Shown: piece after piece, positions 1-64,000 of the stretch | Position numbering within the stretch: the stretch's first letter is position 1 | Layout of the letters: each line of letters opens with the position of its first letter | Assembly: GCA_965205975.1 (NCBI GenBank) | Contig: OZ242195.1 | Location: forward strand, 64,001 to 128,000 | Reading direction: 5' to 3' | Length of the DNA: 64,000 nt | DNA from: Candidatus Latescibacterota bacterium | GTDB lineage: Bacteria > Latescibacterota > UBA2968 | Program-made: the position numbers and the translations under genes | The notes under the pieces: generated by a model | Databases searched by the model: none | Told to the model about the DNA's origin: nothing | What the model saw: only the letters and a program-made list of their open reading frames with translations

Positions 1-422
1 ACGAGGCTGTCGGTGTCGAGATCGGTGGTTGACAGTACGCCTTTCATTGCGCCTTGACGGCGGATGTGTCGTACGAGGGCGCGGGTGTCAATGCCTTCAA
101 TGCCAGGTATGTTGTGTTCTTTTAGAAAGTCGCCGAGGGCAATGGTCGATCGCCAGTTGCTGGGGTATGGACAGTATTCTTTGACCACAAAGCCTGAGAC
201 CTGGGGTTTGTGCGATTCAAAGTCGGATGGATTGATGCCGTAGTTGCCAATGAGTGGATAGGTCATGGTTACGATCTGGCTGTTATAAGACGGGTCTGTG
301 AGGATTTCCTGATATCCCGTCATGCTGGTGTTGAAGACGACTTCCCCTTCGCATTCGACTTCTGCGCCAAAGGATTTGCCTTTGAAAATTGTGCCGTCTT
401 CCAATGCGAGAATCGCTTCCAT
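1..422 (-). CDS. carA: Carbamoyl-phosphate synthase small subunit (5' part; runs off window start)
   Basis: Manual translation from ATG at 422: [15 protein letters not shown]...[21 protein letters not shown]...TYPLIGNYG...[12 protein letters not shown]; lies directly downstream of pyrC. Confidence 0.95.
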
Positions 423-435
423 GAATGTCTTTCCT

Positions 436-1707
436 TTATTGTTTGTACGTCACTCGACCACCCAGTATTGTCATTGTAGCCCGGCCTTTTAATGACCATC
501 CGTGAAAGGGCGTGTTGCGCGATTTGGATTTGAACTGATTGGCATCTACAATCCATTTGAGATCGGGATTGATGACTGTGATGTCGGCGGGTTTGCCGAG
601 GGAGAGACTGCCGCCTTCGATGCCGAGGATGCGCGCGGGTTCTATGGTGAGTTTGGCAATTGTATCTGAGAGGGGGAGCAGGTTGGTGTGGACGAGTTTG
701 GTGAAGATGACACCGACAGCGGTTTCGAGGCCGAGTATGCCATTGGGTGCGTTGATAAATGCATCCAATTTTTCTTTTATTGTATGTGGCGCGTGGTCTG
801 TGGCGAGTGCGTCAATGGTGCCGTCCTGTAAGCCAGCGATTATGGCTTCTCGGTCTTCGCTGGAACGCAGTGGCGGACTCATTTTGCCCGCCGTGCCGAG
901 TACGCGCACGTCTTCATCGGTCAATGCAATGTGATGGGGCGAGGCTTCGCAGGTGACGGGCAGGCCCTCTGCTTTGGCTTTTCGCACGAGTTCGGCAGCG
1001 CGTTTGACGCTGAGATGCAGGATGTGGAGACGCCCTCGAGTTTGGCGCACGAGTTCGATGTCGCGCGCGTTCATGGCGGCTTCGCCTTCGGCGGGCATGC
1101 CTTTCAGGCCGAGTTCTCGGGAGACCACGCCTTCGTGCATGTGTCCGCCGCGCGTGAGTTCAAAGACTTCGGAGTGGGGATAAACCGCAAAATCGTTGGC
1201 GGCGGCGCGCTCCAAAAGTTGGCGCATCAAGGCTTCGGATTCTATGGGGAGGCCGTCGTCGGAAAATCCAACAGCACCTGCTTTGAGCAGGGCATCGGTA
1301 TCGGTGAGTTTTTCGCCCTGCATTTTTTCGGTTGCACAGGCAATGGGATATACGCGGGCATCTGCCGATTTTGCCTGTTGGGCGATGTATTGGACAATTT
1401 CTGGGCTGTCCATCGGCGGTTCTGTATTGGGCAAACAGGCTACAGATGTGAAGCCTCCGGCGGCAGCGGCTTCACATCCGGTTTTGATGGTTTCTTTTTC
1501 TGGAAAACCCGGATCGCGCAGGTGGACGTGCATATCAATGAGACCGGGTACGACGATTTGGCCTGAGATATCAATGGCTTTGGCACTTGCGGCGATATGC
1601 GGTTCAATACGCGCGATGCGACCGCGCTGGATGAGCAGGTCGGCTATCTCATCACGATTGTTGGCCGGGTCGAGGATGCGACCGTTTTTGAGCAGGAGAT
1701 CGGACAT
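436..1707 (-). CDS. pyrC: Dihydroorotase (class I)
   Basis: [42 protein letters not shown] motifs; adjacent to carA. Confidence 0.95.
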
Positions 1708-1731
1708 TAGAAAGGGTGTAAATATCCTCTC

Positions 1732-3033
1732 TCAATCTGCGAAAACGGATTCGGGTACGCGGTCGCGATAGGCTTCGATGGGCGGTAGATTGCCATCGGC
1801 TTCGGTTTCGAGAGGACGCAGGCCGGTGAGGATTTCGAGGTCGTCGCGGATGTCGGCCTGTGCCAGATAGGCTTCAGAGGCTTCGACTTCACCCAGGTCG
1901 AGCGTGTTGGGGATCCAGAGTACGCGGGCGTCTTCTGGCGCGATGAGTCCAATGGATTCGAGGGCGATGTCGAGAACTTCAGCGTCTGTGTCGCAGTGTA
2001 GCGGAACAGCACCTGCTGAAACGTGTTGTCCGGTGATGACGTTGGTATAGGTGGCGTGATAGTTGATTTTATCGACGAGACGCCGGGTGGTAAATTCAGC
2101 CATGCCGATGCCGGTAGCGTTGCCGTGTGTGGCTTCGGTGAGGTCGCGCACAAAGATGCGCAAGACGCGCGGGGTTTCGTCACCCATTGCGCGGCGGTCA
2201 TTGCGTTTGCGCCCGATGACGTTGGTGTCCATGCCCGAGCCGGAGATATTTTTGCCCATTTCGTCGATGATGAGCAGATCGACATCATCGAAGGGAAGAG
2301 AGGGGCACCATTCTTTGGATTTGGCTTGAAGTACTTTTTCGCGTTCTTCAAAGTCTGCCGCGGGAATGGCTTCGATGAGCGCGGTTTCGTCATAGCCATT
2401 TTCAAGGGTTGCTACGCCAAAGGTGATGGGCATTTCCTCGCGCACGACTTTGCCGACCAAGCGTACGATTTTATCAAAGGAATGGTGGATGATCGCGCGG
2501 TGATACACCGAGGCGCCTTTGTGTTTGCCCAGGCCAATGAGCATCATTTTCATCAGCCCGCTTTCAATTTCACCGGCAAATCCCGTATGCGGTTTGACGC
2601 GGTTGACCACAATGACGTGATCGGCTTCGGATGCGTGTTTGTCAAAGTAGATGGGCATGCCAAAATCCGATACGCCGATCTGGACGACATCCATCGACGA
2701 TTTGATTGGGCAACCCATTGTGCCTTCGGTGATGCCATATCCGGCCAGGACCTGGATTTGTCCCTCGGCTGTGCCCCCGCCGTGCGATCCCATTGCGGGT
2801 ACGATGTAGGGAACGGCACCAATGGCTTTCATTTCTTCGACGATGGTTTTGATGATGATGTCGATGTTGGCGACGCCACGGCTGCCCGCGGTTATGGCGA
2901 CGGTTTGACCGGGTTTGATGACAGAACTGGGATTGATCCTGGCGATTTCATCGCGCACAGTACCGGCGATGTCATCGACGCGAGGGGCGTCGAAGTGCTG
3001 GCGAATGCGGAACATTTGTGGGTAAGTCGGCAT
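1732..3033 (-). CDS. LarA/DUF2088-like (lactate racemase domain) protein
   Basis: GSRGV, PAMGSHGG, NRVKPHT, IGLGKH, GKNISGSGMDTNVIGR motifs typical of this family. Confidence 0.75.
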   Translation of the reverse strand: MPTYPQMFRIRQHFDAPRVDDIAGTVRDEIARINPSSVIKPGQTVAITAGSRGVANIDIIIKTIVEEMKAIGAVPYIVPAMGSHGGGTAEGQIQVLAGYGITEGTMGCPIKSSMDVVQIGVSDFGMPIYFDKHASEADHVIVVNRVKPHTGFAGEIESGLMKMMLIGLGKHKGASVYHRAIIHHSFDKIVRLVGKVVREEMPITFGVATLENGYDETALIEAIPAADFEEREKVLQAKSKEWCPSLPFDDVDLLIIDEMGKNISGSGMDTNVIGRKRNDRRAMGDETPRVLRIFVRDLTEATHGNATGIGMAEFTTRRLVDKINYHATYTNVITGQHVSAGAVPLHCDTDAEVLDIALESIGLIAPEDARVLWIPNTLDLGEVEASEAYLAQADIRDDLEILTGLRPLETEADGNLPPIEAYRDRVPESVFAD

Positions 3034-3060
3034 GGTGTATCCTCCTGTTGTGATTTGCTA

Positions 3061-4227
3061 TCACATGGATTCTTCGTAAAGGGCGATTACGTCTTTTATC
3101 GTTGTTTTGCGCGGGTTGACCTGGATATTGCCGCTTTTCATCGCGTCTTCGGCCATGACATGGATGCCTTCGGCTTTTGCACCGGCTTCGCCCAATGTGG
3201 CGGGAATGCCTACGTCTTCGGATAGATTTTGTACGGCTTCAACGGCGAGAACAGATGCGTCAACAGTGCTCAGTCCATCTACATCTTCACCCATGGCGGC
3301 GGCGATGTCGGCGAATTTCTCCGGGCAGGCATAGCGATTGTAGGTCATGATGCGGGTGAGCAAGATCGAGTTGGCAATCCCGTGTGGCACGCCGTAGTGA
3401 CCGCCGACTGGATGTGACATGGCATGTACGTTTCCCAGGCGCGTTTGTGAGAATGCGAACCCGGCCATGGTGCTGCCGATGATCATGTTTTGCGTGGCCT
3501 CGTGATTGTGGTCGCTGTACGCGGCTTGTCGCAAATTTTGAGAGATGAGGCGGATGGCGTGCAGGGCCATGCCTTCAGAGATGGGGTTGGACATTAGAGA
3601 CACATAGGATTCAATGGCGTGTGTCAATGCATCCATTCCGGTCGCTGCAGCAATGGGCAGTGGCAATGCGACGGCCATATCGGCATCGAGAATGCCCACA
3701 TCGGGAATGACATAGGGACCTGCGACGGTGCCTTTGAAATGGTTGTCGTCGGTAATGACGGCAAAGGGCGTGACTTCACTGGCTGTGCCATAGGTGGTGG
3801 GGACGCACAGGAGAAAGGGGATGGGACCGGGAACGGGTTTTTCGCCGATAAAATAATCGGTGATTTTTCCCCCGTGATTGACGAGTACGCCCGAGGTTTT
3901 TGCCACGTCCATTGAGGATCCCCCGCCAATGGCGAGCAGGAAGTCGCAATTTTCCGACTGGTATTGTGCGGCACATTCCTCGACATTGCGAATGGGGGGG
4001 TTGGGTTCAACGCCGTCGTAAATGGTGTAGGAGAGGTGCGCTTTGTCGAGTATTTCTGTAACGCGCGCGACAACGCCAGCCTGGACGAGGCCCCTGTCGG
4101 TGACGATTTGTGCCTTTTTTATCTGCTGTTCGTTCAAAATTTGGGGGATGTTGCCAATAGTCCCTCGCCCCATGATGAGGCGCGTGGGACCGTAATAACT
4201 AAAGTGATCTTGAAACGCCACGAGCAA
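3061..4227 (-). CDS. Iron-containing (class III) alcohol dehydrogenase
   Basis: GGGSSMDVAK, VPTTYGTASE, GMDALTHAIESY, HAMSH, HGIANS. Confidence 0.93.
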   Translation of the reverse strand: MLVAFQDHFSYYGPTRLIMGRGTIGNIPQILNEQQIKKAQIVTDRGLVQAGVVARVTEILDKAHLSYTIYDGVEPNPPIRNVEECAAQYQSENCDFLLAIGGGSSMDVAKTSGVLVNHGGKITDYFIGEKPVPGPIPFLLCVPTTYGTASEVTPFAVITDDNHFKGTVAGPYVIPDVGILDADMAVALPLPIAAATGMDALTHAIESYVSLMSNPISEGMALHAIRLISQNLRQAAYSDHNHEATQNMIIGSTMAGFAFSQTRLGNVHAMSHPVGGHYGVPHGIANSILLTRIMTYNRYACPEKFADIAAAMGEDVDGLSTVDASVLAVEAVQNLSEDVGIPATLGEAGAKAEGIHVMAEDAMKSGNIQVNPRKTTIKDVIALYEESM

Positions 4228-4325
4228 ACTCCTGTGTGATTTTTATTCTTCCGATAGTAGCTAAAAAAAGAAAATGGTTTTTGATGGTGTTGTCAATGAC
4301 ATAAAAACACACCCGTGGCGTTGGT

Positions 4326-7300
4326 TTAGAACGATGTGCCGAGGCGGACATAGTAGCCGACGCCCTCTGGATCGGTGAATCGGTATGCTACGCCGAGGCG
4401 ATAGCGGATTGCCGAATAGAGGACGTAATAGTCGATGATAATCTCGGTGCCAGCCGAGAGGAGTGGGCGTGACTGCGATGTGTCGCGTCCCCAGGTGTTG
4501 GCGGCGTCGGCGAAGAATGTCCAGAAGATGCGGTTGTAGTGTATCGGCCACGCCCGCAAGCCGCGATTCTCCAATGCGAGGGGGGCGCGGTATTCCAGGG
4601 ATGCGGACCAGGCGTGCTGTCCCGACCGCGTAGATGTATCGTATCCTCGTGCCGGGAAAGTGATCGACTCAGCGCCTCCGAGGTCGAAGTAGGCGTTATC
4701 GCTGCCCGGACCTCGAGATGCGCCAGCACTCGCGCGCAGTGCCAGCACGGGTGCTGCAAATTGGCGTCCTGGAAACCAGAGAGGCAGTCGCGCATAGGTC
4801 CTGACAGTGCCTCTGATGTCATCGACTGAGTGGTCATTTGAGGCGCGGGAGAGGTCGTGGCGTCGCCTGATGCGAACGGAGAACGATGTGCCGGTCGCCT
4901 GTCCCATCTGAAAGGCGGATGAGCGCGCATTGGTGGCAGAGAAACGCACCGATAGTTCGCCCAAGGTGCTGCGCGGATCGTCGAGTCGGAACCGATGGGT
5001 TTTTCGTAGCGCGGAGTCCAGTACTTCTCGATACTCTCGCACGAGTCCGCCGGAGACTGTGAATGAGACACTGCTTCGCGCCTTTGGCTTTACCAGCGTC
5101 ATTGATCCTGAGGCGCGGCGTTCCCGCTCGAGGACGAAGAAGGTTTCGGTTGGAGCATCGGTACTCTCCCGGTATAATCTGGCACTGTCTTCGTCCCAGT
5201 CCTGCGATAGCGATAAACCGAGCGATGGGTTCCCCAGGCCGCGGTACTGGTACGACAGATTGCCTGCTACTCTTTCGTCAGAATACGATCTAACTGGCAG
5301 GAAGATGCGGGCACCAACGGTGTATGCGTGACGGCGCACGAGATCGATCCCTGATGTGCGAGCGCCGATGGATGTACCGAGTACTTCAGTGCGGGGTATT
5401 TCCGTTTCTTCCTTACGATGGGCAGGTACTGCTATGGGGTAATTCCAGATGGGTTCCCAGTAGTAGGGGCGCAGGGTCGCAAGCGGCGAGTAGGCGCGTA
5501 CCTGTCCCTCAGCGCGTCCGCGTGATCTGTTGGCGACCTCGGTAACGGTGTGTGTCGAGTCCGTGCGAGGCGCGGGCGGCGCGGTTGTGGGATTGAATGG
5601 AATCCGTTCGATTTCCCAGCCATCGACGTGGTAAGCCGAGAAGTAGAGCCAGCGACCCGACGGATCGACGCTGGGATACGCCGCCCCTGTGCGGAGATTG
5701 GTTAGCATGACGGGGGGCGAGACTTGCCCGTTATCGACTTTTGCCGCGAGTACATTCGAAATGCCGCTGCGGTCAGATGCCCAGACCAGCCACTGCCCGT
5801 TGGTACTCCAGGAAGGGGCGAAGTCGAGGGCGCGGTCATGGGTTACTTCGCAGACGAGTTTGCCGTGTGCATCGAGGAGGACGATGTCGTGGTGCCCTCG
5901 GGTCCAGCGGGTCGCCGCAATCCATTGTCCATTGGGTGAGATTGCCGGGTACGCCCAGTGGATATCCGGGTTGGGAGGGACCAGCGTCTCAATGGCGCCG
6001 TTGCTGAGATTGACCCGCGCCAGCCCGCTGGTTCCCCCTCCTTCGGCGATAGCGACTGCCCAGCCTGCGGGGCCAACTGATGGGGAGGTTAAGCGGCCGC
6101 GAGTTGTTATCCGTCGTACATCACTGCTCGGCGTTACGCGGTAGAGATCTCTAAATCTGCGATAGCGACCAGCAAATTCATATTGCGCGAATACGATGTC
6201 GCCATCGGGGATGAAGGCAAATGTGGTGCTGCCGTTGGTCAGGGTTACGGTCGATTCACCACTGCCATCTAATCTGGTAGATACCAGTTTGGCATCTGAT
6301 CGTCCATCTGATCGGATGTAGTACAGTGTTTTGCCATCGGGCGATACTTTCGGGTGGTATGCATAGCGGGCACCGCGGGTTATCGCCTGTGGCTCGGTGA
6401 TTGCACCGAATCTGGCGAGGTGGGTGTCCAGTTTTGCCGCCGCCACCCGCTGTGTATCTGCCCACGCTTTCCACTCACTCGTCAAGGTGGTGCCAAAGGC
6501 GCTGCGACCAGCAGCATCGAGGCGGTAGGGGATCCACTGTTTTTCCACTGCTTTGACGAAGGCTATCATGCGGTCGCGCCCGTATTTTTGTATCAGGTGT
6601 TCGAAGAAGAGCGATCCGTAAGCATAAGCACGGGTGCCCCCCGGCCACTGGGGCGAGTTGCCGCTTGTCTGGTCGATGGACTCGAACCTCCCTTCGAGAG
6701 CTGCTGTTCGCAGTACCATTCTGTGGAATGTTCCATGAAGGCGCCCGGTGCCAGTCAGTGCGGATTCGTACCAGACGGCAATGCCTTCACGCACCCACCG
6801 TGGGGTAGCGCGTGCGGGGATTGTAAAAGCCGGGACTGGCAGGCGTTCGACTGGAGAAAATGAGATGTAGGGGGACGGTACGCGTCCAAATGGTTTGTGC
6901 AACAAGCTATAGCGGCCCGGGCGATCAATGTGGAATATGTGCGTCAGTTCGTGTACGATGACGTTTTCCAGCCGATCGTTGTAATAAGCACGTCCGAAAG
7001 AGTCAATCGGTGGGCGGGCGTAGATGGTGATTCGGTTTGAGGGACGCACACTCGCGTATCCATTCGAGACGTCGATGTGATCGGTTAGTACAAGATCGAT
7101 TATTCCGCGGGGCGCAGCGATGAATTGTTCGGATAACCGGGCGTGCGCCCATTCTGCGCGTTCCGCTGCCCTGCGTCCCAGGTCTTCGAGATGTGCGGGA
7201 AACGTGACGCGAAAGTGTTCTGTATCGAGTGTTCGCCACGATTCGTTTGGTGCAATGCGTTGCGCCGATGCAGACGCCGTGCATAAGGCGATGACGGCGA

Positions 7301-7331
7301 GTACGATCTTTATTCCTGCACCCATCCTCAA
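4326..7331 (-). CDS. Secreted/outer-membrane protein: N-terminal zincin-like domain, PD40/TolB-like beta-propeller, C-terminal Omp85-like barrel
   Basis: Signal peptide; HELTH plus WVREGIA; repeated P-x-x-SPDG-type motifs; C-terminal amphipathic strands ending VRLGTSF. Confidence 0.75.
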   Translation of the reverse strand: MRMGAGIKIVLAVIALCTASASAQRIAPNESWRTLDTEHFRVTFPAHLEDLGRRAAERAEWAHARLSEQFIAAPRGIIDLVLTDHIDVSNGYASVRPSNRITIYARPPIDSFGRAYYNDRLENVIVHELTHIFHIDRPGRYSLLHKPFGRVPSPYISFSPVERLPVPAFTIPARATPRWVREGIAVWYESALTGTGRLHGTFHRMVLRTAALEGRFESIDQTSGNSPQWPGGTRAYAYGSLFFEHLIQKYGRDRMIAFVKAVEKQWIPYRLDAAGRSAFGTTLTSEWKAWADTQRVAAAKLDTHLARFGAITEPQAITRGARYAYHPKVSPDGKTLYYIRSDGRSDAKLVSTRLDGSGESTVTLTNGSTTFAFIPDGDIVFAQYEFAGRYRRFRDLYRVTPSSDVRRITTRGRLTSPSVGPAGWAVAIAEGGGTSGLARVNLSNGAIETLVPPNPDIHWAYPAISPNGQWIAATRWTRGHHDIVLLDAHGKLVCEVTHDRALDFAPSWSTNGQWLVWASDRSGISNVLAAKVDNGQVSPPVMLTNLRTGAAYPSVDPSGRWLYFSAYHVDGWEIERIPFNPTTAPPAPRTDSTHTVTEVANRSRGRAEGQVRAYSPLATLRPYYWEPIWNYPIAVPAHRKEETEIPRTEVLGTSIGARTSGIDLVRRHAYTVGARIFLPVRSYSDERVAGNLSYQYRGLGNPSLGLSLSQDWDEDSARLYRESTDAPTETFFVLERERRASGSMTLVKPKARSSVSFTVSGGLVREYREVLDSALRKTHRFRLDDPRSTLGELSVRFSATNARSSAFQMGQATGTSFSVRIRRRHDLSRASNDHSVDDIRGTVRTYARLPLWFPGRQFAAPVLALRASAGASRGPGSDNAYFDLGGAESITFPARGYDTSTRSGQHAWSASLEYRAPLALENRGLRAWPIHYNRIFWTFFADAANTWGRDTSQSRPLLSAGTEIIIDYYVLYSAIRYRLGVAYRFTDPEGVGYYVRLGTSF

Positions 7332-7338
7332 TCTCTTA

Positions 7339-9327
7339 TTAAAAATTGTGGAAACCGTGTCCCGAGCCTGGGAACCAGATGAGGTCTATGACCATTCCGA
7401 CGCCAATGCCGGTGCAATAGCCAATTACTGTGCCGTAGAAAAAGGGTTTTGCGCGTTCGTAGAGGCGGGGGCCGCCAAAATGGACGATGAGGAGTTTGGC
7501 CGCCCAGACCATGAGTATGCTCAGGGCGTAATAGCGCGGTCCCGTTGTGTATTGAAATGCGAGGCCGAGGGGATGCAGCGGCCAGCGGGGAAACCATGTG
7601 CGCAGGCCCGCCAATAATGCGGCTATTCCTGCGCCCAGAAGCCAGATGCTGAGTTTTTGAAGGTCGAAAGATGTTTTTTCGGTTTCGCCCAACGCGCGTC
7701 CAATTCCGCCAAAAATACCCAGTGGGCCTTCCCAGAGGGTCCAGGAACGCAGGAAGAGCGCGGAGTCGCGATAACAATAGTAGATGATGGTGGCGGCACA
7801 GACAAAGAAGCCCATGGTGAATGCGAGAAAGACGACGCTATTCGTCCAGTGTTTGCCTCGTTCTGCGGGCACGTCGTCCATGGCTTTGAAGTGGTGGGGC
7901 AATACCTGCATGGTTTGAATGCGTCCGCCGCCGTAGAATACGCCGCTGTTGACGAGGTGCATTGCGGTCATTTCGCGGGTCGATAGGGTGGCTGTGCCGA
8001 GAATGGAGTTGACAAAGCCCGATCCTTTGATCCACACGGGGAAGAGATATCCAAATCCGCTGGCGGCAATGAATTTGGAGGTTGCAAAATACGCGATGAA
8101 CATCAATAGCAGATGGACAACTGCAAGGGATAGCGACATGCCCAGGGATATGAAAAAGCTACAGAGATATAGCACGGAAATGATCAGGCCGATAACGGCG
8201 AAGCGATAGGAAATGGGGCCATCGCCGCGTTCGCCGTTTAAGGCGGTTTTTGCGACATGTATCAGATGCCGTCGCGCGATCCATACAGACCAGACGACGA
8301 GTACGGTCATTGCACCGTGGCTTTCCAGGTTGATGATTTCTCCGCCTTTGGCAACTTGTCCTTCTAACCCGACTGTGAAACCCGTGCGGTTGATGACGCC
8401 CATTTTGACCACGGCGAAGAGGCCAAAGAACCAGAAGCTGAACAGAAGATCCAGGCTACACAAATATCCGAGGCCAATGACCAGGGGTAAGACGCGCAAA
8501 TAGACGGGCGGAAAGCTCTGTGCAACGGTCATGGATTTGGTGTTGATGCTGTCAAAGAGGGTGATGCGGGGTACGTTGGGGAACCAGAAGTTGATGATGT
8601 TCCATCCAATGATGCCCGCAGTCCAGGCAAAGCCGGCCCAGAAGACGGGGTCTCGGAAAATTTTGGGCAGTGCGCGGCCTTCGCCAAAGCCTTCCATGAG
8701 GTCCATGGGGAAATTGACGAGTGGGTAGGTTAAGCGTTCGGCATCGGCCCATTGGCGATGAAAAATGGCGATGACAAAAAATCCGGCGGCCATGAAGGCG
8801 AAGACGCCAGAGAACCACCATAAGACGGAGGGCAGCCAGCCTGTCCAGGGAACGTATTCGCCCGTGTGCAGGCCAAAGTAGAAGCGGTCCATGATCCAGG
8901 GCGTGGGTTCGGGAAATGCCCAGTGGGGTAGTTCGTCTAAGAACAACTCTGCCCAGCGATTTTCTGGCGATGCAAAAAAATGGGGGGCGGGCAATGCGCC
9001 GATAAAGTATCCCATCCAGCCGACGCCGGGCATCATGCCCACGATCCACATGGTGGCAAAGATGACCATCATTTCATGGCGTGAGAGTACAGATTTGGGC
9101 GAGAATCGGGCGATGAACATGTTGATCACGACCCAGATGAGGAATCCCATGATGAGTGCGACGGGAAAACTGGATTTGACCATCGATCCCGCGTGGAGTA
9201 CGATTTCGAGGACATTTTGAGAATAGGCCATCAGGCCAGCGGTGAGCAAGCCAAGGAGGATGGATCGCCCGGTGATGCGCGGGGATTCGGTCGGTTGAAT
9301 TTGAGGATCGGGTTGTGAAATAGCCAT
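7339..9327 (-). CDS. Polytopic membrane protein, DUF6785/DUF6784 (OPT-like putative transporter)
   Basis: Many TM segments; FASPENRW, RQWADAERLTYPL, WPLHPLG, YERAKPFFYG motifs. Confidence 0.7.
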   Translation of the reverse strand: MAISQPDPQIQPTESPRITGRSILLGLLTAGLMAYSQNVLEIVLHAGSMVKSSFPVALIMGFLIWVVINMFIARFSPKSVLSRHEMMVIFATMWIVGMMPGVGWMGYFIGALPAPHFFASPENRWAELFLDELPHWAFPEPTPWIMDRFYFGLHTGEYVPWTGWLPSVLWWFSGVFAFMAAGFFVIAIFHRQWADAERLTYPLVNFPMDLMEGFGEGRALPKIFRDPVFWAGFAWTAGIIGWNIINFWFPNVPRITLFDSINTKSMTVAQSFPPVYLRVLPLVIGLGYLCSLDLLFSFWFFGLFAVVKMGVINRTGFTVGLEGQVAKGGEIINLESHGAMTVLVVWSVWIARRHLIHVAKTALNGERGDGPISYRFAVIGLIISVLYLCSFFISLGMSLSLAVVHLLLMFIAYFATSKFIAASGFGYLFPVWIKGSGFVNSILGTATLSTREMTAMHLVNSGVFYGGGRIQTMQVLPHHFKAMDDVPAERGKHWTNSVVFLAFTMGFFVCAATIIYYCYRDSALFLRSWTLWEGPLGIFGGIGRALGETEKTSFDLQKLSIWLLGAGIAALLAGLRTWFPRWPLHPLGLAFQYTTGPRYYALSILMVWAAKLLIVHFGGPRLYERAKPFFYGTVIGYCTGIGVGMVIDLIWFPGSGHGFHNF

Positions 9328-9433
9328 TTTTTACTCCGTATTTAGAATGCGCGTTAATATACGATGCCTGAACATAGGTGTCAAACGCATGGGGTTGTGT
9401 TTGTCTATTTGTGATATTGGGGTTATTATGGGA

Positions 9434-9498
9434 GGGGCTGGGGGTTGGGAACTGGGGGCTGAGGATTTCACACTTCATACTTCACACTCCACACTTTC
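9434..9498. repeat. Two adjacent degenerate heptamer tandem arrays, (GGGGCTG)n then (CTTCACA)n
   Basis: ggggctg ggggttg ggaactg ggggctg ... tttcaca cttcata cttcaca ctccaca. Confidence 0.7.
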
Positions 9499-9500
9499 TT

Positions 9501-9755
9501 ATGGCACGCAAAGATATTCGAACCATTTCGATTTTTTGTGCGAAATGTAAATCACTTCTGTACAAATACCGCAAGGGTGGGCGAGGCGGATTGGTGAAGT
9601 GCATGGTGGAGCGGATAGCTGAAGATCATACCCGGGGGGATATGAAATGTCCAAAATGCGGGCAGGCGTTTGCGAGGTTCAGGATGTATGGAGGACAGGC
9701 CGCGCACAAAATTATACAGGGAAAGGTTTTTACTAAGGGAATGAGTCGGCGGTAA
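9501..9755 (+). CDS. Small basic zinc-ribbon-like protein (84 aa)
   Basis: ATG at 9501; CAKC...C...CPKC; followed by RBS and next gene. Confidence 0.75.
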   Translation: MARKDIRTISIFCAKCKSLLYKYRKGGRGGLVKCMVERIAEDHTRGDMKCPKCGQAFARFRMYGGQAAHKIIQGKVFTKGMSRR

Positions 9756-9776
9756 TAAAAAAGGAGCGAGAACAAG

Positions 9777-10985
9777 ATGGCTAAATTTGTCGCGAATTAC
9801 GATGAAGACAAGGTGCCCGATTACACATTGCCCGATCCGTTGGTTTTTGAAGATGGGACAAAGGTCGAAGATGCGGCTCTATGGGAAAGACGGCGGGCAG
9901 AGATTTTGTCTTTGTTTGAATCTCAGGTGTATGGTAAGATGCCGGGTGCTACGGCGGACATGCATTTTGAGACGCGGTTTGTGAATGGGGATGCGTTGGA
10001 TGGTATTTGCAAGGAAGTTCGGGTTTATTTTTTGAAGGATGCCAAAGAGCCGCGAATGGATATTTTAATTTTTTTGCCAAAAGACGCTGATGGACCCGTG
10101 CCGTTGTTTGTGGGATTGAATTTTGGGGGGAATCATACCGTTCATGCCGATCCCGAAATCGCGTTGTCCGAGCAGTGGATGCGCTCGAAGACGGAGGGAG
10201 TTTTGGATCATCGGGCGACGGAAGCAGCGCGCGGTAAGGCTGCAAGCAGGTGGCCTGTGGGGAGGATTTTGGCAAGGGGCTACGGTTTGGCTACGATTTA
10301 TTGCGGGGATCTGGATCCGGATTATGACGATGGGTTTCAAAATGGTGTGCATCCGCTTTTTGATAGGCAAAACACCGGGGATGACTGGGGGGCTATTGGC
10401 GCGTGGGCGTGGGGATTGATGAGGGCGATGGATTATTTTAAAAGCGATGAGGCGATTGATCACGCGCGGGTTGCTGTGATGGGGCATTCGCGATTGGGCA
10501 AGACGGCGTTGTGGGCTGGCGCGCAAGACGAACGGTTTGCCCTTGTGATTTCAAATAATTCGGGTTGTGGGGGTGCCGCGCTGTCCCGCCGTCGATATGG
10601 CGAAACTGTGGGGCGGATTAATACCAGTTTTCCACACTGGTTTTGCGATAATTTTAAGCGGTATAATGAGTGCGAGGACGATTTGCCCATTGATCAGCAT
10701 TTGCTCATTGCTCTGATGGCGCCTCGTCCGGTTTATGTTGCCAGTGCAGAAGAAGACCGCTGGGCGGATCCAAAGGGGGAGTTTTTGGGCGCGAAACACG
10801 CCGATGCGGTTTATCGTTTGTTGGGAACAGATGGTCTGGGTGCTGAAAATATGCCGCGTGTTCACGAGCCGATTACGAGCCGAATTGGGTATCATATTCG
10901 CGCAGGTGGGCACGCAGTGACGGATTACGATTGGGATCGGTATATGGATTTTGCCGATAAACACTGGGAAAGGAGTTCGGCCTGA
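9777..10985 (+). CDS. CE15 glucuronoyl esterase-like alpha/beta hydrolase
   Basis: [48 protein letters not shown]. Confidence 0.9.
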
Positions 10986-11008
10986 AATTGGAACAGAAAG
11001 GAATAGCT

Positions 11009-12061
11009 ATGGCAACTCAAACAGAACGATCTTACGCGCTTAAAGCGGTGCCGGGATTTTATTCGACGTATTCGGGTATTCAGATTGCGGCGCAGACGTC
11101 GGATAATGCGAGCGATGAAGATTTGCAATTTATGCAGCAACTCGGCGTGGAATGGATGATGGTCGGCGTTGACGACCAGGAGAACCAGAATGCCGATTAT
11201 TACAGGGCATTGAAAGACAGGTTTGCAAAATACGGTTTGCAGATTTACCGCATTGCCAATCGCAGTGTACACAATATGCCCGAAGTGACCCTGAATTTGC
11301 CTGGGCGCGATGAGAAGGTCGAGGAATTTATCACTTTTATTCGCAATCTGGGAGAGGCGGGTATTCCGTACAATACGTATGCACACATGGGCAATGGGAT
11401 TTGGAGTTCGGGACGCATAACGCGGCGTGGGGGCATGGATGCGCGGACGCTCGATATCGAGAATGCCACTGGGCATTGGGACGGTCAAATTTTTGAAGGC
11501 GAATTGACACATGGACGAGTATATAGCGAGGATGAGCTTTGGGAAAATTACGAGTATATGATCCGTAAGGTCGCGCCTGTTGCCGAAGAATCAGGTGTTT
11601 ATATCGGTATTCATCCCGATGATCCTCCCGTGTATCCTCTGGGCGGGATTCCGCGCTGTATGTTTGGCAATTTTAAGGGGTACAAGCAGGCGATGGATAT
11701 TGCGGATAGTCCAAATATCGGGGTTTGTTTGTGCGTGGGGTGCTGGCTCGAAGGGGGTAAAGAAGGCATGGGCGTGGATGTGATTGAGGCGATTCACTAT
11801 TTTGCCAGCCGCAAGAAGCTGTTTAAGGTTCATTTTCGCAATGTTTCAAATCCGATGCCAGAGCCGTGGGCAGAGACTTTGATGGACGATGGGTACCAGG
11901 ATATGCATGCGGTGATGAAAGCACTGCGAGAGGTGGAATTTGATGGGGCGATTATCCCCGATCATATTCCGCAGATTCTGGGAGGTCATCGCGCGGGGGT
12001 GGCGTATTCGATTGCCTATATGCGCGCGCTGGTTCAGGCTGTGAATAGTGAAGTGGGTTAG
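11009..12061 (+). CDS. Mannonate dehydratase (UxuA)-like protein
   Basis: LWENYEY, APVAEESGV, HPDDPP, VHFRNV, IPDHIP; start placed after AAGGA RBS. Confidence 0.85.
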   Translation: MATQTERSYALKAVPGFYSTYSGIQIAAQTSDNASDEDLQFMQQLGVEWMMVGVDDQENQNADYYRALKDRFAKYGLQIYRIANRSVHNMPEVTLNLPGRDEKVEEFITFIRNLGEAGIPYNTYAHMGNGIWSSGRITRRGGMDARTLDIENATGHWDGQIFEGELTHGRVYSEDELWENYEYMIRKVAPVAEESGVYIGIHPDDPPVYPLGGIPRCMFGNFKGYKQAMDIADSPNIGVCLCVGCWLEGGKEGMGVDVIEAIHYFASRKKLFKVHFRNVSNPMPEPWAETLMDDGYQDMHAVMKALREVEFDGAIIPDHIPQILGGHRAGVAYSIAYMRALVQAVNSEVG

Positions 12062-12064
12062 GGG

Positions 12065-13525
12065 TTACGGTCCACGTTTGTCTGTCGCGATGATTGTACC
12101 GGCGGGCAATAAGGCGTCAAGTCGGTTTGGCAGGTTGTCGCCGATGCTGTGCAGCCATGTCATGAGTTGGTCGCGCAGGTCGTTTTCCTCGGTTGATATG
12201 TGGGGTTGTCCACTCAGGTTTTTCATTTCGTGTGGATCGGTTTGCAGGTCGTAAAATTCGTCGATGTCTTGCGGATTCCACACGTATTTGTATCGTTCGT
12301 TTCGAATGGCGCGCACTTCAAAGCTGTAACCGTTGTAGCGGTAATAGGTGCCATAGGCGATTTGCGGCCAGTCTGGAGGACGACTTTGCGTACCGACAAG
12401 AGGGAGAAGGTTGCGCCCTTCGCGCGGTTGGTCGGCGGATGATTCGGCGCGGATGAGAGAGAAGAGGGTTTCGCCGATGTCGAGCAATGAGACATAAGCA
12501 TCCTGGGTTGCAGGTGGTGTGTCGGGCGCGCGAATGATGAGTGGGATGCGCCAGACTTCTTCGTAAAAATAAGCCCCTTTGTCAAATCGGTTGTGCGCGC
12601 CTTCCATGTCGCCGTGATCAGATGTGAAAACAACGGTTGTTGTATCGGCGAGATTGAGTCGGTCTAAGGTGTCGAGAATGCGTCCGATGGCTTCATCGAC
12701 CATTGTGATGTGTGCGTGGGAATAGGCGATAACGGTTTTCCATTCTTCTTCGTCAAGCGGGGAGGTGTCCATGCATCCCCACCAGGGTGTCGAATGGAAA
12801 TAGGGGCGTCCCTCGCAGTTGTCGCTCAGGTTTGTGGGTAGTTCGACGCGCGTGCGGAGTTCTTGAGCGAGTTTGACGTATTCTTCGGGCAGGTGATGTG
12901 GAAAGTGTGGCGGTGCGGAAGATACGGTGAGGAAGAAGGGTTTGTTTTGGCGGCTCTTAGCCCATGTTTCGAGAAATTTTACGCCTTTGTTTATGGTGGG
13001 AAAGGGCTGGATATTTTCTTTTGGTTGCGGTGAATCCCCCCAAAATGGCGCGCGCCCTTTGATGAGGTTTTTGGTTTGATTGGCGTAGCTGGCAACGGTC
13101 TTTTCATAGGTGTGATCATTGGTTTGTGGGTGGTATGGCTTTGAGTGTATTTCGACGTTGGGATCGAAGCCGTGTGCGCCGCGTTTTTCAGGGTTGATAT
13201 GCCCGAGGTGCCACTTTCCGTAGTAACCGACGTGATAGCCGAGGCGCACGGCTTCGTCAATCCAGGTTTTTTGATGGAGTGGCATGGATTCCTGGAGGGA
13301 ATAGCCGACGGATTGGTTGTCGTAAACGCCATTTTGATGCGGCCAGCGAGCCGTGAGCAGTGTGCCCCGGGCGGGTGTGCAGAGAGGGCAAGATGTGAAA
13401 GCATTTGTGAATACCGTGCCTTCAGATGACAGGCGGTCAATATTCGGCGTGGGAATGTCTGCACCGAGAAAGCCAAATGCCCATGCAGGCCATTGGTCAG
13501 TGAGGATAAATAAGACGTTTTGCAT
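12065..13525 (-). CDS. Cys-type sulfatase
   Basis: NVLFILTDQ, CTPARG (CxPxR), GKWHLG, SDHGDM, YDLQTDPHE. Confidence 0.93.
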   Translation of the reverse strand: MQNVLFILTDQWPAWAFGFLGADIPTPNIDRLSSEGTVFTNAFTSCPLCTPARGTLLTARWPHQNGVYDNQSVGYSLQESMPLHQKTWIDEAVRLGYHVGYYGKWHLGHINPEKRGAHGFDPNVEIHSKPYHPQTNDHTYEKTVASYANQTKNLIKGRAPFWGDSPQPKENIQPFPTINKGVKFLETWAKSRQNKPFFLTVSSAPPHFPHHLPEEYVKLAQELRTRVELPTNLSDNCEGRPYFHSTPWWGCMDTSPLDEEEWKTVIAYSHAHITMVDEAIGRILDTLDRLNLADTTTVVFTSDHGDMEGAHNRFDKGAYFYEEVWRIPLIIRAPDTPPATQDAYVSLLDIGETLFSLIRAESSADQPREGRNLLPLVGTQSRPPDWPQIAYGTYYRYNGYSFEVRAIRNERYKYVWNPQDIDEFYDLQTDPHEMKNLSGQPHISTEENDLRDQLMTWLHSIGDNLPNRLDALLPAGTIIATDKRGP

Positions 13526-13541
13526 GATCAGAAGCCTTTCT

Positions 13542-13625
13542 TCTGCGTAAAACGCTCAAATTACTCGCGTTTTTTCTGCGTTTATCTGCGAAAAACGCTC
13601 AAGTTATTCGCGTTTTTTTCTGCGG
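13542..13625. repeat. Two ~40-bp direct repeats, each an imperfect hairpin, framed by TCTGCG units
   Basis: tctgcgtaaaacgctcaaattactcgcgttttttctgcg and tctgcgaaaaacgctcaagttattcgcgtttttttctgcg. Confidence 0.85.
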
Positions 13626-13805
13626 ATAGTGCTTTTCGATAATAAACCGATCTTTGCGGTATTTCGCAATCTCTGATTTGCCCTTGATAGATGCACATAT
13701 AGTCACTATATTATATCACCTCTTATTCTCCTCCCCTGAAGTTGTTTTTCCTTCCCCATGGCCTTTCTGTTATCATCACCTTCCAAACAAGGGTAGGAAT
13801 ATATT

Positions 13806-15686
13806 ATGGCAACGGCAATAAAATCGCGCACTTCCAACACGACGCAACTCGATTTGCTCTCGCAACCGAGGACCACTGGTAAAGCCAATGGCAAGAAAAA
13901 TGGCGCCCATAATTACGACGAGAGCAAGATCAAAACCCTTTCTTCGCTCGAGCATATTCGTTTGCGCACGGGTATGTACATTGGGCGGCTCGGCTCGGGT
14001 GCTGATCCCGATGATGGGATATACGTTTTGCTCAAAGAGGTTGTCGATAATGCCGTTGATGAATTTATTTCGGGTTTTGGCACAAAAATTGATGTGACTA
14101 TTGACGCCAATCACGTCAGTGTGCGCGACTATGGGCGCGGCGTTCCGCTCGGCAAAATTGTCGAGTGCGTTTCTGTGATCAATACCGGTGCCAAATACAA
14201 TGACGATGTTTTCCAATTTAGCGTGGGCCTCAACGGCGTGGGTAGCAAAGCGGTCAACGCGCTTTCTACGGATTTTCGCGTGGTGGCCTATCGCGATGGC
14301 AAGTACGCCGAAGCCCGCTTTACTCGTGGGAAACTCATTGGCGAAAAAAAGGGGAGGACTCGGGAACCAGATGGCTCCTTTTTTGAGTTCACGCCCGATC
14401 CAGAAATTTTTGAGGAATACGATTACAATTTCGAATACGTCGAGCGCCGCATGTGGAACTACGCCTGCCTCAATAGCGGTCTCACGCTCGTTTTTAACAA
14501 ACAGAAATTCGTCTCAAAACGCGGCTTGCTCGATTTTCTCAGCCGCGAGGTCGATGATTCGGCACTTTATGAACCCGCGTATTACAAGGGGCAATATCTC
14601 GAATTTGCATTTACCCACACGTCCAATTATGGGGAGAACTATTTTTCTTTTGTGAATGGGCAATACACTATTGACGGTGGTACGCATCAAAGTGCTTTTC
14701 GAGAGGGCATCTTAAAAGGTGTCAATGAATTTTACAAGAAGAATTACAGCGGTGTGGATGTGCGGGAATCCATCAATGGTGCTGTTGCGGTCAAGCTGAA
14801 AGAACCCGTTTTTGAATCGCAAACAAAAAACAAACTCGGCAATACCGAAGTGCGCTCGTGGATTGTTTCTGAAACGCGCAGTGCTGTGGTCGATTTTTTG
14901 CACAAGAATACCACGGCGGCGCAAAAACTCCAGGAGAAGATCAACCACAACGAACGCCTGCGGAGAGAACTCAACGATGTTAAGAAAAAGGCAAAGGAAG
15001 TCGCCCGCAAAGTCGCTATCAAAATCCCGCATTTCAAGGATTGTAAATATCACAAGGGCGACAAAAAACGCGGCGATGAATCTACTATTTTTATTACCGA
15101 AGGTCCATCTGCTGCCGGGTCTATGGTTGCCGCCCGCGATGTGGAGACTCAGGCTATTTTTGGTCTGAAGGGCGTGCCCCTCAATGTGTTTGGAAAAACA
15201 AAAGCCGCGATTTATAAGAATGAAGAGCTCTACAATCTCATGACGGCTTTGGGTATTGAAGACAGCGTTGAAAATCTCCGTTTCAACAATGTGGTCATTG
15301 CTACGGATGCCGATTACGATGGCTTCCATATCCGCAATTTGCTGATGACTTTTTTCCTCAATTACTTCGAAGAACTCGTTACTTCTGGTCATGTCTATAT
15401 TCTGGAGACGCCGATTTTTCGCGTGCGGAATAGCCGTGAGACGCGCTATTGTTATAGCGAGAAAGAACGCAATCAGGCTGTTGCAGATTTGCGAAATCCC
15501 GAGGTTACGCGCTTCAAGGGGTTGGGGGAGATTTCACCCGGTGAATTTGGACAGTTTATCGGAGAGGACATGCGCCTGATCAAAGTAGGCGTGCGCTCTC
15601 TTGCCGAGGTTTCAAATACCCTCGAATTTTACATGGGAAAGAATACGCCCGATCGCAGAGATTATATTGTTGAGCATTTGATTTAG
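13806..15686 (+). CDS. parE: DNA topoisomerase IV subunit B
   Basis: EHIRLRTGMYIG, EVVDNAVDE, GLNGVGSK, ITEG, TDADYDG, RFKGLGEI; compact Chlamydia/Bacteroidota-like type. Confidence 0.9.
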   Translation: MATAIKSRTSNTTQLDLLSQPRTTGKANGKKNGAHNYDESKIKTLSSLEHIRLRTGMYIGRLGSGADPDDGIYVLLKEVVDNAVDEFISGFGTKIDVTIDANHVSVRDYGRGVPLGKIVECVSVINTGAKYNDDVFQFSVGLNGVGSKAVNALSTDFRVVAYRDGKYAEARFTRGKLIGEKKGRTREPDGSFFEFTPDPEIFEEYDYNFEYVERRMWNYACLNSGLTLVFNKQKFVSKRGLLDFLSREVDDSALYEPAYYKGQYLEFAFTHTSNYGENYFSFVNGQYTIDGGTHQSAFREGILKGVNEFYKKNYSGVDVRESINGAVAVKLKEPVFESQTKNKLGNTEVRSWIVSETRSAVVDFLHKNTTAAQKLQEKINHNERLRRELNDVKKKAKEVARKVAIKIPHFKDCKYHKGDKKRGDESTIFITEGPSAAGSMVAARDVETQAIFGLKGVPLNVFGKTKAAIYKNEELYNLMTALGIEDSVENLRFNNVVIATDADYDGFHIRNLLMTFFLNYFEELVTSGHVYILETPIFRVRNSRETRYCYSEKERNQAVADLRNPEVTRFKGLGEISPGEFGQFIGEDMRLIKVGVRSLAEVSNTLEFYMGKNTPDRRDYIVEHLI

Positions 15687-15700
15687 AGGATTGAAAAGCA

Positions 15701-15732
15701 TCCGCAGATGAACGCAGATGGGCGCAGATGAA
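15701..15732 (+). repeat. 10-bp tandem repeat (nnCGCAGATG)x3
   Basis: tccgcagatg aacgcagatg ggcgcagatg. Confidence 0.85.
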
Positions 15733-15809
15733 TACAGTACAACTCAAAAGGAAAAACGGGTCAAGTCCAAACTATTTTCTAACCCGAATTATCGCACTCA
15801 AGGTAAAAA

Positions 15810-16727
15810 ATGACAAAAAAGATCAGAGCTACATCTCCGATATTTTTAGATGAAAAATCGGAAGAAAATGCCAATGGCATTTATATCCGAAGCCGGCGGC
15901 GGCGTATTGTATTTGGATGGTATGGTGGTAAGTTTTCGCATTTGGACTGGCTACTTCCGCTTCTTCCAGAGTGCCATCACTATTGCGAGCCGTTTGCCGG
16001 TTCAGGGGCAGTACTGCTGAATCGGGTGCCATCCCCTGTTGAGACCTACAATGATATTGATGGTGAGGTTGTAAACTTCTTTCGCGTATTGCGCGATCAA
16101 CACGAAGAACTGATAAGAGCCATAGCACTGACGCCATTTTCCCGTGAGGAGTATTATCACGCTATTCATACAACAAATGGTGTCAGCGATATTGAACGGG
16201 CCAGATGCTTTTATATCAAAGCGAGGCAGACCAGGACTGGACTTGCCCAAACAGCATCGCTGGGGCGTTGGGCGAACTGCAAAAATACGAGTCGCGCCGG
16301 AATGTCAGGCGTGGTATCTCGTTGGCTCGGCGGGGTGGGAGCTTTGGATGATATTGCACAGCGCCTTATGCGAGTTCAGATTGAGAACCGTCCTGCGGTG
16401 GATGTGATCCGTCTTTATGACAGTCCCAAAACTTTGTTTTATTGCGACCCACCGTATTTGCATGCGACTCGTGGAGATGTTAAGTCTTACGGTTTTGAGA
16501 TGGATGAAGAACAGCACCGAGAATTTGCAGAGGTTGTCAATGGGTGCAGTGGCATGGTTGCTGTTTCTGGCTATGAGCATCCACTCATGGATAAGCTGTT
16601 CGAGCCGGGAAAATGGTTTAAGACTTTGGGATCGCGCAAAACCATTCATTCGACTAAGGGTACTCGCCAGGAAGTGCTTTGGACCAATTATGATCCCAAA
16701 AAGCAGATGGGAATATTTGCAGCATGA
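15810..16727 (+). CDS. Dam-family (D12 class) N6-adenine DNA methyltransferase
   Basis: WYGGK, EPFAGSG (motif I), NDID, YCDPPY (motif IV), EVLWTNY. Confidence 0.93.
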   Translation: MTKKIRATSPIFLDEKSEENANGIYIRSRRRRIVFGWYGGKFSHLDWLLPLLPECHHYCEPFAGSGAVLLNRVPSPVETYNDIDGEVVNFFRVLRDQHEELIRAIALTPFSREEYYHAIHTTNGVSDIERARCFYIKARQTRTGLAQTASLGRWANCKNTSRAGMSGVVSRWLGGVGALDDIAQRLMRVQIENRPAVDVIRLYDSPKTLFYCDPPYLHATRGDVKSYGFEMDEEQHREFAEVVNGCSGMVAVSGYEHPLMDKLFEPGKWFKTLGSRKTIHSTKGTRQEVLWTNYDPKKQMGIFAA

Positions 16728-16822
16728 AGGCATTAGTTTTGAATGAGCCAGATTCGGCTGTAAGTCAATCGCTCAAAGAGGCGTTTTTGGCCCTGCGGCA
16801 AGTAGCTGAGAGTAGTGAGTAA
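16724..16822 (+). pseudogene. 32-codon ORF coupled to the MTase stop (ATGA); possible remnant of partner endonuclease
   Basis: MKALVLNEPDSAVSQSLKEAFLALRQVAESSE*; overlap geometry only. Confidence 0.3.
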
Positions 16823-16950
16823 ACGCTATTTGTCATCGTGTCCTACAGGTTTTCATCCTGTTTATCCTTTCATCTTGCATATCCTGATGAACTGGTCTGT
16901 AAATCGACCAATTGTACACCGCTCCTGACGATTTTTATAGAGGACAAACA

Positions 16951-18852
16951 ATGGCTTATATCGACAAGTTATTTGACCTGTATTTTTTAGAACACGCTTC
17001 TTATGTCGTGAAAGACAGGGCGATTCCCGACATTGACGATGGGTTCAAGCCCGTACAGCGCCGCATTTTACACGCGCTTAAAGAGCAGGACGATGGGAAA
17101 TTTCACAAGGTAGCCAATGTCGTGGGGCAGACGATGAAATATCACCCCCACGGCGATCAGTCGATTTACGGTGCGCTGGTTCATCTGGCGAACAAAGATC
17201 TGTTTATCGATAAACAGGGCAATTTCGGCAATATTTATACTGGCGACGAAGCCTCGGCTGCGCGCTATATCGAATGCCGATTGACCCCGCTCGCCAAAGA
17301 TGTGCTCTTTAATCCGGAAATTACCGAATACATTGAGTCCTACGATGGTCGCAATAACGAACCCGTTGTTTTTCCGGCGAAGATTCCCGTGCTTCTCGCG
17401 CAGGGTACCGAAGGGATTGCGCCGGGTATGACCACACGGGTTTTGTCCCACAATTTGATCGAATTGTTGCAGGCGCAAATTGCCTATCTCCAGGGGGAGG
17501 ATTTTCAGGTCTTTCCCGATTTCGCGACGGGCGGTTTTGTCGATGTCACCGAATATGCAGACGGCAATGGCAAAGTGCTCGTGCGTGCCAAGCTCGATAC
17601 CAAAAATTCCAAACGCATTGTCGTGCGCGAATTGCCTTTTGGCTCTACGTCTGACTCTCTCATCGCTTCGATTGAAGGTGCAGCCCGGAAAAACAAGCTC
17701 AAAATCGCGGGTATTAGCGATTATACAGGTGAGGGAGTCGAGATTGAAATTCGCCTTGCCCGGGGCGTGCATACCAAAGATACGGTGGATGCGCTTTACG
17801 CTTTTACCGACTGCGAGCAATCTATCAGTGTCAGTGCTCTCGTTATCAAGGACCATCGTCCCTATATCGCCACGGTGAGCGATATTCTCAAACACAATGC
17901 CGACCGATTGGTTGATGTTCTCACGGCAGAGCTTAAAATTGAGCAGCGCCAGGTGCGGGACAGGTTGCACGCCAGGATCCTCGAACAGATTTTTATTGAA
18001 AACCGCGTTTATAAGGCAATTGAGGAAGTCGCCGATTCCAGTGCGATTCACGAGGCGGTACGCACGGGTCTCGAGCCTTTTTTTGGTACAATCAGGCGCA
18101 AGGTCACGTCAGAAGACCTCGATACGCTTTTACAAATTCCCATTCGGCGCATTTCGCTTTACGATATCACCAGAGCAAAAAGAGAGATGCGTGAGATGCG
18201 CGCGCGGCTCAGAGAGATCAAGACCAATCTCGACAATATTACGGGCTTTACCATTGATTTTCTCGAATATCTGATTGATGAATACAAGGACCAGTATCCT
18301 CGCCGTACCGAGGTTACTTCTTTTGATCAGGTGGATGCCCGCGAGGTGGCACAGCGCAATCTCAAGTTGCGCTATGATAAGAAGACGGGTTATCTCGGTT
18401 ATGATGTCAATGGCAGTACGCTTATGGATGTGTCGCAATACGACCGTGTGCTCGTGATTCGCAAAAATGGCACTTATTCTCTGCACGAAGCACCCGACCG
18501 TCTCTTTGTGGATAAGGGTATGCTGTTTTGCGATTTTGTCGATTCCGAACGGGTGTACACGGTTATCTACCGGGACAAGAAGACCAATTATCCCTGTATC
18601 AAGCGTTGTAAGCTGGACACATTTATTCTGAATAGAGGTTATGAACTCGTGCCACCGGGATGCCGCTTGCTCAAGCTTACAACCGACCGAGATGTCGAGG
18701 TTCACGTATCGTATAAACCCAAACCTCTTCTGCGTATCCTCAATGAAGAATTTGCGATCGAAGACTATGCGATTCGCGGCAAAACTGCCAAAGGCAGGCG
18801 CCTATCAGCGCGCGAGGTTAAAAGCGCCAAATTTGTAAAGCCTAAAGTTTGA
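16951..18852 (+). CDS. parC: DNA topoisomerase IV subunit A
   Basis: DRAIPDIDDGFKPVQRRIL, YHPHGD, AARYIE catalytic Tyr; ATG at 16951 after AGGA. Confidence 0.9.
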   Translation: MAYIDKLFDLYFLEHASYVVKDRAIPDIDDGFKPVQRRILHALKEQDDGKFHKVANVVGQTMKYHPHGDQSIYGALVHLANKDLFIDKQGNFGNIYTGDEASAARYIECRLTPLAKDVLFNPEITEYIESYDGRNNEPVVFPAKIPVLLAQGTEGIAPGMTTRVLSHNLIELLQAQIAYLQGEDFQVFPDFATGGFVDVTEYADGNGKVLVRAKLDTKNSKRIVVRELPFGSTSDSLIASIEGAARKNKLKIAGISDYTGEGVEIEIRLARGVHTKDTVDALYAFTDCEQSISVSALVIKDHRPYIATVSDILKHNADRLVDVLTAELKIEQRQVRDRLHARILEQIFIENRVYKAIEEVADSSAIHEAVRTGLEPFFGTIRRKVTSEDLDTLLQIPIRRISLYDITRAKREMREMRARLREIKTNLDNITGFTIDFLEYLIDEYKDQYPRRTEVTSFDQVDAREVAQRNLKLRYDKKTGYLGYDVNGSTLMDVSQYDRVLVIRKNGTYSLHEAPDRLFVDKGMLFCDFVDSERVYTVIYRDKKTNYPCIKRCKLDTFILNRGYELVPPGCRLLKLTTDRDVEVHVSYKPKPLLRILNEEFAIEDYAIRGKTAKGRRLSAREVKSAKFVKPKV

Positions 18853-18943
18853 TATAAAACAGCATGATGGGTTGGATACAGATGGACTAAAACCTTTGTA
18901 TCAAAAGCAAACAGGTTCCTATTGATTAAAAGGATTTTGTGTT

Positions 18944-19591
18944 ATGCCGAAGTTTCTTGTCATTGGTCGGTATGTATTTTTCATCTACTCTGCTGATGAG
19001 GTGGAGCGCGCACATATTCATGTGCGAGTCAGAGCATCGGCATTTCCTACGGCGAAGTTCTGGTTGGTTCCTGTTGTCGAGTTAGCATATAACAATGGTT
19101 TTAAGCGTAAAGAAATTTCAGATATCAGGAAACTGGCTGTGAAACACGCGCAAGAATTGTTGACAAAATGGAACGCAGAGTTTAATCAGAATCAAGCAAT
19201 GGATAACGGCGAAATACGTGAGGCACTCCTTCGCGGTTATGATAAAGTGCGCTGGTTGGATGAGGCAAAGCGTTTGGAATGCCACCGTCCGTCTATTTTG
19301 GATATTCGGTTCGATGAGTCACACATGCATGTTTATCTTGATGACGGTCGGAGTATCTCTGTACCGTTACGGTGGTATCCGCGTTTGTACTTCGGCTCGC
19401 CAGAAGATCGGGCGGATTGGGAACTGTGGTGTCACGAAAGCGAAGATGTGTATGATGTGATTGCTTGGGAAACCCTAGATGAACACATACGTCTTGAAAG
19501 TTTGTTGGCAGGACGAGCGAGCCGTGAAAGTGTAACATCTATACGTCGATGGTTAAAAGGGGAAAGATTGTACGAAGTATATGATGAATAA
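18944..19591 (+). CDS. DUF4160 (HicA-like) plus DUF2442 fusion protein
   Basis: N-half FFIYS..E..HIHV...AKFWL.PVVELAYNNGF...W; C-half LDDGRSISVPLRWYPRL...W..LDEHI...LL.G; one continuous frame. Confidence 0.8.
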   Translation: MPKFLVIGRYVFFIYSADEVERAHIHVRVRASAFPTAKFWLVPVVELAYNNGFKRKEISDIRKLAVKHAQELLTKWNAEFNQNQAMDNGEIREALLRGYDKVRWLDEAKRLECHRPSILDIRFDESHMHVYLDDGRSISVPLRWYPRLYFGSPEDRADWELWCHESEDVYDVIAWETLDEHIRLESLLAGRASRESVTSIRRWLKGERLYEVYDE

Positions 19592-19608
19592 TGTACTTGC
19601 GGGAAGGG

Positions 19609-19809
19609 TTAATGAGTAAAATGAATTTGAATTTCCCTTTGAATTTCGGGATCAGCGGCCATTTCGCTTAACTGTGCATCACCTTCTGTTTTGTCAGAGA
19701 TATTTTCTCGTATGCGGTGGCTTACGCGCTCAATAAGGAGCAATTGCTCATCTAAGGATAACCGGCTGATATTGTCTTCTAATTCAGAAAGAAGAGATGG
19801 TGCAGACAT
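19609..19809 (-). CDS. Small antitoxin-like hypothetical protein (66 aa)
   Basis: AAGGAG RBS; LSLDEQLLLIERV..., MAADPEIQRE acidic helical pattern. Confidence 0.6.
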   Translation of the reverse strand: MSAPSLLSELEDNISRLSLDEQLLLIERVSHRIRENISDKTEGDAQLSEMAADPEIQREIQIHFTH

Positions 19810-19970
19810 GGTTGTTCTCCTTAAATCATCCCGCTCAAAATGGGCGCGGGTGATTTTTCTTTTGAAACCTCAAAATGTCTATTAACTTCCTGATCTACAC
19901 GGCGACATGAAGTATAGAAAGAATTTAGAAAAAAACAAGACCAGATGTCCTTTCAAACTGGAGAATCTCA

Positions 19971-21302
19971 ATGAACAGTTTTGCACCTGTTGATTTATGC
20001 GATGTGCGAAAGCAGGATTTGGATCACGTATGGCATCCTTTGATGCAATATGAGGGCAGGAGCGAAGATGATTTGCTCGTTATTGTGTCGGCAGATGGGT
20101 GTGAGATCACGGATTCGGATGGGAAAACGTATCTCGATGCGTATGGCGGGATATGGAATGTCAATGTGGGGTATGGGCGGGATGAGATTGTCGAAGCTGT
20201 GTATGAACAGATGAAAACACTCCCGTTTTATCCCATGACGCAGATCAATGTGCCCGCGGCGCGACTCGCTGCGCGGTTGGCGGAATTGTCACCGGGCGAT
20301 CTCACTCATTTCTATTTTGTCAATAGTGGTTCAGAGGCTAATGAAACTGCGATTAAAGTTGCGCGACAATACGGCAGGGCGACGCATCCGGGCGAAAGTC
20401 GCTTTAAAATTATCTGCCGGTATAAGGGCTATCACGGCTTTACGATGGGGTCTATGTCTGCGACCGGACAGGTGAGGCGGCGAGCACCGTTTGAACCTCT
20501 GGCACCGGGATTTATCCACGTTGAGTTGCCCACTGCCGATGCCCACGGAGCGGATGAGATCGCGCGGGTTATTGAACGCGAGGGTCCCGATACGGTCGCT
20601 GCTGTTCTTGCGGAACCTGTTGTTGGCGGTGGTGGTGTGCATGTCCCGCCCGACGATTATTTTCCCGCCCTGCGCGATGTGTGCGACCACTATGGTTGTT
20701 TGCTGATGTTTGATGAGGTGATTACTGGATTTGGGCGTACTGGAAAATTGTTTGCTGCCGAGCACTGGGGTGTTGTGCCCGATGTGATGACGATTGCCAA
20801 GGGCGTGTCGAGCGGGTACCTGCCGCTGGGGGCATGTGCTGTTACCGAAAAGGTCTGGTCGGCATTTTTGGGAGGGGCGGATGAGGGAAAAGAATTTGCT
20901 CAGGTTTCCACGTATGGCGGGCATCCGGCATGTTGTGTTGCGGCGCTGGCTAATCTCGAGATTCTGACCCGGGAACGGCTGTGGGAAAATTCGGAAACTG
21001 TGGGTGCGTACTTGTTGGCGCGGCTCAAAGATATGTCATCGCCTCTGATCAAAGAAGTGAGAGGTCTGGGGCTTATGCTCGCGGTTGAGCTTCAAAGCGA
21101 GGATGGGACGGAACTGGATAGCGAGAGGACGAAAAAATTTGGCAGCGCGCTTCGAGATGCGGGTGTGATTACCGGGAAGATGAGTCATGTTATGGTGGGA
21201 TCAGAGCCTGTTTTTACACTGGCACCCCCTCTGATTCTTACGGAGGAGCAAGCCGACCGAATAGCAGGTGCGTTTGTGACTGCGTTGCGGGCTATAAGTT
21301 GA
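19971..21302 (+). CDS. Class III PLP aminotransferase
   Basis: NSGSEANETAIK, YHG, FDEVITGFGRTG, PDVMTIAKGVSSGY, TYGGHP. Confidence 0.95.
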   Translation: MNSFAPVDLCDVRKQDLDHVWHPLMQYEGRSEDDLLVIVSADGCEITDSDGKTYLDAYGGIWNVNVGYGRDEIVEAVYEQMKTLPFYPMTQINVPAARLAARLAELSPGDLTHFYFVNSGSEANETAIKVARQYGRATHPGESRFKIICRYKGYHGFTMGSMSATGQVRRRAPFEPLAPGFIHVELPTADAHGADEIARVIEREGPDTVAAVLAEPVVGGGGVHVPPDDYFPALRDVCDHYGCLLMFDEVITGFGRTGKLFAAEHWGVVPDVMTIAKGVSSGYLPLGACAVTEKVWSAFLGGADEGKEFAQVSTYGGHPACCVAALANLEILTRERLWENSETVGAYLLARLKDMSSPLIKEVRGLGLMLAVELQSEDGTELDSERTKKFGSALRDAGVITGKMSHVMVGSEPVFTLAPPLILTEEQADRIAGAFVTALRAIS

Positions 21303-21324
21303 GTCGGTAAAAAAGGAAACCGCG

Positions 21325-21804
21325 ATGATCAATGCGACCTTATGCTATGTCAAAAATGGCAATAAAACGCTGATGCTGCACCGAGTGAAAAAGGAAAATG
21401 ACATACACGAGGGCAAATGGAATGGCCTGGGTGGCAAAATGGAAGCGGGCGAGACGCCTGAGGAATGCGTGATTCGAGAGGTGCGCGAAGAGAGTGGCCT
21501 GCAGATTCAAAATCCCGCTTTGAGAGGGGTACTCACGTTTCCAAAATTTGATGGGATCAATGACTGGTTGGCTTTTGTGTTTACCGCGGAGAGGTTCACG
21601 GGTGAGTTGATTGACTCGAGTGAAGGTATCCTGAAATGGATTGACGACTCAGAACTGCTCGATCTCAATCTTTGGGAAGGCGACAAAATTTTTCTGAAGT
21701 GGTTACACCAGGATGCGTTTTTTTCAGGGAAATTTACGTATGAAAACAAACGGTTGATCGCTCATGATGTCGTGTTTCACACACTGTCTGGATCTGTGCC
21801 ATGA
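21325..21804 (+). CDS. NUDIX hydrolase, 8-oxo-dGTPase (MutX/MTH1-like)
   Basis: GKWNGLGGKMEAGETPEECVIREVREESG Nudix box; LWEGD. Confidence 0.9.
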   Translation: MINATLCYVKNGNKTLMLHRVKKENDIHEGKWNGLGGKMEAGETPEECVIREVREESGLQIQNPALRGVLTFPKFDGINDWLAFVFTAERFTGELIDSSEGILKWIDDSELLDLNLWEGDKIFLKWLHQDAFFSGKFTYENKRLIAHDVVFHTLSGSVP

Positions 21805-21974
21805 ACGAAAAAGCCGAAGCAATTAAAAAGAGATACCGGTATCGCCGCCTGATTCTCACGGGCAAAATTGGCCTGTCCAGACACGCGGCGGTCAAATTCA
21901 TCGGCGCAGATACGGCGTATCACCTGTATGCCCGTGCAACGCCTCGGTCTCGTGCGGCAGAGAAAAGCGCGTGA
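21801..21974 (+). CDS. Small basic hypothetical protein (57 aa, below ORF-track cutoff)
   Basis: ATGA overlap with NUDIX stop; MNEKAEAIKKRYRYRRLILTGKIGLSRHAAVKFIGADTAYHLYARATPRSRAAEKSA*. Confidence 0.5.
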   Translation: MNEKAEAIKKRYRYRRLILTGKIGLSRHAAVKFIGADTAYHLYARATPRSRAAEKSA

Positions 21975-22016
21975 TGCGATGGTCTTATCAGAGCTTCAGC
22001 TTTGAGAGTATGTCAA

Positions 22017-22832
22017 TTAACCGACAGACCCATAGCGAATCTCGTGATAATCGCGATCACTCGTAATCGGAACGGGTTTCCCTTCCAGAAATGCCCACTT
22101 TCCCACATCACACGCCGAAGCGCGAACAAATCCATTGATATACGAACGCCGCGGCTCATCCGTCGTATTTGGTACCGAGCCGTGAACCGTATAAGACGTG
22201 AACATCACCACATCACCCGGCATTGCCTCGCAAGGTACAGCCGATGACACATCCACCTGATCTTCAATTTCTCCCTTTGCATAGCGCGTCACCTTCAAAT
22301 TTCCCAACCTGTGACTGCCGGGAACAATGTGCAAACAACCATTGGCAATCGTTGCCTTATCCACCACAATAATGGTCTGCACATAATTGTTCACCTGATC
22401 GCGAAACGCAGGCGTAGGGCGGATATCCTGATGCCATGGAAAGTGAATATCTCCCCCAGGCATCTTGAAATTGATCTGATTGATATACTGCTTAAACGAT
22501 GTACCGATCAACGGTTCTAACAGAACGGGAAACTTCGCACTATTCCGAATCTCCTCAAACGCGGGATGAATGAGAGAAGGCCACTGGACTTTTCGCAGAT
22601 ACGGAACAGCCTTTGTGCCAACCATCGGTCTGGGCGTCTGCAAGTGAATATGCACCTCGCGGTCTTTGCCCTGAAGAATTGCATCGGGAAGATCTGTCCG
22701 CGCTGCCAGTTCGAGAATATAGTCATATCCTTCTCGCAAACGCGCAATCTCATCCCCATCAAACACACCCCGCGCAATGTGGTATCCCCGCTCCTTGAAA
22801 GCCTCAACATCTTCTTTGCTCAACGTATTCAT
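22017..22832 (-). CDS. Phytanoyl-CoA dioxygenase (PhyH) family Fe(II)/2OG oxygenase
   Basis: PWHQD, NGCLHIVPGSH, VHGS..N....R. Confidence 0.9.
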   Translation of the reverse strand: MNTLSKEDVEAFKERGYHIARGVFDGDEIARLREGYDYILELAARTDLPDAILQGKDREVHIHLQTPRPMVGTKAVPYLRKVQWPSLIHPAFEEIRNSAKFPVLLEPLIGTSFKQYINQINFKMPGGDIHFPWHQDIRPTPAFRDQVNNYVQTIIVVDKATIANGCLHIVPGSHRLGNLKVTRYAKGEIEDQVDVSSAVPCEAMPGDVVMFTSYTVHGSVPNTTDEPRRSYINGFVRASACDVGKWAFLEGKPVPITSDRDYHEIRYGSVG

Positions 22833-23104
22833 TTCATTTTTCCTTGTCGTTTTAACTACCTAATAGACCACTTAAGCAGTATAATGGGTCAGTGGTCAGA
22901 AATCAAACTGGTTCTGAGATCGAATAGTGGATCGCGCATTCCATTTGAGATTGTAAAAGAATTAGAACAAGCACTCGCAGAATGGGAATCGCAACTCGTC
23001 GCGTCTCTCTGGCCCTCAAGGCGAATTCTCAAAATTTCCCTCAAGCCCTATGGCCTGGGCGATGAAACGTACGATTTTCCCATCTAAAATAAGGAATCAT
23101 TCAA

Positions 23105-23962
23105 ATGGACCTCATTATCAACTCCAAATTTTTCGATCAGTATTCCGTGCCTGAACTGGGCGAAAAAGCGATTGAATTGGGCTACGACGGCATTGACCTG
23201 TGCGTGCGTCCGGGCCATCCCATTCACGCAGACAATGTAATTGAGGCATTGCCCAAAGCAGCCGAAATCTGGCGCAGTCAGGACCTGGTCTGCCCTATGA
23301 TAACCGCGCCCGTGACACTCGTAGATCCAGAATCACCTGAAATAGAAAAATACTATATCGCCTGTGCCGAAGCCGAAATCCCCCGTCTCAAAATCGGATT
23401 CTGGAAATATCAGCCCGGCGATGATTACTGGCAGGTTGTGGATACAGCGCGGAGAGATCTGGCAAAAATTGTGGTTCTGAGCGAAAAATACGGCGTGCAG
23501 ACCTGCTATCAGATTCACAGCGGGCCTTGCCTGGGAAGCAACTGCGCGGGATTGATGCACCTCATCAACGGCTTTGACCCACAATACGTGGGCGCGTACC
23601 CCGATTTCGGACACCTCGCACTGGATGGAGAAGACTGGGCAATGGGATTGGCGATGATTCGGGATTATATCTCAGTCGTGGGCATTAAAGATGCGTATTA
23701 TCTACCGCAACCGGAAGGTCAAACACCGCGCTATCGTCCCTGCTTCACAAAAGCTGGAGAAGGATGCGTAGATTGGCATCGTTGCCTGGGGCTATTGCAC
23801 GAGATGGGATTTGATGGACCCTTATCCGTCCACACCGAATACAAATTTGACGAAACTATCATCCGTCAAGTCGGTTACGCGCAAACATCGCCTCCAAATT
23901 TGGAAGCATGGGCAAAAGAAGACGCGGATTATCTTCGGAAAATTATCGCAGACATTGCATAA
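23105..23962 (+). CDS. Sugar phosphate isomerase/epimerase (AP endonuclease 2 TIM barrel)
   Basis: GYDGIDL.VRPG, DFGH, IKD, GFDGPLSVHTEY. Confidence 0.85.
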   Translation: MDLIINSKFFDQYSVPELGEKAIELGYDGIDLCVRPGHPIHADNVIEALPKAAEIWRSQDLVCPMITAPVTLVDPESPEIEKYYIACAEAEIPRLKIGFWKYQPGDDYWQVVDTARRDLAKIVVLSEKYGVQTCYQIHSGPCLGSNCAGLMHLINGFDPQYVGAYPDFGHLALDGEDWAMGLAMIRDYISVVGIKDAYYLPQPEGQTPRYRPCFTKAGEGCVDWHRCLGLLHEMGFDGPLSVHTEYKFDETIIRQVGYAQTSPPNLEAWAKEDADYLRKIIADIA

Positions 23963-23975
23963 AGAGAGGTTCACA

Positions 23976-25292
23976 ATGCGTACAGCAAAAGCCGGTTGGG
24001 CGCAGTTTGATTCAACGCCGCCACTGGGGCTGCCTATGGGTGGTCGCGGTCCGCGGTTTTCACCCGGGTCTGAGGTGCTCGATCCTCTGGCCGCGCAGGC
24101 GGTTGTTATTGAGGATCAAAAGGGCTATCGCACGGTCTGGATTTCGATTGATATGATTGGGATGACATGGCATGTGACGAGTCGTTTGCGCTGTGAGTTA
24201 GCTTCAATAACCGGCATACCTTTTGAAGCGATTATTGTCAATTTTTCACATACGCACAGCGGTCCCATGTCCGGGTTTGAGGGATATGCTACGACTGTGG
24301 CTAAACCAGAAGAACTCGAGGCTTATGAAATTGATTTGCTGTCTCGTACGGTGAAAATGGTGATTGAAGCCATCGAGAATATGCGAGCGGTCTCTGTTTG
24401 TGTGCATCGCGGTACGTCGGAGATTGGGATTAACAGGCGCAGGCGAGGTGCCGATGGCAGTATGGGGATGAGGCCGAATCCAGATGGATATATGAATCGG
24501 GATCTCTGGGTGCTCGATCTCGCCGCAGAAGACTGTCGTTGTGTGGTGTTTAACTATGGCTGCCATCCGGTGATGGTTTACGGTTTTGCCTGGGATGGTA
24601 TTTCTGCTGATTTTCCCGGGGTCTGTCGCAATCGGTTGGTCGAATCTCTCGGTCCGAATACCCACGCGCAGTTTATTCAAGGGCTTGCCGGCAATATTCG
24701 ACCGCGCCGTCTCGCGGGGGCAGACGCATTTCGAAAATCTACGCCGGAGGATGTTGTTGCGACGGGTGCTCAACTCGCGGATGATGTTCTCTCGGCTATG
24801 GACAAGGGCGGTGAATTGCTGGCATTGGATCTCAATTGCGTTTCGGGATTTGCGCTGGCACCGCGCGACCAAGATGCGATTCCGCCTCTTGATCATTGGG
24901 AAGCACTTGCCAAAAGCGAGGGAGAACTTGAACAAAATCTCGGTGCGTACTGGGTCGAGCGTTTGGGGTCTGGCATACCGCCAGCGCGTTTTTTTCCCTG
25001 GTCATTGGGCCTTATTCGCCTGACGGGAAAACACACCATTGCGTGGTTTGGCAACGAGGTTGTTGCGGAGTGGCTCCCCTTGCTGAGAACTTATCTCAAT
25101 GATCCGAATCTCATTGCCTGGGGATATTGTCAGGATGGGCGCAATTACATGCCGACAGACGCGCTTATTCCCGAGGGTGGGTATGAGGTTGATAGTGCGA
25201 ATGCGTACACCAAAGCGGGTCCTGGTCCGTTCCAGATTGGCATTGACGAGGTGACCGAGAAGACATTTCTCGAGCTGGTCGAACGGCTGTGA
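23976..25292 (+). CDS. Neutral/alkaline ceramidase-like amidohydrolase
   Basis: SHTHSGP, GINRR, NYGCHP, ISADFPG, EGGYE; start after GAGG at 23976. Confidence 0.8.
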   Translation: MRTAKAGWAQFDSTPPLGLPMGGRGPRFSPGSEVLDPLAAQAVVIEDQKGYRTVWISIDMIGMTWHVTSRLRCELASITGIPFEAIIVNFSHTHSGPMSGFEGYATTVAKPEELEAYEIDLLSRTVKMVIEAIENMRAVSVCVHRGTSEIGINRRRRGADGSMGMRPNPDGYMNRDLWVLDLAAEDCRCVVFNYGCHPVMVYGFAWDGISADFPGVCRNRLVESLGPNTHAQFIQGLAGNIRPRRLAGADAFRKSTPEDVVATGAQLADDVLSAMDKGGELLALDLNCVSGFALAPRDQDAIPPLDHWEALAKSEGELEQNLGAYWVERLGSGIPPARFFPWSLGLIRLTGKHTIAWFGNEVVAEWLPLLRTYLNDPNLIAWGYCQDGRNYMPTDALIPEGGYEVDSANAYTKAGPGPFQIGIDEVTEKTFLELVERL

Positions 25293-25295
25293 TGG

Positions 25296-26387
25296 TTAGT
25301 TCTGATTAGATCGCCTGCCTCGTCCGCGGCGACGCTGTTCACGCCACCGCTGGTATGCCTCTTCGTCAAACTCGATAACGGGGATCTCACCTTGCCAGGC
25401 CCTGGCAATGATAGGCATGATACGCGATGTCGCCAATTGGAAATCCCGCCCAAAAGGTCTCGGATTTGGAAACCATTTCCACAGGAGAGCGCCTGTGATC
25501 CGCGGTTCGTTTTCAATGGCTTCGAGCGCGACGCGCCAGCACATTTCCTGCAAGGGACGCGCGCCATCGTCATCCACGCGATATGTCCACGGTTCTGACG
25601 CTGCTTTATAAGATTGGTTGTATCCCAATTCGGCAAATACGATGTTGCGATCCATTTTTTTAGCATAAGCTCGCAATTCTTTTAGCAGACGATCCCATCC
25701 ACTTCGGAGGTCGGTCTCTGTGGGATTTTGATTTTTTGTTATCGGAAAATAGCCCTGAATACCGATCACATCCAGGGCATCCCAGAATGGCACGCGCGTG
25801 TAATCCGTCCAATTCGCCGCATAGGTGATCTGTCCTTTATATATTTTTCGCACGTCTGCAATCAGGGCGCGCCATTCGGCTTCGTGATGCAGGGTTTTGT
25901 CCAGTTCTGTTCCTATGACAAATGCATCGGCGTCTTTGCAGGCTTCGGCTACGGCCAAAATCCAGGCGCGATAATCTGCCCAGAAGCGCGTCCATTCTTC
26001 CTCAGAGCGAAACGCAATTTCGCCCCGCCACTCAAATCCCGACCGCCAGTATGCCAGATGGGGCTTGATGCAAATTTTCAATCCCCGTTTGTGGGCTTCT
26101 ACAATGGGTCGCGTCCAGTGAGCGGGAGCCAATTCACCGGCGCCTTCAAATCGCCTCACCCTGACCGATCCATCCTGCGAAATGCCCGCATAGGGATGGG
26201 TCGCAACCCAGTTTGCCCCCAGAATTTCAATATCCCGCAGCGTTGAAACCATTTCGTCACTCGCCCAATCTCGCCCACCTCCGTGCGTTGAAATCGTGAT
26301 CCCCCGCATTGGCGTATCATTGTCAAATGCCTGGGGCTCAAACGCGGTTAATAAGCTGAATAATAGAATGGTGCAATAACGAGGCAT
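25296..26387 (-). CDS. GH113-like / GTA TIM-barrel glycoside hydrolase, secreted
   Basis: Signal peptide; IKPHL, WRGEI, IGTEL, TYAANW, FWDALDVIGIQGYFP, AELGY. Confidence 0.8.
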   Translation of the reverse strand: MPRYCTILLFSLLTAFEPQAFDNDTPMRGITISTHGGGRDWASDEMVSTLRDIEILGANWVATHPYAGISQDGSVRVRRFEGAGELAPAHWTRPIVEAHKRGLKICIKPHLAYWRSGFEWRGEIAFRSEEEWTRFWADYRAWILAVAEACKDADAFVIGTELDKTLHHEAEWRALIADVRKIYKGQITYAANWTDYTRVPFWDALDVIGIQGYFPITKNQNPTETDLRSGWDRLLKELRAYAKKMDRNIVFAELGYNQSYKAASEPWTYRVDDDGARPLQEMCWRVALEAIENEPRITGALLWKWFPNPRPFGRDFQLATSRIMPIIARAWQGEIPVIEFDEEAYQRWREQRRRGRGRRSNQN

Positions 26388-26406
26388 GACAGCCTTTCAT
26401 TTAGAC

Positions 26407-26439
26407 AAAAAAGGCGCAGTTCGCACTGCGCCTCCCTTT
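26407..26439 (-). terminator. Rho-independent terminator after gltD
   Basis: Stem AGGCGCAGT/ACTGCGCCT, 4-nt loop, U-run on minus strand. Confidence 0.85.
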
Positions 26440-26464
26440 ATTTGAGATTTGATATGACGACCTG

Positions 26465-27958
<1,494 letters not shown>

Positions 27959-27971
27959 AAGTGCTCCTTTT

Positions 27972-30900
27972 TTAAGCTTCAACTTCCACGCCACGGCGGA
28001 ATGCTTCGAGCCATGCATCTTCGCCTTTCAAACCCTCTTGTTGCGCGGTTTCATAAGCAGAGAGAATGCGTTTGTAGGGTTTGGGGAAGACTTTGACGAA
28101 TTTGGGCAACATGTCATCCCAATGGACGAGGATGTGTTGCGCCACGCTGCTCTCGGTGTAGTCGGCGTGTTTGGTGATCATGCTTTTGAGTTCTTCAATG
28201 TCTTCATCGTTTTGGACGGGTTCGAGATCGACGAGTTCGGGATTGCAGCGTATGTGGAAATCGCCATCTTCGTCGAGCACATAAGCTATGCCTCCGGACA
28301 TGCCGGCTGCAAAGTTGCGTCCGGTTTTGCCCAAAATGACAGCCATCCCACCTGTCATATACTCACATCCGTGATCGCCAATGCCTTCGACGACTGCGCT
28401 AACGCCCGAGTTTCGCACGCAGAAGCGCTCGCCCGCTTGACCGCGGATGAAAGCCTGGCCATTGGTCGCACCGTAGAAAGATACGTTGCCGATGATGATG
28501 TTGTCTTCGGCTTTGAAGGTGGATCCCTCGCGCGGATAGACAATCAGTTTGCTGCCGCACAAGCCCTTGCCAAAGTAATCATTGGCGTCGCCTTCGAGGC
28601 GGAAGGTAATGCCCGGCGGCGTAAAGGCTGCAAAAGATTGTCCGGCCGATCCCTCAAAGGTGATGTCAATGGTGTCTTCGGGCAGGCCATCGGGTCCGAA
28701 CCTGCGGGTGATTTCACTGCCGAGAATGGTGCCGACCACGCGGTTGGTATTTTTGATATCGAATTTTGCGCGGACTTTGCTGCCATCCTTGAGGGCGGGT
28801 TCGCAAAGTTCGAGCAAGATCTGGTTGTCCATCGCATTTTCGAGACCGTGATCCTGTTCGATCTGGCAATAACGGCCAATTTCAGGATCGGCGTCTGGTT
28901 TTTCAAGAATGGGGGACAGGTCCAGATATTTCGCTTTCCAGTGGTCGGTTTTTGCCTGGTGGAGCAGGTCGGTGCGACCGATGAGTTCAGCGATGGTGCG
29001 CACGCCGAGTTGCGCCATTATTTCGCGCATGTCCTGTGCGATAAAACGCAAGAAATTGACGACCTGATCGGGGTCGCCCATAAATTTTTTGCGCAGTTCG
29101 GGATGCTGCGTGGCCACACCTACAGGACAGGTGTCGAGGTGGCAAACGCGCATCATGATGCAGCCCATGGCGACGAGTGCTGTGGTTGCAAATCCAAATT
29201 CTTCGGCACCGAGCAGGGCTGCAATAATTACATCGCGTCCGGTTTTGAGTTGTCCGTCGGTTTCGACTATGATGCGCGACCTCAGATTGTTGAGTACCAG
29301 GGTTTGGTGGGTTTCGGCAACGCCGAATTCCCAGGGCAGGCCAGCGTGTTTGATGCTGGTTTGCGGCGATGCGCCGGTGCCTCCGTCAAGGCCAGAGATG
29401 AGTACCACATCGCCGTGACCTTTGGACACGCCCGCTGCGACGATGCCTACATTGATTTCTGCGACGAGTTTGACGTTAATTCTGGCATGGTGGTTGGCAT
29501 TTTTGAGATCGTGAATGAGCTGCGCCAGATCTTCGATGGAGTAAATATCGTGATGCGGCGGCGGTGAGATGAGTTCTACGCCCGGTGTGGAGTGCCGAAC
29601 CGTGGCAATCCACGGATACACTTTATTGCCAGGCAATTCGCCGCCTTCGCCAGGCTTGGCGCCCTGCGCCATTTTGATCTGCAATTCTTTGGCATTGACC
29701 AGATAATTGCTGGTGACGCCAAAGCGCCCAGAAGCCACTTGTTTGATGGCGCTGTTTTTGGAATCGCCATTGGGCTCGAGGGTATAACGCGCCGGGTCTT
29801 CGCCGCCTTCGCCGGTGTTGCTTTTGCCACCCAGACGATTCATCGCAATAGCGAGTGCTTCATGCGCTTCTTTAGATATCGATCCATAGGACATGGCACC
29901 GGACTTAAAGCGTCTGGTGATTGCTTCGACGGGTTCAACTTCGTCAATGGGAATGGGTTCGCTGGCATAGTTGAAGTCCAGGAGACCGCGCAGAGTCGCC
30001 AGGTTTTTGGCCTGTTGGTTGATGAGGGTGATATATTCTTTGTACACGTCGTAATCGTTGGTGCGCGTAGCGTGCTGGAGCTTGTGAATCGTTAGGGGAT
30101 TAAAGAGGTGATATTCCCCACCTTGCCGCCACTGAAAATGCCCGCCTACATCGAGGGTGCTGCCATTGACTGGAATTTCGGGATATGCATCGCGATGCCG
30201 CATCAGGGCTTCTCGGGCAATGACATCGAGGCCAATGCCATCTATGCGGGAATCTGTCCAGGTAAAGTATTGATCAATGATGTTTTTTGAAATGCCAACG
30301 GCTTCAAAAATTTGAGCACCCCGATAAGACTTGATGGTGGAGATGCCCATTTTGGCCATGACTTTGACCACGCCTTTGGTTGCGGATTTGACATATCCTT
30401 TGACCGCATCGCGATAGGAGATATCGGTTAATTGCTTTTCAGAGATCATGTCGGCGAGGCTTTCATAAGCCATATAGGGGTTGATCGCCTGAGCGCCATA
30501 GCCGATGAGCAAGCAGAAGTGATGCACTTCACGGGGTTCACCTGTTTCGAGGGCAATCCCGACTTTGGTGCGCTTACCTTCTCGGATGAGATGGTGATGG
30601 AGACCGCTCATGGCCAGGAGCGCGGGAATGGGGGCGTGGTCTTTATCGACACCGCGGTCTGAAAGAATGAGTATGGTATAACCGTTTTCAATGGCGTTGT
30701 CGGCTTCTGCACACAATTTGTGCATGGCTTTTTCGAGGCTGGCTTCACCATCGGCCACATTGAAGAGCATGGGAATGGTGGTGGCTTTGAGCCCCGGGCG
30801 GTCAACGCTGCGCAATTGCTCGAGTTCCTCATTGGTCAAAACGGGCGTGTCGAGATGGATTTGCCTGCAACTTTCGGGTTCGGGAATCAGCAGATTGCGC

Positions 30901-32546
30901 TCGGGACCAATGGTAGCGTCAGCCGAGGTGATGACCTCTTCTTTTAAGGGATCGAGGGGTGGGTTGGTCACCTGGGCAAAGAGCTGTTTGAAGTAGTTGT
31001 AGAGCAAGTGCGGTTTGTTGGACAATACCGCTAATGGTGCGTCGTTGCCCATTGATCCGACGGGATCGCGCCCAATTTTGGACATGGGACCAACAAAAAT
31101 TTTGAGGTCTTCAAACGTATAGCCAAAAGCCTGTTGCCGCATGAGCACTTCGGCGTGATTTGTGGGGGGGGCAATGGGTGCGACTGCGGGCAGGTCTTTG
31201 AGCGAAATGAGATGGTCGTTGAGCCATTGTTGGTAGGGATGCTCGGAGATCATTGACTGTTTGACTTCGTCATCGGAAATGATACGGCCCTTTTCGGTAT
31301 CGACGAGAAGGATGCGACCGGGTTGCAATCGACCTTTGTAAGCGATGCGTTCGGGTTCTAATTCGCAGACACCTGCCTCAGAACTGAGGATGAGCAGGTC
31401 GTCTTTGGTGACGTAATAACGCGAAGGACGCAAGCCATTGCGATCGAGGCAGGCTCCCACGACTTCGCCATCGGTAAAGCCAATAGAAGCCGGACCATCC
31501 CAGGGTTCCATGAGGCAGGAATGGTATTCGTAGAAGGCGCGCCTTTCGGGACTCATGCTCTCGTGGTTTTCCCAGGGTTCGGGAATCATCATGACGGCTG
31601 CATGCGCCATTGAGCGGCCAGATAGAGACAGAAATTCAAAGCAGTTGTCAAAGATTGCGGAATCCGAACCGTCTTCGTAGAGGATGGGGACTATTTTTTG
31701 TACGTCATCACCCCAGAGCGCTGAAGCCAGCATGGCCTGTCGGGTTTTCATCCAGTTTTGATTCCCGCGCAGGGTGTTGATTTCGCCGTTGTGGATGAGG
31801 TAGCGATAGGGATGCGACCTTTCCCAGGAGGGAAAGGTGTTGGTGGAAAACCGGGAATGCACGAGGACAATCGCGGCTTCCATGCGGTGATCTTGCAGGT
31901 CGGGATAAAATTCGGGCACCTGCATGGGGGTGAGCATGCCTTTGTAAACAATGGTGCGCGACGACAAGCTGGGGATGTAAAAATTTTCGTCGTGCCCGGC
32001 ATAGCGGATCGCATTGGTGGCGCGCTTGCGAATGACGTAGAGTTTGCGTTCAAATGCCATCGGGTCTGGCAAGTCGGCACTGCGACCAATGAAAATTTGC
32101 CACACAACGGGTTCACAAGACCTGGAAGTAAGGCCCAAATAGAAGTTGTCGGTGGGGACTTTGCGCCAGCCGAGGACTTCCTGTCCTTCTTCCTGGACAA
32201 TATCCTCGATGATTTGACGCGTTTTTTGGCGGATGGATCGATCCTCATCATCGGTCATGAAAATCATGCCGACACCGTATTGACCGGGATCTGGTATATC
32301 AATGCCGACTCCCTTGCAGGCGTGTACAAAGAACCGATGTGGGATTTGCATCAAAACACCAGCGCCATCGCCCGTGTTGTCTTCGGCACCGCGCGCCCCC
32401 CGGTGGTCGAGACAGACAAGGGATTCAAGAGCCATTTTGACGATCTGGTTGGATTTTTCGCCTTTGATATTTACGACAAATCCAATGCCACAGGCGTCGC
32501 GTTCGTATTTGGGATTGTAGAGTCCGTGTTTGCGAGGATATGCCAT
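27972..32546 (-). CDS. gltB: Glutamate synthase large subunit
   Basis: [64 protein letters not shown]. Confidence 0.97.
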
Positions 32547-32631
32547 AAAATTGTTCCTTAATCACATGGCGCGAAAATGCCAGAACCGCGATCCGGCCCT
32601 GGCATTTGAAAACCGGTTATTTTGTTAGACG

Positions 32632-32895
32632 CTATTCAAAGGCGACTGCATTGATTTCAATATACTCCAACCATTCGTCCGGCGTGTCTTCTTCTGCGAA
32701 GATTGCTTCAACCGGGCATTCGGGTTCACAGGCTCCGCAGTCGATGCATTCTTCGGGGTGAATATAGAGCATATTGCGACGTTCATCTTCCGGCAAATCG
32801 GTTGCGTCGGGTTCGTAGATGCAGTCCACCGGACAAACTTCCACACAGGACCTGTCCATAACATCAATGCATGGCTCGGCGATAATATAGGCCAT
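32632..32895 (-). CDS. Dicluster ferredoxin (FdxA-type)
   Basis: [11 protein letters not shown] and [13 protein letters not shown]. Confidence 0.92.
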
Positions 32896-32951
32896 TTTTA
32901 TTTTCCCTTTCCTTTGCTATTGTTACGACTCATCCGGCGTTGGCTTTGCCA

Positions 32952-32979
32952 AATATACTTATTTGGTTGGCTTTGTCAA
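32952..32979 (-). promoter_or_regulatory. Sigma70-like promoter for the ferredoxin gene
   Basis: Minus strand TTGACA-16 nt-TATATT. Confidence 0.55.
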
Positions 32980-33032
32980 GTATTGTAAGTTAAAATTATG
33001 ATTACAGGTACATAAAAGAAGAAAGTTTACTT

Positions 33033-33596
33033 TTAGGGCAGATTGTCGAGGAGTTTTGCAACGGACCAATCACCTTCGGCGCGAATGTCCAGGGTGAATC
33101 GTTGTCCAGTATCTTTTCTGCGTTCGGCAATCACCGCTGAACCGTTGTAAAGCTGGTGCAACAACGCCTGAAGATCGTCCTTTATGGCATTGTGCGTGTT
33201 TTCTGTATTGGGAGCATTGAGGCGGTCGTTGAGGATGAGCCTGAGTTCATTTCCTCGGAAAGCGACCGCTTCTTCTGTTTCAAGACGCTGGCAGATTGTA
33301 CAGGCCGCGCGAATCGCTGAGGATAATTGTTGTGCAAAATTACCTCCGTTGGGTTGCTTGCGGTTGTAGAGCAAGCCGCGTTTTGCGTCCGTGTCGTCAA
33401 TGCTGATGTCGTATTCGTGGCCGATGAGCAGGGTTACGGGACCGTTGGGTACGTGACTGTAATCGGCTACATCGAGTAGCACATTGGCCCCATTGTGGGC
33501 AGAAATCCAGTTGTTGAAGGTTTTGAACCAGGTTCCAGGTGCGATATTGTGTCCCTGATCGAGATAAAATTTGACGCTGATTTTATGGGTTGGCAT
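33033..33596 (-). CDS. Conserved hypothetical protein in operon with nitrite/sulfite reductase
   Basis: 187-aa ORF, 9 bp from the reductase stop; LLDVADYSHVPNGP motif. Confidence 0.8.
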   Translation of the reverse strand: MPTHKISVKFYLDQGHNIAPGTWFKTFNNWISAHNGANVLLDVADYSHVPNGPVTLLIGHEYDISIDDTDAKRGLLYNRKQPNGGNFAQQLSSAIRAACTICQRLETEEAVAFRGNELRLILNDRLNAPNTENTHNAIKDDLQALLHQLYNGSAVIAERRKDTGQRFTLDIRAEGDWSVAKLLDNLP

Positions 33597-33605
33597 AATT
33601 ACCTT

Positions 33606-35834
33606 TCACACCACATTCATTTGACCATAACAGGCATAGGCTTCTTCGATGAAGAGCTGGGCTTCTTCGACGACCTGATGGGCAATGTCGCGGGTGTATT
33701 CGGCGACTTCCTCTTCGTGTACGCGGAAGAGATAATTGGCAAATTTTGCGCCGGCAAACTGGTTGTAGAACAACTCGGTATCGCAAAAGCGCGTGCGAAA
33801 CTCTTCGACAATGACACTGGCCTCTTCTGGCACGTCGAGATACTGCGTTTTGACCAGTGCTTTGGCGGCGTGCAACATGGCGCTGAAAGCCGTTTTGTAC
33901 GCGACTTCGTAGTCGCCTTCCTCCAGGTAAATCTGCGATTCAAAGGATTCGGTTTCGCAGCCGGACAGTTCAAATTGCACCAGTGAAACCACTTCGCCAG
34001 CGCATTCGCCTTTGCCCATATCGCCGAGTGTAAATTCCCGCGTGTCGCCCCAGTCTGTATAGTAAGAGGGATCTATTTCGTGCATGGGAACCTGCGTGAA
34101 GCCCTGAAGCAGGTCTTTGACGTCTTTTTTTCCGATGCGCTGAATATAGGCCTGGAAGCTTTCGTCTTTTTCGCGGTTTTCAACATAATTGCCGGTGATA
34201 CGTTCGATGACAGCCGGAATATTTTTTGAGGGAATAGCACCCATGGCAAGACCATAAGATCCCGCATTTTCGGTCCATTGTCCGCCGAGTACGACCTGGA
34301 AGTGCGGCACGGTATAGCCATTAATTTTTCGACTGTTGCCGTAAAAACCGAGATCGGCTACGTGGTGTTGGCCACAGGAGTTAAAACACCCGCTGATTTT
34401 GATGCGGAAGTTTTTGATGGCATCGTCGAGTTGGAGGTTCTGTTGCGCCAATTGCGTTCGCAACTCCGCTGCGAGACCACGCGACGAGGAAATGCCCAAT
34501 TTGCAGGTGTCGGTGCCCGGGCACGCAGTGACATCGACAATGGTACCAGCTCCTGGTTCGGCTAATTCCAGTTCACAAAGGTCATTGTAGAGTGAAACGA
34601 CATCGGATTCGCTGACCCATCGCAGGATAATGTTTTGCTCGACGGTGGTGCGAATGGTGTCTTTGACGTATTTGCGCGCGATATCGGCCAGGTTTCGCAT
34701 CTGGTCGGATGTGATATCCCCCAGCGGCAGAGATATGGTTGCGACTACATAGCCTTCTTGCCGTTGTTTGTAGATGTTGGTTTCAGCCCAGGCGTCAAAT
34801 GCTTCGGGACGCGCAACTCCATTGAGGGGGGCAGCGATTTTGAGGGGTTCTTCAACGTAGTTATCCAGGTCGTCGAGATAGGCTGCCCACACCGGGTCTT
34901 CGGGCAGGATTTTGCGTTCTTCTTCGACCAGACGAATAAACTCTTCAATGCCGAGTTTGGCGACGAGGAATTTGATACGCGCCCGTGCGCGATTTGTTTT
35001 TTCGCCCAGGCGGGCAAAAACACGGCATATTGCCTGCGCTGTGGGCAAGAGTTCTTCGGGAGGCAGAAATTCCGAGTAGAGCTTGGCCTGGTGGGGCACG
35101 GCGCCCAAACCGCCGCCGACGTAGGTTTCGAACCCGCGTTTGCCGTCTTTGATACGCGCGATCATGCCCATGTCGTGCATGCTGGTCAGACCGCATGCTT
35201 CCTGGGCGCATCCGGAAAAGGCAATTTTGAATTTGCGACCAAAGTCCTGACAGTCGGGGTGTCCGAGGAGGAATTGGGCAAGGGCATGAGAATACGGCGT
35301 GACATCAAATGTTTCGGTGTGACACACGCCCGAGAGCGGACAGGCCGTGACATTGCGGATGGAGTTTCCGCAGGCTTCGCGGGTGGTAATGCCCACGGCG
35401 GCGAGGCGGCGCATGAGGTCGGGTGTGTCTTCGATGTGTATGTAGTGGATTTGAACATCCTGGCGCGTGGTGATGTGCAATATGCCGTCAGAATATTCCT
35501 CGGCTATGTCGGCCAATACCTCCATTTGATCGGTGGTAAGACCGCCATAAGGAATTTTGATGCGCTGCATACCTGGCGCATCCCAGACCGTGTCTGGTCC
35601 TTTGAGGAGGTCGCCGCTGGGATAGTCGAGTGCTTTGGTTATTTGGCCGTCAAAACGCTGCCCATTGTCGTAGCGCTGGCCGTAAACACCGCGGCGAAGA
35701 CGGGTTTCGGCAAAGACGCGGTCATCAATTTGTCCCTGTTTTTTTTGTTCGATCTGCGCTTCAAACGTATCGATTTCAGCACCTATATCTTCCGGGATCA
35801 AATCGCGCAATTCTTCTTTCCAGTTCGCGTTCAT
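33606..35834 (-). CDS. Siroheme/4Fe-4S nitrite or sulfite reductase with C-terminal HEPN-like helical domain
   Basis: RLRRGVYGQR, HITTRQD, ACGNSIRN, RKFKIAFSGC, CPGTDTC and SGCFNSC ligands. Confidence 0.88.
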   Translation of the reverse strand: MNANWKEELRDLIPEDIGAEIDTFEAQIEQKKQGQIDDRVFAETRLRRGVYGQRYDNGQRFDGQITKALDYPSGDLLKGPDTVWDAPGMQRIKIPYGGLTTDQMEVLADIAEEYSDGILHITTRQDVQIHYIHIEDTPDLMRRLAAVGITTREACGNSIRNVTACPLSGVCHTETFDVTPYSHALAQFLLGHPDCQDFGRKFKIAFSGCAQEACGLTSMHDMGMIARIKDGKRGFETYVGGGLGAVPHQAKLYSEFLPPEELLPTAQAICRVFARLGEKTNRARARIKFLVAKLGIEEFIRLVEEERKILPEDPVWAAYLDDLDNYVEEPLKIAAPLNGVARPEAFDAWAETNIYKQRQEGYVVATISLPLGDITSDQMRNLADIARKYVKDTIRTTVEQNIILRWVSESDVVSLYNDLCELELAEPGAGTIVDVTACPGTDTCKLGISSSRGLAAELRTQLAQQNLQLDDAIKNFRIKISGCFNSCGQHHVADLGFYGNSRKINGYTVPHFQVVLGGQWTENAGSYGLAMGAIPSKNIPAVIERITGNYVENREKDESFQAYIQRIGKKDVKDLLQGFTQVPMHEIDPSYYTDWGDTREFTLGDMGKGECAGEVVSLVQFELSGCETESFESQIYLEEGDYEVAYKTAFSAMLHAAKALVKTQYLDVPEEASVIVEEFRTRFCDTELFYNQFAGAKFANYLFRVHEEEVAEYTRDIAHQVVEEAQLFIEEAYACYGQMNVV

Positions 35835-35945
35835 AAGTATATCACCTGTGGCGAAGATTGTAGATTGAACATGATCAAAAAGCGAATGTGAAACTTAGTG
35901 TATTATGGGGATTTGTCAAGGGTAAAAGGTAAGAGGTGAGAGGTA

Positions 35946-36956
35946 TTATCCCCCAATTTGATACATTTCGATTTTGCGCGTTGTAGGGGTGTGAGCAGAG
36001 CGGATTTCGGAGTAGCGGTCTGTGCGGCGGTGCCATATCCGGGTGATCTGGTCGCGGAGATGGGCGTTGGACGCGCCTTGTCGCAGGGCATCGCGCAGGT
36101 CTGTTCCTTCTGAGGCGAAGAGACAGGTGTAGAGTTTGCCGTCGGTGGATAAGCGGGCGCGCGTACAGTCGCCGCAAAAGGGTTGCGTGACAGAGGCGAT
36201 GACTCCGATTTCACCGCCGCCGTCGAGATAGCGATAGCGTTTTGCGACTTCGCCTGTGTAGTTGGGGTCGAGAGGCTCGATAGGTAAGACGGTGTGAATG
36301 CGGTTGATAATTTCTGCGGCGGGCACGACCTGATCCAGGTTCCAGTTGTTGCGATTGCCCACGTCCATAAACTCGATGAATCGCAGGATGTGTCCCGTGT
36401 TGTGGAAGTGTTGGGCAAGGTCGATAACGAGGTGGTCGTTGATGCCTTTTTGAACGACTGCGTTGATTTTTATCGCCTGAAAACCCGCCTTTTCAGCAGC
36501 GAGGATGCCTTCGAGTACTCGCTCGGTGCCATGGGTGCGACCGCTCATGCGATTAAATGTCTGGTCGTCAATCGCATCGAGGCTCACGGTGAGCCGGTGC
36601 AGGCCTGCGTCTTTGAGGTTCTGCGCTTTGTCAGCGAGGAGATAGCCGTTGGTGGTGAGGGTGAGGTCTTGAATACCCGAGATTTGCGACAGTTTGGCGA
36701 TGAGGGTTCCGAGGTCTCGGCGCAGGAGGGGTTCTCCGCCGGTAACGCGGATTTTGGTGACGCCGAGATCCGCGAAAATTCTGGCGAGGCGGGTGATTTC
36801 TTCAAAGGTGAGGATTTCTGCTTTGGGAAGAAATTCGTATTTTTCGCCAAAAATCTCAGCGGGCATGCAATAGGGGCAGCGGAAATTGCATTTGTCGGTG
36901 ACCGAGATACGCAGGTCGCGGATAGGGCGTTGCAAGGTGTCGAGAAGGTCGGACAT
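35946..36956 (-). CDS. moaA: GTP 3',8-cyclase
   Basis: LRISVTDKCNFRCPYCMP, TGGEPLLR, FCGDCTRARL...C, C-terminal IGG. Confidence 0.96.
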   Translation of the reverse strand: MSDLLDTLQRPIRDLRISVTDKCNFRCPYCMPAEIFGEKYEFLPKAEILTFEEITRLARIFADLGVTKIRVTGGEPLLRRDLGTLIAKLSQISGIQDLTLTTNGYLLADKAQNLKDAGLHRLTVSLDAIDDQTFNRMSGRTHGTERVLEGILAAEKAGFQAIKINAVVQKGINDHLVIDLAQHFHNTGHILRFIEFMDVGNRNNWNLDQVVPAAEIINRIHTVLPIEPLDPNYTGEVAKRYRYLDGGGEIGVIASVTQPFCGDCTRARLSTDGKLYTCLFASEGTDLRDALRQGASNAHLRDQITRIWHRRTDRYSEIRSAHTPTTRKIEMYQIGG

Positions 36957-36966
36957 TGTGATACCA

Positions 36967-37983
36967 TTAGAATTTTAAGATTGTCCATACGGGTACGTGA
37001 TCCGAAGCAAAGTCGCCGCGTGTGGTATAGACGATTTCTCCATCAGAGAAACTGATGCGCGAGCGGGTTCCCTTCACGGCTTCGGCGTGGGTGAAAATGC
37101 CCGATGATTGGACGTGATTCTTCAGGTTTCGGGATACGAGGATTTGATCGAAAAGAATCGCTTTGACTTTGACATCTCGCACAAAATTGTGGGGTCTGTC
37201 TCGCCATTTGTTGTTTTCTGCGCGCGCACCCGGAACCATAGGGTCAAAGGTATCGCTTTCGATTTTGTCGTAGAGATAGTTGTATCCATAAGAACAATAG
37301 TTCGAATCCAACAAGGCTTCGGACGTGTTGTAGAGAAATGCATCGGGCATGTGGTCAATTCCGGCAAGTGCGTCGGGATTGCCGGATTCGAGAATGTTGA
37401 GCGAGCGGTCGTCGGGGTTGTCGTTGAAGTCGCCGAGCAATACGATGTGGTCGTATTTCACGCGGCTGGTGAGATAGCGCATGGTCATGGTCGCGCTGGC
37501 TTCTCGGCGCAGGCTGGTTTTGGCGCGCCCGCCCGATCGCGATTTGGCGTGGTGAACCAGAATTATCAAGCGGCGGCCATATCCTTCGACATAAGCCTGG
37601 AGGAGGTCGCGCTTTCGGGGAAATGCCTGGTCGTGTACTTTTTCGGGAAAGACCATTTTGAGGTCGGTAATTTCATAAGGCTCGCGCACAGCTATGGCGA
37701 GTTCCTGGAGTTCTTCGGGATCATCGAGCATGCCAATGGTATAGTTGTCGGGCAAAATGCGTTCGAGTGAGGATTTTGATTGGATTTCCTGAAACCCGAT
37801 GATGTCCGCATTGAGTTTGTCTATAACTGTTTGCAGGCGTTCCTGACGCGCAGCGGAAATGCCATCGTCGAGCCAATAGATGTTGTAAGTCGCAACCTTG
37901 ATCTCGGCGGGCTGTGGACCACACGCAAAAAATAGAAGCAGAATTAGGGAGGCGAGATATGTCCTCCTTACGCGTTTTTGCAT
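36967..37983 (-). CDS. Endonuclease/exonuclease/phosphatase family protein, probably lipoprotein
   Basis: Lipobox-like FFAC; TYNI, QEI, GDFND, FDQI, SDH.PV. Confidence 0.85.
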   Translation of the reverse strand: MQKRVRRTYLASLILLLFFACGPQPAEIKVATYNIYWLDDGISAARQERLQTVIDKLNADIIGFQEIQSKSSLERILPDNYTIGMLDDPEELQELAIAVREPYEITDLKMVFPEKVHDQAFPRKRDLLQAYVEGYGRRLIILVHHAKSRSGGRAKTSLRREASATMTMRYLTSRVKYDHIVLLGDFNDNPDDRSLNILESGNPDALAGIDHMPDAFLYNTSEALLDSNYCSYGYNYLYDKIESDTFDPMVPGARAENNKWRDRPHNFVRDVKVKAILFDQILVSRNLKNHVQSSGIFTHAEAVKGTRSRISFSDGEIVYTTRGDFASDHVPVWTILKF

Positions 37984-38041
37984 ACAAATCTCCAGATAGG
38001 AACAGGAAGAGACGACCTGTCCAATAATATACACGATTGCG

Positions 38042-38080
38042 AAAAAAATAAAAGGGCGGCGGTTTATACCGTCGCCCTTT
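38042..38080 (-). terminator. Rho-independent terminator after smc
   Basis: Stem AAAGGGCGGCGGT/ACCGTCGCCCTTT plus U-run on minus strand. Confidence 0.85.
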
Positions 38081-38099
38081 GTGTTGTCTGAGGTTGGGA

Positions 38100-41000
38100 T
38101 CAATCGTCATCTGCGGGTTGTGCCACGGCCTCAGTGAACGAGTCAACACTATCGACCTGGTTTTCGCTATCGCTGGATATTTTGACGGAAACGAGCCTGG
38201 AGACGCCGGGTTCTTCCATGGTCACGCCGTGCAGGGTTTCGCCAGATTCCATCGTCCCTTTGTTGTGGGTGACGACGATGAACTGCGACTGTTTGGCAAA
38301 TTTTTGGATGACTTTTACAAAGCGTGCGATATTGGCGTCATCGAGAGGTGCATCGACCTCATCGAGGACGCAAAATGGGCTGGGTTTGACCAGATAAATT
38401 GCAAATAGAAGAGCGATGGCCGTCAGCGCGCGTTCTCCGCCGGAAAGCAGGTTAATGCTCTGAAGGCGTTTGCCCCAGGGCCGTGCTGTGATGATGATGG
38501 GGGCCTCGAGGGGATCTTCTTCGGGCGGCATGGTCAGGTCGGCTTCGCCGCCTTCAAAAAATTCCTGGAATGTATTCTGGAAGTTTTCTCGAATGCGACC
38601 AAAGGTATTGAGAAAGCGCTGGCGCGCCGTGCGGTCGATGCGCGTGATGGTGCGCTTGACGATTTCTTCTGCCTCCAGAAGGTCGTCGCGTTGATGCGTG
38701 AGAAATTCAAGACGTTCTTTTTGAACTTCGTACTCTTCGAGTGCCGCCAGGTTGACAGACCCCATGCGCCGCATACGCTCTTGTAGTTCGTGGGTCTTTT
38801 TTTCTGCCATATCCGCGTTAAATTCTGGATCTCGAAAACGCCCCTGTTCGGCAATATCGACTTCGTAATCGCGTTTGAGGCGTTCGATGATCCCCTCACC
38901 GCGCTCTTTGATGTGCGCCATGGCGACTTGAATTTCGCTCAAACGCTGGCGGTGTTGTGTTGTGCGGCGGTTTTTTTCGCGCAACTTTTCTTCAATGGCG
39001 CGCGCTGCCATCACGATTTCGTGTTGTCTGTGCGCTTGTGCATCGCGTTTGTGCTCAATGCGGGATTGTTGTTTGTGCAGGACTTCCAGTTCGCCCGACG
39101 CTGTTCCGATGCTTTCTTCGCGTTCGTGTTTGCGTTTTTTGCTTTCATCGGCCTCGCCAGACAATCGCTCGATTTCGCGGGCAATGGCTTCGCGCTCTCG
39201 GCCCTGGCGCACGGCTTCGTGTGCCAGGCTTTCGATGCGTTCTTTCAAAGAAGCGATTTCCACGCGCACAGCAGCGACGCCATCTTGAAGTACGCGCCTC
39301 TGATGTTCTTTTTTCCGCAAGTCTTCATCGGCACGGCGAACCACATCTTCGAGGGTCTCGCGTTTGGCGTCGAGCTTTGTTTGCGCCTCCTCTGACTGGG
39401 AAATCAGATGCATCAATTCGCTTTCGCGCTGTGCGAGTTGTGCAGTCTCCTGGTCGAGTTCTGTTACAGCCCGGGCCTGGCGTTTGGCTTCTGTTTCGGC
39501 ATTTTGTCGGTCTCTTTGAAGGCCCGCACGGCGGTTGTGCAAATCGGCCAATGCGTTATCGCGGACCTCAATTTGCGCGAGGTGTTTGTCGAGTGCTTTG
39601 AGCGTGCGTGCCAGTTGTGTTTCGATTTTTGAGAACTCGGATTTGGCGGATTCTATGGCCGACTGGAGATCGTCAATTTGTTGCTGGCGACCAATAAGGC
39701 CCGATTCTGAGGTTGCATCTGCACCGCCATATACCGTGCCATCGGCGGAAAAAACTTCGCCGCTGAGTGTCACTATTTCAATGTCTTTAGCATGCATGGC
39801 ACCACTGTGAACAATCGCGGTTTGTGTATCGCTTACAATCAGGGTATGGCGCAACAGCGCAGATACGGCACCGTGTATATCGCGCTGTGGGTTTAACAGA
39901 TCGCTTGCCAGTCCGATAATCCCCTCTCCTTCGGGAACTTCGCTGAGCACGCCATTGGTAGTGATGATGCGTTCGAGGGGCAAAAATGCGGCGGCTCCGT
40001 GCTCTCCTTGTCGAAGAAAATCAATGGCCCAACGCGCGTCGTCGGTATTGCTGACGATCAAACATTCCAGTGCTCGTCCCAGCGCGGCTTCAATTGCGGT
40101 GACATATTCTGGCTCAACATCAACCATGTCGGCGACGACACCCTGTATGCGATTGGAAAAAGGCGAATCCACAGCCAGTGCGCGCACGCCTTTAGAATAG
40201 CCTTCAAAGCCTTCTCTCAGTTTTTGGAGGAGGGCGACTCGCGCCTGATCGGCTTCGATATTTGCGCGCAAGCGGTTGCGCGATTCGATTTGTTCATCGC
40301 GCTGGGCAATACAGCGATCTCGACCGGCGATCTGTTGCTGTCGTTCTTCGGTGTGTTGGGCAATTTGACTTTCAACGGCGGCGATTTGTTCTGCGGACTG
40401 ATTAGCCGTTTCGTCAGCCTCCTGACGGCGTGCAGCCACGCGTTCAATATCCTGGGTTAAACGCTCCTGCCGCTGGACGATACCCTCGCGCTCGGCCTGC
40501 AGGCGCTCGAGTCCCTTGCCCTGATCGCTATTTTGGCGCAATAGATCCATCAACTGAGATTTTTGGGCATCGACTTGTGTGCGCTGTGTGTCCAGATCCT
40601 GGATTTCGGCTTCAAGTTCGGTGGTTTCCTCTTCGAGTTTTGCTTCTGCAGCTTCGAGTCGCTCGGCGGCTTTTTGCCTGTCTTGCTCGGCGGCTTTTTG
40701 GCCTTTTTGTGCGCTGTCAAGACGTAACTTGAGCGATTTTTGTTGATGCTCGGCGCGTTCTAAAAATGCCTGAATATTGCGCACTTCTTCGCGTGCAACG
40801 AGTATCTCGCTATCTTTGCTGTGTACGCGCTCAATGTGTTGCGATAGCTCGATATTGGCCTGGGCCAGTGCGCGATCCTGGTCGGTTAGTTCGGCGCGCA
40901 TTTCTTCGAGTTGAGCCTCGAGGGTGGTCATGTCGGTTTCTGAAATTTCGATGTCTTCTTTGAGGAAGACCATTTCCTCGCGCAGCGGTCCAGATTGGTC

Positions 41001-41714
41001 GGCCAGGTCGAAGTATTGGAACCGCGCCAGTTTGATTTCGAGGTCGCGCAATTCATCCGATAGTGTTTTATAGAGCCTTGCTTTGCGCTCTTGCCGTTGT
41101 AGCGATGCGACTTGGCGTTGGATTTCTCCGAGCCAGTCTTCCATTCGCTGCAGGTCTTGTTGCACGGCGATGAGCCGATTCCACGCAGATCGGCGTCGAA
41201 TTTTATACCGCGTTACACCAGCGGCTTCTTCAAAGCACCGTCGGCGTTCTTCGGCGTTGTCACTGATGATCTCATCTACCATGCCTTGTTCGATAACATA
41301 AGAAGACTGCGTGCCCAGCCCGGTGTCCATCAGCAAGTTTTGAATGTCTTTCAGGCGACACGGAATTTTATTGAGCAGGTAGTCGCTTTCGCCGGATCGG
41401 AACAGACGGCGGGTAATGGTGACTTCGGAAAATTCGGTGGGCAAAACTTTTTGTGAATTATCGAGTGTGAGCGATACTTCGGCCATACCGAGGGGTTTGC
41501 GCGAGCGCGTACCGGAAAAAATCACGTCTCCCATACTGCCGCTGCGCAAAGACCGGGGGCGCTGTTCGCCCAGTGCCCAGCGCAATGCATCAACCACATT
41601 GGACTTGCCACAACCATTTGGTCCCACGACACATGTGATGCCTTTTTGGAGGGGCATGTCGAGCTTTTGTGCAAAGGACTTAAAACCCAGTGCTTGCAAA
41701 CGAGTCAGGTGCAA
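38100..41714 (-). CDS. smc: Chromosome segregation protein SMC
   Basis: GFKSF, GPNGCGKSN, long coiled coils with hinge, LSGGE, LDEVDAPLD. Confidence 0.97.
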   Translation of the reverse strand: MHLTRLQALGFKSFAQKLDMPLQKGITCVVGPNGCGKSNVVDALRWALGEQRPRSLRSGSMGDVIFSGTRSRKPLGMAEVSLTLDNSQKVLPTEFSEVTITRRLFRSGESDYLLNKIPCRLKDIQNLLMDTGLGTQSSYVIEQGMVDEIISDNAEERRRCFEEAAGVTRYKIRRRSAWNRLIAVQQDLQRMEDWLGEIQRQVASLQRQERKARLYKTLSDELRDLEIKLARFQYFDLADQSGPLREEMVFLKEDIEISETDMTTLEAQLEEMRAELTDQDRALAQANIELSQHIERVHSKDSEILVAREEVRNIQAFLERAEHQQKSLKLRLDSAQKGQKAAEQDRQKAAERLEAAEAKLEEETTELEAEIQDLDTQRTQVDAQKSQLMDLLRQNSDQGKGLERLQAEREGIVQRQERLTQDIERVAARRQEADETANQSAEQIAAVESQIAQHTEERQQQIAGRDRCIAQRDEQIESRNRLRANIEADQARVALLQKLREGFEGYSKGVRALAVDSPFSNRIQGVVADMVDVEPEYVTAIEAALGRALECLIVSNTDDARWAIDFLRQGEHGAAAFLPLERIITTNGVLSEVPEGEGIIGLASDLLNPQRDIHGAVSALLRHTLIVSDTQTAIVHSGAMHAKDIEIVTLSGEVFSADGTVYGGADATSESGLIGRQQQIDDLQSAIESAKSEFSKIETQLARTLKALDKHLAQIEVRDNALADLHNRRAGLQRDRQNAETEAKRQARAVTELDQETAQLAQRESELMHLISQSEEAQTKLDAKRETLEDVVRRADEDLRKKEHQRRVLQDGVAAVRVEIASLKERIESLAHEAVRQGREREAIAREIERLSGEADESKKRKHEREESIGTASGELEVLHKQQSRIEHKRDAQAHRQHEIVMAARAIEEKLREKNRRTTQHRQRLSEIQVAMAHIKERGEGIIERLKRDYEVDIAEQGRFRDPEFNADMAEKKTHELQERMRRMGSVNLAALEEYEVQKERLEFLTHQRDDLLEAEEIVKRTITRIDRTARQRFLNTFGRIRENFQNTFQEFFEGGEADLTMPPEEDPLEAPIIITARPWGKRLQSINLLSGGERALTAIALLFAIYLVKPSPFCVLDEVDAPLDDANIARFVKVIQKFAKQSQFIVVTHNKGTMESGETLHGVTMEEPGVSRLVSVKISSDSENQVDSVDSFTEAVAQPADDD

Positions 41715-42033
41715 TGAAAACCTCCTACTCGAATCTTTTTAAGAACATAAGATGCGAAAAAACAAGGGAATATATTAACATAAGTCAGGACATCTGTGTG
41801 TCAAAACCCGATGGGGAAAATAGGGGATGCACTTTGGACTGCATTTATACACAGCAATCTGGGGAGATTTGGGGGACTACATTTTGTGGAGGGGAAGGTT
41901 GTTATCTGTCGCTATAATACTATATCTTGTGGCAGTCGTCAAGGGTAAAAAACGGTCGATGGATCGACGCAATGTGAAGGAGTGGTACCCCTGTACCTGC
42001 CCGTTGAGATGTTAGGGTGGGGTTCTTTGGCGA

Positions 42034-42062
42034 TTGACATTATATCAGGGGCGGTCTAATTT
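42034..42062 (+). promoter_or_regulatory. Sigma70-like promoter
   Basis: TTGACA-17 nt-TAATTT upstream of AGGAG and ATG 42113. Confidence 0.5.
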
Positions 42063-42112
42063 AGGCATGGCGTTTCGCACCTGTGCAACACTTTCACAGA
42101 ATAGGAGTTTTT

Positions 42113-43243
42113 ATGCTGAATTTACACGGTGAAAAAATTGTCCGAATTGAAAAAGTGGTTATGAAATTTAAGCGTCCCCGCCTGATCGGGCGCAATGCGC
42201 GGATTGGCGTTCACGGGGATATGGTGACGGATCCCGTGGTTCGCGTCCACACAAATAGTGGTGCTATTGGCGTTGGATGGTCGCGGTTGGGACGGGAAGA
42301 AGCCGAGTCATTGGTGGGTAAAAGCATTGGGGATGTGTTCCAATTGCCGGGGGGATCAAACGACGCTGGAGCGGCGATTGATTTGCCTTTGTGGGATCTG
42401 GCGGCCAAATTATTGGATCAGCCGTTGTACAAACTTCTGGGTGCTCGGGGTGCTCGGGCGGTGGAGTTGTACGATGGCTCGGTTTATATCGACGATCTGG
42501 ATGCTTCGGACGAGGAGGCTGTGGAGATATTCCAGGACGAAGTGAAGACCGGACACGATTACGGGTATAAAAATTTTAAAATTAAAATCGGTCGCGGCGC
42601 GCGCTGGATGCCTGTTACAGAAGGTACAGATCGAGATGTTCTGGTTATTCACATTGTTCGGGAAGCCGCTGGCGCAGATGCAAAAATACTCGTTGATGCG
42701 AATAATGGCACGACACTCAATATTGCAAAAGACATTCTCGATCGCTGTGAAGATGTGGGGATTTACTGGTTTGAAGAACCGTTTCCCGAAGATGGGGCTT
42801 TTAACGAGGATTTTAAGCAGTTCATCGTTGAGAAAGGATACGATACGCTCGTCGCTGATGGGGAATCGGGTCCTCCGCCACCCAGCTATTTTGATATGGT
42901 CAAAAAGGGATGGATTGATGTGGTGCAACACGATTTTCGCGCCAAGGGTCTTACGTGGTGGCGCGAGACTGCCGCGATGATCGAACCGTGGGGCGGCCGG
43001 TGTGCGCCTCACTGCTGGGGTAGTTTGATCGAGCGCTATGCCCACGCGCATTTTGCGGCATCAGTTCCTCATTTTGCGCTTCAAGAAGCCGCTCCCGCAG
43101 ATATGCCGGGCATTGTGCTGGATGGCTGGACGATGCAGGACGGATGTTTGATGGTGCCAGATACGCCCGGTACGGGGTTTGACCTCGAGGCAGATGTGAT
43201 TGAAGAGGGCGTGAAGCGAGAAGACGGGTTCAGGGTGGGCTAA
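42113..43243 (+). CDS. Mandelate racemase/muconate lactonizing (enolase superfamily) protein
   Basis: DLPLWDL, FKIKIG, VDAN, WFEEP, ADGE, PHCWG, PGTG. Confidence 0.88.
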   Translation: MLNLHGEKIVRIEKVVMKFKRPRLIGRNARIGVHGDMVTDPVVRVHTNSGAIGVGWSRLGREEAESLVGKSIGDVFQLPGGSNDAGAAIDLPLWDLAAKLLDQPLYKLLGARGARAVELYDGSVYIDDLDASDEEAVEIFQDEVKTGHDYGYKNFKIKIGRGARWMPVTEGTDRDVLVIHIVREAAGADAKILVDANNGTTLNIAKDILDRCEDVGIYWFEEPFPEDGAFNEDFKQFIVEKGYDTLVADGESGPPPPSYFDMVKKGWIDVVQHDFRAKGLTWWRETAAMIEPWGGRCAPHCWGSLIERYAHAHFAASVPHFALQEAAPADMPGIVLDGWTMQDGCLMVPDTPGTGFDLEADVIEEGVKREDGFRVG

Positions 43244-43249
43244 TAAACC

Positions 43250-45064
43250 ATGAACAGAAAATTGGGAACGCTTAAAGAATTGCTGAATGCACGCGTGGTT
43301 GATGAACTGAAGAAGTTGGCGCGGTTGTTGACGGGGGCGAAACTTCCCACGCGCAAGGCGGAGATTATCGCCGTTATTGTGCGCGAGATGATGGAGTACA
43401 CGCGCGATTATTGGGATATGCTGGATGACCTGCAGCAAAAATCCGTAGCAGAAGCACTTTATGCGCCGTGGTTTGACAAAGAGGGATTTGTTGCCAAATA
43501 TGGCGAGGATCCAGATTGGGGCGAGATGTCCTCCTGGTCCTCATATTCTAATGAGCCTTCGCTGCTCAACCTGTTTATTCTTAGTGGTGATAGCTATGAT
43601 TTTTCCCGTGGTCAAAAGGTCGTACCCGATGATTTGAAAGTCATCCTCAAAAAATTTGTGCCCAAACCGACGCCTGCAAAATTGGATGTGGAAACAGAAC
43701 GCCCGGAAATTGCAAAAATTATTCGCCATAATTTTTGGACGGAGAAAAATAGGGTTAAAAAGATTCCGCTTTATCACGCCGATACCGAGCAGACAGCACA
43801 GGAAGACCTGATGTCTGTATTGCGACTGATTGAGGCAGGCAAAGTGGGTCTGACGGAGAAGACCAGACGGCCAACAGCGGCCAGTCTTCGCGCGATTAGC
43901 GGTGTTCTTTGGGGTGGTGATTTTTATCCAGACCGCGAAAAGCGCAATGAATGGGAAGAATTGCCGGGACCGATTAAGGCACATGCCTGGCCGCTGCTCA
44001 TTCACACAGCAAACCTGGCACGGTTGCAGAGCGGCAAATTGCAGTTGACCTCCGCGGGGCGAAAGGCGTTGACCGCGCCCCTTCACGAGACCATTAAGGT
44101 GCTGTGGCAGGCGTGGCTCAAAAATGCAAAGACAGATGAAATGCAACGGGTAAGTGCCATTCGCGGGCAAACTGGACGGGGAAAACCGGGCATGACTTCT
44201 CCGGTAAAGCGGCGTGCAGTAATTGTCAAAGCACTCAGAGCATGCCCTATCGAAAAGTGGTTTGGTTTTGATGCCTTTTGCAATTTTATGCGTGCGGCGG
44301 GCTATTGGGTAATTGTGTCGGATGAGCCGTGGGAACTTTATATCGGCGATTATAGCTATGGGCATTTGTCCGACGATGACTGGGCTTTGCTGACGTCTCG
44401 CTATACGATGGTATTGCTTTTTGAATATGCCGCAACATTGGGGCTTGTAGATGTGGCCTATATCGATCCGGCGGATGCGCCCTTAGATGTAGGTTCCGCG
44501 CGAGATCTTGCGTTTTTGAGTCGCTATGATGGGTTGATGTATTTGCGTATCAATGCGTTGGGGGCTTTCTGTTTGGGGCGGAAGCGATCTTATACGTCTT
44601 CGGAAGTAGAGATTGAACAGGTACTCAAAGTGCTGCCCAATTTCGATGTGGTCGCATTCAAGCCCCTGCCGTCGGGCGATCAAATTGCGCTGGAACAATT
44701 CGCGGAGAAGACTGCTGACAACGTGTGGAAGATTCGGCCCGAACAGATGCTCAAAGGTCTGGAGAGCGGTCAATCGCTCGATCACATGCGGTCATTTTTG
44801 AAGCACAAAAGCGGCGAGGAGTTGCCACATCCTGTGGCCGTGCTTTTCGACGATATAGCCGATAAAGTACCGCGTTTGCGGGCGAAAGGCACAGCGCATT
44901 TGATTGAGGTGACAGATGTTGAGACCGCACAGTTTCTCGCGCATGATCGAGGTGTAAGCAAATACTGCTATCTGGCTGGTGATCGCCAACTTGTCGTGCC
45001 GGAAAAATCTCTGACAGCATTTCGCAACGCATTGAGAAAAGTTGGATATATATTGCCGAAGTAA
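43250..45064 (+). CDS. Helicase-associated (XPB N-terminal / Helicase_C_3-like) domain protein
   Basis: C-terminal LKVLPNFDVV...LEQFAE...WKI...FL...SGEELPHPV pattern; N-terminal RKAEII motif; no Walker motifs. Confidence 0.65.
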   Translation: MNRKLGTLKELLNARVVDELKKLARLLTGAKLPTRKAEIIAVIVREMMEYTRDYWDMLDDLQQKSVAEALYAPWFDKEGFVAKYGEDPDWGEMSSWSSYSNEPSLLNLFILSGDSYDFSRGQKVVPDDLKVILKKFVPKPTPAKLDVETERPEIAKIIRHNFWTEKNRVKKIPLYHADTEQTAQEDLMSVLRLIEAGKVGLTEKTRRPTAASLRAISGVLWGGDFYPDREKRNEWEELPGPIKAHAWPLLIHTANLARLQSGKLQLTSAGRKALTAPLHETIKVLWQAWLKNAKTDEMQRVSAIRGQTGRGKPGMTSPVKRRAVIVKALRACPIEKWFGFDAFCNFMRAAGYWVIVSDEPWELYIGDYSYGHLSDDDWALLTSRYTMVLLFEYAATLGLVDVAYIDPADAPLDVGSARDLAFLSRYDGLMYLRINALGAFCLGRKRSYTSSEVEIEQVLKVLPNFDVVAFKPLPSGDQIALEQFAEKTADNVWKIRPEQMLKGLESGQSLDHMRSFLKHKSGEELPHPVAVLFDDIADKVPRLRAKGTAHLIEVTDVETAQFLAHDRGVSKYCYLAGDRQLVVPEKSLTAFRNALRKVGYILPK

Positions 45065-45085
45065 AAATACATTGGAGAATGTGAT

Positions 45086-46123
45086 ATGAACACGACATTT
45101 CCAGGAGCAGAATGGGAGACGAGACCGCCCGGTGACTTGGGCTTTGACGAGGATAAACTCGCGCGGGTGCAGAGGTGGTTGCGCGAGGTGGCGGGTGACA
45201 AGCCCTTTCAGGTGGGGATTGCGCGTTATGGGTATCTTACGGCAGAGTGGCGGCAAGGTGTTGTGGCTGATTCTTCGCACTCACAGGCGTCTGCCGCTAA
45301 GTCGTATTATTCGACGCTTCTGGGTATTATAGTGGCCGAGGGGAAACTATCTTCGCCGGATGAGAGGGTCGTTGATTATTTTCCAGAGATGATGGATGTG
45401 GGCGAGCAGGAAGGCCCAAAACCCGGGCGGTATGCGTTTGAGAAAGATCGCGATATTACGTTTCGGCATTTGATATGCAATGTGTCGGGCTATATGAAAC
45501 CGGGGGAAAAACCGGGGGAGGTTTTTCACTATCAGACTTATGGGATGAATATTCTGACCCACGCAATGGCTAAAATTTACGGGTGTTACGATGCGAATGA
45601 TCCCGAGAATTCGCCGGGATGTGGGAAGGTGATCGAAGAAAAAGTGCGCGATCCAATTGGTGGGACCTGGACGCATTCGCATTCCAATTTCGATCTGTGG
45701 CCCAGTGCGCGGTTAAATATCTTTGGGTATTACACGCAGGTGCATACCACATTGCGAGATCAGTTGCGGGTGGGGCATTTGTGGGCAAATTACGGCAATT
45801 GGAATGGGGTTCAGGTTGCCCCCGAGAGTTATTTAAAAGAAGCAACCGTAACAAATGACTTTATTCTGGAAAACGAACCCGAGGAGAATTGGAAATACGG
45901 GCACGGATTCTGGTGCAATGATCGTGGGATGCAGTGGAAAGATGCACCGAGAGACTCTTTTGCTGCATCGGGTGCTGGTGCGAAGCATATCTGGATGTGT
46001 CCGCGGTTGGGTCTGGTTATCGCGCAAAATCCAGGGCTGTGGGATCAGTTCAGGGAAGAGCAGGATAAAATCGGGAGCCAGAATGAAGTGATTGCGCGAG
46101 TTGTGAATGCGGTAAAGGAATAG
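45086..46123 (+). CDS. Beta-lactamase-fold serine hydrolase (class C/NylB-like)
   Basis: SAAKS (SxxK), ITFRHL, PGEVFHY, YGHGFW, FAASG. Confidence 0.85.
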   Translation: MNTTFPGAEWETRPPGDLGFDEDKLARVQRWLREVAGDKPFQVGIARYGYLTAEWRQGVVADSSHSQASAAKSYYSTLLGIIVAEGKLSSPDERVVDYFPEMMDVGEQEGPKPGRYAFEKDRDITFRHLICNVSGYMKPGEKPGEVFHYQTYGMNILTHAMAKIYGCYDANDPENSPGCGKVIEEKVRDPIGGTWTHSHSNFDLWPSARLNIFGYYTQVHTTLRDQLRVGHLWANYGNWNGVQVAPESYLKEATVTNDFILENEPEENWKYGHGFWCNDRGMQWKDAPRDSFAASGAGAKHIWMCPRLGLVIAQNPGLWDQFREEQDKIGSQNEVIARVVNAVKE

Positions 46124-46136
46124 GGAGGAGCTAAAG

Positions 46137-47459
46137 ATGAATGCAAAAACCAAAAAATCGCAGGTGGATCAGGCTGTGAAATCGCAATCGCGGCGGGCGT
46201 TTAAGCTGTCGCGGAGTATTCACGGCTGGGCAGAGCGGCCGTTTCGGGAATACGAGTCGTCAAAGGCATTGGCGGCGTATTTGGAGGAGAACGGATTTCA
46301 AATTGAATTTCCGTGGAAAAATATCCCGACGGCTTTTCGCGCCACCTGGGGCACGGGCAAACCCACTATTGGTATGTTGGGGGAGTACGACGCATTGCCC
46401 AATTGCGGTGCCGAGGAGGGCACCTGGGGCCACGGCTGAGGTCATAATCTTTTGGGCGTTGCCCCGGCCGCAGGTGCGGTTGCTGCAAAGGCAGTATTGG
46501 AAAATTTGAAATCGTCCGGTCAGATCATTTATTACGGCTGCCCGGCTGAAGAGACGCTGGCGGGCAAGGTGTATATGGCCCGCGATGGCGCGTTTCGAGA
46601 TTTGGATGCGGTGCTGGCATGGCATCCGGGATCGAGTACGGGTGTTAGCAATTATGGCGGTTCGTCACTGGATTCGCTGGTGTATGAGTTTTTTGGCAAG
46701 ACGTCTCACGGCGCGAGTGCCCACAATGGGCGCAGTGCATTGGATGGGGTGATGTTGATGGATGTTGCGGCGAATTATTTGCGCGAACACGTTCCCGAAA
46801 ATGTGCGTATCCACTGCGTGATACGAGATGGTGGGGATGCGCCCAATGTGGTTCCGGCTTATGCAAAGGTGTGGTATTATGTGCGGGGGAAGGATCGTGA
46901 ACAGGTGAATAAAATACGCAAGCGATTGACCAAATGCGCCAAAGGTGCGGCAATGGCTACGGAAACGACTATGAAATGGCATCGTATCACGGCTGTGTAC
47001 CCGCGTTTGCCCAATGATGTGATGTGCGAAACTGTGCGTCAAAATCTCGAATTATTCGGTCCACCTCGTGCGTCAAAAAAAGATAAGGAACGCGTAAAGG
47101 AATTGGGATATAAAGGTGAATTTGACGGGAAGATCAAAAAGGGGAAGGGTTCACAGGGACGCGGGTCTTCAGATGAAGACAATGTGTCGTGGCTGGCACC
47201 GATGGGTCGGTTTCAGATGGTGTGTTATACAAAGGGCACGCCGGGTCATCACCGCGATATGACCGCACAAGCAATAATGCCTTATGCCGAGCGCGCGGTT
47301 TTGCAAACGGCCAAGGTGTTTGCGGGATCGGCTATTGATCTGATTTTGGACAAAAAGGTGTTGCAAGCAGCGCGTGCGGAATTTGTGAAGGGAACGAAGG
47401 GGTTTGAGTACGATCCGCTGATTCCGAAACGTCAGAAGGTCCCCGTGGATCCTCCATAG
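46137..47459 (+). CDS. M20D/AbgB-like amidohydrolase with in-frame TGA at codon 101 (candidate selenocysteine)
   Basis: ORFs 46137-46439 and 46452-47459 are in one frame; junction reads GEYDALP...WGHG-TGA-GHNLLG; downstream GCPAEE, AWHP, GRSALD, PNVVP intact. Confidence 0.85.
46456..46492 (+). promoter_or_regulatory. Candidate bacterial SECIS hairpin
   Basis: Upper stem CGGCCGC/GCGGTTG (46465-71/46476-82) with loop AGGT 32 nt after the TGA; lower stem TTGC/GCAA. Confidence 0.6.
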
Positions 47460-47472
47460 AAGGAGAAAAGAT

Positions 47473-48465
47473 TTGAAAGCACAAAGATTAATATGCACAG
47501 ATGTCCGGCGGATTGAATTGGAGGACTTTGATTTGTCGCGTGTGCCAGATAATGGCATTTTGGTGCAGAATGATTATACCGCCATGAGCGTTGGTACGGA
47601 AATCTACAATTATGCTTATGGCGGTGAACCGTCGCGTGCGAGGACATTTCCTCGGCCAACGGGGTATTGCAATACGGGTGTGGTGCTCGAGGTGGGCAAA
47701 GATGTGAAGGGGGTGGAACCCGGTGATCGCATTGCCGCGCAGGGCAATCACGCCAGTCATGCGGTCATGAGTGGGAATTTTTTTAGAGTGCCCGAAGGTG
47801 TTTCGCCCAGGTCTGCTGCTTTTATGGTTATGTGTGCTATTGCCATGCACGGGCATCGGGTTGGATGTCCGGAATTGGGTGAGGTTGTTGCAATTACTGG
47901 GATGGGTATTGTAGGCCAGTTGACAGCGACCTTTGCGCGGTTGGCTGGCGCGCTCCCGGTTATTGCGATTGATCTGGATGATTTTCGGTTGGGTAAAGCG
48001 AGAGACAGGGGCGCAGATGTTTGTGTCAATCCCGGTACTGCAGGGGATGTCGCCGAAGCCGTGCGCGAGCATTGCGTGGGCGATGGTGTCGATCTGGTTA
48101 TTGAAGCGACGGGTATTCCCGCAGTTTATCCCCTGGCGTTGACTTTGCCTCGATTGGGTGGCCGTCTGGTCGCGCTGGGGTCTCCGCGCGGTACTGTGGA
48201 GGTGAGTTTTTTGCCCGAGGTTCACTTGCGGGAGATTACTATTCTGGGCGCGCATCAGCCCAAGACGCCGGATGATGACCATATTTATTATCCGTGGAGC
48301 AAGCGCAGAGATCGCGAACTGATTTTGCGTTTGATGGCCGCGGGCAAGTTGCCCATTGAGGATCTGATTACCCATGTCGCCAATCCCGCCGATTGCCAGA
48401 CTACCTACGACATGCTCGCCGATGATCCGAGAGAAGTGCTGGGTGTGGTATTTGAGTGGACTTGA
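47473..48465 (+). CDS. MDR-family (zinc-binding-type) alcohol dehydrogenase
   Basis: TTG start after AGGAG; SVGTE, GYCNTGVV.EVG, GMGIVG, IEATG. Confidence 0.88.
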   Translation: MKAQRLICTDVRRIELEDFDLSRVPDNGILVQNDYTAMSVGTEIYNYAYGGEPSRARTFPRPTGYCNTGVVLEVGKDVKGVEPGDRIAAQGNHASHAVMSGNFFRVPEGVSPRSAAFMVMCAIAMHGHRVGCPELGEVVAITGMGIVGQLTATFARLAGALPVIAIDLDDFRLGKARDRGADVCVNPGTAGDVAEAVREHCVGDGVDLVIEATGIPAVYPLALTLPRLGGRLVALGSPRGTVEVSFLPEVHLREITILGAHQPKTPDDDHIYYPWSKRRDRELILRLMAAGKLPIEDLITHVANPADCQTTYDMLADDPREVLGVVFEWT

Positions 48466-48514
48466 TTCCGCTGGAAAAATAAATCCCCCATCAGACCTGT
48501 CGAGGAGATCGAAT

Positions 48515-49351
48515 ATGAGACGCCACTTTTTTAAAAATTACAAGTACGGCCCCCATGAGCGGAACGTATTTGATTTTTATCCGGCACAATCAGACGAACC
48601 CACCCCTGTTGCAGTGTATATTCACGGCGGCGGTTTCAGAAATGGCAGCAAGGATGGGATTGGTAATGAGACATTGAAAGCTTTATTAGATTCGGGCATT
48701 TCTGTCGCGGCTTTTAACTATCGTTATGTCCAGCAGGCTCCTTTGCCTGCTGCGCACTACGATTGCCGACGAGCGCTTCAGCTTCTGCGTTCCAAAGCCA
48801 CCGAATGGAACATCGATAAAAATCGGATCGGTGCATTTGGCGGATCGGCTGGGGCACAAATTTGCATGTATCTTGCTTTTCACGAAGACATGGCTCGTCC
48901 AGACAGCGACGATCCAATCGAACGCGAATCTACCAGACTTCAGGCCGTGGCCACTTCTGGCGGGCAGACCACGATGGACGTTGCCTGGTGGAAGCAGAAT
49001 ATTCCCGGGTACGCCGAATCCCATCGAGATTTTTATCAGACATTGGGCGCAACGACCCAGGAAGAATACCAGAATCGCGTAAGCGAGATTTCGGCACTTG
49101 ATTTGGTATCAAAGGACGATCCCGCTATTTATATGAGCTATAGAATGTCACCGGAAGACCCTGTGCCAGAAGGCCAGACTGCTCGTGGTTGGAAAGTGCA
49201 TCACGTGCAGTTTGGTGTTGCTTTAAAAGAAAAAATGACAGCGCTTGGTATAGAATCTGATCTGGTTTATCCAGGTTCAAAAAATAAATATCAAAGCAAT
49301 GTTGACTACTTTATCTCAATGCTGAAAAATAGGAGCCAAACCACAAAATGA
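48515..49351 (+). CDS. Alpha/beta hydrolase (HSL/BD-FAE-like esterase)
   Basis: GAGGAG RBS; IHGGGF, NYR, GGSAG, VHH. Confidence 0.88.
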   Translation: MRRHFFKNYKYGPHERNVFDFYPAQSDEPTPVAVYIHGGGFRNGSKDGIGNETLKALLDSGISVAAFNYRYVQQAPLPAAHYDCRRALQLLRSKATEWNIDKNRIGAFGGSAGAQICMYLAFHEDMARPDSDDPIERESTRLQAVATSGGQTTMDVAWWKQNIPGYAESHRDFYQTLGATTQEEYQNRVSEISALDLVSKDDPAIYMSYRMSPEDPVPEGQTARGWKVHHVQFGVALKEKMTALGIESDLVYPGSKNKYQSNVDYFISMLKNRSQTTK

Positions 49352-49449
49352 GGTTGAGTCGAGAAACCAGTAAGTAAACGCCAGCTAAACAGCACTCGGA
49401 TTGAGCTCGTGCAATTGCCGGACGCTATATCGTGCAATGGCAAGGCCCC

Positions 49450-49497
49450 GCCGATAATCCCAAAGAAGCACTGGGGGTGGTCTTTGAATGGGTATGA
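49450..49497 (+). pseudogene. Diverged duplicate of the 3' end of the MDR gene
   Basis: Encodes ADNPKEALGVVFEWV* vs ADDPREVLGVVFEWT* at 48418-48465 (37/48 nt, counted by hand). Confidence 0.85.
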
Positions 49498-49515
49498 TCA
49501 TAGTTGCTAAAATAA

Positions 49516-49550
49516 AATCCCCGTCAGATGTGTTGTGACGGGGATTCTTA
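49516..49550. terminator. Terminator-like hairpin
   Basis: 11-bp stem AATCCCCGTCA/TGACGGGGATT. Confidence 0.8.
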
Positions 49551-49653
49551 ACTTATGGTGACTACCGGCTATCGCCGTTTGTTAAGTGAATTTGATATAC
49601 ACGCACTGCTTAGAACGCTCCAAAATTACAGAACCTCCATGACTTGCTACACG

Positions 49654-50340
49654 TCAGATACTCCCGAAATTTTTGTTGGCAACGGATGGTAGTTTGACGC
49701 CATTTCGCTTGATAATCGCAAGAATAATCCTGCTACAGAGCTTCATGGCGTCATTTGCAAGTGAATTGACCTCCTGCTCTGTTAGCTGCTTGCTGCCATG
49801 AAATAAACCACTGCGGAGGCTATAGAGTTCGTCCCATTCTTTTTGCAAATGACTGAGGCCATTGCGGCAGAGCACACGTTTCACGCCTTGTCGTACTCCA
49901 ATCCAATGCATACGATGAAGTGCTTCTGCAACTTCCAAGCTTTTACGATCTCCACCAGCCTGATTGGTAATCTCTGCGACGAGCTTCTTTATTAAATCAC
50001 GCTGCTTATCACTCCAATTCTCATCTTGGGCGACCATCTCGGTAGCTGAAAAAGCGAGTACAATTCTGGCAAGTGGCTGAGGATTAATGTGAGCAAGACT
50101 CAGGAGCCGCACGGGGAGAGTGACTTTGGATTCTATGATTGACGGTTGCTCAGCCAGTAAGCGCATGGCATTGAGGAATTGAGTCGGATCTGATGTAACT
50201 GTTCCCCCCGCCTTTATATGTATAAACACTGTATTTTCATCATCTGGTAGAATTGAGAGACCATGCACATCGGGTCCGTACCGCTGGTGGGGTGCCAGCC
50301 ACCCCTCTGATCGCCACAACTCTTCATTGATCTGGCTCAA
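49654..50340 (-). pseudogene. Probably 5'-truncated HEPN (ApeA-like) domain protein
   Basis: C-terminal LYSLRSGLFHG (Rx4H); TTG start without clear RBS abutting a repeat at 50361. Confidence 0.55.
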
Positions 50341-50400
50341 GACCTTGGCCTCTGTGGTTCTGACGGGGATTGTTACTTATGCCCGAAAATGTCAATCTCA

Positions 50401-51075
50401 TTATGTTGATGCACTACGAGGTAGATTATAAGGAATCCACTCCCATACCGATTGCCCGTTGTACAATACTCTTATGCCACCGAGCCTGGACAAGTCCGCT
50501 CTCGGCTTGTCGGTGATCCACTCGGATACGAAAGGGTATAACTCTCCGTAGAGTTTCTTAAAATCAGAGGTGACAGAGTGCGGTAATTTAACGCAGTCAG
50601 TGCTTACATCTGAACCAAATTCCTTCCACAGTCGTCGTTTACTTTCTGCGCTGAGTTCAAAATACCGATATTCTTCATCCTGTGTTTCAACAATCTCAAG
50701 AGGTGGCGTCTGTGATATATTTCGATCTAGTAACTCTTTACGCACAGGATTTGCAAAGTCATTCTCCTGATACTGCATCTCACAGTAAGGTTGGACAAAG
50801 ATAGTACAGCGAGCAACGACAGTGCTTCCGCGTGTGAGCTTGAACGGCTTGAGAGGAGGAAGTTCCGCAAAGGGAGCTTTGGGAGACAGGAATGAAATCC
50901 ATGCCCAGGCTATCCCATCCTCATTCGGTGAGTTCCAGAGCTCCGCACGCATTGACCAGGGGACCGCGTCTTTATTGCTATCGTTCAGATGTGCCTCAGC
51001 AGTTAGAACCGTCTTCGGCCAGATGTCTTGTAGTTCTGGAGAAAAACGTATCTTCGCAACGAGCTCTTGTTTCAT
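50401..51075 (-). CDS. Hypothetical protein; N-terminal EF-Tu domain-3-like barrel, putative immunity/antitoxin
   Basis: ATGA-coupled to upstream ORF, GAGGTG RBS; WISFLSPKAP...FKLTRGSTVVARCTI. Confidence 0.65.
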   Translation of the reverse strand: MKQELVAKIRFSPELQDIWPKTVLTAEAHLNDSNKDAVPWSMRAELWNSPNEDGIAWAWISFLSPKAPFAELPPLKPFKLTRGSTVVARCTIFVQPYCEMQYQENDFANPVRKELLDRNISQTPPLEIVETQDEEYRYFELSAESKRRLWKEFGSDVSTDCVKLPHSVTSDFKKLYGELYPFVSEWITDKPRADLSRLGGIRVLYNGQSVWEWIPYNLPRSAST

Positions 51076-51443
51076 AGATTCACCTCAGATATTTTCGCGC
51101 TTTCTAATTGGTCAAAACTAGCAAAATAGCAGGCTCCAATGCCATCAATTTCACCTACAAAGTCTATTTCTTCTGCAATGATTGCAGACAAGCGTACTTC
51201 TAAGACAAAACCTATCTTATTTTCCCAACCTTCATTGACTATTCGCTGTCCCCATTTTAGTGCCAGTTCTGACGTGGTGGTGAGGTGCTTGCCATCGGTC
51301 ATGCCTTCCATTGGTTTAAGACGATGAGATGCTCTTACACTTTCAAGCTCTGCTTTGCTGACTCGCCGAAAGAATACTGCTTCATTTCTGTCAATTCGAT
51401 AGCTGGATGGTGGATTATTAGGTGCTGGCCGCTTCAGGGACAT
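51072..51443 (-). CDS. Hypothetical protein resembling RHS C-terminal toxin domains (ART-like)
   Basis: FRRVSKAELESV...GKHLTTT.ELA.KWG...VLEV...IDGIG pattern. Confidence 0.55.
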   Translation of the reverse strand: MSLKRPAPNNPPSSYRIDRNEAVFFRRVSKAELESVRASHRLKPMEGMTDGKHLTTTSELALKWGQRIVNEGWENKIGFVLEVRLSAIIAEEIDFVGEIDGIGACYFASFDQLESAKISEVNL

Positions 51444-51668
51444 GAGGGCGAGTCGTGAAAAATTGTCTTAGGATTAAATTCAGCGTATCTCATCGTAGCC
51501 TGTGGAAAAATATATCCATATAGAGCTAATAAGTCCAGTAGGGATTTGAGGATTAGACTGACGCAATCTGCTACATGGCTTTTTTCTTTGACAAGTTGCT
51601 TTTGAGGCGCAATTATAGGGGTTGTAAAAATGCAGATTCAATGTTTAAAGATATTTACGAGGTGATTA

Positions 51669-52166
51669 ATGGATTTCAAAACCACTGATTTGTGCGATGA
51701 ACACGAAACCGATCCGGCACTTCAAGTTTCTGAGCCGATATTTAATGACTATGGCGGTGTTACGGCATTTTGCGGTCCCATAGCTACGGTTAAAGTTAGC
51801 GAAGACAATGTGCTGGTGCGCGAGATACTCGAAACACCGGGGAAGGGGCGCGTGCTCGTCGTCGATGGCGAGGGTTCGACGTGGTGTGCGCTTTTGGGGG
51901 ATATGGTCGCTGAAATCGCCAGTGACAACGGCTGGTCGGGGATTGTCATAAATGGCGCTGTGCGCGATGTGTCTGAACTTGCACAAATTGAAATAGGCGT
52001 CAAAGCGCGTTTTGCTGTGCCGCGCCGCAGCCGAAAAGAAGGCAAGGGACGACAGAATACGCCTCTTGCTTTTGCCGGCGTTACCTTTCTTCCGGGCGAT
52101 TATCTCTACGCCGATGAAGACGGTATTTTGATCGCTACGAGAGATTTATTAGACGCGCAGGTTTGA
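51669..52166 (+). CDS. rraA: RraA-family protein (ribonuclease E activity regulator / HMG aldolase-like)
   Basis: TTDLCD, FCGPIATVKVSEDN, VLVVDG, ALLGD, GAVRD, YADEDG. Confidence 0.92.
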   Translation: MDFKTTDLCDEHETDPALQVSEPIFNDYGGVTAFCGPIATVKVSEDNVLVREILETPGKGRVLVVDGEGSTWCALLGDMVAEIASDNGWSGIVINGAVRDVSELAQIEIGVKARFAVPRRSRKEGKGRQNTPLAFAGVTFLPGDYLYADEDGILIATRDLLDAQV

Positions 52167-52200
52167 CCTGCAATACAACCTTATATTATGGAGATAAACT

Positions 52201-53568
52201 ATGCCGCAGACAGATCGACCCAATATTCTCTTTATTATGGATGACCAGCATCGTTTTGATTATATGGGCTGTGCAGGTGCTGATTTTGTTCGCACGCCCA
52301 ATATTGACCGTCTGGCAAAACAGGGGGTGCATTTTACCCAATGCACGACAAATTGCCCTGTTTGCGCGCCTTCGCGCATTGCACTGGCTTCTGGCATGCA
52401 GCCCTCGCGCCTCGGTTGCGTTGGGAACAATTGCTTCTTGCCTCGCAGCCAACCGACTTATTACCAGCAATTGCGCGATTACAATTATTACGTGGGTTGT
52501 GTGGGCAAGCTCGATCTGGCCAAACCCGATGGGTACAACGGACGTGATGGCGATAGGCCAGCTACGTATATGTGGGGCTTTACTCATCCGGTCGAATGCG
52601 AGGGCAAAATGCACGCTGGGCACTCCAAAACACCGCAGGGTCCTTATAACCACTTTTTGGAGGAAAGAGGGTTGCTCGGTGCTTTTGTCGATGATTATAC
52701 CCGTCGCTCCAACGAGGGTTATCACGCTTCCTGTCACGATTCGGTCTTACCTACCGAAGCTTTTGAGGATGTGTATATTGGGCAGCGATCTGTCGAATGG
52801 ATTGAGAATATCCCCGGGGATTTTCCCTGGCATTTATTTGTGAGCTTTGTGGGGCCTCACGATCCTTTTGATCCGCCAGCCGAATACGGGGAGAAGTACC
52901 GCGATGCAGAGATGCCACCTGCCACGCCTGCAAATTTGCCGGGAAAACCCGCTTACTTAAAAGATCGCATCAAAGACATGACCCCGGAAAAAATCGCAGA
53001 GACCCGACGACAATATTGCGCGGCAATTGAAGTTATTGACGATCAGATCGGCGAGATGCTCGCGGCAGTAGAACGGCGGGGGATGACCGACAATACGTAT
53101 GTCATCTTTTCCAGTGACCACGGAGAAATGCTGGGCGATCACGGTTTGTACACCAAAAGCGTGCCTTACGAAGCATCGGTACATGTTCCGCTCATTGTTG
53201 CGGGACCCGGTATTGAAGGCGGTCGCGTCTCAGATGCTCTTGTTGAACTCATTGACATGAATCCAACGATATGTGATCTCGCTGGCGTGCCTCCGCTTTC
53301 GGATATCGATGCGCGATCAATTGGCGCGGTGCTTCGCGGAGAGGAAGAGGAACACCGCACGGAAACCGTGAGTGGCATACAAAATTTCAGGTGTATCCGT
53401 ACGCGGGAGTACAAATTGGTGGAGAACTACAACGATGTAACCGAACTCTACGATCTGATCGCCGATCCTGCAGAAGAACACAATATTGCCGAACAGGAGC
53501 CAGAGGTACGGCGCGAATTGTCTCGCCGTCTCTCAGCGCGTTATTTAGAAGGCACATGGTATCGGTAG
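52201..53568 (+). CDS. Cys-type sulfatase (choline-sulfatase-like)
   Basis: PNILFIMDDQHR, CAPSR, PHDPF, SDHGEMLGDHG. Confidence 0.93.
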   Translation: MPQTDRPNILFIMDDQHRFDYMGCAGADFVRTPNIDRLAKQGVHFTQCTTNCPVCAPSRIALASGMQPSRLGCVGNNCFLPRSQPTYYQQLRDYNYYVGCVGKLDLAKPDGYNGRDGDRPATYMWGFTHPVECEGKMHAGHSKTPQGPYNHFLEERGLLGAFVDDYTRRSNEGYHASCHDSVLPTEAFEDVYIGQRSVEWIENIPGDFPWHLFVSFVGPHDPFDPPAEYGEKYRDAEMPPATPANLPGKPAYLKDRIKDMTPEKIAETRRQYCAAIEVIDDQIGEMLAAVERRGMTDNTYVIFSSDHGEMLGDHGLYTKSVPYEASVHVPLIVAGPGIEGGRVSDALVELIDMNPTICDLAGVPPLSDIDARSIGAVLRGEEEEHRTETVSGIQNFRCIRTREYKLVENYNDVTELYDLIADPAEEHNIAEQEPEVRRELSRRLSARYLEGTWYR

Positions 53569-53577
53569 GAGGGAATC

Positions 53578-54561
53578 GTGAAATACACCAAACTGCCCGG
53601 CACGGATATCGATGTTTCCGTTATTGCTCTGGGCTGCTGGCCTTTTGCTGGTGGTGATGTTTGGGGCGAGCAAGACGACGATGTGTCTATGGCGACGGTG
53701 CATGCCGCACTCGATGCGGGTATTACCTTTTTTGATACGGCAGAGGGCTATGGCAAGTCCGAGCGCGTGCTGGGACAGGGTCTCAAAGGTCGTCGGCAAG
53801 ATGCGGTGATCGCCACCAAAGTTGGCGGTGGTCATCTTTCTTCCGATGATTTGCCCAAAGCCTGCGAACAAAGCCTGAAAAGTCTGAAAACCGATTATAT
53901 TGATCTGTACCAAATTCACTGGCCCAATCACAATATTCCCATCGCAGAAACAGCAAGTGCGCTTCAGCGTCTCCGCGATCAGGGAAAAATTCGGGCTATT
54001 GGCGTTTGTAATTTTGCCTGTGGCGATTTGCGCGATTTGCTCGCTGTTGCCGATATTGTCACCAATCAGTTGTCCTATAGCTTGCTCTGGCGCGTTATTG
54101 AACGCGAGATTCAGCCGATGTGTTTGGAGAACAATATTGGCCTGATATGCTATAGCCCACTGATGCAGGGGTTGCTTACCGGACGTTATGCCTCTGCGGA
54201 TGATGTGCCAGATGGTCTGGCGCGAACCCGCCTGTTTTCGGATGATCGCCCCATGTCCAAACACGGCGAGGAAGGCTGTGAGGCCGAAGTGTTTGACGCA
54301 CTGAAAAAAATTCGCGCTGTTGCCGATAAAGCAGACATCGCAATGGCCGAGCTTGCCCTTGCATGGGCACTACAACAACCCGGCATTACATCGCTTCTGG
54401 TGGGCGCGAGAAATCCCGATGAAGTGCAATGGAATCTTCCTGCGGTTGAGCTTATATTGTCGGAGGATATACTGCAACGCTTATCTGATATTACAGAAGG
54501 TGTTAAAGACAAACTCGGCGATAATCCCGATATGTGGATGTCGGAGTCGAGGATGAGGTGA
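53578..54561 (+). CDS. Aldo/keto reductase
   Basis: GTG start; FDTAEGYG, IATK, DYIDLYQIHWP, YSPLMQGLLTG. Confidence 0.93.
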   Translation: MKYTKLPGTDIDVSVIALGCWPFAGGDVWGEQDDDVSMATVHAALDAGITFFDTAEGYGKSERVLGQGLKGRRQDAVIATKVGGGHLSSDDLPKACEQSLKSLKTDYIDLYQIHWPNHNIPIAETASALQRLRDQGKIRAIGVCNFACGDLRDLLAVADIVTNQLSYSLLWRVIEREIQPMCLENNIGLICYSPLMQGLLTGRYASADDVPDGLARTRLFSDDRPMSKHGEEGCEAEVFDALKKIRAVADKADIAMAELALAWALQQPGITSLLVGARNPDEVQWNLPAVELILSEDILQRLSDITEGVKDKLGDNPDMWMSESRMR

Positions 54562-54567
54562 AAGGTG

Positions 54568-54599
54568 TCCGCAGATGGACGCAGATGGACGCAGATAAA
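54568..54599 (+). repeat. 10-bp tandem repeat (CGCAGATGGA)x3
   Basis: tccgcagatggacgcagatggacgcagataaa. Confidence 0.85.
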
Positions 54600-54724
54600 A
54601 GGCGAGAGGCAAAGAAGGGCTGGGGGTTGAGCGGGTGGGATTTGATCGCTATTGGAAACACGATGCGACTTGTCTTTGTCTCATTTTTTAGATACGCTAC
54701 GTTAGAAAAGATCAGGAGGCTCCC

Positions 54725-55072
54725 ATGGCTCATCTTCAGATTGACGATCCAGAAACATTTTTTCGCACCTTTGCAGATCTTTTGGCTGCTGGCGAAGACG
54801 ACAAGCACATGGCTCGAAAACTGGGATGCTCGCGGGGCGAAAGCAAGCGCAGGCGGCAGGCATTTCAAAAAGGGGGCATTGTGACGGGAAAGGGCGTATC
54901 GAAAGAAAAATTGGATGCGTGGCTGTCTTCAAGTGACGGTCAGCGCGCACAACGCCAGTGGGAAGGCCATCACAAGCGTCAACAGGCTATGGGGGCAACG
55001 GGAACCAAACCGCAAAAGGGATTTCGCAGACAGCCCGAAGTCAAGCGCGGTTGGATGCGGCAAAAGATTTGA
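54725..55072 (+). CDS. Small basic hypothetical protein, possible HTH
   Basis: AGGAGG RBS, followed by terminator; MARKLGCS helix-turn-helix-like segment. Confidence 0.7.
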   Translation: MAHLQIDDPETFFRTFADLLAAGEDDKHMARKLGCSRGESKRRRQAFQKGGIVTGKGVSKEKLDAWLSSSDGQRAQRQWEGHHKRQQAMGATGTKPQKGFRRQPEVKRGWMRQKI

Positions 55073-55084
55073 GGTATTAGTTTG

Positions 55085-55130
55085 AAAAAAAAGGCCGATG
55101 GGTGATGTTCCATCGGCCTTTTTTATTTTT
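55085..55130. terminator. Bidirectional rho-independent terminator
   Basis: A-run, GGCCGATGG/CCATCGGCC stem, T-run, between convergent genes. Confidence 0.9.
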
Positions 55131-55135
55131 ATATC

Positions 55136-56110
55136 TCACCGCTCGTCGCGTTTCAAGTCCAGCCAATCGAGTTCTTCTGGTGTGAGTTTCAAATTGAGGG
55201 CCTCGATATTGGCCCTGCACTCATCGGGATGGAATACGCCGATTAGTGAAAAGAGATTCAGGGGTTGGTTCAGGTTGAATGCCAGCGCGATTTGCGGCAC
55301 GGTTAGTCCTTTTTCTTTTGCCAGTTCGCCCGCGCGGTCCAGGCGTTTGAAGTTTTGTTCGTAACAATAGGCTTCGACGCAGGACCCGGGTAGATTTTTC
55401 TTATAGTCTTCATAAGTTTCGCGTGTGAATCTGCCTGAGAAAAATCCCTGTGCGAGACTCGACCAGGTAAACAGGGGCGTGTTTTGTTCTGCGTACCACG
55501 CGCGGTCCGCCTCGTTTTCAGGCCCACTGATGCTGATACAACCTCTCCAGGGTTCTTTCACCTGTTCTGCAAGGCTGTAATTGGGGCTACTCACGGTGAA
55601 TGGTTCCATGTTGTGCTTGTATGCGTATTCATTGGCTTCTTGTATGCGCGGCACGGTCCAGTTCGATCCGCCAAATAGTCCGATTCGACCCGCTGCTTTG
55701 TGTTCGTTTAGTATCTCTACTATGGGGCCAACTGCGACATTGGGATCGTCGCGGTGCAATACGTAGATGTCGATAAAATTCGTGCGGCAACGTTCCAGAG
55801 AAGTGGCCAGGTCTGCCGTAATATCAGGTGGGGTGACTTTATTTTTTTTTCCAGTGTGGTGTGCGCCCTTTGTCAAGATGACGGCTTCTTCGAACAGGCC
55901 GCGCTCGTCGAGCCATTGTCCCAAAACGCGCTCACACTGTCCGCCGCCGTAAATATATGCTCCGTCAAAGCCGTTGACGCCGAGTGCCCATACGCCGTCT
56001 AACAGGTCAAATGATTCTTGCAGGTGATCTTCGCGCAACATCATTGTACCTTGCAAAATACGCGAAATTTTTTTGTTCATTCCTTCAATTGTGCCGTATT
56101 CCATTGGCAT
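55136..56110 (-). CDS. Aldo/keto reductase
   Basis: FDGAYIYG, ILTKG, DIYVLHRDDP, GGSNW, WSSLAQG. Confidence 0.9.
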   Translation of the reverse strand: MPMEYGTIEGMNKKISRILQGTMMLREDHLQESFDLLDGVWALGVNGFDGAYIYGGGQCERVLGQWLDERGLFEEAVILTKGAHHTGKKNKVTPPDITADLATSLERCRTNFIDIYVLHRDDPNVAVGPIVEILNEHKAAGRIGLFGGSNWTVPRIQEANEYAYKHNMEPFTVSSPNYSLAEQVKEPWRGCISISGPENEADRAWYAEQNTPLFTWSSLAQGFFSGRFTRETYEDYKKNLPGSCVEAYCYEQNFKRLDRAGELAKEKGLTVPQIALAFNLNQPLNLFSLIGVFHPDECRANIEALNLKLTPEELDWLDLKRDER

Positions 56111-56114
56111 AATA

Positions 56115-57101
56115 TTATTCCCTTTCCATCGGATATTTCAATCCCCATTGTTTTCGAATTGCGTCCAGTGTCTGCATATTGGCAAGCGTATCGTCGTGTG
56201 ACATGAGATCGCTTTCCAGCTTGCCTTCTCTTACGCAGCGGGCCACTTCGGCGGCTTCACATTCGTATCCATTTCCAGCGCATTCCAGTGTTATGACTTC
56301 CTCTTTGCCGCCAGCGGACAGGGTTGCCGTGCGGGCGTCCCAAAACTTCGGTACGGTGATCATGCCATCCGTGCCCAGGATTTTTGCCTCGTGCGGGGTT
56401 TTGGTTCGCACGCCACATGAGATCAATGCGAGTTGCCCTTTGTCGTAGCCAAATACTATAGCCGCCTGTTCATCTACTCCGGTTTCACCAATATGCGCCT
56501 GGCTCGAGATGGTGGCAGGTTGTGTGTCGAAGATCAGGGATGCATAAGAGATGGGGTAAATCCCAATATCGAGCAGTCCGCCACCGCCGAGTGCGAGATC
56601 GAACAAGCGACCTTTGGGATTGATGCGGGCGCGAAACCCAAAATCGGCGTATAACATCCGCACTTCGCCAATCGTGCCGTCTGTGACCCACGCCTTTACC
56701 TGTTTGGTGATGGGCAAAAATCGGGTCCACATGGCTTCCATCAAAAACACGCCTTCGCTGCGGGCGACTTCGATAACTTCTCTGGCTTCGTGCTGGTTGA
56801 TTGTAAATGGTTTTTCGCACAATACGGGCTTGCCCGCTTTCAGGCATAAGATACTGTTCTCTTTGTGAAAGGGGTGGGGCGTTGCCACATAAACCGCATC
56901 CACTTCTGGATCTTCGGCGAGTGCTTCATAAGAGGCGTGGCGATTGGGTACATCATACTTATCGGCAAAGGCGTCGGCGCGATCCTGACTACGCGATCCC
57001 ACAGCTATGATTTGTGCATCGTCGAGTGCGCGCAATCCCGTGGCGAACTTGTGCGCAATACTGCCGGGACCGATAATGCCCCAGCGAAAAATATCACTCA
57101 T
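56115..57101 (-). CDS. Gfo/Idh/MocA oxidoreductase (dihydrodiol dehydrogenase-like)
   Basis: WGIIGPGSIA, YVATPH, LCEKP, EAMWTRF, GGGLLDIGIY; start at ATG 57101. Confidence 0.92.
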   Translation of the reverse strand: MSDIFRWGIIGPGSIAHKFATGLRALDDAQIIAVGSRSQDRADAFADKYDVPNRHASYEALAEDPEVDAVYVATPHPFHKENSILCLKAGKPVLCEKPFTINQHEAREVIEVARSEGVFLMEAMWTRFLPITKQVKAWVTDGTIGEVRMLYADFGFRARINPKGRLFDLALGGGGLLDIGIYPISYASLIFDTQPATISSQAHIGETGVDEQAAIVFGYDKGQLALISCGVRTKTPHEAKILGTDGMITVPKFWDARTATLSAGGKEEVITLECAGNGYECEAAEVARCVREGKLESDLMSHDDTLANMQTLDAIRKQWGLKYPMERE

Positions 57102-57118
57102 TGTTGATCCTTTTCTTA

Positions 57119-57847
57119 TCAGGAGGTTGAAAATAGAACATACAAGATCATGCGTAAGGCGAGGAGGGTTATCAACCATCTCAAAAGTACGCGAAAATGG
57201 TGCTCGGGCACGCGCCCGCGAATCAGGGTTCCCAAATAGGACCCCAGCGATGCCGAGGCGATCATGCCAACGACCAATTTCCAATAGGGTGCAAAGACAA
57301 ATCCCAAAAACCCAAATGTCAAAATTTTCATTGCATGGCTCGATGCCATCTGAACCGAATGTGTGATTACCGTGCGATCTCGGGGCAGGTTTTCGCGCAG
57401 GAGAAATGGCATATTGAGCGGACCACTTACACCCAAAAAAAGGGATAATGCCGTTTGAAAAGCACCCAGAAGTGTGAATTTTGCGGGTAAATCGGGCGTG
57501 CGAGAAAATTTGGGCATCCACGTAATGAGTAAAATAAAAATACCCAAAAAGAGGGGCATGGTTTCCCATTTAAAGTCGGCAATAAAACGAGAACCCAACA
57601 CGGCACCAATCACTGTTCCGATTGCGTATTGCCCCACAAGACGCCATTCGGTATGCTTGAGGCCAATGAGCGCGCGGCTCAAATTGCTGGCAATTTGCAC
57701 CAGTCCGTGAACCGGGATAATCGCTGCTGCGGGGAGGAAACCCGGCATAATCGCAATGAGGACAACGCCGCCGCCAACGCCGCCAATAGCCGCGATCATC
57801 GATGTGATACACGCCGCGCCGATCAAGAACCAATCCGATATCTCCAT
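57119..57847 (-). CDS. TauE/SafE (TSUP) family membrane transporter
   Basis: GGVGGG, IPVHG.VQ..SN.SR, GVSGP, ~8 TM segments. Confidence 0.85.
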   Translation of the reverse strand: MEISDWFLIGAACITSMIAAIGGVGGGVVLIAIMPGFLPAAAIIPVHGLVQIASNLSRALIGLKHTEWRLVGQYAIGTVIGAVLGSRFIADFKWETMPLFLGIFILLITWMPKFSRTPDLPAKFTLLGAFQTALSLFLGVSGPLNMPFLLRENLPRDRTVITHSVQMASSHAMKILTFGFLGFVFAPYWKLVVGMIASASLGSYLGTLIRGRVPEHHFRVLLRWLITLLALRMILYVLFSTS

Positions 57848-57854
57848 GCACTCA

Positions 57855-59291
57855 TCACCAGGTCATATAATGCGTTACAGGCTCGCCCTGTTTGGCGGTA
57901 AAGCGATCGTATTTCGGATGGATGAAATCTTCGGTTGCATCCATGTGGGCGTAAAAAGCCCGCGTCATCTCTTCTCTTTTTTCCGGCTGTGTATCGTATA
58001 AGTTGTCCAATTCAAAGGGATCTTCAATTAGATTGTACAACTCGCCATAATTTTTTGCCGGATAGTGAATATATTTCCATTCCCGCGTGCGGATGCAGCG
58101 TTTATCGACTGCTTCGGCAAAAATTATGTCTCGTATTTCCGATTGTTCACCGTTCATCAGTGACGATAAATCCATGCCCTGTACGCATTCGGGCGCATCA
58201 AAACCCGATAGCTGCGCGATTGTGGGAAATAGATCTACTGTTTCGATCAGGGCGTCGCAGTCGCTGCCAGCACGACCGGGCACAGCGATAAAGCACGGTA
58301 TATGTAACATGCAATCCAGAAGAAATGGCGCTTTGGCCGGGATACCGTGATCGCCTAAAAATTCACCGTGGTCCGATAGAAAGATCACGATGGTCTCGTC
58401 CGCTATGCCTTTTTTTTCTAATGTCTCGACGATCAGGCCCACTTGATGGTCAATTTGCGATACCATGCCGTAATACGCCGCCTTCATCTTGCGGAATGTC
58501 TCGTCGGAAGCCTGGTCAAATCCGCGGTATTTGTGGTGTTCTGCCTTGAAATACAAACTGTATTCGGGCGGTTTTTTTGCAATGTCGTCTTTCGCGTGCT
58601 GAAAGGGGGGCATCGCGTTGGGATCGTACATATTTGCAAAGCGTCCAGAGGGGACATAGGGATGGTGCGGTCCGTAGAATCCCACCCATAAGAAAAAGGG
58701 GTTGCTCGTATCCAGTCCTTCGAGGTATTCAATACTTTTCATTCCTACATAGGCATCGATGTGGCAATCTTCGGGGAGATCGGATGGCACGGCACCGAGG
58801 TTTTTGCGAAAATTGGGCAAGGCGTATCCCGTTTTATATTCGTATCCCCGGTCGCGAACGTATTGCTCAAATGGATTGGGATCGGTGACTGTATAATCTC
58901 CATCTGCGCGCTCTTTCCATCCCCGCCGTATTCCCACGGCGTCCATGTGGTCGAGTATTTGTTGAAAACGCTGCTGTCCAATGCCGTGTTTGCCCACGCT
59001 GGCAGTTGTGTAGCCCTGGTTTTTGAACGCTTCTACCATTGTAATTTCATTTTCGTTGAGCTTTGAACCGTTCCATTTTACGCCGTGGTTTTTGGGATAA
59101 CGCCCGGTCATGAATGTCGCACGCGACGGAGAACATACGGGATTTTGCACAAAGCATTTTGAAAATCGCATGCTCCTTTCAGATAGGGCGTCAATCGCGG
59201 GCGTTTGTATAACGCGGTCCCCCGTGTATCCCAGCGTGTCATATCGCAAATGGTCAGTTGTAATGAATAAGATATTGGGTTGTTTAATCAT
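57855..59291 (-). CDS. Cys-type sulfatase
   Basis: PNILFITTDH, CSPSRA, GKH, PHHPY, SDHGEFLGDHG; alternative start 59303. Confidence 0.93.
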   Translation of the reverse strand: MIKQPNILFITTDHLRYDTLGYTGDRVIQTPAIDALSERSMRFSKCFVQNPVCSPSRATFMTGRYPKNHGVKWNGSKLNENEITMVEAFKNQGYTTASVGKHGIGQQRFQQILDHMDAVGIRRGWKERADGDYTVTDPNPFEQYVRDRGYEYKTGYALPNFRKNLGAVPSDLPEDCHIDAYVGMKSIEYLEGLDTSNPFFLWVGFYGPHHPYVPSGRFANMYDPNAMPPFQHAKDDIAKKPPEYSLYFKAEHHKYRGFDQASDETFRKMKAAYYGMVSQIDHQVGLIVETLEKKGIADETIVIFLSDHGEFLGDHGIPAKAPFLLDCMLHIPCFIAVPGRAGSDCDALIETVDLFPTIAQLSGFDAPECVQGMDLSSLMNGEQSEIRDIIFAEAVDKRCIRTREWKYIHYPAKNYGELYNLIEDPFELDNLYDTQPEKREEMTRAFYAHMDATEDFIHPKYDRFTAKQGEPVTHYMTW

Positions 59292-59299
59292 CGCATACC

Positions 59300-60040
59300 T
59301 CATAGCAGATCGTTACTTAAAATTGTTGGGCACCAGAATTTTTCAATAAACGATATTACCAATTGCGTGCCCGCTTCATGGCTCACATAAGGCGGCTTTG
59401 CCGGATTGTACATCGCATCGGTCAAATCTCGAATTAGCGCGACCTGGATGCCCCAGCGTATCATTTGTTTGATTGCAAACGTGCGATGCAACACGCACAT
59501 GTTGGTATGTACCCCCATGATGAGCATTTTGTCGATTTCTCGATGCTGCATATAGCTGTAGATTTCGTGTCCTTGATCGGAAATAATATCCCGTTCTTGA
59601 TCAATATCTATCCCCGCGTGTTGCCGCGTCCAGACCTGCGTGTTGATTTTCTTCGGGTCTTCACCCGTGTCTGACCCGCCATCCGAATCGTCGATCGGTA
59701 GCGGGGGATCAGCGAGATCTAAATTTTCAGGCGGTTCAATGGGTGGGACATCCAATACCCGTCCCCGCGCAGGCGTATTGGCATAAACATCGAGTGTGCC
59801 CGAGGGTGCGTGAATAATGGTCACACCTTGCTTTCGCGCGCTTTGCACTACGGCGTGCATGCGGGGAATCATTGCTTCTAATCGCTCGACTGCACCGCGA
59901 CACCAGTGGTTATTCCATACATCGCATAATAACAGGACTGTTTGCTCGGGAGGCCAATAGACCCGTTCTGTTATTGTTTCCCAAACCGTGTGTTCACTGT
60001 CATCCCACAATAAGGACTGATGCTGCACGTTTAGATTCAT
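59300..60040 (-). CDS. Isochorismatase/cysteine hydrolase family protein
   Basis: LLCDVW, IIHAPS, GVHTNMCV, RDLTD; GGAGG RBS. Confidence 0.82.
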   Translation of the reverse strand: MNLNVQHQSLLWDDSEHTVWETITERVYWPPEQTVLLLCDVWNNHWCRGAVERLEAMIPRMHAVVQSARKQGVTIIHAPSGTLDVYANTPARGRVLDVPPIEPPENLDLADPPLPIDDSDGGSDTGEDPKKINTQVWTRQHAGIDIDQERDIISDQGHEIYSYMQHREIDKMLIMGVHTNMCVLHRTFAIKQMIRWGIQVALIRDLTDAMYNPAKPPYVSHEAGTQLVISFIEKFWCPTILSNDLL

Positions 60041-60060
60041 CGCGTCCTCCATATCAAAAA

Positions 60061-60882
60061 TCAGGTTTCCCACACCAACCGGGGCCCCTCGTCCATCCCG
60101 CATACCACCCCCAATTGTCTCTCGCGCTGATAGCCCAAACAATGAGAAATATACGTCACTTCCTCGATTTCTCGACGCCGATTGCGATGCTGATGGCCGT
60201 ATATGTGAATCGATGAACCGTGTTTTCGCAACAGACGATCTAAGGCTATTGTGCCAGCCACCCGACTGAAATTGAAATTCGACGCGCTCGTCAATGGACG
60301 CGGGCGAGAAGTGGAAGAGGACCGACCAAAGATCAATTCCCGTCTGGGCAAAAAGTGGCTAAAGGTAATGATTGGCCCATCGCCCTGAACAGGCGCGGTA
60401 TTTTGGGCCAGCATATAGCGTGCAATGGATCGCTCGTTCTCGGGCCAGCGAATCAGACGGTTGTCCGCCCACATGTGCAACGCTGCGTCTTCTCCTTCCT
60501 GGAGCACGTACAAACTGTCGGCACTTTCTTCGGGTTTTTCATACCATGACAAAAGCGGTACAATTTGTACACCCGGCAATTGCGCCCGCGAGGTTTCTAC
60601 GTTCAACACGTTGCACAAAGCCATAAGCGCGTGGAATTTCTCCAACGAGTCGCATCGCTCATTGGGCCTCACCCACAAATCATGATTGCCCGGTACAAAA
60701 AAAACGCGTGCAAATTTTTGCTTCAGTTCGCACAGGGTATCGCGCATCGGGTCGGCGCGGTCAGTTATATCTCCGGCCACAATCACCACATCATCGGTAA
60801 AATCGCAATTGGAAAGCCGCTGCACCCACCGCTGGTTCTCCTTGTAATCGACGTGCAAATCAGAAATGGCAAAAATGCGCAT
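60061..60882 (-). CDS. Calcineurin-like metallophosphoesterase
   Basis: SDLH, AGD, PGNHD, SHFLP, GHQH. Confidence 0.9.
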   Translation of the reverse strand: MRIFAISDLHVDYKENQRWVQRLSNCDFTDDVVIVAGDITDRADPMRDTLCELKQKFARVFFVPGNHDLWVRPNERCDSLEKFHALMALCNVLNVETSRAQLPGVQIVPLLSWYEKPEESADSLYVLQEGEDAALHMWADNRLIRWPENERSIARYMLAQNTAPVQGDGPIITFSHFLPRRELIFGRSSSTSRPRPLTSASNFNFSRVAGTIALDRLLRKHGSSIHIYGHQHRNRRREIEEVTYISHCLGYQRERQLGVVCGMDEGPRLVWET

Positions 60883-60929
60883 GGGTTATCCAGTTGAAAT
60901 AGCCATAAAAATCACAAAAGAAATCGCGC

Positions 60930-61724
60930 TCAATATCTCTCATCGACCAGCCACGCGCTTTTGGGATTTTTTTCCCAGTGTTGGCGCAATACCTGTTCGT
61001 TTGGACAAAATTCACCGCGATAGGCGACGCCACCATGAGAAATATTAAAGCTCATGGCGACTTCATCTTCGCCGGCATCAACCCAGTGGGGCGTCAATAA
61101 CTGGTTCCACAGCAAATCGCCGGGTTGCATGTCATAGGTCAAAATATCTGTCGGATCTGTTTGGGGGATATCAATGCGCGTAACACCCGTTCGATTTTCC
61201 ACGAGTTTCTGAACAGGCTCGCGCTTTTCAGGTTCTAAAAATCCGTGGAAGTGTTTTTCTCCATAAACTTGCCACGCGAGTACATGCGAAGAATCTGCGT
61301 GATAGGTCGAGCTGCACCCTTTTCCAGAGATAAATATAATGGGATAACATCTTTGCCACGTAAACCCGAGTTGAGACAGGAATGTGCGCCAGGGAATCAT
61401 CACACATTCTTGAAAGTATTCGAGAAATTGCCCTGCACCATAAAAATTTTGCAAATGAAAATGCGCCAGACTAATCGGCATTTCGACGGCTTTTTCTATG
61501 GGTGCAGTCTTAAATTTCTCGACCAGAGCATTTTGCTCTGCATCGCTCAAGTTGTCATCTAAAAACTGAATACGGGCCTCGGAATCACGCCGCAAAATAT
61601 CTATGACCTTTTCGACGGGCGCGAGTGGCATTTCAAATTTGAACAACTCGGAATCAATAAGAAAATTGTGCTCGCCATTCCAAAGTTGGCGAAAATCGTC
61701 CGCTGTCCTGGCAATCAGGTGCAT
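60930..61724 (-). CDS. JmjC/cupin-like Fe(II)/2OG oxygenase
   Basis: YHAD...WQVYGEK...PGDLL...PHWV (HxD...H). Confidence 0.75.
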   Translation of the reverse strand: MHLIARTADDFRQLWNGEHNFLIDSELFKFEMPLAPVEKVIDILRRDSEARIQFLDDNLSDAEQNALVEKFKTAPIEKAVEMPISLAHFHLQNFYGAGQFLEYFQECVMIPWRTFLSQLGFTWQRCYPIIFISGKGCSSTYHADSSHVLAWQVYGEKHFHGFLEPEKREPVQKLVENRTGVTRIDIPQTDPTDILTYDMQPGDLLWNQLLTPHWVDAGEDEVAMSFNISHGGVAYRGEFCPNEQVLRQHWEKNPKSAWLVDERY

Positions 61725-61834
61725 TGTTTACCTCAGTGGTTAGTGGTCAGCCCGGTCCCAGGCCCCTTGCCTCTCTAACATACATCATCCCCCAAAGAGA
61801 TTCAAGCGATCAAGACAGGGCGGGATGAAGTTAC

Positions 61835-61863
61835 TTGACAGTAAATTTTCTTGCATTCATTAT
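61835..61863 (+). promoter_or_regulatory. Sigma70-like promoter
   Basis: TTGACA-17 nt-CATTAT upstream of AGGAGG and ATG 61897. Confidence 0.45.
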
Positions 61864-61896
61864 GTACTATCAATTTCCACATATAGGAGGCCGAAG

Positions 61897-63120
61897 ATGA
61901 AAATCACCGATATTGAAGCCATTCCGATTGCGATGCCATTGGCAAAACGCTATGACAACCACCACGGGCGCACGCGTATGTATGATATCGATCAGCATGT
62001 GGTGGTCAAAATCCATACGGATAACGGCTTGATTGGCTATGGCGATTACGAAGACCGTTCTGCGATTGCGTCCGAGGAAATAGAGCCGTTGATCGGCCGC
62101 AATCCCTTTGACTTTTTGCACAATAATTTCAATATGGCTCTTGGCATGGCACTCTACGATGTCATGGGCAAATACCTCGAAGTGCCTGCCTATAAGCTCC
62201 TGGGGCAAAAGGTGAGAGATGCCGTGCCTGCGGCGGCATGGACGCGGCCCTGTTCACCCGAAGTGTTTGCCGGAGAAATCCAGCGCGCTGCCGACCAGGG
62301 GTATCGCATTTTCAAGATGCATTCCGACGCGCGATATGATGTTATTGCACAAACGCGGGCCGCTGCCGAGGTCGCGCCAGAGGGCTTTAAACTCCACTGG
62401 GACTTTAATCACAACCGCACAATGGGTGTTGTGCTTCCCATTGTTGCTGAACTCGAACGCAATTATCCGGTGGTCGGTTTTATCGAAGACCCGCTGCCCT
62501 GGGCCGATATTGATGGCTGGCGCACATTGAGACAAAAAACGCAACTGCCGCTTATCATGCACAATCCCCAACTCGGCGGCATGCAGGAAGTCCTGCACGG
62601 CACTGCTGATATTTATATGATTGGTGGTCGCATTGGCGATACTATGCGAAAGGGATTTGCGTACGGTCAGGCCAATATCCAGACGCTTCTGCAGCAATCG
62701 GGCAATACCCTCATGAAAGCTTTTACGTTGCATCAGGCGGCGGTCTTGCCCACGGCAACAGCGCATATTATCACCCTTGACGATCAATACGAAGACGATA
62801 TTACCACGTCGCAACTGCTACCGACTGAAGGTTTTTGCCGTGTACCCGAAGGTGCGGGGCTCGGTGTTGAGGTCGATGAAGAGAAACTCAAGCAGGCCGC
62901 CCAACGCACACATATTCCCAAACTCGATGTCATTGGTGTGCTCCACCTGCCTTACGGACGCAAGTATTATACCCGTGGCGAACCCAATGTTACAAATCTT
63001 ACTGGTTTTGAAGAAGGCGCATTGCGGGGTATCCATTGCGAACGCCTCGTCAGAGGCGAATCTCCCGACTTTGAGCGCGTTCAAAAGCGGCTCGAAGAGG
63101 AGGGGCCATTTGTGGAGTAA
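61897..63120 (+). CDS. Mandelate racemase/muconate lactonizing (enolase superfamily) protein
   Basis: MKITDIE, MALYDVMGK, FKMH, WDFN, IEDP, GLGVEVDE. Confidence 0.88.
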   Translation: MKITDIEAIPIAMPLAKRYDNHHGRTRMYDIDQHVVVKIHTDNGLIGYGDYEDRSAIASEEIEPLIGRNPFDFLHNNFNMALGMALYDVMGKYLEVPAYKLLGQKVRDAVPAAAWTRPCSPEVFAGEIQRAADQGYRIFKMHSDARYDVIAQTRAAAEVAPEGFKLHWDFNHNRTMGVVLPIVAELERNYPVVGFIEDPLPWADIDGWRTLRQKTQLPLIMHNPQLGGMQEVLHGTADIYMIGGRIGDTMRKGFAYGQANIQTLLQQSGNTLMKAFTLHQAAVLPTATAHIITLDDQYEDDITTSQLLPTEGFCRVPEGAGLGVEVDEEKLKQAAQRTHIPKLDVIGVLHLPYGRKYYTRGEPNVTNLTGFEEGALRGIHCERLVRGESPDFERVQKRLEEEGPFVE

Positions 63121-63126
63121 AAAAGA

Positions 63127-63158
63127 AACAGGACATCTCTGTAGTGAAATGTCCTGTT
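63127..63158. terminator. Hairpin between convergent genes
   Basis: AACAGGACAT/ATGTCCTGTT stem. Confidence 0.65.
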
Positions 63159-63183
63159 GTGTTGCGGGCTGTATTATGCAATT

Positions 63184-64000
63184 TTAAAAGAATCGATCTG
63201 TATCGCGAGGTGGCGTGGTGACGAAAGATACGAGGATGAGAATGAGCGCGGAAACAGGGACGATAATGCCAGCGGGGATTAAGCCGGTTCCGCCAATACT
63301 GTACGCGCCTTCTACATTCAGGGAATCTGCATAAAAAAATAACCACAGACCAATTACACTCAAGATTGCCGCGGTTGCGCCCTGCTTTGTGCTGCGTTTC
63401 CAGTATAGTGCGCCGACAAATACAGGTACCAGTCCCGCGAAACCCGTGAGTGACCAGGCGCCGAGTTCAAAGATTGACCGCGTTGTAAATAGCGATGCGA
63501 CAAAGGCCAGGACGAGGAATGCAGCGACAAATAGACGCCCGAACAAAATCTGCTGTTTTTCGGACAACTGGTTGTCAAAACCGTAAAATCGCACAATATC
63601 TTCAGTAAACATCGCGCCCAGGGCAAGGGTTTGAGAGTCGAGCGAAGACATAATTGCCGCAAAAACACCTGCCGCCAGGCATCCTGCCAGCACGCCGCCC
63701 GTATGTGCCAGAATTAATTCAATCAAAATGGGACCGTTCAGTGGTGCTGTAAAATCAATGCGACCGACCATTCCCAGGGTGACGCTGGGTACCCACACGG
63801 CGGCGATACACAGGGGATAGAATACTATGGGCGTTTGAAATGACCGCGCAGTTCGCGCAGAGAGCCAATGGCCGTAAATATGGGGAAATGCAGCGACACT
63901 GATGGGTAGCATGAGATAGGAGAGTATTTTGAATACGGTGTAAGAGCCGCTGCCAAAAACCACAAATTCGGGGTGCGTATCGCGTAGCGTTGCCATAGCC
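63184..64000 (-). CDS. Sodium:solute symporter (3' part; 5' end outside window)
   Basis: AAIMSSLDSQ, LYWKRSTKQGA, multiple TM segments. Confidence 0.9.
   Translation of the reverse strand, partial: AMATLRDTHPEFVVFGSGSYTVFKILSYLMLPISVAAFPHIYGHWLSARTARSFQTPIVFYPLCIAAVWVPSVTLGMVGRIDFTAPLNGPILIELILAHTGGVLAGCLAAGVFAAIMSSLDSQTLALGAMFTEDIVRFYGFDNQLSEKQQILFGRLFVAAFLVLAFVASLFTTRSIFELGAWSLTGFAGLVPVFVGALYWKRSTKQGATAAILSVIGLWLFFYADSLNVEGAYSIGGTGLIPAGIIVPVSALILILVSFVTTPPRDTDRFF

Follow-up and report, generated by a model that had tools for sequence, protein, structure and literature searches.

The amidohydrolase gene examined here lies in the window, a 64,000-nucleotide stretch of the genome of an uncultured marine bacterium, Candidatus Latescibacterota (contig OZ242195.1), and is interrupted by one in-frame TGA. 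This raises the question of whether the codon marks a broken gene, a true stop between two cistrons or a selenocysteine (Sec) codon at the metal site of a hydrolase. The genome is a single contig of 5.56 Mb and is 98% complete. The open reading frame runs from the ATG at 46137 to the TAG at 47459, and its translation contains no internal stop other than the TGA, found in the context WGHG*GHNLLG. Conventional ORF listing cuts the gene into pieces of 100 aa and 335 aa. The elements at this locus are as follows.

46137..47459, plus strand: M20D amidohydrolase gene of the HmrA/PM20D2 type, 440 codons with TGA101 read through.
46124..46128, plus strand: Shine-Dalgarno-like GGAGG, 8 nt 5' of the ATG.
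46437..46439, plus strand: in-frame TGA, codon 101, predicted by alignment to homologues to encode Sec at the Cys of H-x-C-G-H.

The upstream stop codon and the ATG are separated by 13 nt, as are the TAG and the next start. The joined 440-aa frame, the GGAGG ribosome binding site and the tight operon placement described in a sequence-only reading of this DNA were all borne out.

In a profile search, the read-through protein scored 197.3 bits against TIGR01891 (cut-off 153.75). The earlier assignment to M20D is supported, with one refinement. Among solved structures, HmrA (3RAM, E 1e-41) comes nearest in sequence, together with human PM20D2 (7YH4, E 1e-36), rather than the AbgB-type chain 3IO1. 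JGI labels relatives of the gene AbgB. The recurrent annotated neighbours at the loci examined are dehydrogenases, dipeptidases and a sulfatase. The proposed position of the TGA at the M20D H-x-C-G-H Cys is correct, as it aligns with the Cys of HACGHN in both 3RAM and 7YH4. HmrA and PM20D2 share the motifs EYDALP, HxCGHN, PAEE, HP and PNVVP with the window protein; they carry Cys, whereas the window gene has a TGA with a SECIS-like hairpin and lies in a different gene neighbourhood. Two further M20D paralogues in the genome, at about 406900-407800 and 5274150-5275100 (both minus strand), keep Cys, in HACGHN and HACGHD.

Support for the TGA was also obtained from assembled run contigs. A 397-nt contig of run X1, which may be the source sample itself, covers 46205-46601 at a depth of 95 with no differences from the window. 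Contigs of X15, an RNA run, span the gene at 3–10% divergence; the RNA runs X15-X20 hold small shares and are represented by contigs only. Sponge and marine metagenomes are among the runs holding a quarter of the words. The exact X1 match argues against an assembly error, and recurrence in other genomes argues against chance: 39 of 41 related genomes matched, all 39 with a single TGA, and 55 genomes of the phylum carry it. The internal TGA is thus genuine.

In a survey of 168 genomes of the phylum, 80 matched at 83 places. Exactly one TGA was present at each of the 55 places with at least 71% identity, which belong to three families, and the H-G-TGA-G-H pattern lies inside each of these 55 genes. 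The other 28 places were stop-free in 27 instances and had a TAG in one. A distant homologue at G046:C295:3287-4459 (L162; 34%) has one internal TAG. A metagenome scan with the pattern returned 37 loci, comprising 32 further copies (71–96%), four non-homologous sequences and one distant gene (L149). Across the 64 distinct full-length TGA genes of the clade there is no second internal stop, and codon 101 is TGA in 64/64, as compared to Cys in 24/24 homologues outside the clade (at least 44% identity). The TGA is therefore common to dozens of genomes and not private to this assembly.

Selection was assessed from dN/dS relative to the window gene, which ranged from 0.04–0.11 after the TGA and 0.08–0.36 before it in 18 unsaturated pairs, distant pairs being saturated. 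Both halves are under purifying selection; relaxed selection downstream, which would have spoken for decay, was not observed. Silent sites immediately past the TGA are also constrained, as a test of four-fold sites located one further element.

46452..46484, plus strand: codons 106-116, in which silent sites are nearly frozen; contains the SECIS-like element.

Four-fold-site heterozygosity was 0.115 at the 10 sites of codons 106-116 versus 0.590 at 172 sites elsewhere, a difference reached in 0/5000 shuffles. The test used 31 TGA genes below 90% nucleotide identity, and these codons were chosen post hoc, with each shuffle scored by its own lowest window. The Cys control over the same codons was at background level, from 3 usable sites only.

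These data bear on the possibility that the TGA is a nonsense change in a dead gene or a sequencing error. A single change converts TGC to TGA, and a real nonsense allele at this codon does exist in L149 (1186-2622), a gut-type, AbgB-like gene. L149 was considered as a third Sec lineage and rejected: its 247-member cluster, 99% identical, is full-length with a Cys representative. Its TGA is most likely a private nonsense allele, and it serves as an example of what such a change at codon 101 looks like, a lone allele in a full-length, near-identical cluster. The window TGA is instead fixed in three families down to 71% identity, in 64 genes without another stop or frameshift, with strong purifying selection and frozen silent sites directly downstream, and the X1 contig matches it exactly. 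The shared TGA, the dN/dS values and the 64 intact genes refute a pseudogene or sequencing error, to which we assign practically no probability.

Alternatively, the TGA could be a true stop, with chains of 100 aa and 335 or 294 aa made separately and then assembled. Databases do give the downstream piece as a protein of 335, 320 or 294 aa, a TTG lies four codons past the TGA, and the frozen silent sites could mask a re-initiation signal. However, that TTG is CTG in many members, and the internal starts lack a Shine-Dalgarno sequence. All three stop codons occur at the true ends of the genes (TAG, TAA and TGA), but the internal stop is TGA in 64/64, without a single TAA or TAG. A split would also lose the invariant Cys and His103 between the pieces. 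Translation as two chains is accordingly extremely unlikely.

A SECIS-like hairpin, which the sequence-only reading did not mention, has been identified within the constrained codons.

46465..46482, plus strand: SECIS-like hairpin with a 7-bp stem and a 4-nt loop, AGGU (46472-46475), the loop starting 32 nt past the UGA.

The hairpin has an energy of about -10 kcal/mol. Its stem is paired in 307/308 cells across 44 distinct TGA sequences, with one pair varying among G-C, G-U and A-U. None of the 24 Cys homologues retains the stem. According to a 2026 review, the bSECIS model has a loop of 3–9 nt, a stem of 4–16 bp, a G in the first two loop positions, a distance of 16–37 nt from the UGA and an energy of at most -7.5 kcal/mol (PMC13188914). 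The window hairpin lies within all of these limits and fits a candidate SECIS. Covariation in the stem is thin, with two-sided change in 1/7 pairs, five pairs that never vary, 9/500 shuffles matching the score and an equally high score when the stem is slid by +3. When the 64 nt that begin at the UGA were folded as a single sequence, their energy did not stand out from that of shuffled versions (z -0.34). Loose SECIS criteria, moreover, were satisfied by 590 of 38,285 TGA contexts genome-wide (1.5%), so the hairpin alone proves little. The case for a SECIS rests on the silent-site constraint together with the restriction of the hairpin to TGA genes.

With a strict GGT-loop filter, 42 rows remained of 31,140 contexts, and of these just selD and the amidohydrolase look like genes. 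Neither the loose nor the strict filter can serve as a scan for the selenoproteome. The best 110 of 199 candidates from a dicodon scan were mainly adjoining genes, with two redox selenogenes among them. A short palindromic repeat, probably REP-like, occurred four times in the hairpin scan (e.g. 12905, 229497, 3857168, 4786217).

The genes for Sec synthesis and insertion, named earlier as a check, are all present above cut-off: selA (582 bits), selB (388 bits), selD (371 bits) and tRNA-Sec (70 bits). selA adjoins selB, and selD, which itself carries one in-frame TGA, adjoins tRNA-Sec(UCA). The Sec-containing selD occupies 3425281-3426440 (minus strand), followed by tRNA-Sec, and has a GGU-loop hairpin 20 nt past its UGA. 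Two genes of known selenoprotein kinds also have an in-frame TGA: an AhpC/TSA-family gene with UxxC at 1533545-1534093 (minus strand; L160) and a BCP-type peroxiredoxin gene with TxxU at 4715970-4716407 (minus strand; L161).

The TGA form was found only in genomes with Sec machinery. selA is present in 131 of the 168 phylum genomes. Among the 55 TGA genomes, selA was found in 54; the remaining one, G013, is in 430 contigs and encodes tRNA-Sec together with a partial selB that lies at the edge of a contig. The 68%-identity orthologue of G154 (86% complete) has Cys. G154 has no selA, selB or tRNA-Sec above cut-off, and its congener G155 has neither selA nor an above-cut-off selB. Because the genomes are kin and incomplete, this linkage of TGA with selA counts as one contrast and not as a statistic.

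Decoding of UGA as Cys or Trp occurs in some lineages. An altered code or a Cys-charged tRNA(UCA) could likewise have UGA read here as Cys, Trp or Ser, and Cys would be the simplest way to retain the chemistry of the family. Several features of the genome speak against this. TGA is the ordinary terminator of many genes, and the only UCA anticodon among 49 tRNA genes belongs to the tRNA-Sec beside selD. All 8 Trp codons of the amidohydrolase gene are TGG, and TGA lies outside the two commonest codons in every Trp column. The classical TGA genes have the codon at redox Cys positions (selD, AhpC/TSA UxxC, BCP TxxU). A reading as another amino acid is therefore very unlikely. Taken with the integrity and conservation of the gene, the machinery and the fold, we infer that UGA101 is recoded, and these sequence comparisons make its reading as Sec nearly certain.

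The structural setting of codon 101 was analyzed using an AlphaFold model built from a 102-sequence alignment, with position 101 as Cys and no metals. The model has a pLDDT of 95.4, and the catalytic and dimerisation domain fold is present, with a PF07687 match in the sequence. HmrA (3RAM) and PM20D2, a beta-alanyl-lysine / Xaa-Arg dipeptidase (7YH4, 8ZEI), are the best fold matches (TM 0.82, rmsd about 2.0 Å for HmrA, and TM 0.79) at 26% identity, a level at which substrate is not transferable. The YxeP / ILL2 / 4EWT / CsAga branch (MHACGHD) is also M20D, with 17–20% structural identity to the window protein, and all of its solved members considered here have Cys. In CsAga, a Cys bridges two zinc ions (PMC11511702). 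At the position of this M20D feature, a Cys bridging both metals, the codon is here TGA, and Sec is predicted instead.

Ten residues, E83, D85, H99, H103, E138, E139, H163, H191, H226 and H371, are invariant in the 64 TGA genes and 24 Cys homologues. E138, E139 and H163, which the sequence-only reading listed as intact in this gene, are thus conserved in both forms. From M20D structures, we take H103, E139, H163 and H371 to be metal ligands and E138 to be the base, with H191, N237 and R250 presumably binding substrate. Apart from the bridging Cys, the present data support these expected roles through invariance.

46443..46445, plus strand: His103, expected metal ligand.
46548..46553, plus strand: Glu138, expected general base, and Glu139, expected metal ligand.
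46623..46625, plus strand: His163, expected metal ligand.
47247..47249, plus strand: His371, expected metal ligand, aligned with GHTH of HmrA.

In the mechanism proposed, SelB and Sec-tRNA would bind the hairpin 32 nt downstream, UGA101 would be decoded as Sec and the 440-aa M20D enzyme would be produced. Sec101 would replace the Cys that bridges two divalent metals (Zn or Mn), the other ligands being H103, E139, H163 and H371. By homology, E138 would act as the general base and a metal-bound hydroxide would attack an amide beside a free carboxylate. The exchange would be a drop-in swap of selenolate for thiolate at the bridge, with hydrolysis unchanged. This reading as a whole, an intact gene with UGA101 decoded as Sec through SelB and the hairpin and the Sec bridging metals in an M20D hydrolase, is highly probable. 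Of the earlier proposal that Sec101 is a selenolate ligand in a hydrolase, the Sec portion is now supported, and the bridging role is drawn by analogy; given Sec101, a working hydrolase with Sec as the bridge between its metals is likely.

The history of the TGA form was followed in a 108-row tree. Its 30 TGA representatives cluster together (SH-aLRT 91, unstarred), and the cluster is embedded among Cys forms of Planctomycetota, Verrucomicrobiota and further taxa. Nested in the TGA group are five Cys proteins known from databases, with 71–83% identity. They are protein records in which U may have been written as C, and their sources give TGA genes as 335-aa fragments. The nesting is suggestive of about three reversions from Sec to Cys within the group.

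A second TGA lineage was found in Planctomycetota. The pattern H-[GA]-TGA-G-H-[ND] gave 28 matches in 401 genomes of that phylum, 7 of them YxeP-type M20D genes (MHA*GHD) and 21 not M20. Two more YxeP-type genes among 81 relatives of G507 brought the total to nine.

L170, L172-L176, L190, L225, L227: YxeP-type TGA genes, in genomes G212, G492, G507, G297, G417, G534, G264, G1014 and G1007.

The encoded proteins have about 25–31% identity to the window protein or its paralogues' branch, and the best solved match of the lineage is YxeP (1YSJ, E 1.5e-80). selA is present in 9/9 of the genomes. Eight of the nine genes are otherwise intact; the gene of G297 ends early at a second TGA. All nine have a 6–10-bp stem with its loop 24 nt past the codon, as compared to 0–2 bp in 23/23 Cys relatives, at a position that was read off the TGA genes. 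Compensatory changes are clear in this stem, and its loop is of the [GA]GU type. Searches of two further phyla yielded no TGA-M20 gene: the pattern had 0 matches in the 33 genomes from the phylum that includes G171, and none of its 25 matches in the 401 genomes from that of G170 was M20. The YxeP-type lineage is under-sampled, because the metagenome pattern could not match its motif.

In a joint 43-row tree, a very long branch separates the two lineages, which were never grouped (0% of 200 bootstrap trees; root not inferred). The TGA label needs eight changes, seven of them forced by starred branches, and at several points a TGA gene is sister to a Cys gene. selA is present in the three Planctomycetota Cys genomes tested, so the switch between Sec and Cys there does not stem from loss of the machinery. 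Together with the nested Cys versions, these genomes indicate that Sec is not essential. The different position and sequence of the two hairpins, and Cys in all solved relatives, favour separate recruitment of Sec in the two lineages. We consider it fairly probable that a bridging selenolate in a purely hydrolytic dinuclear centre was gained at least twice in M20D, in the HmrA/PM20D2 type of Latescibacterota and the YxeP type of Planctomycetota, that the SECIS elements of the two are separate, and that Sec and Cys have replaced one another repeatedly.

The neighbouring genes were examined in 92 TGA locus records, duplicates included, with flanks of 1.5–4 kb. In the window, the gene is flanked as follows.

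45086..46123, plus strand: upstream gene for a beta-lactamase-fold serine hydrolase (PF00144), seen in 16 locus records, mainly of the window's genus.
47473..48465, plus strand: downstream gene for a medium-chain dehydrogenase of the Zn-binding family (PF00107), the best-conserved gene beside TGA-form loci.

Medium-chain dehydrogenase genes neighbour the TGA gene in 56/92 records, isopropylmalate/tartrate-family dehydrogenase genes in 34, isoaspartyl dipeptidase genes in 8 and M19 dipeptidase genes in 6; none of these four was present at the Cys-form loci examined. Within the genus of the window, the upstream dehydrogenase has given way to another gene, and elsewhere the genome has only a 33% homologue. 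A longer and probably older operon is present at L073:86-5323 and L068:44-6345. Its products are an unannotated, repeat-like protein of 455 aa, an isoaspartyl dipeptidase, a dehydrogenase of the isopropylmalate/tartrate family, the amidohydrolase of the TGA gene and a medium-chain dehydrogenase. A 604-aa gene at 43250-45064 (plus strand), with a weak C-terminal Helicase_C_3 match, lies upstream in some strains and is replaced by other genes elsewhere, marking a variable operon slot. The neighbourhood hints at peptide or amide catabolism. The enzyme is likely to act as a carboxy(di)peptidase or to hydrolyse N-acyl-amino acids, in an operon for the breakdown of peptides or amides.

A selenoprotein in which Sec serves as a redox or selenium-sensing switch, with the enzyme made only when selenium is available, or takes part in a non-hydrolytic reaction, would be compatible with the reading of UGA101 as Sec. 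Most characterised selenoproteins are redox enzymes, as the review states (PMC13188914), and the conserved neighbours are two dehydrogenases. On the other hand, the expected ligands and catalytic residues are invariant in the Sec and Cys forms alike, and the invariant columns show no resolving Cys that the Sec form alone would have. Sec and Cys forms also interleave on the trees, as expected of a drop-in ligand swap. A switch or a non-hydrolytic role is thus unlikely. The selenolate is probably retained for its role as a ligand, fully ionised and tolerant of oxidation, and not as a redox centre.

The sequence-only reading had held that characterised bacterial selenoproteins are overwhelmingly redox enzymes. 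This holds for most, but Sec metal ligands and a few predicted non-redox families were already known. According to the review, Sec takes the place of a metal-binding Cys in FdhA (Mo/W) and NiFeSe hydrogenases, and predicted non-redox families include UshA-like proteins, a glutamine-amidotransferase related to CTP synthase (GxUxG) and the MerB-like SaoL (PMC13188914). FdhA and the hydrogenases are redox centres, whereas the present site would be a dinuclear Lewis-acid hydrolytic centre with Sec at the metal bridge. The three non-redox families resemble the window protein as hydrolase or lyase folds with Sec, but their folds are unrelated and none is an M20 peptidase. What would be new is a dinuclear hydrolase in which Sec occupies the bridge.

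No M20 or amidohydrolase family appears among the 119 prokaryotic selenoprotein families in the 2026 review (PMC13188914), nor did a term search find an M20/amidohydrolase selenoprotein in the main text and four supplements of deep-Sep (PMC12013277), in the main text of BSepDB, whose family lists may have been covered incompletely (PMC13326102), or in SelCysML (PMC13745706). Among the papers listed by full-text searches of the open literature, none concerned a Sec-containing M20 enzyme, and NCBIfam 20.0 selenoprotein models match neither TGA lineage. The gene represents a well-supported candidate selenoprotein family.

If true, this finding would add a family missing from the 119-family catalogue. 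It would also correct database records in which the gene product stands as a 335-aa fragment under the name 'peptidase dimerization domain protein' (one cluster of 217 sequences). Catalytic and protective advantages explain the use of Sec incompletely, as noted in the review (PMC13188914), and nearly all test cases for its benefit are redox enzymes. A Sec hydrolase with Cys relatives at 70–83% identity, and with close Sec/Cys sister pairs in a second lineage, would make the question testable without redox turnover, by comparing metal affinity, metal choice, oxygen tolerance and kcat. If the convergent gain is also true, the two lineages would provide natural matched pairs for the value of selenium without redox chemistry.
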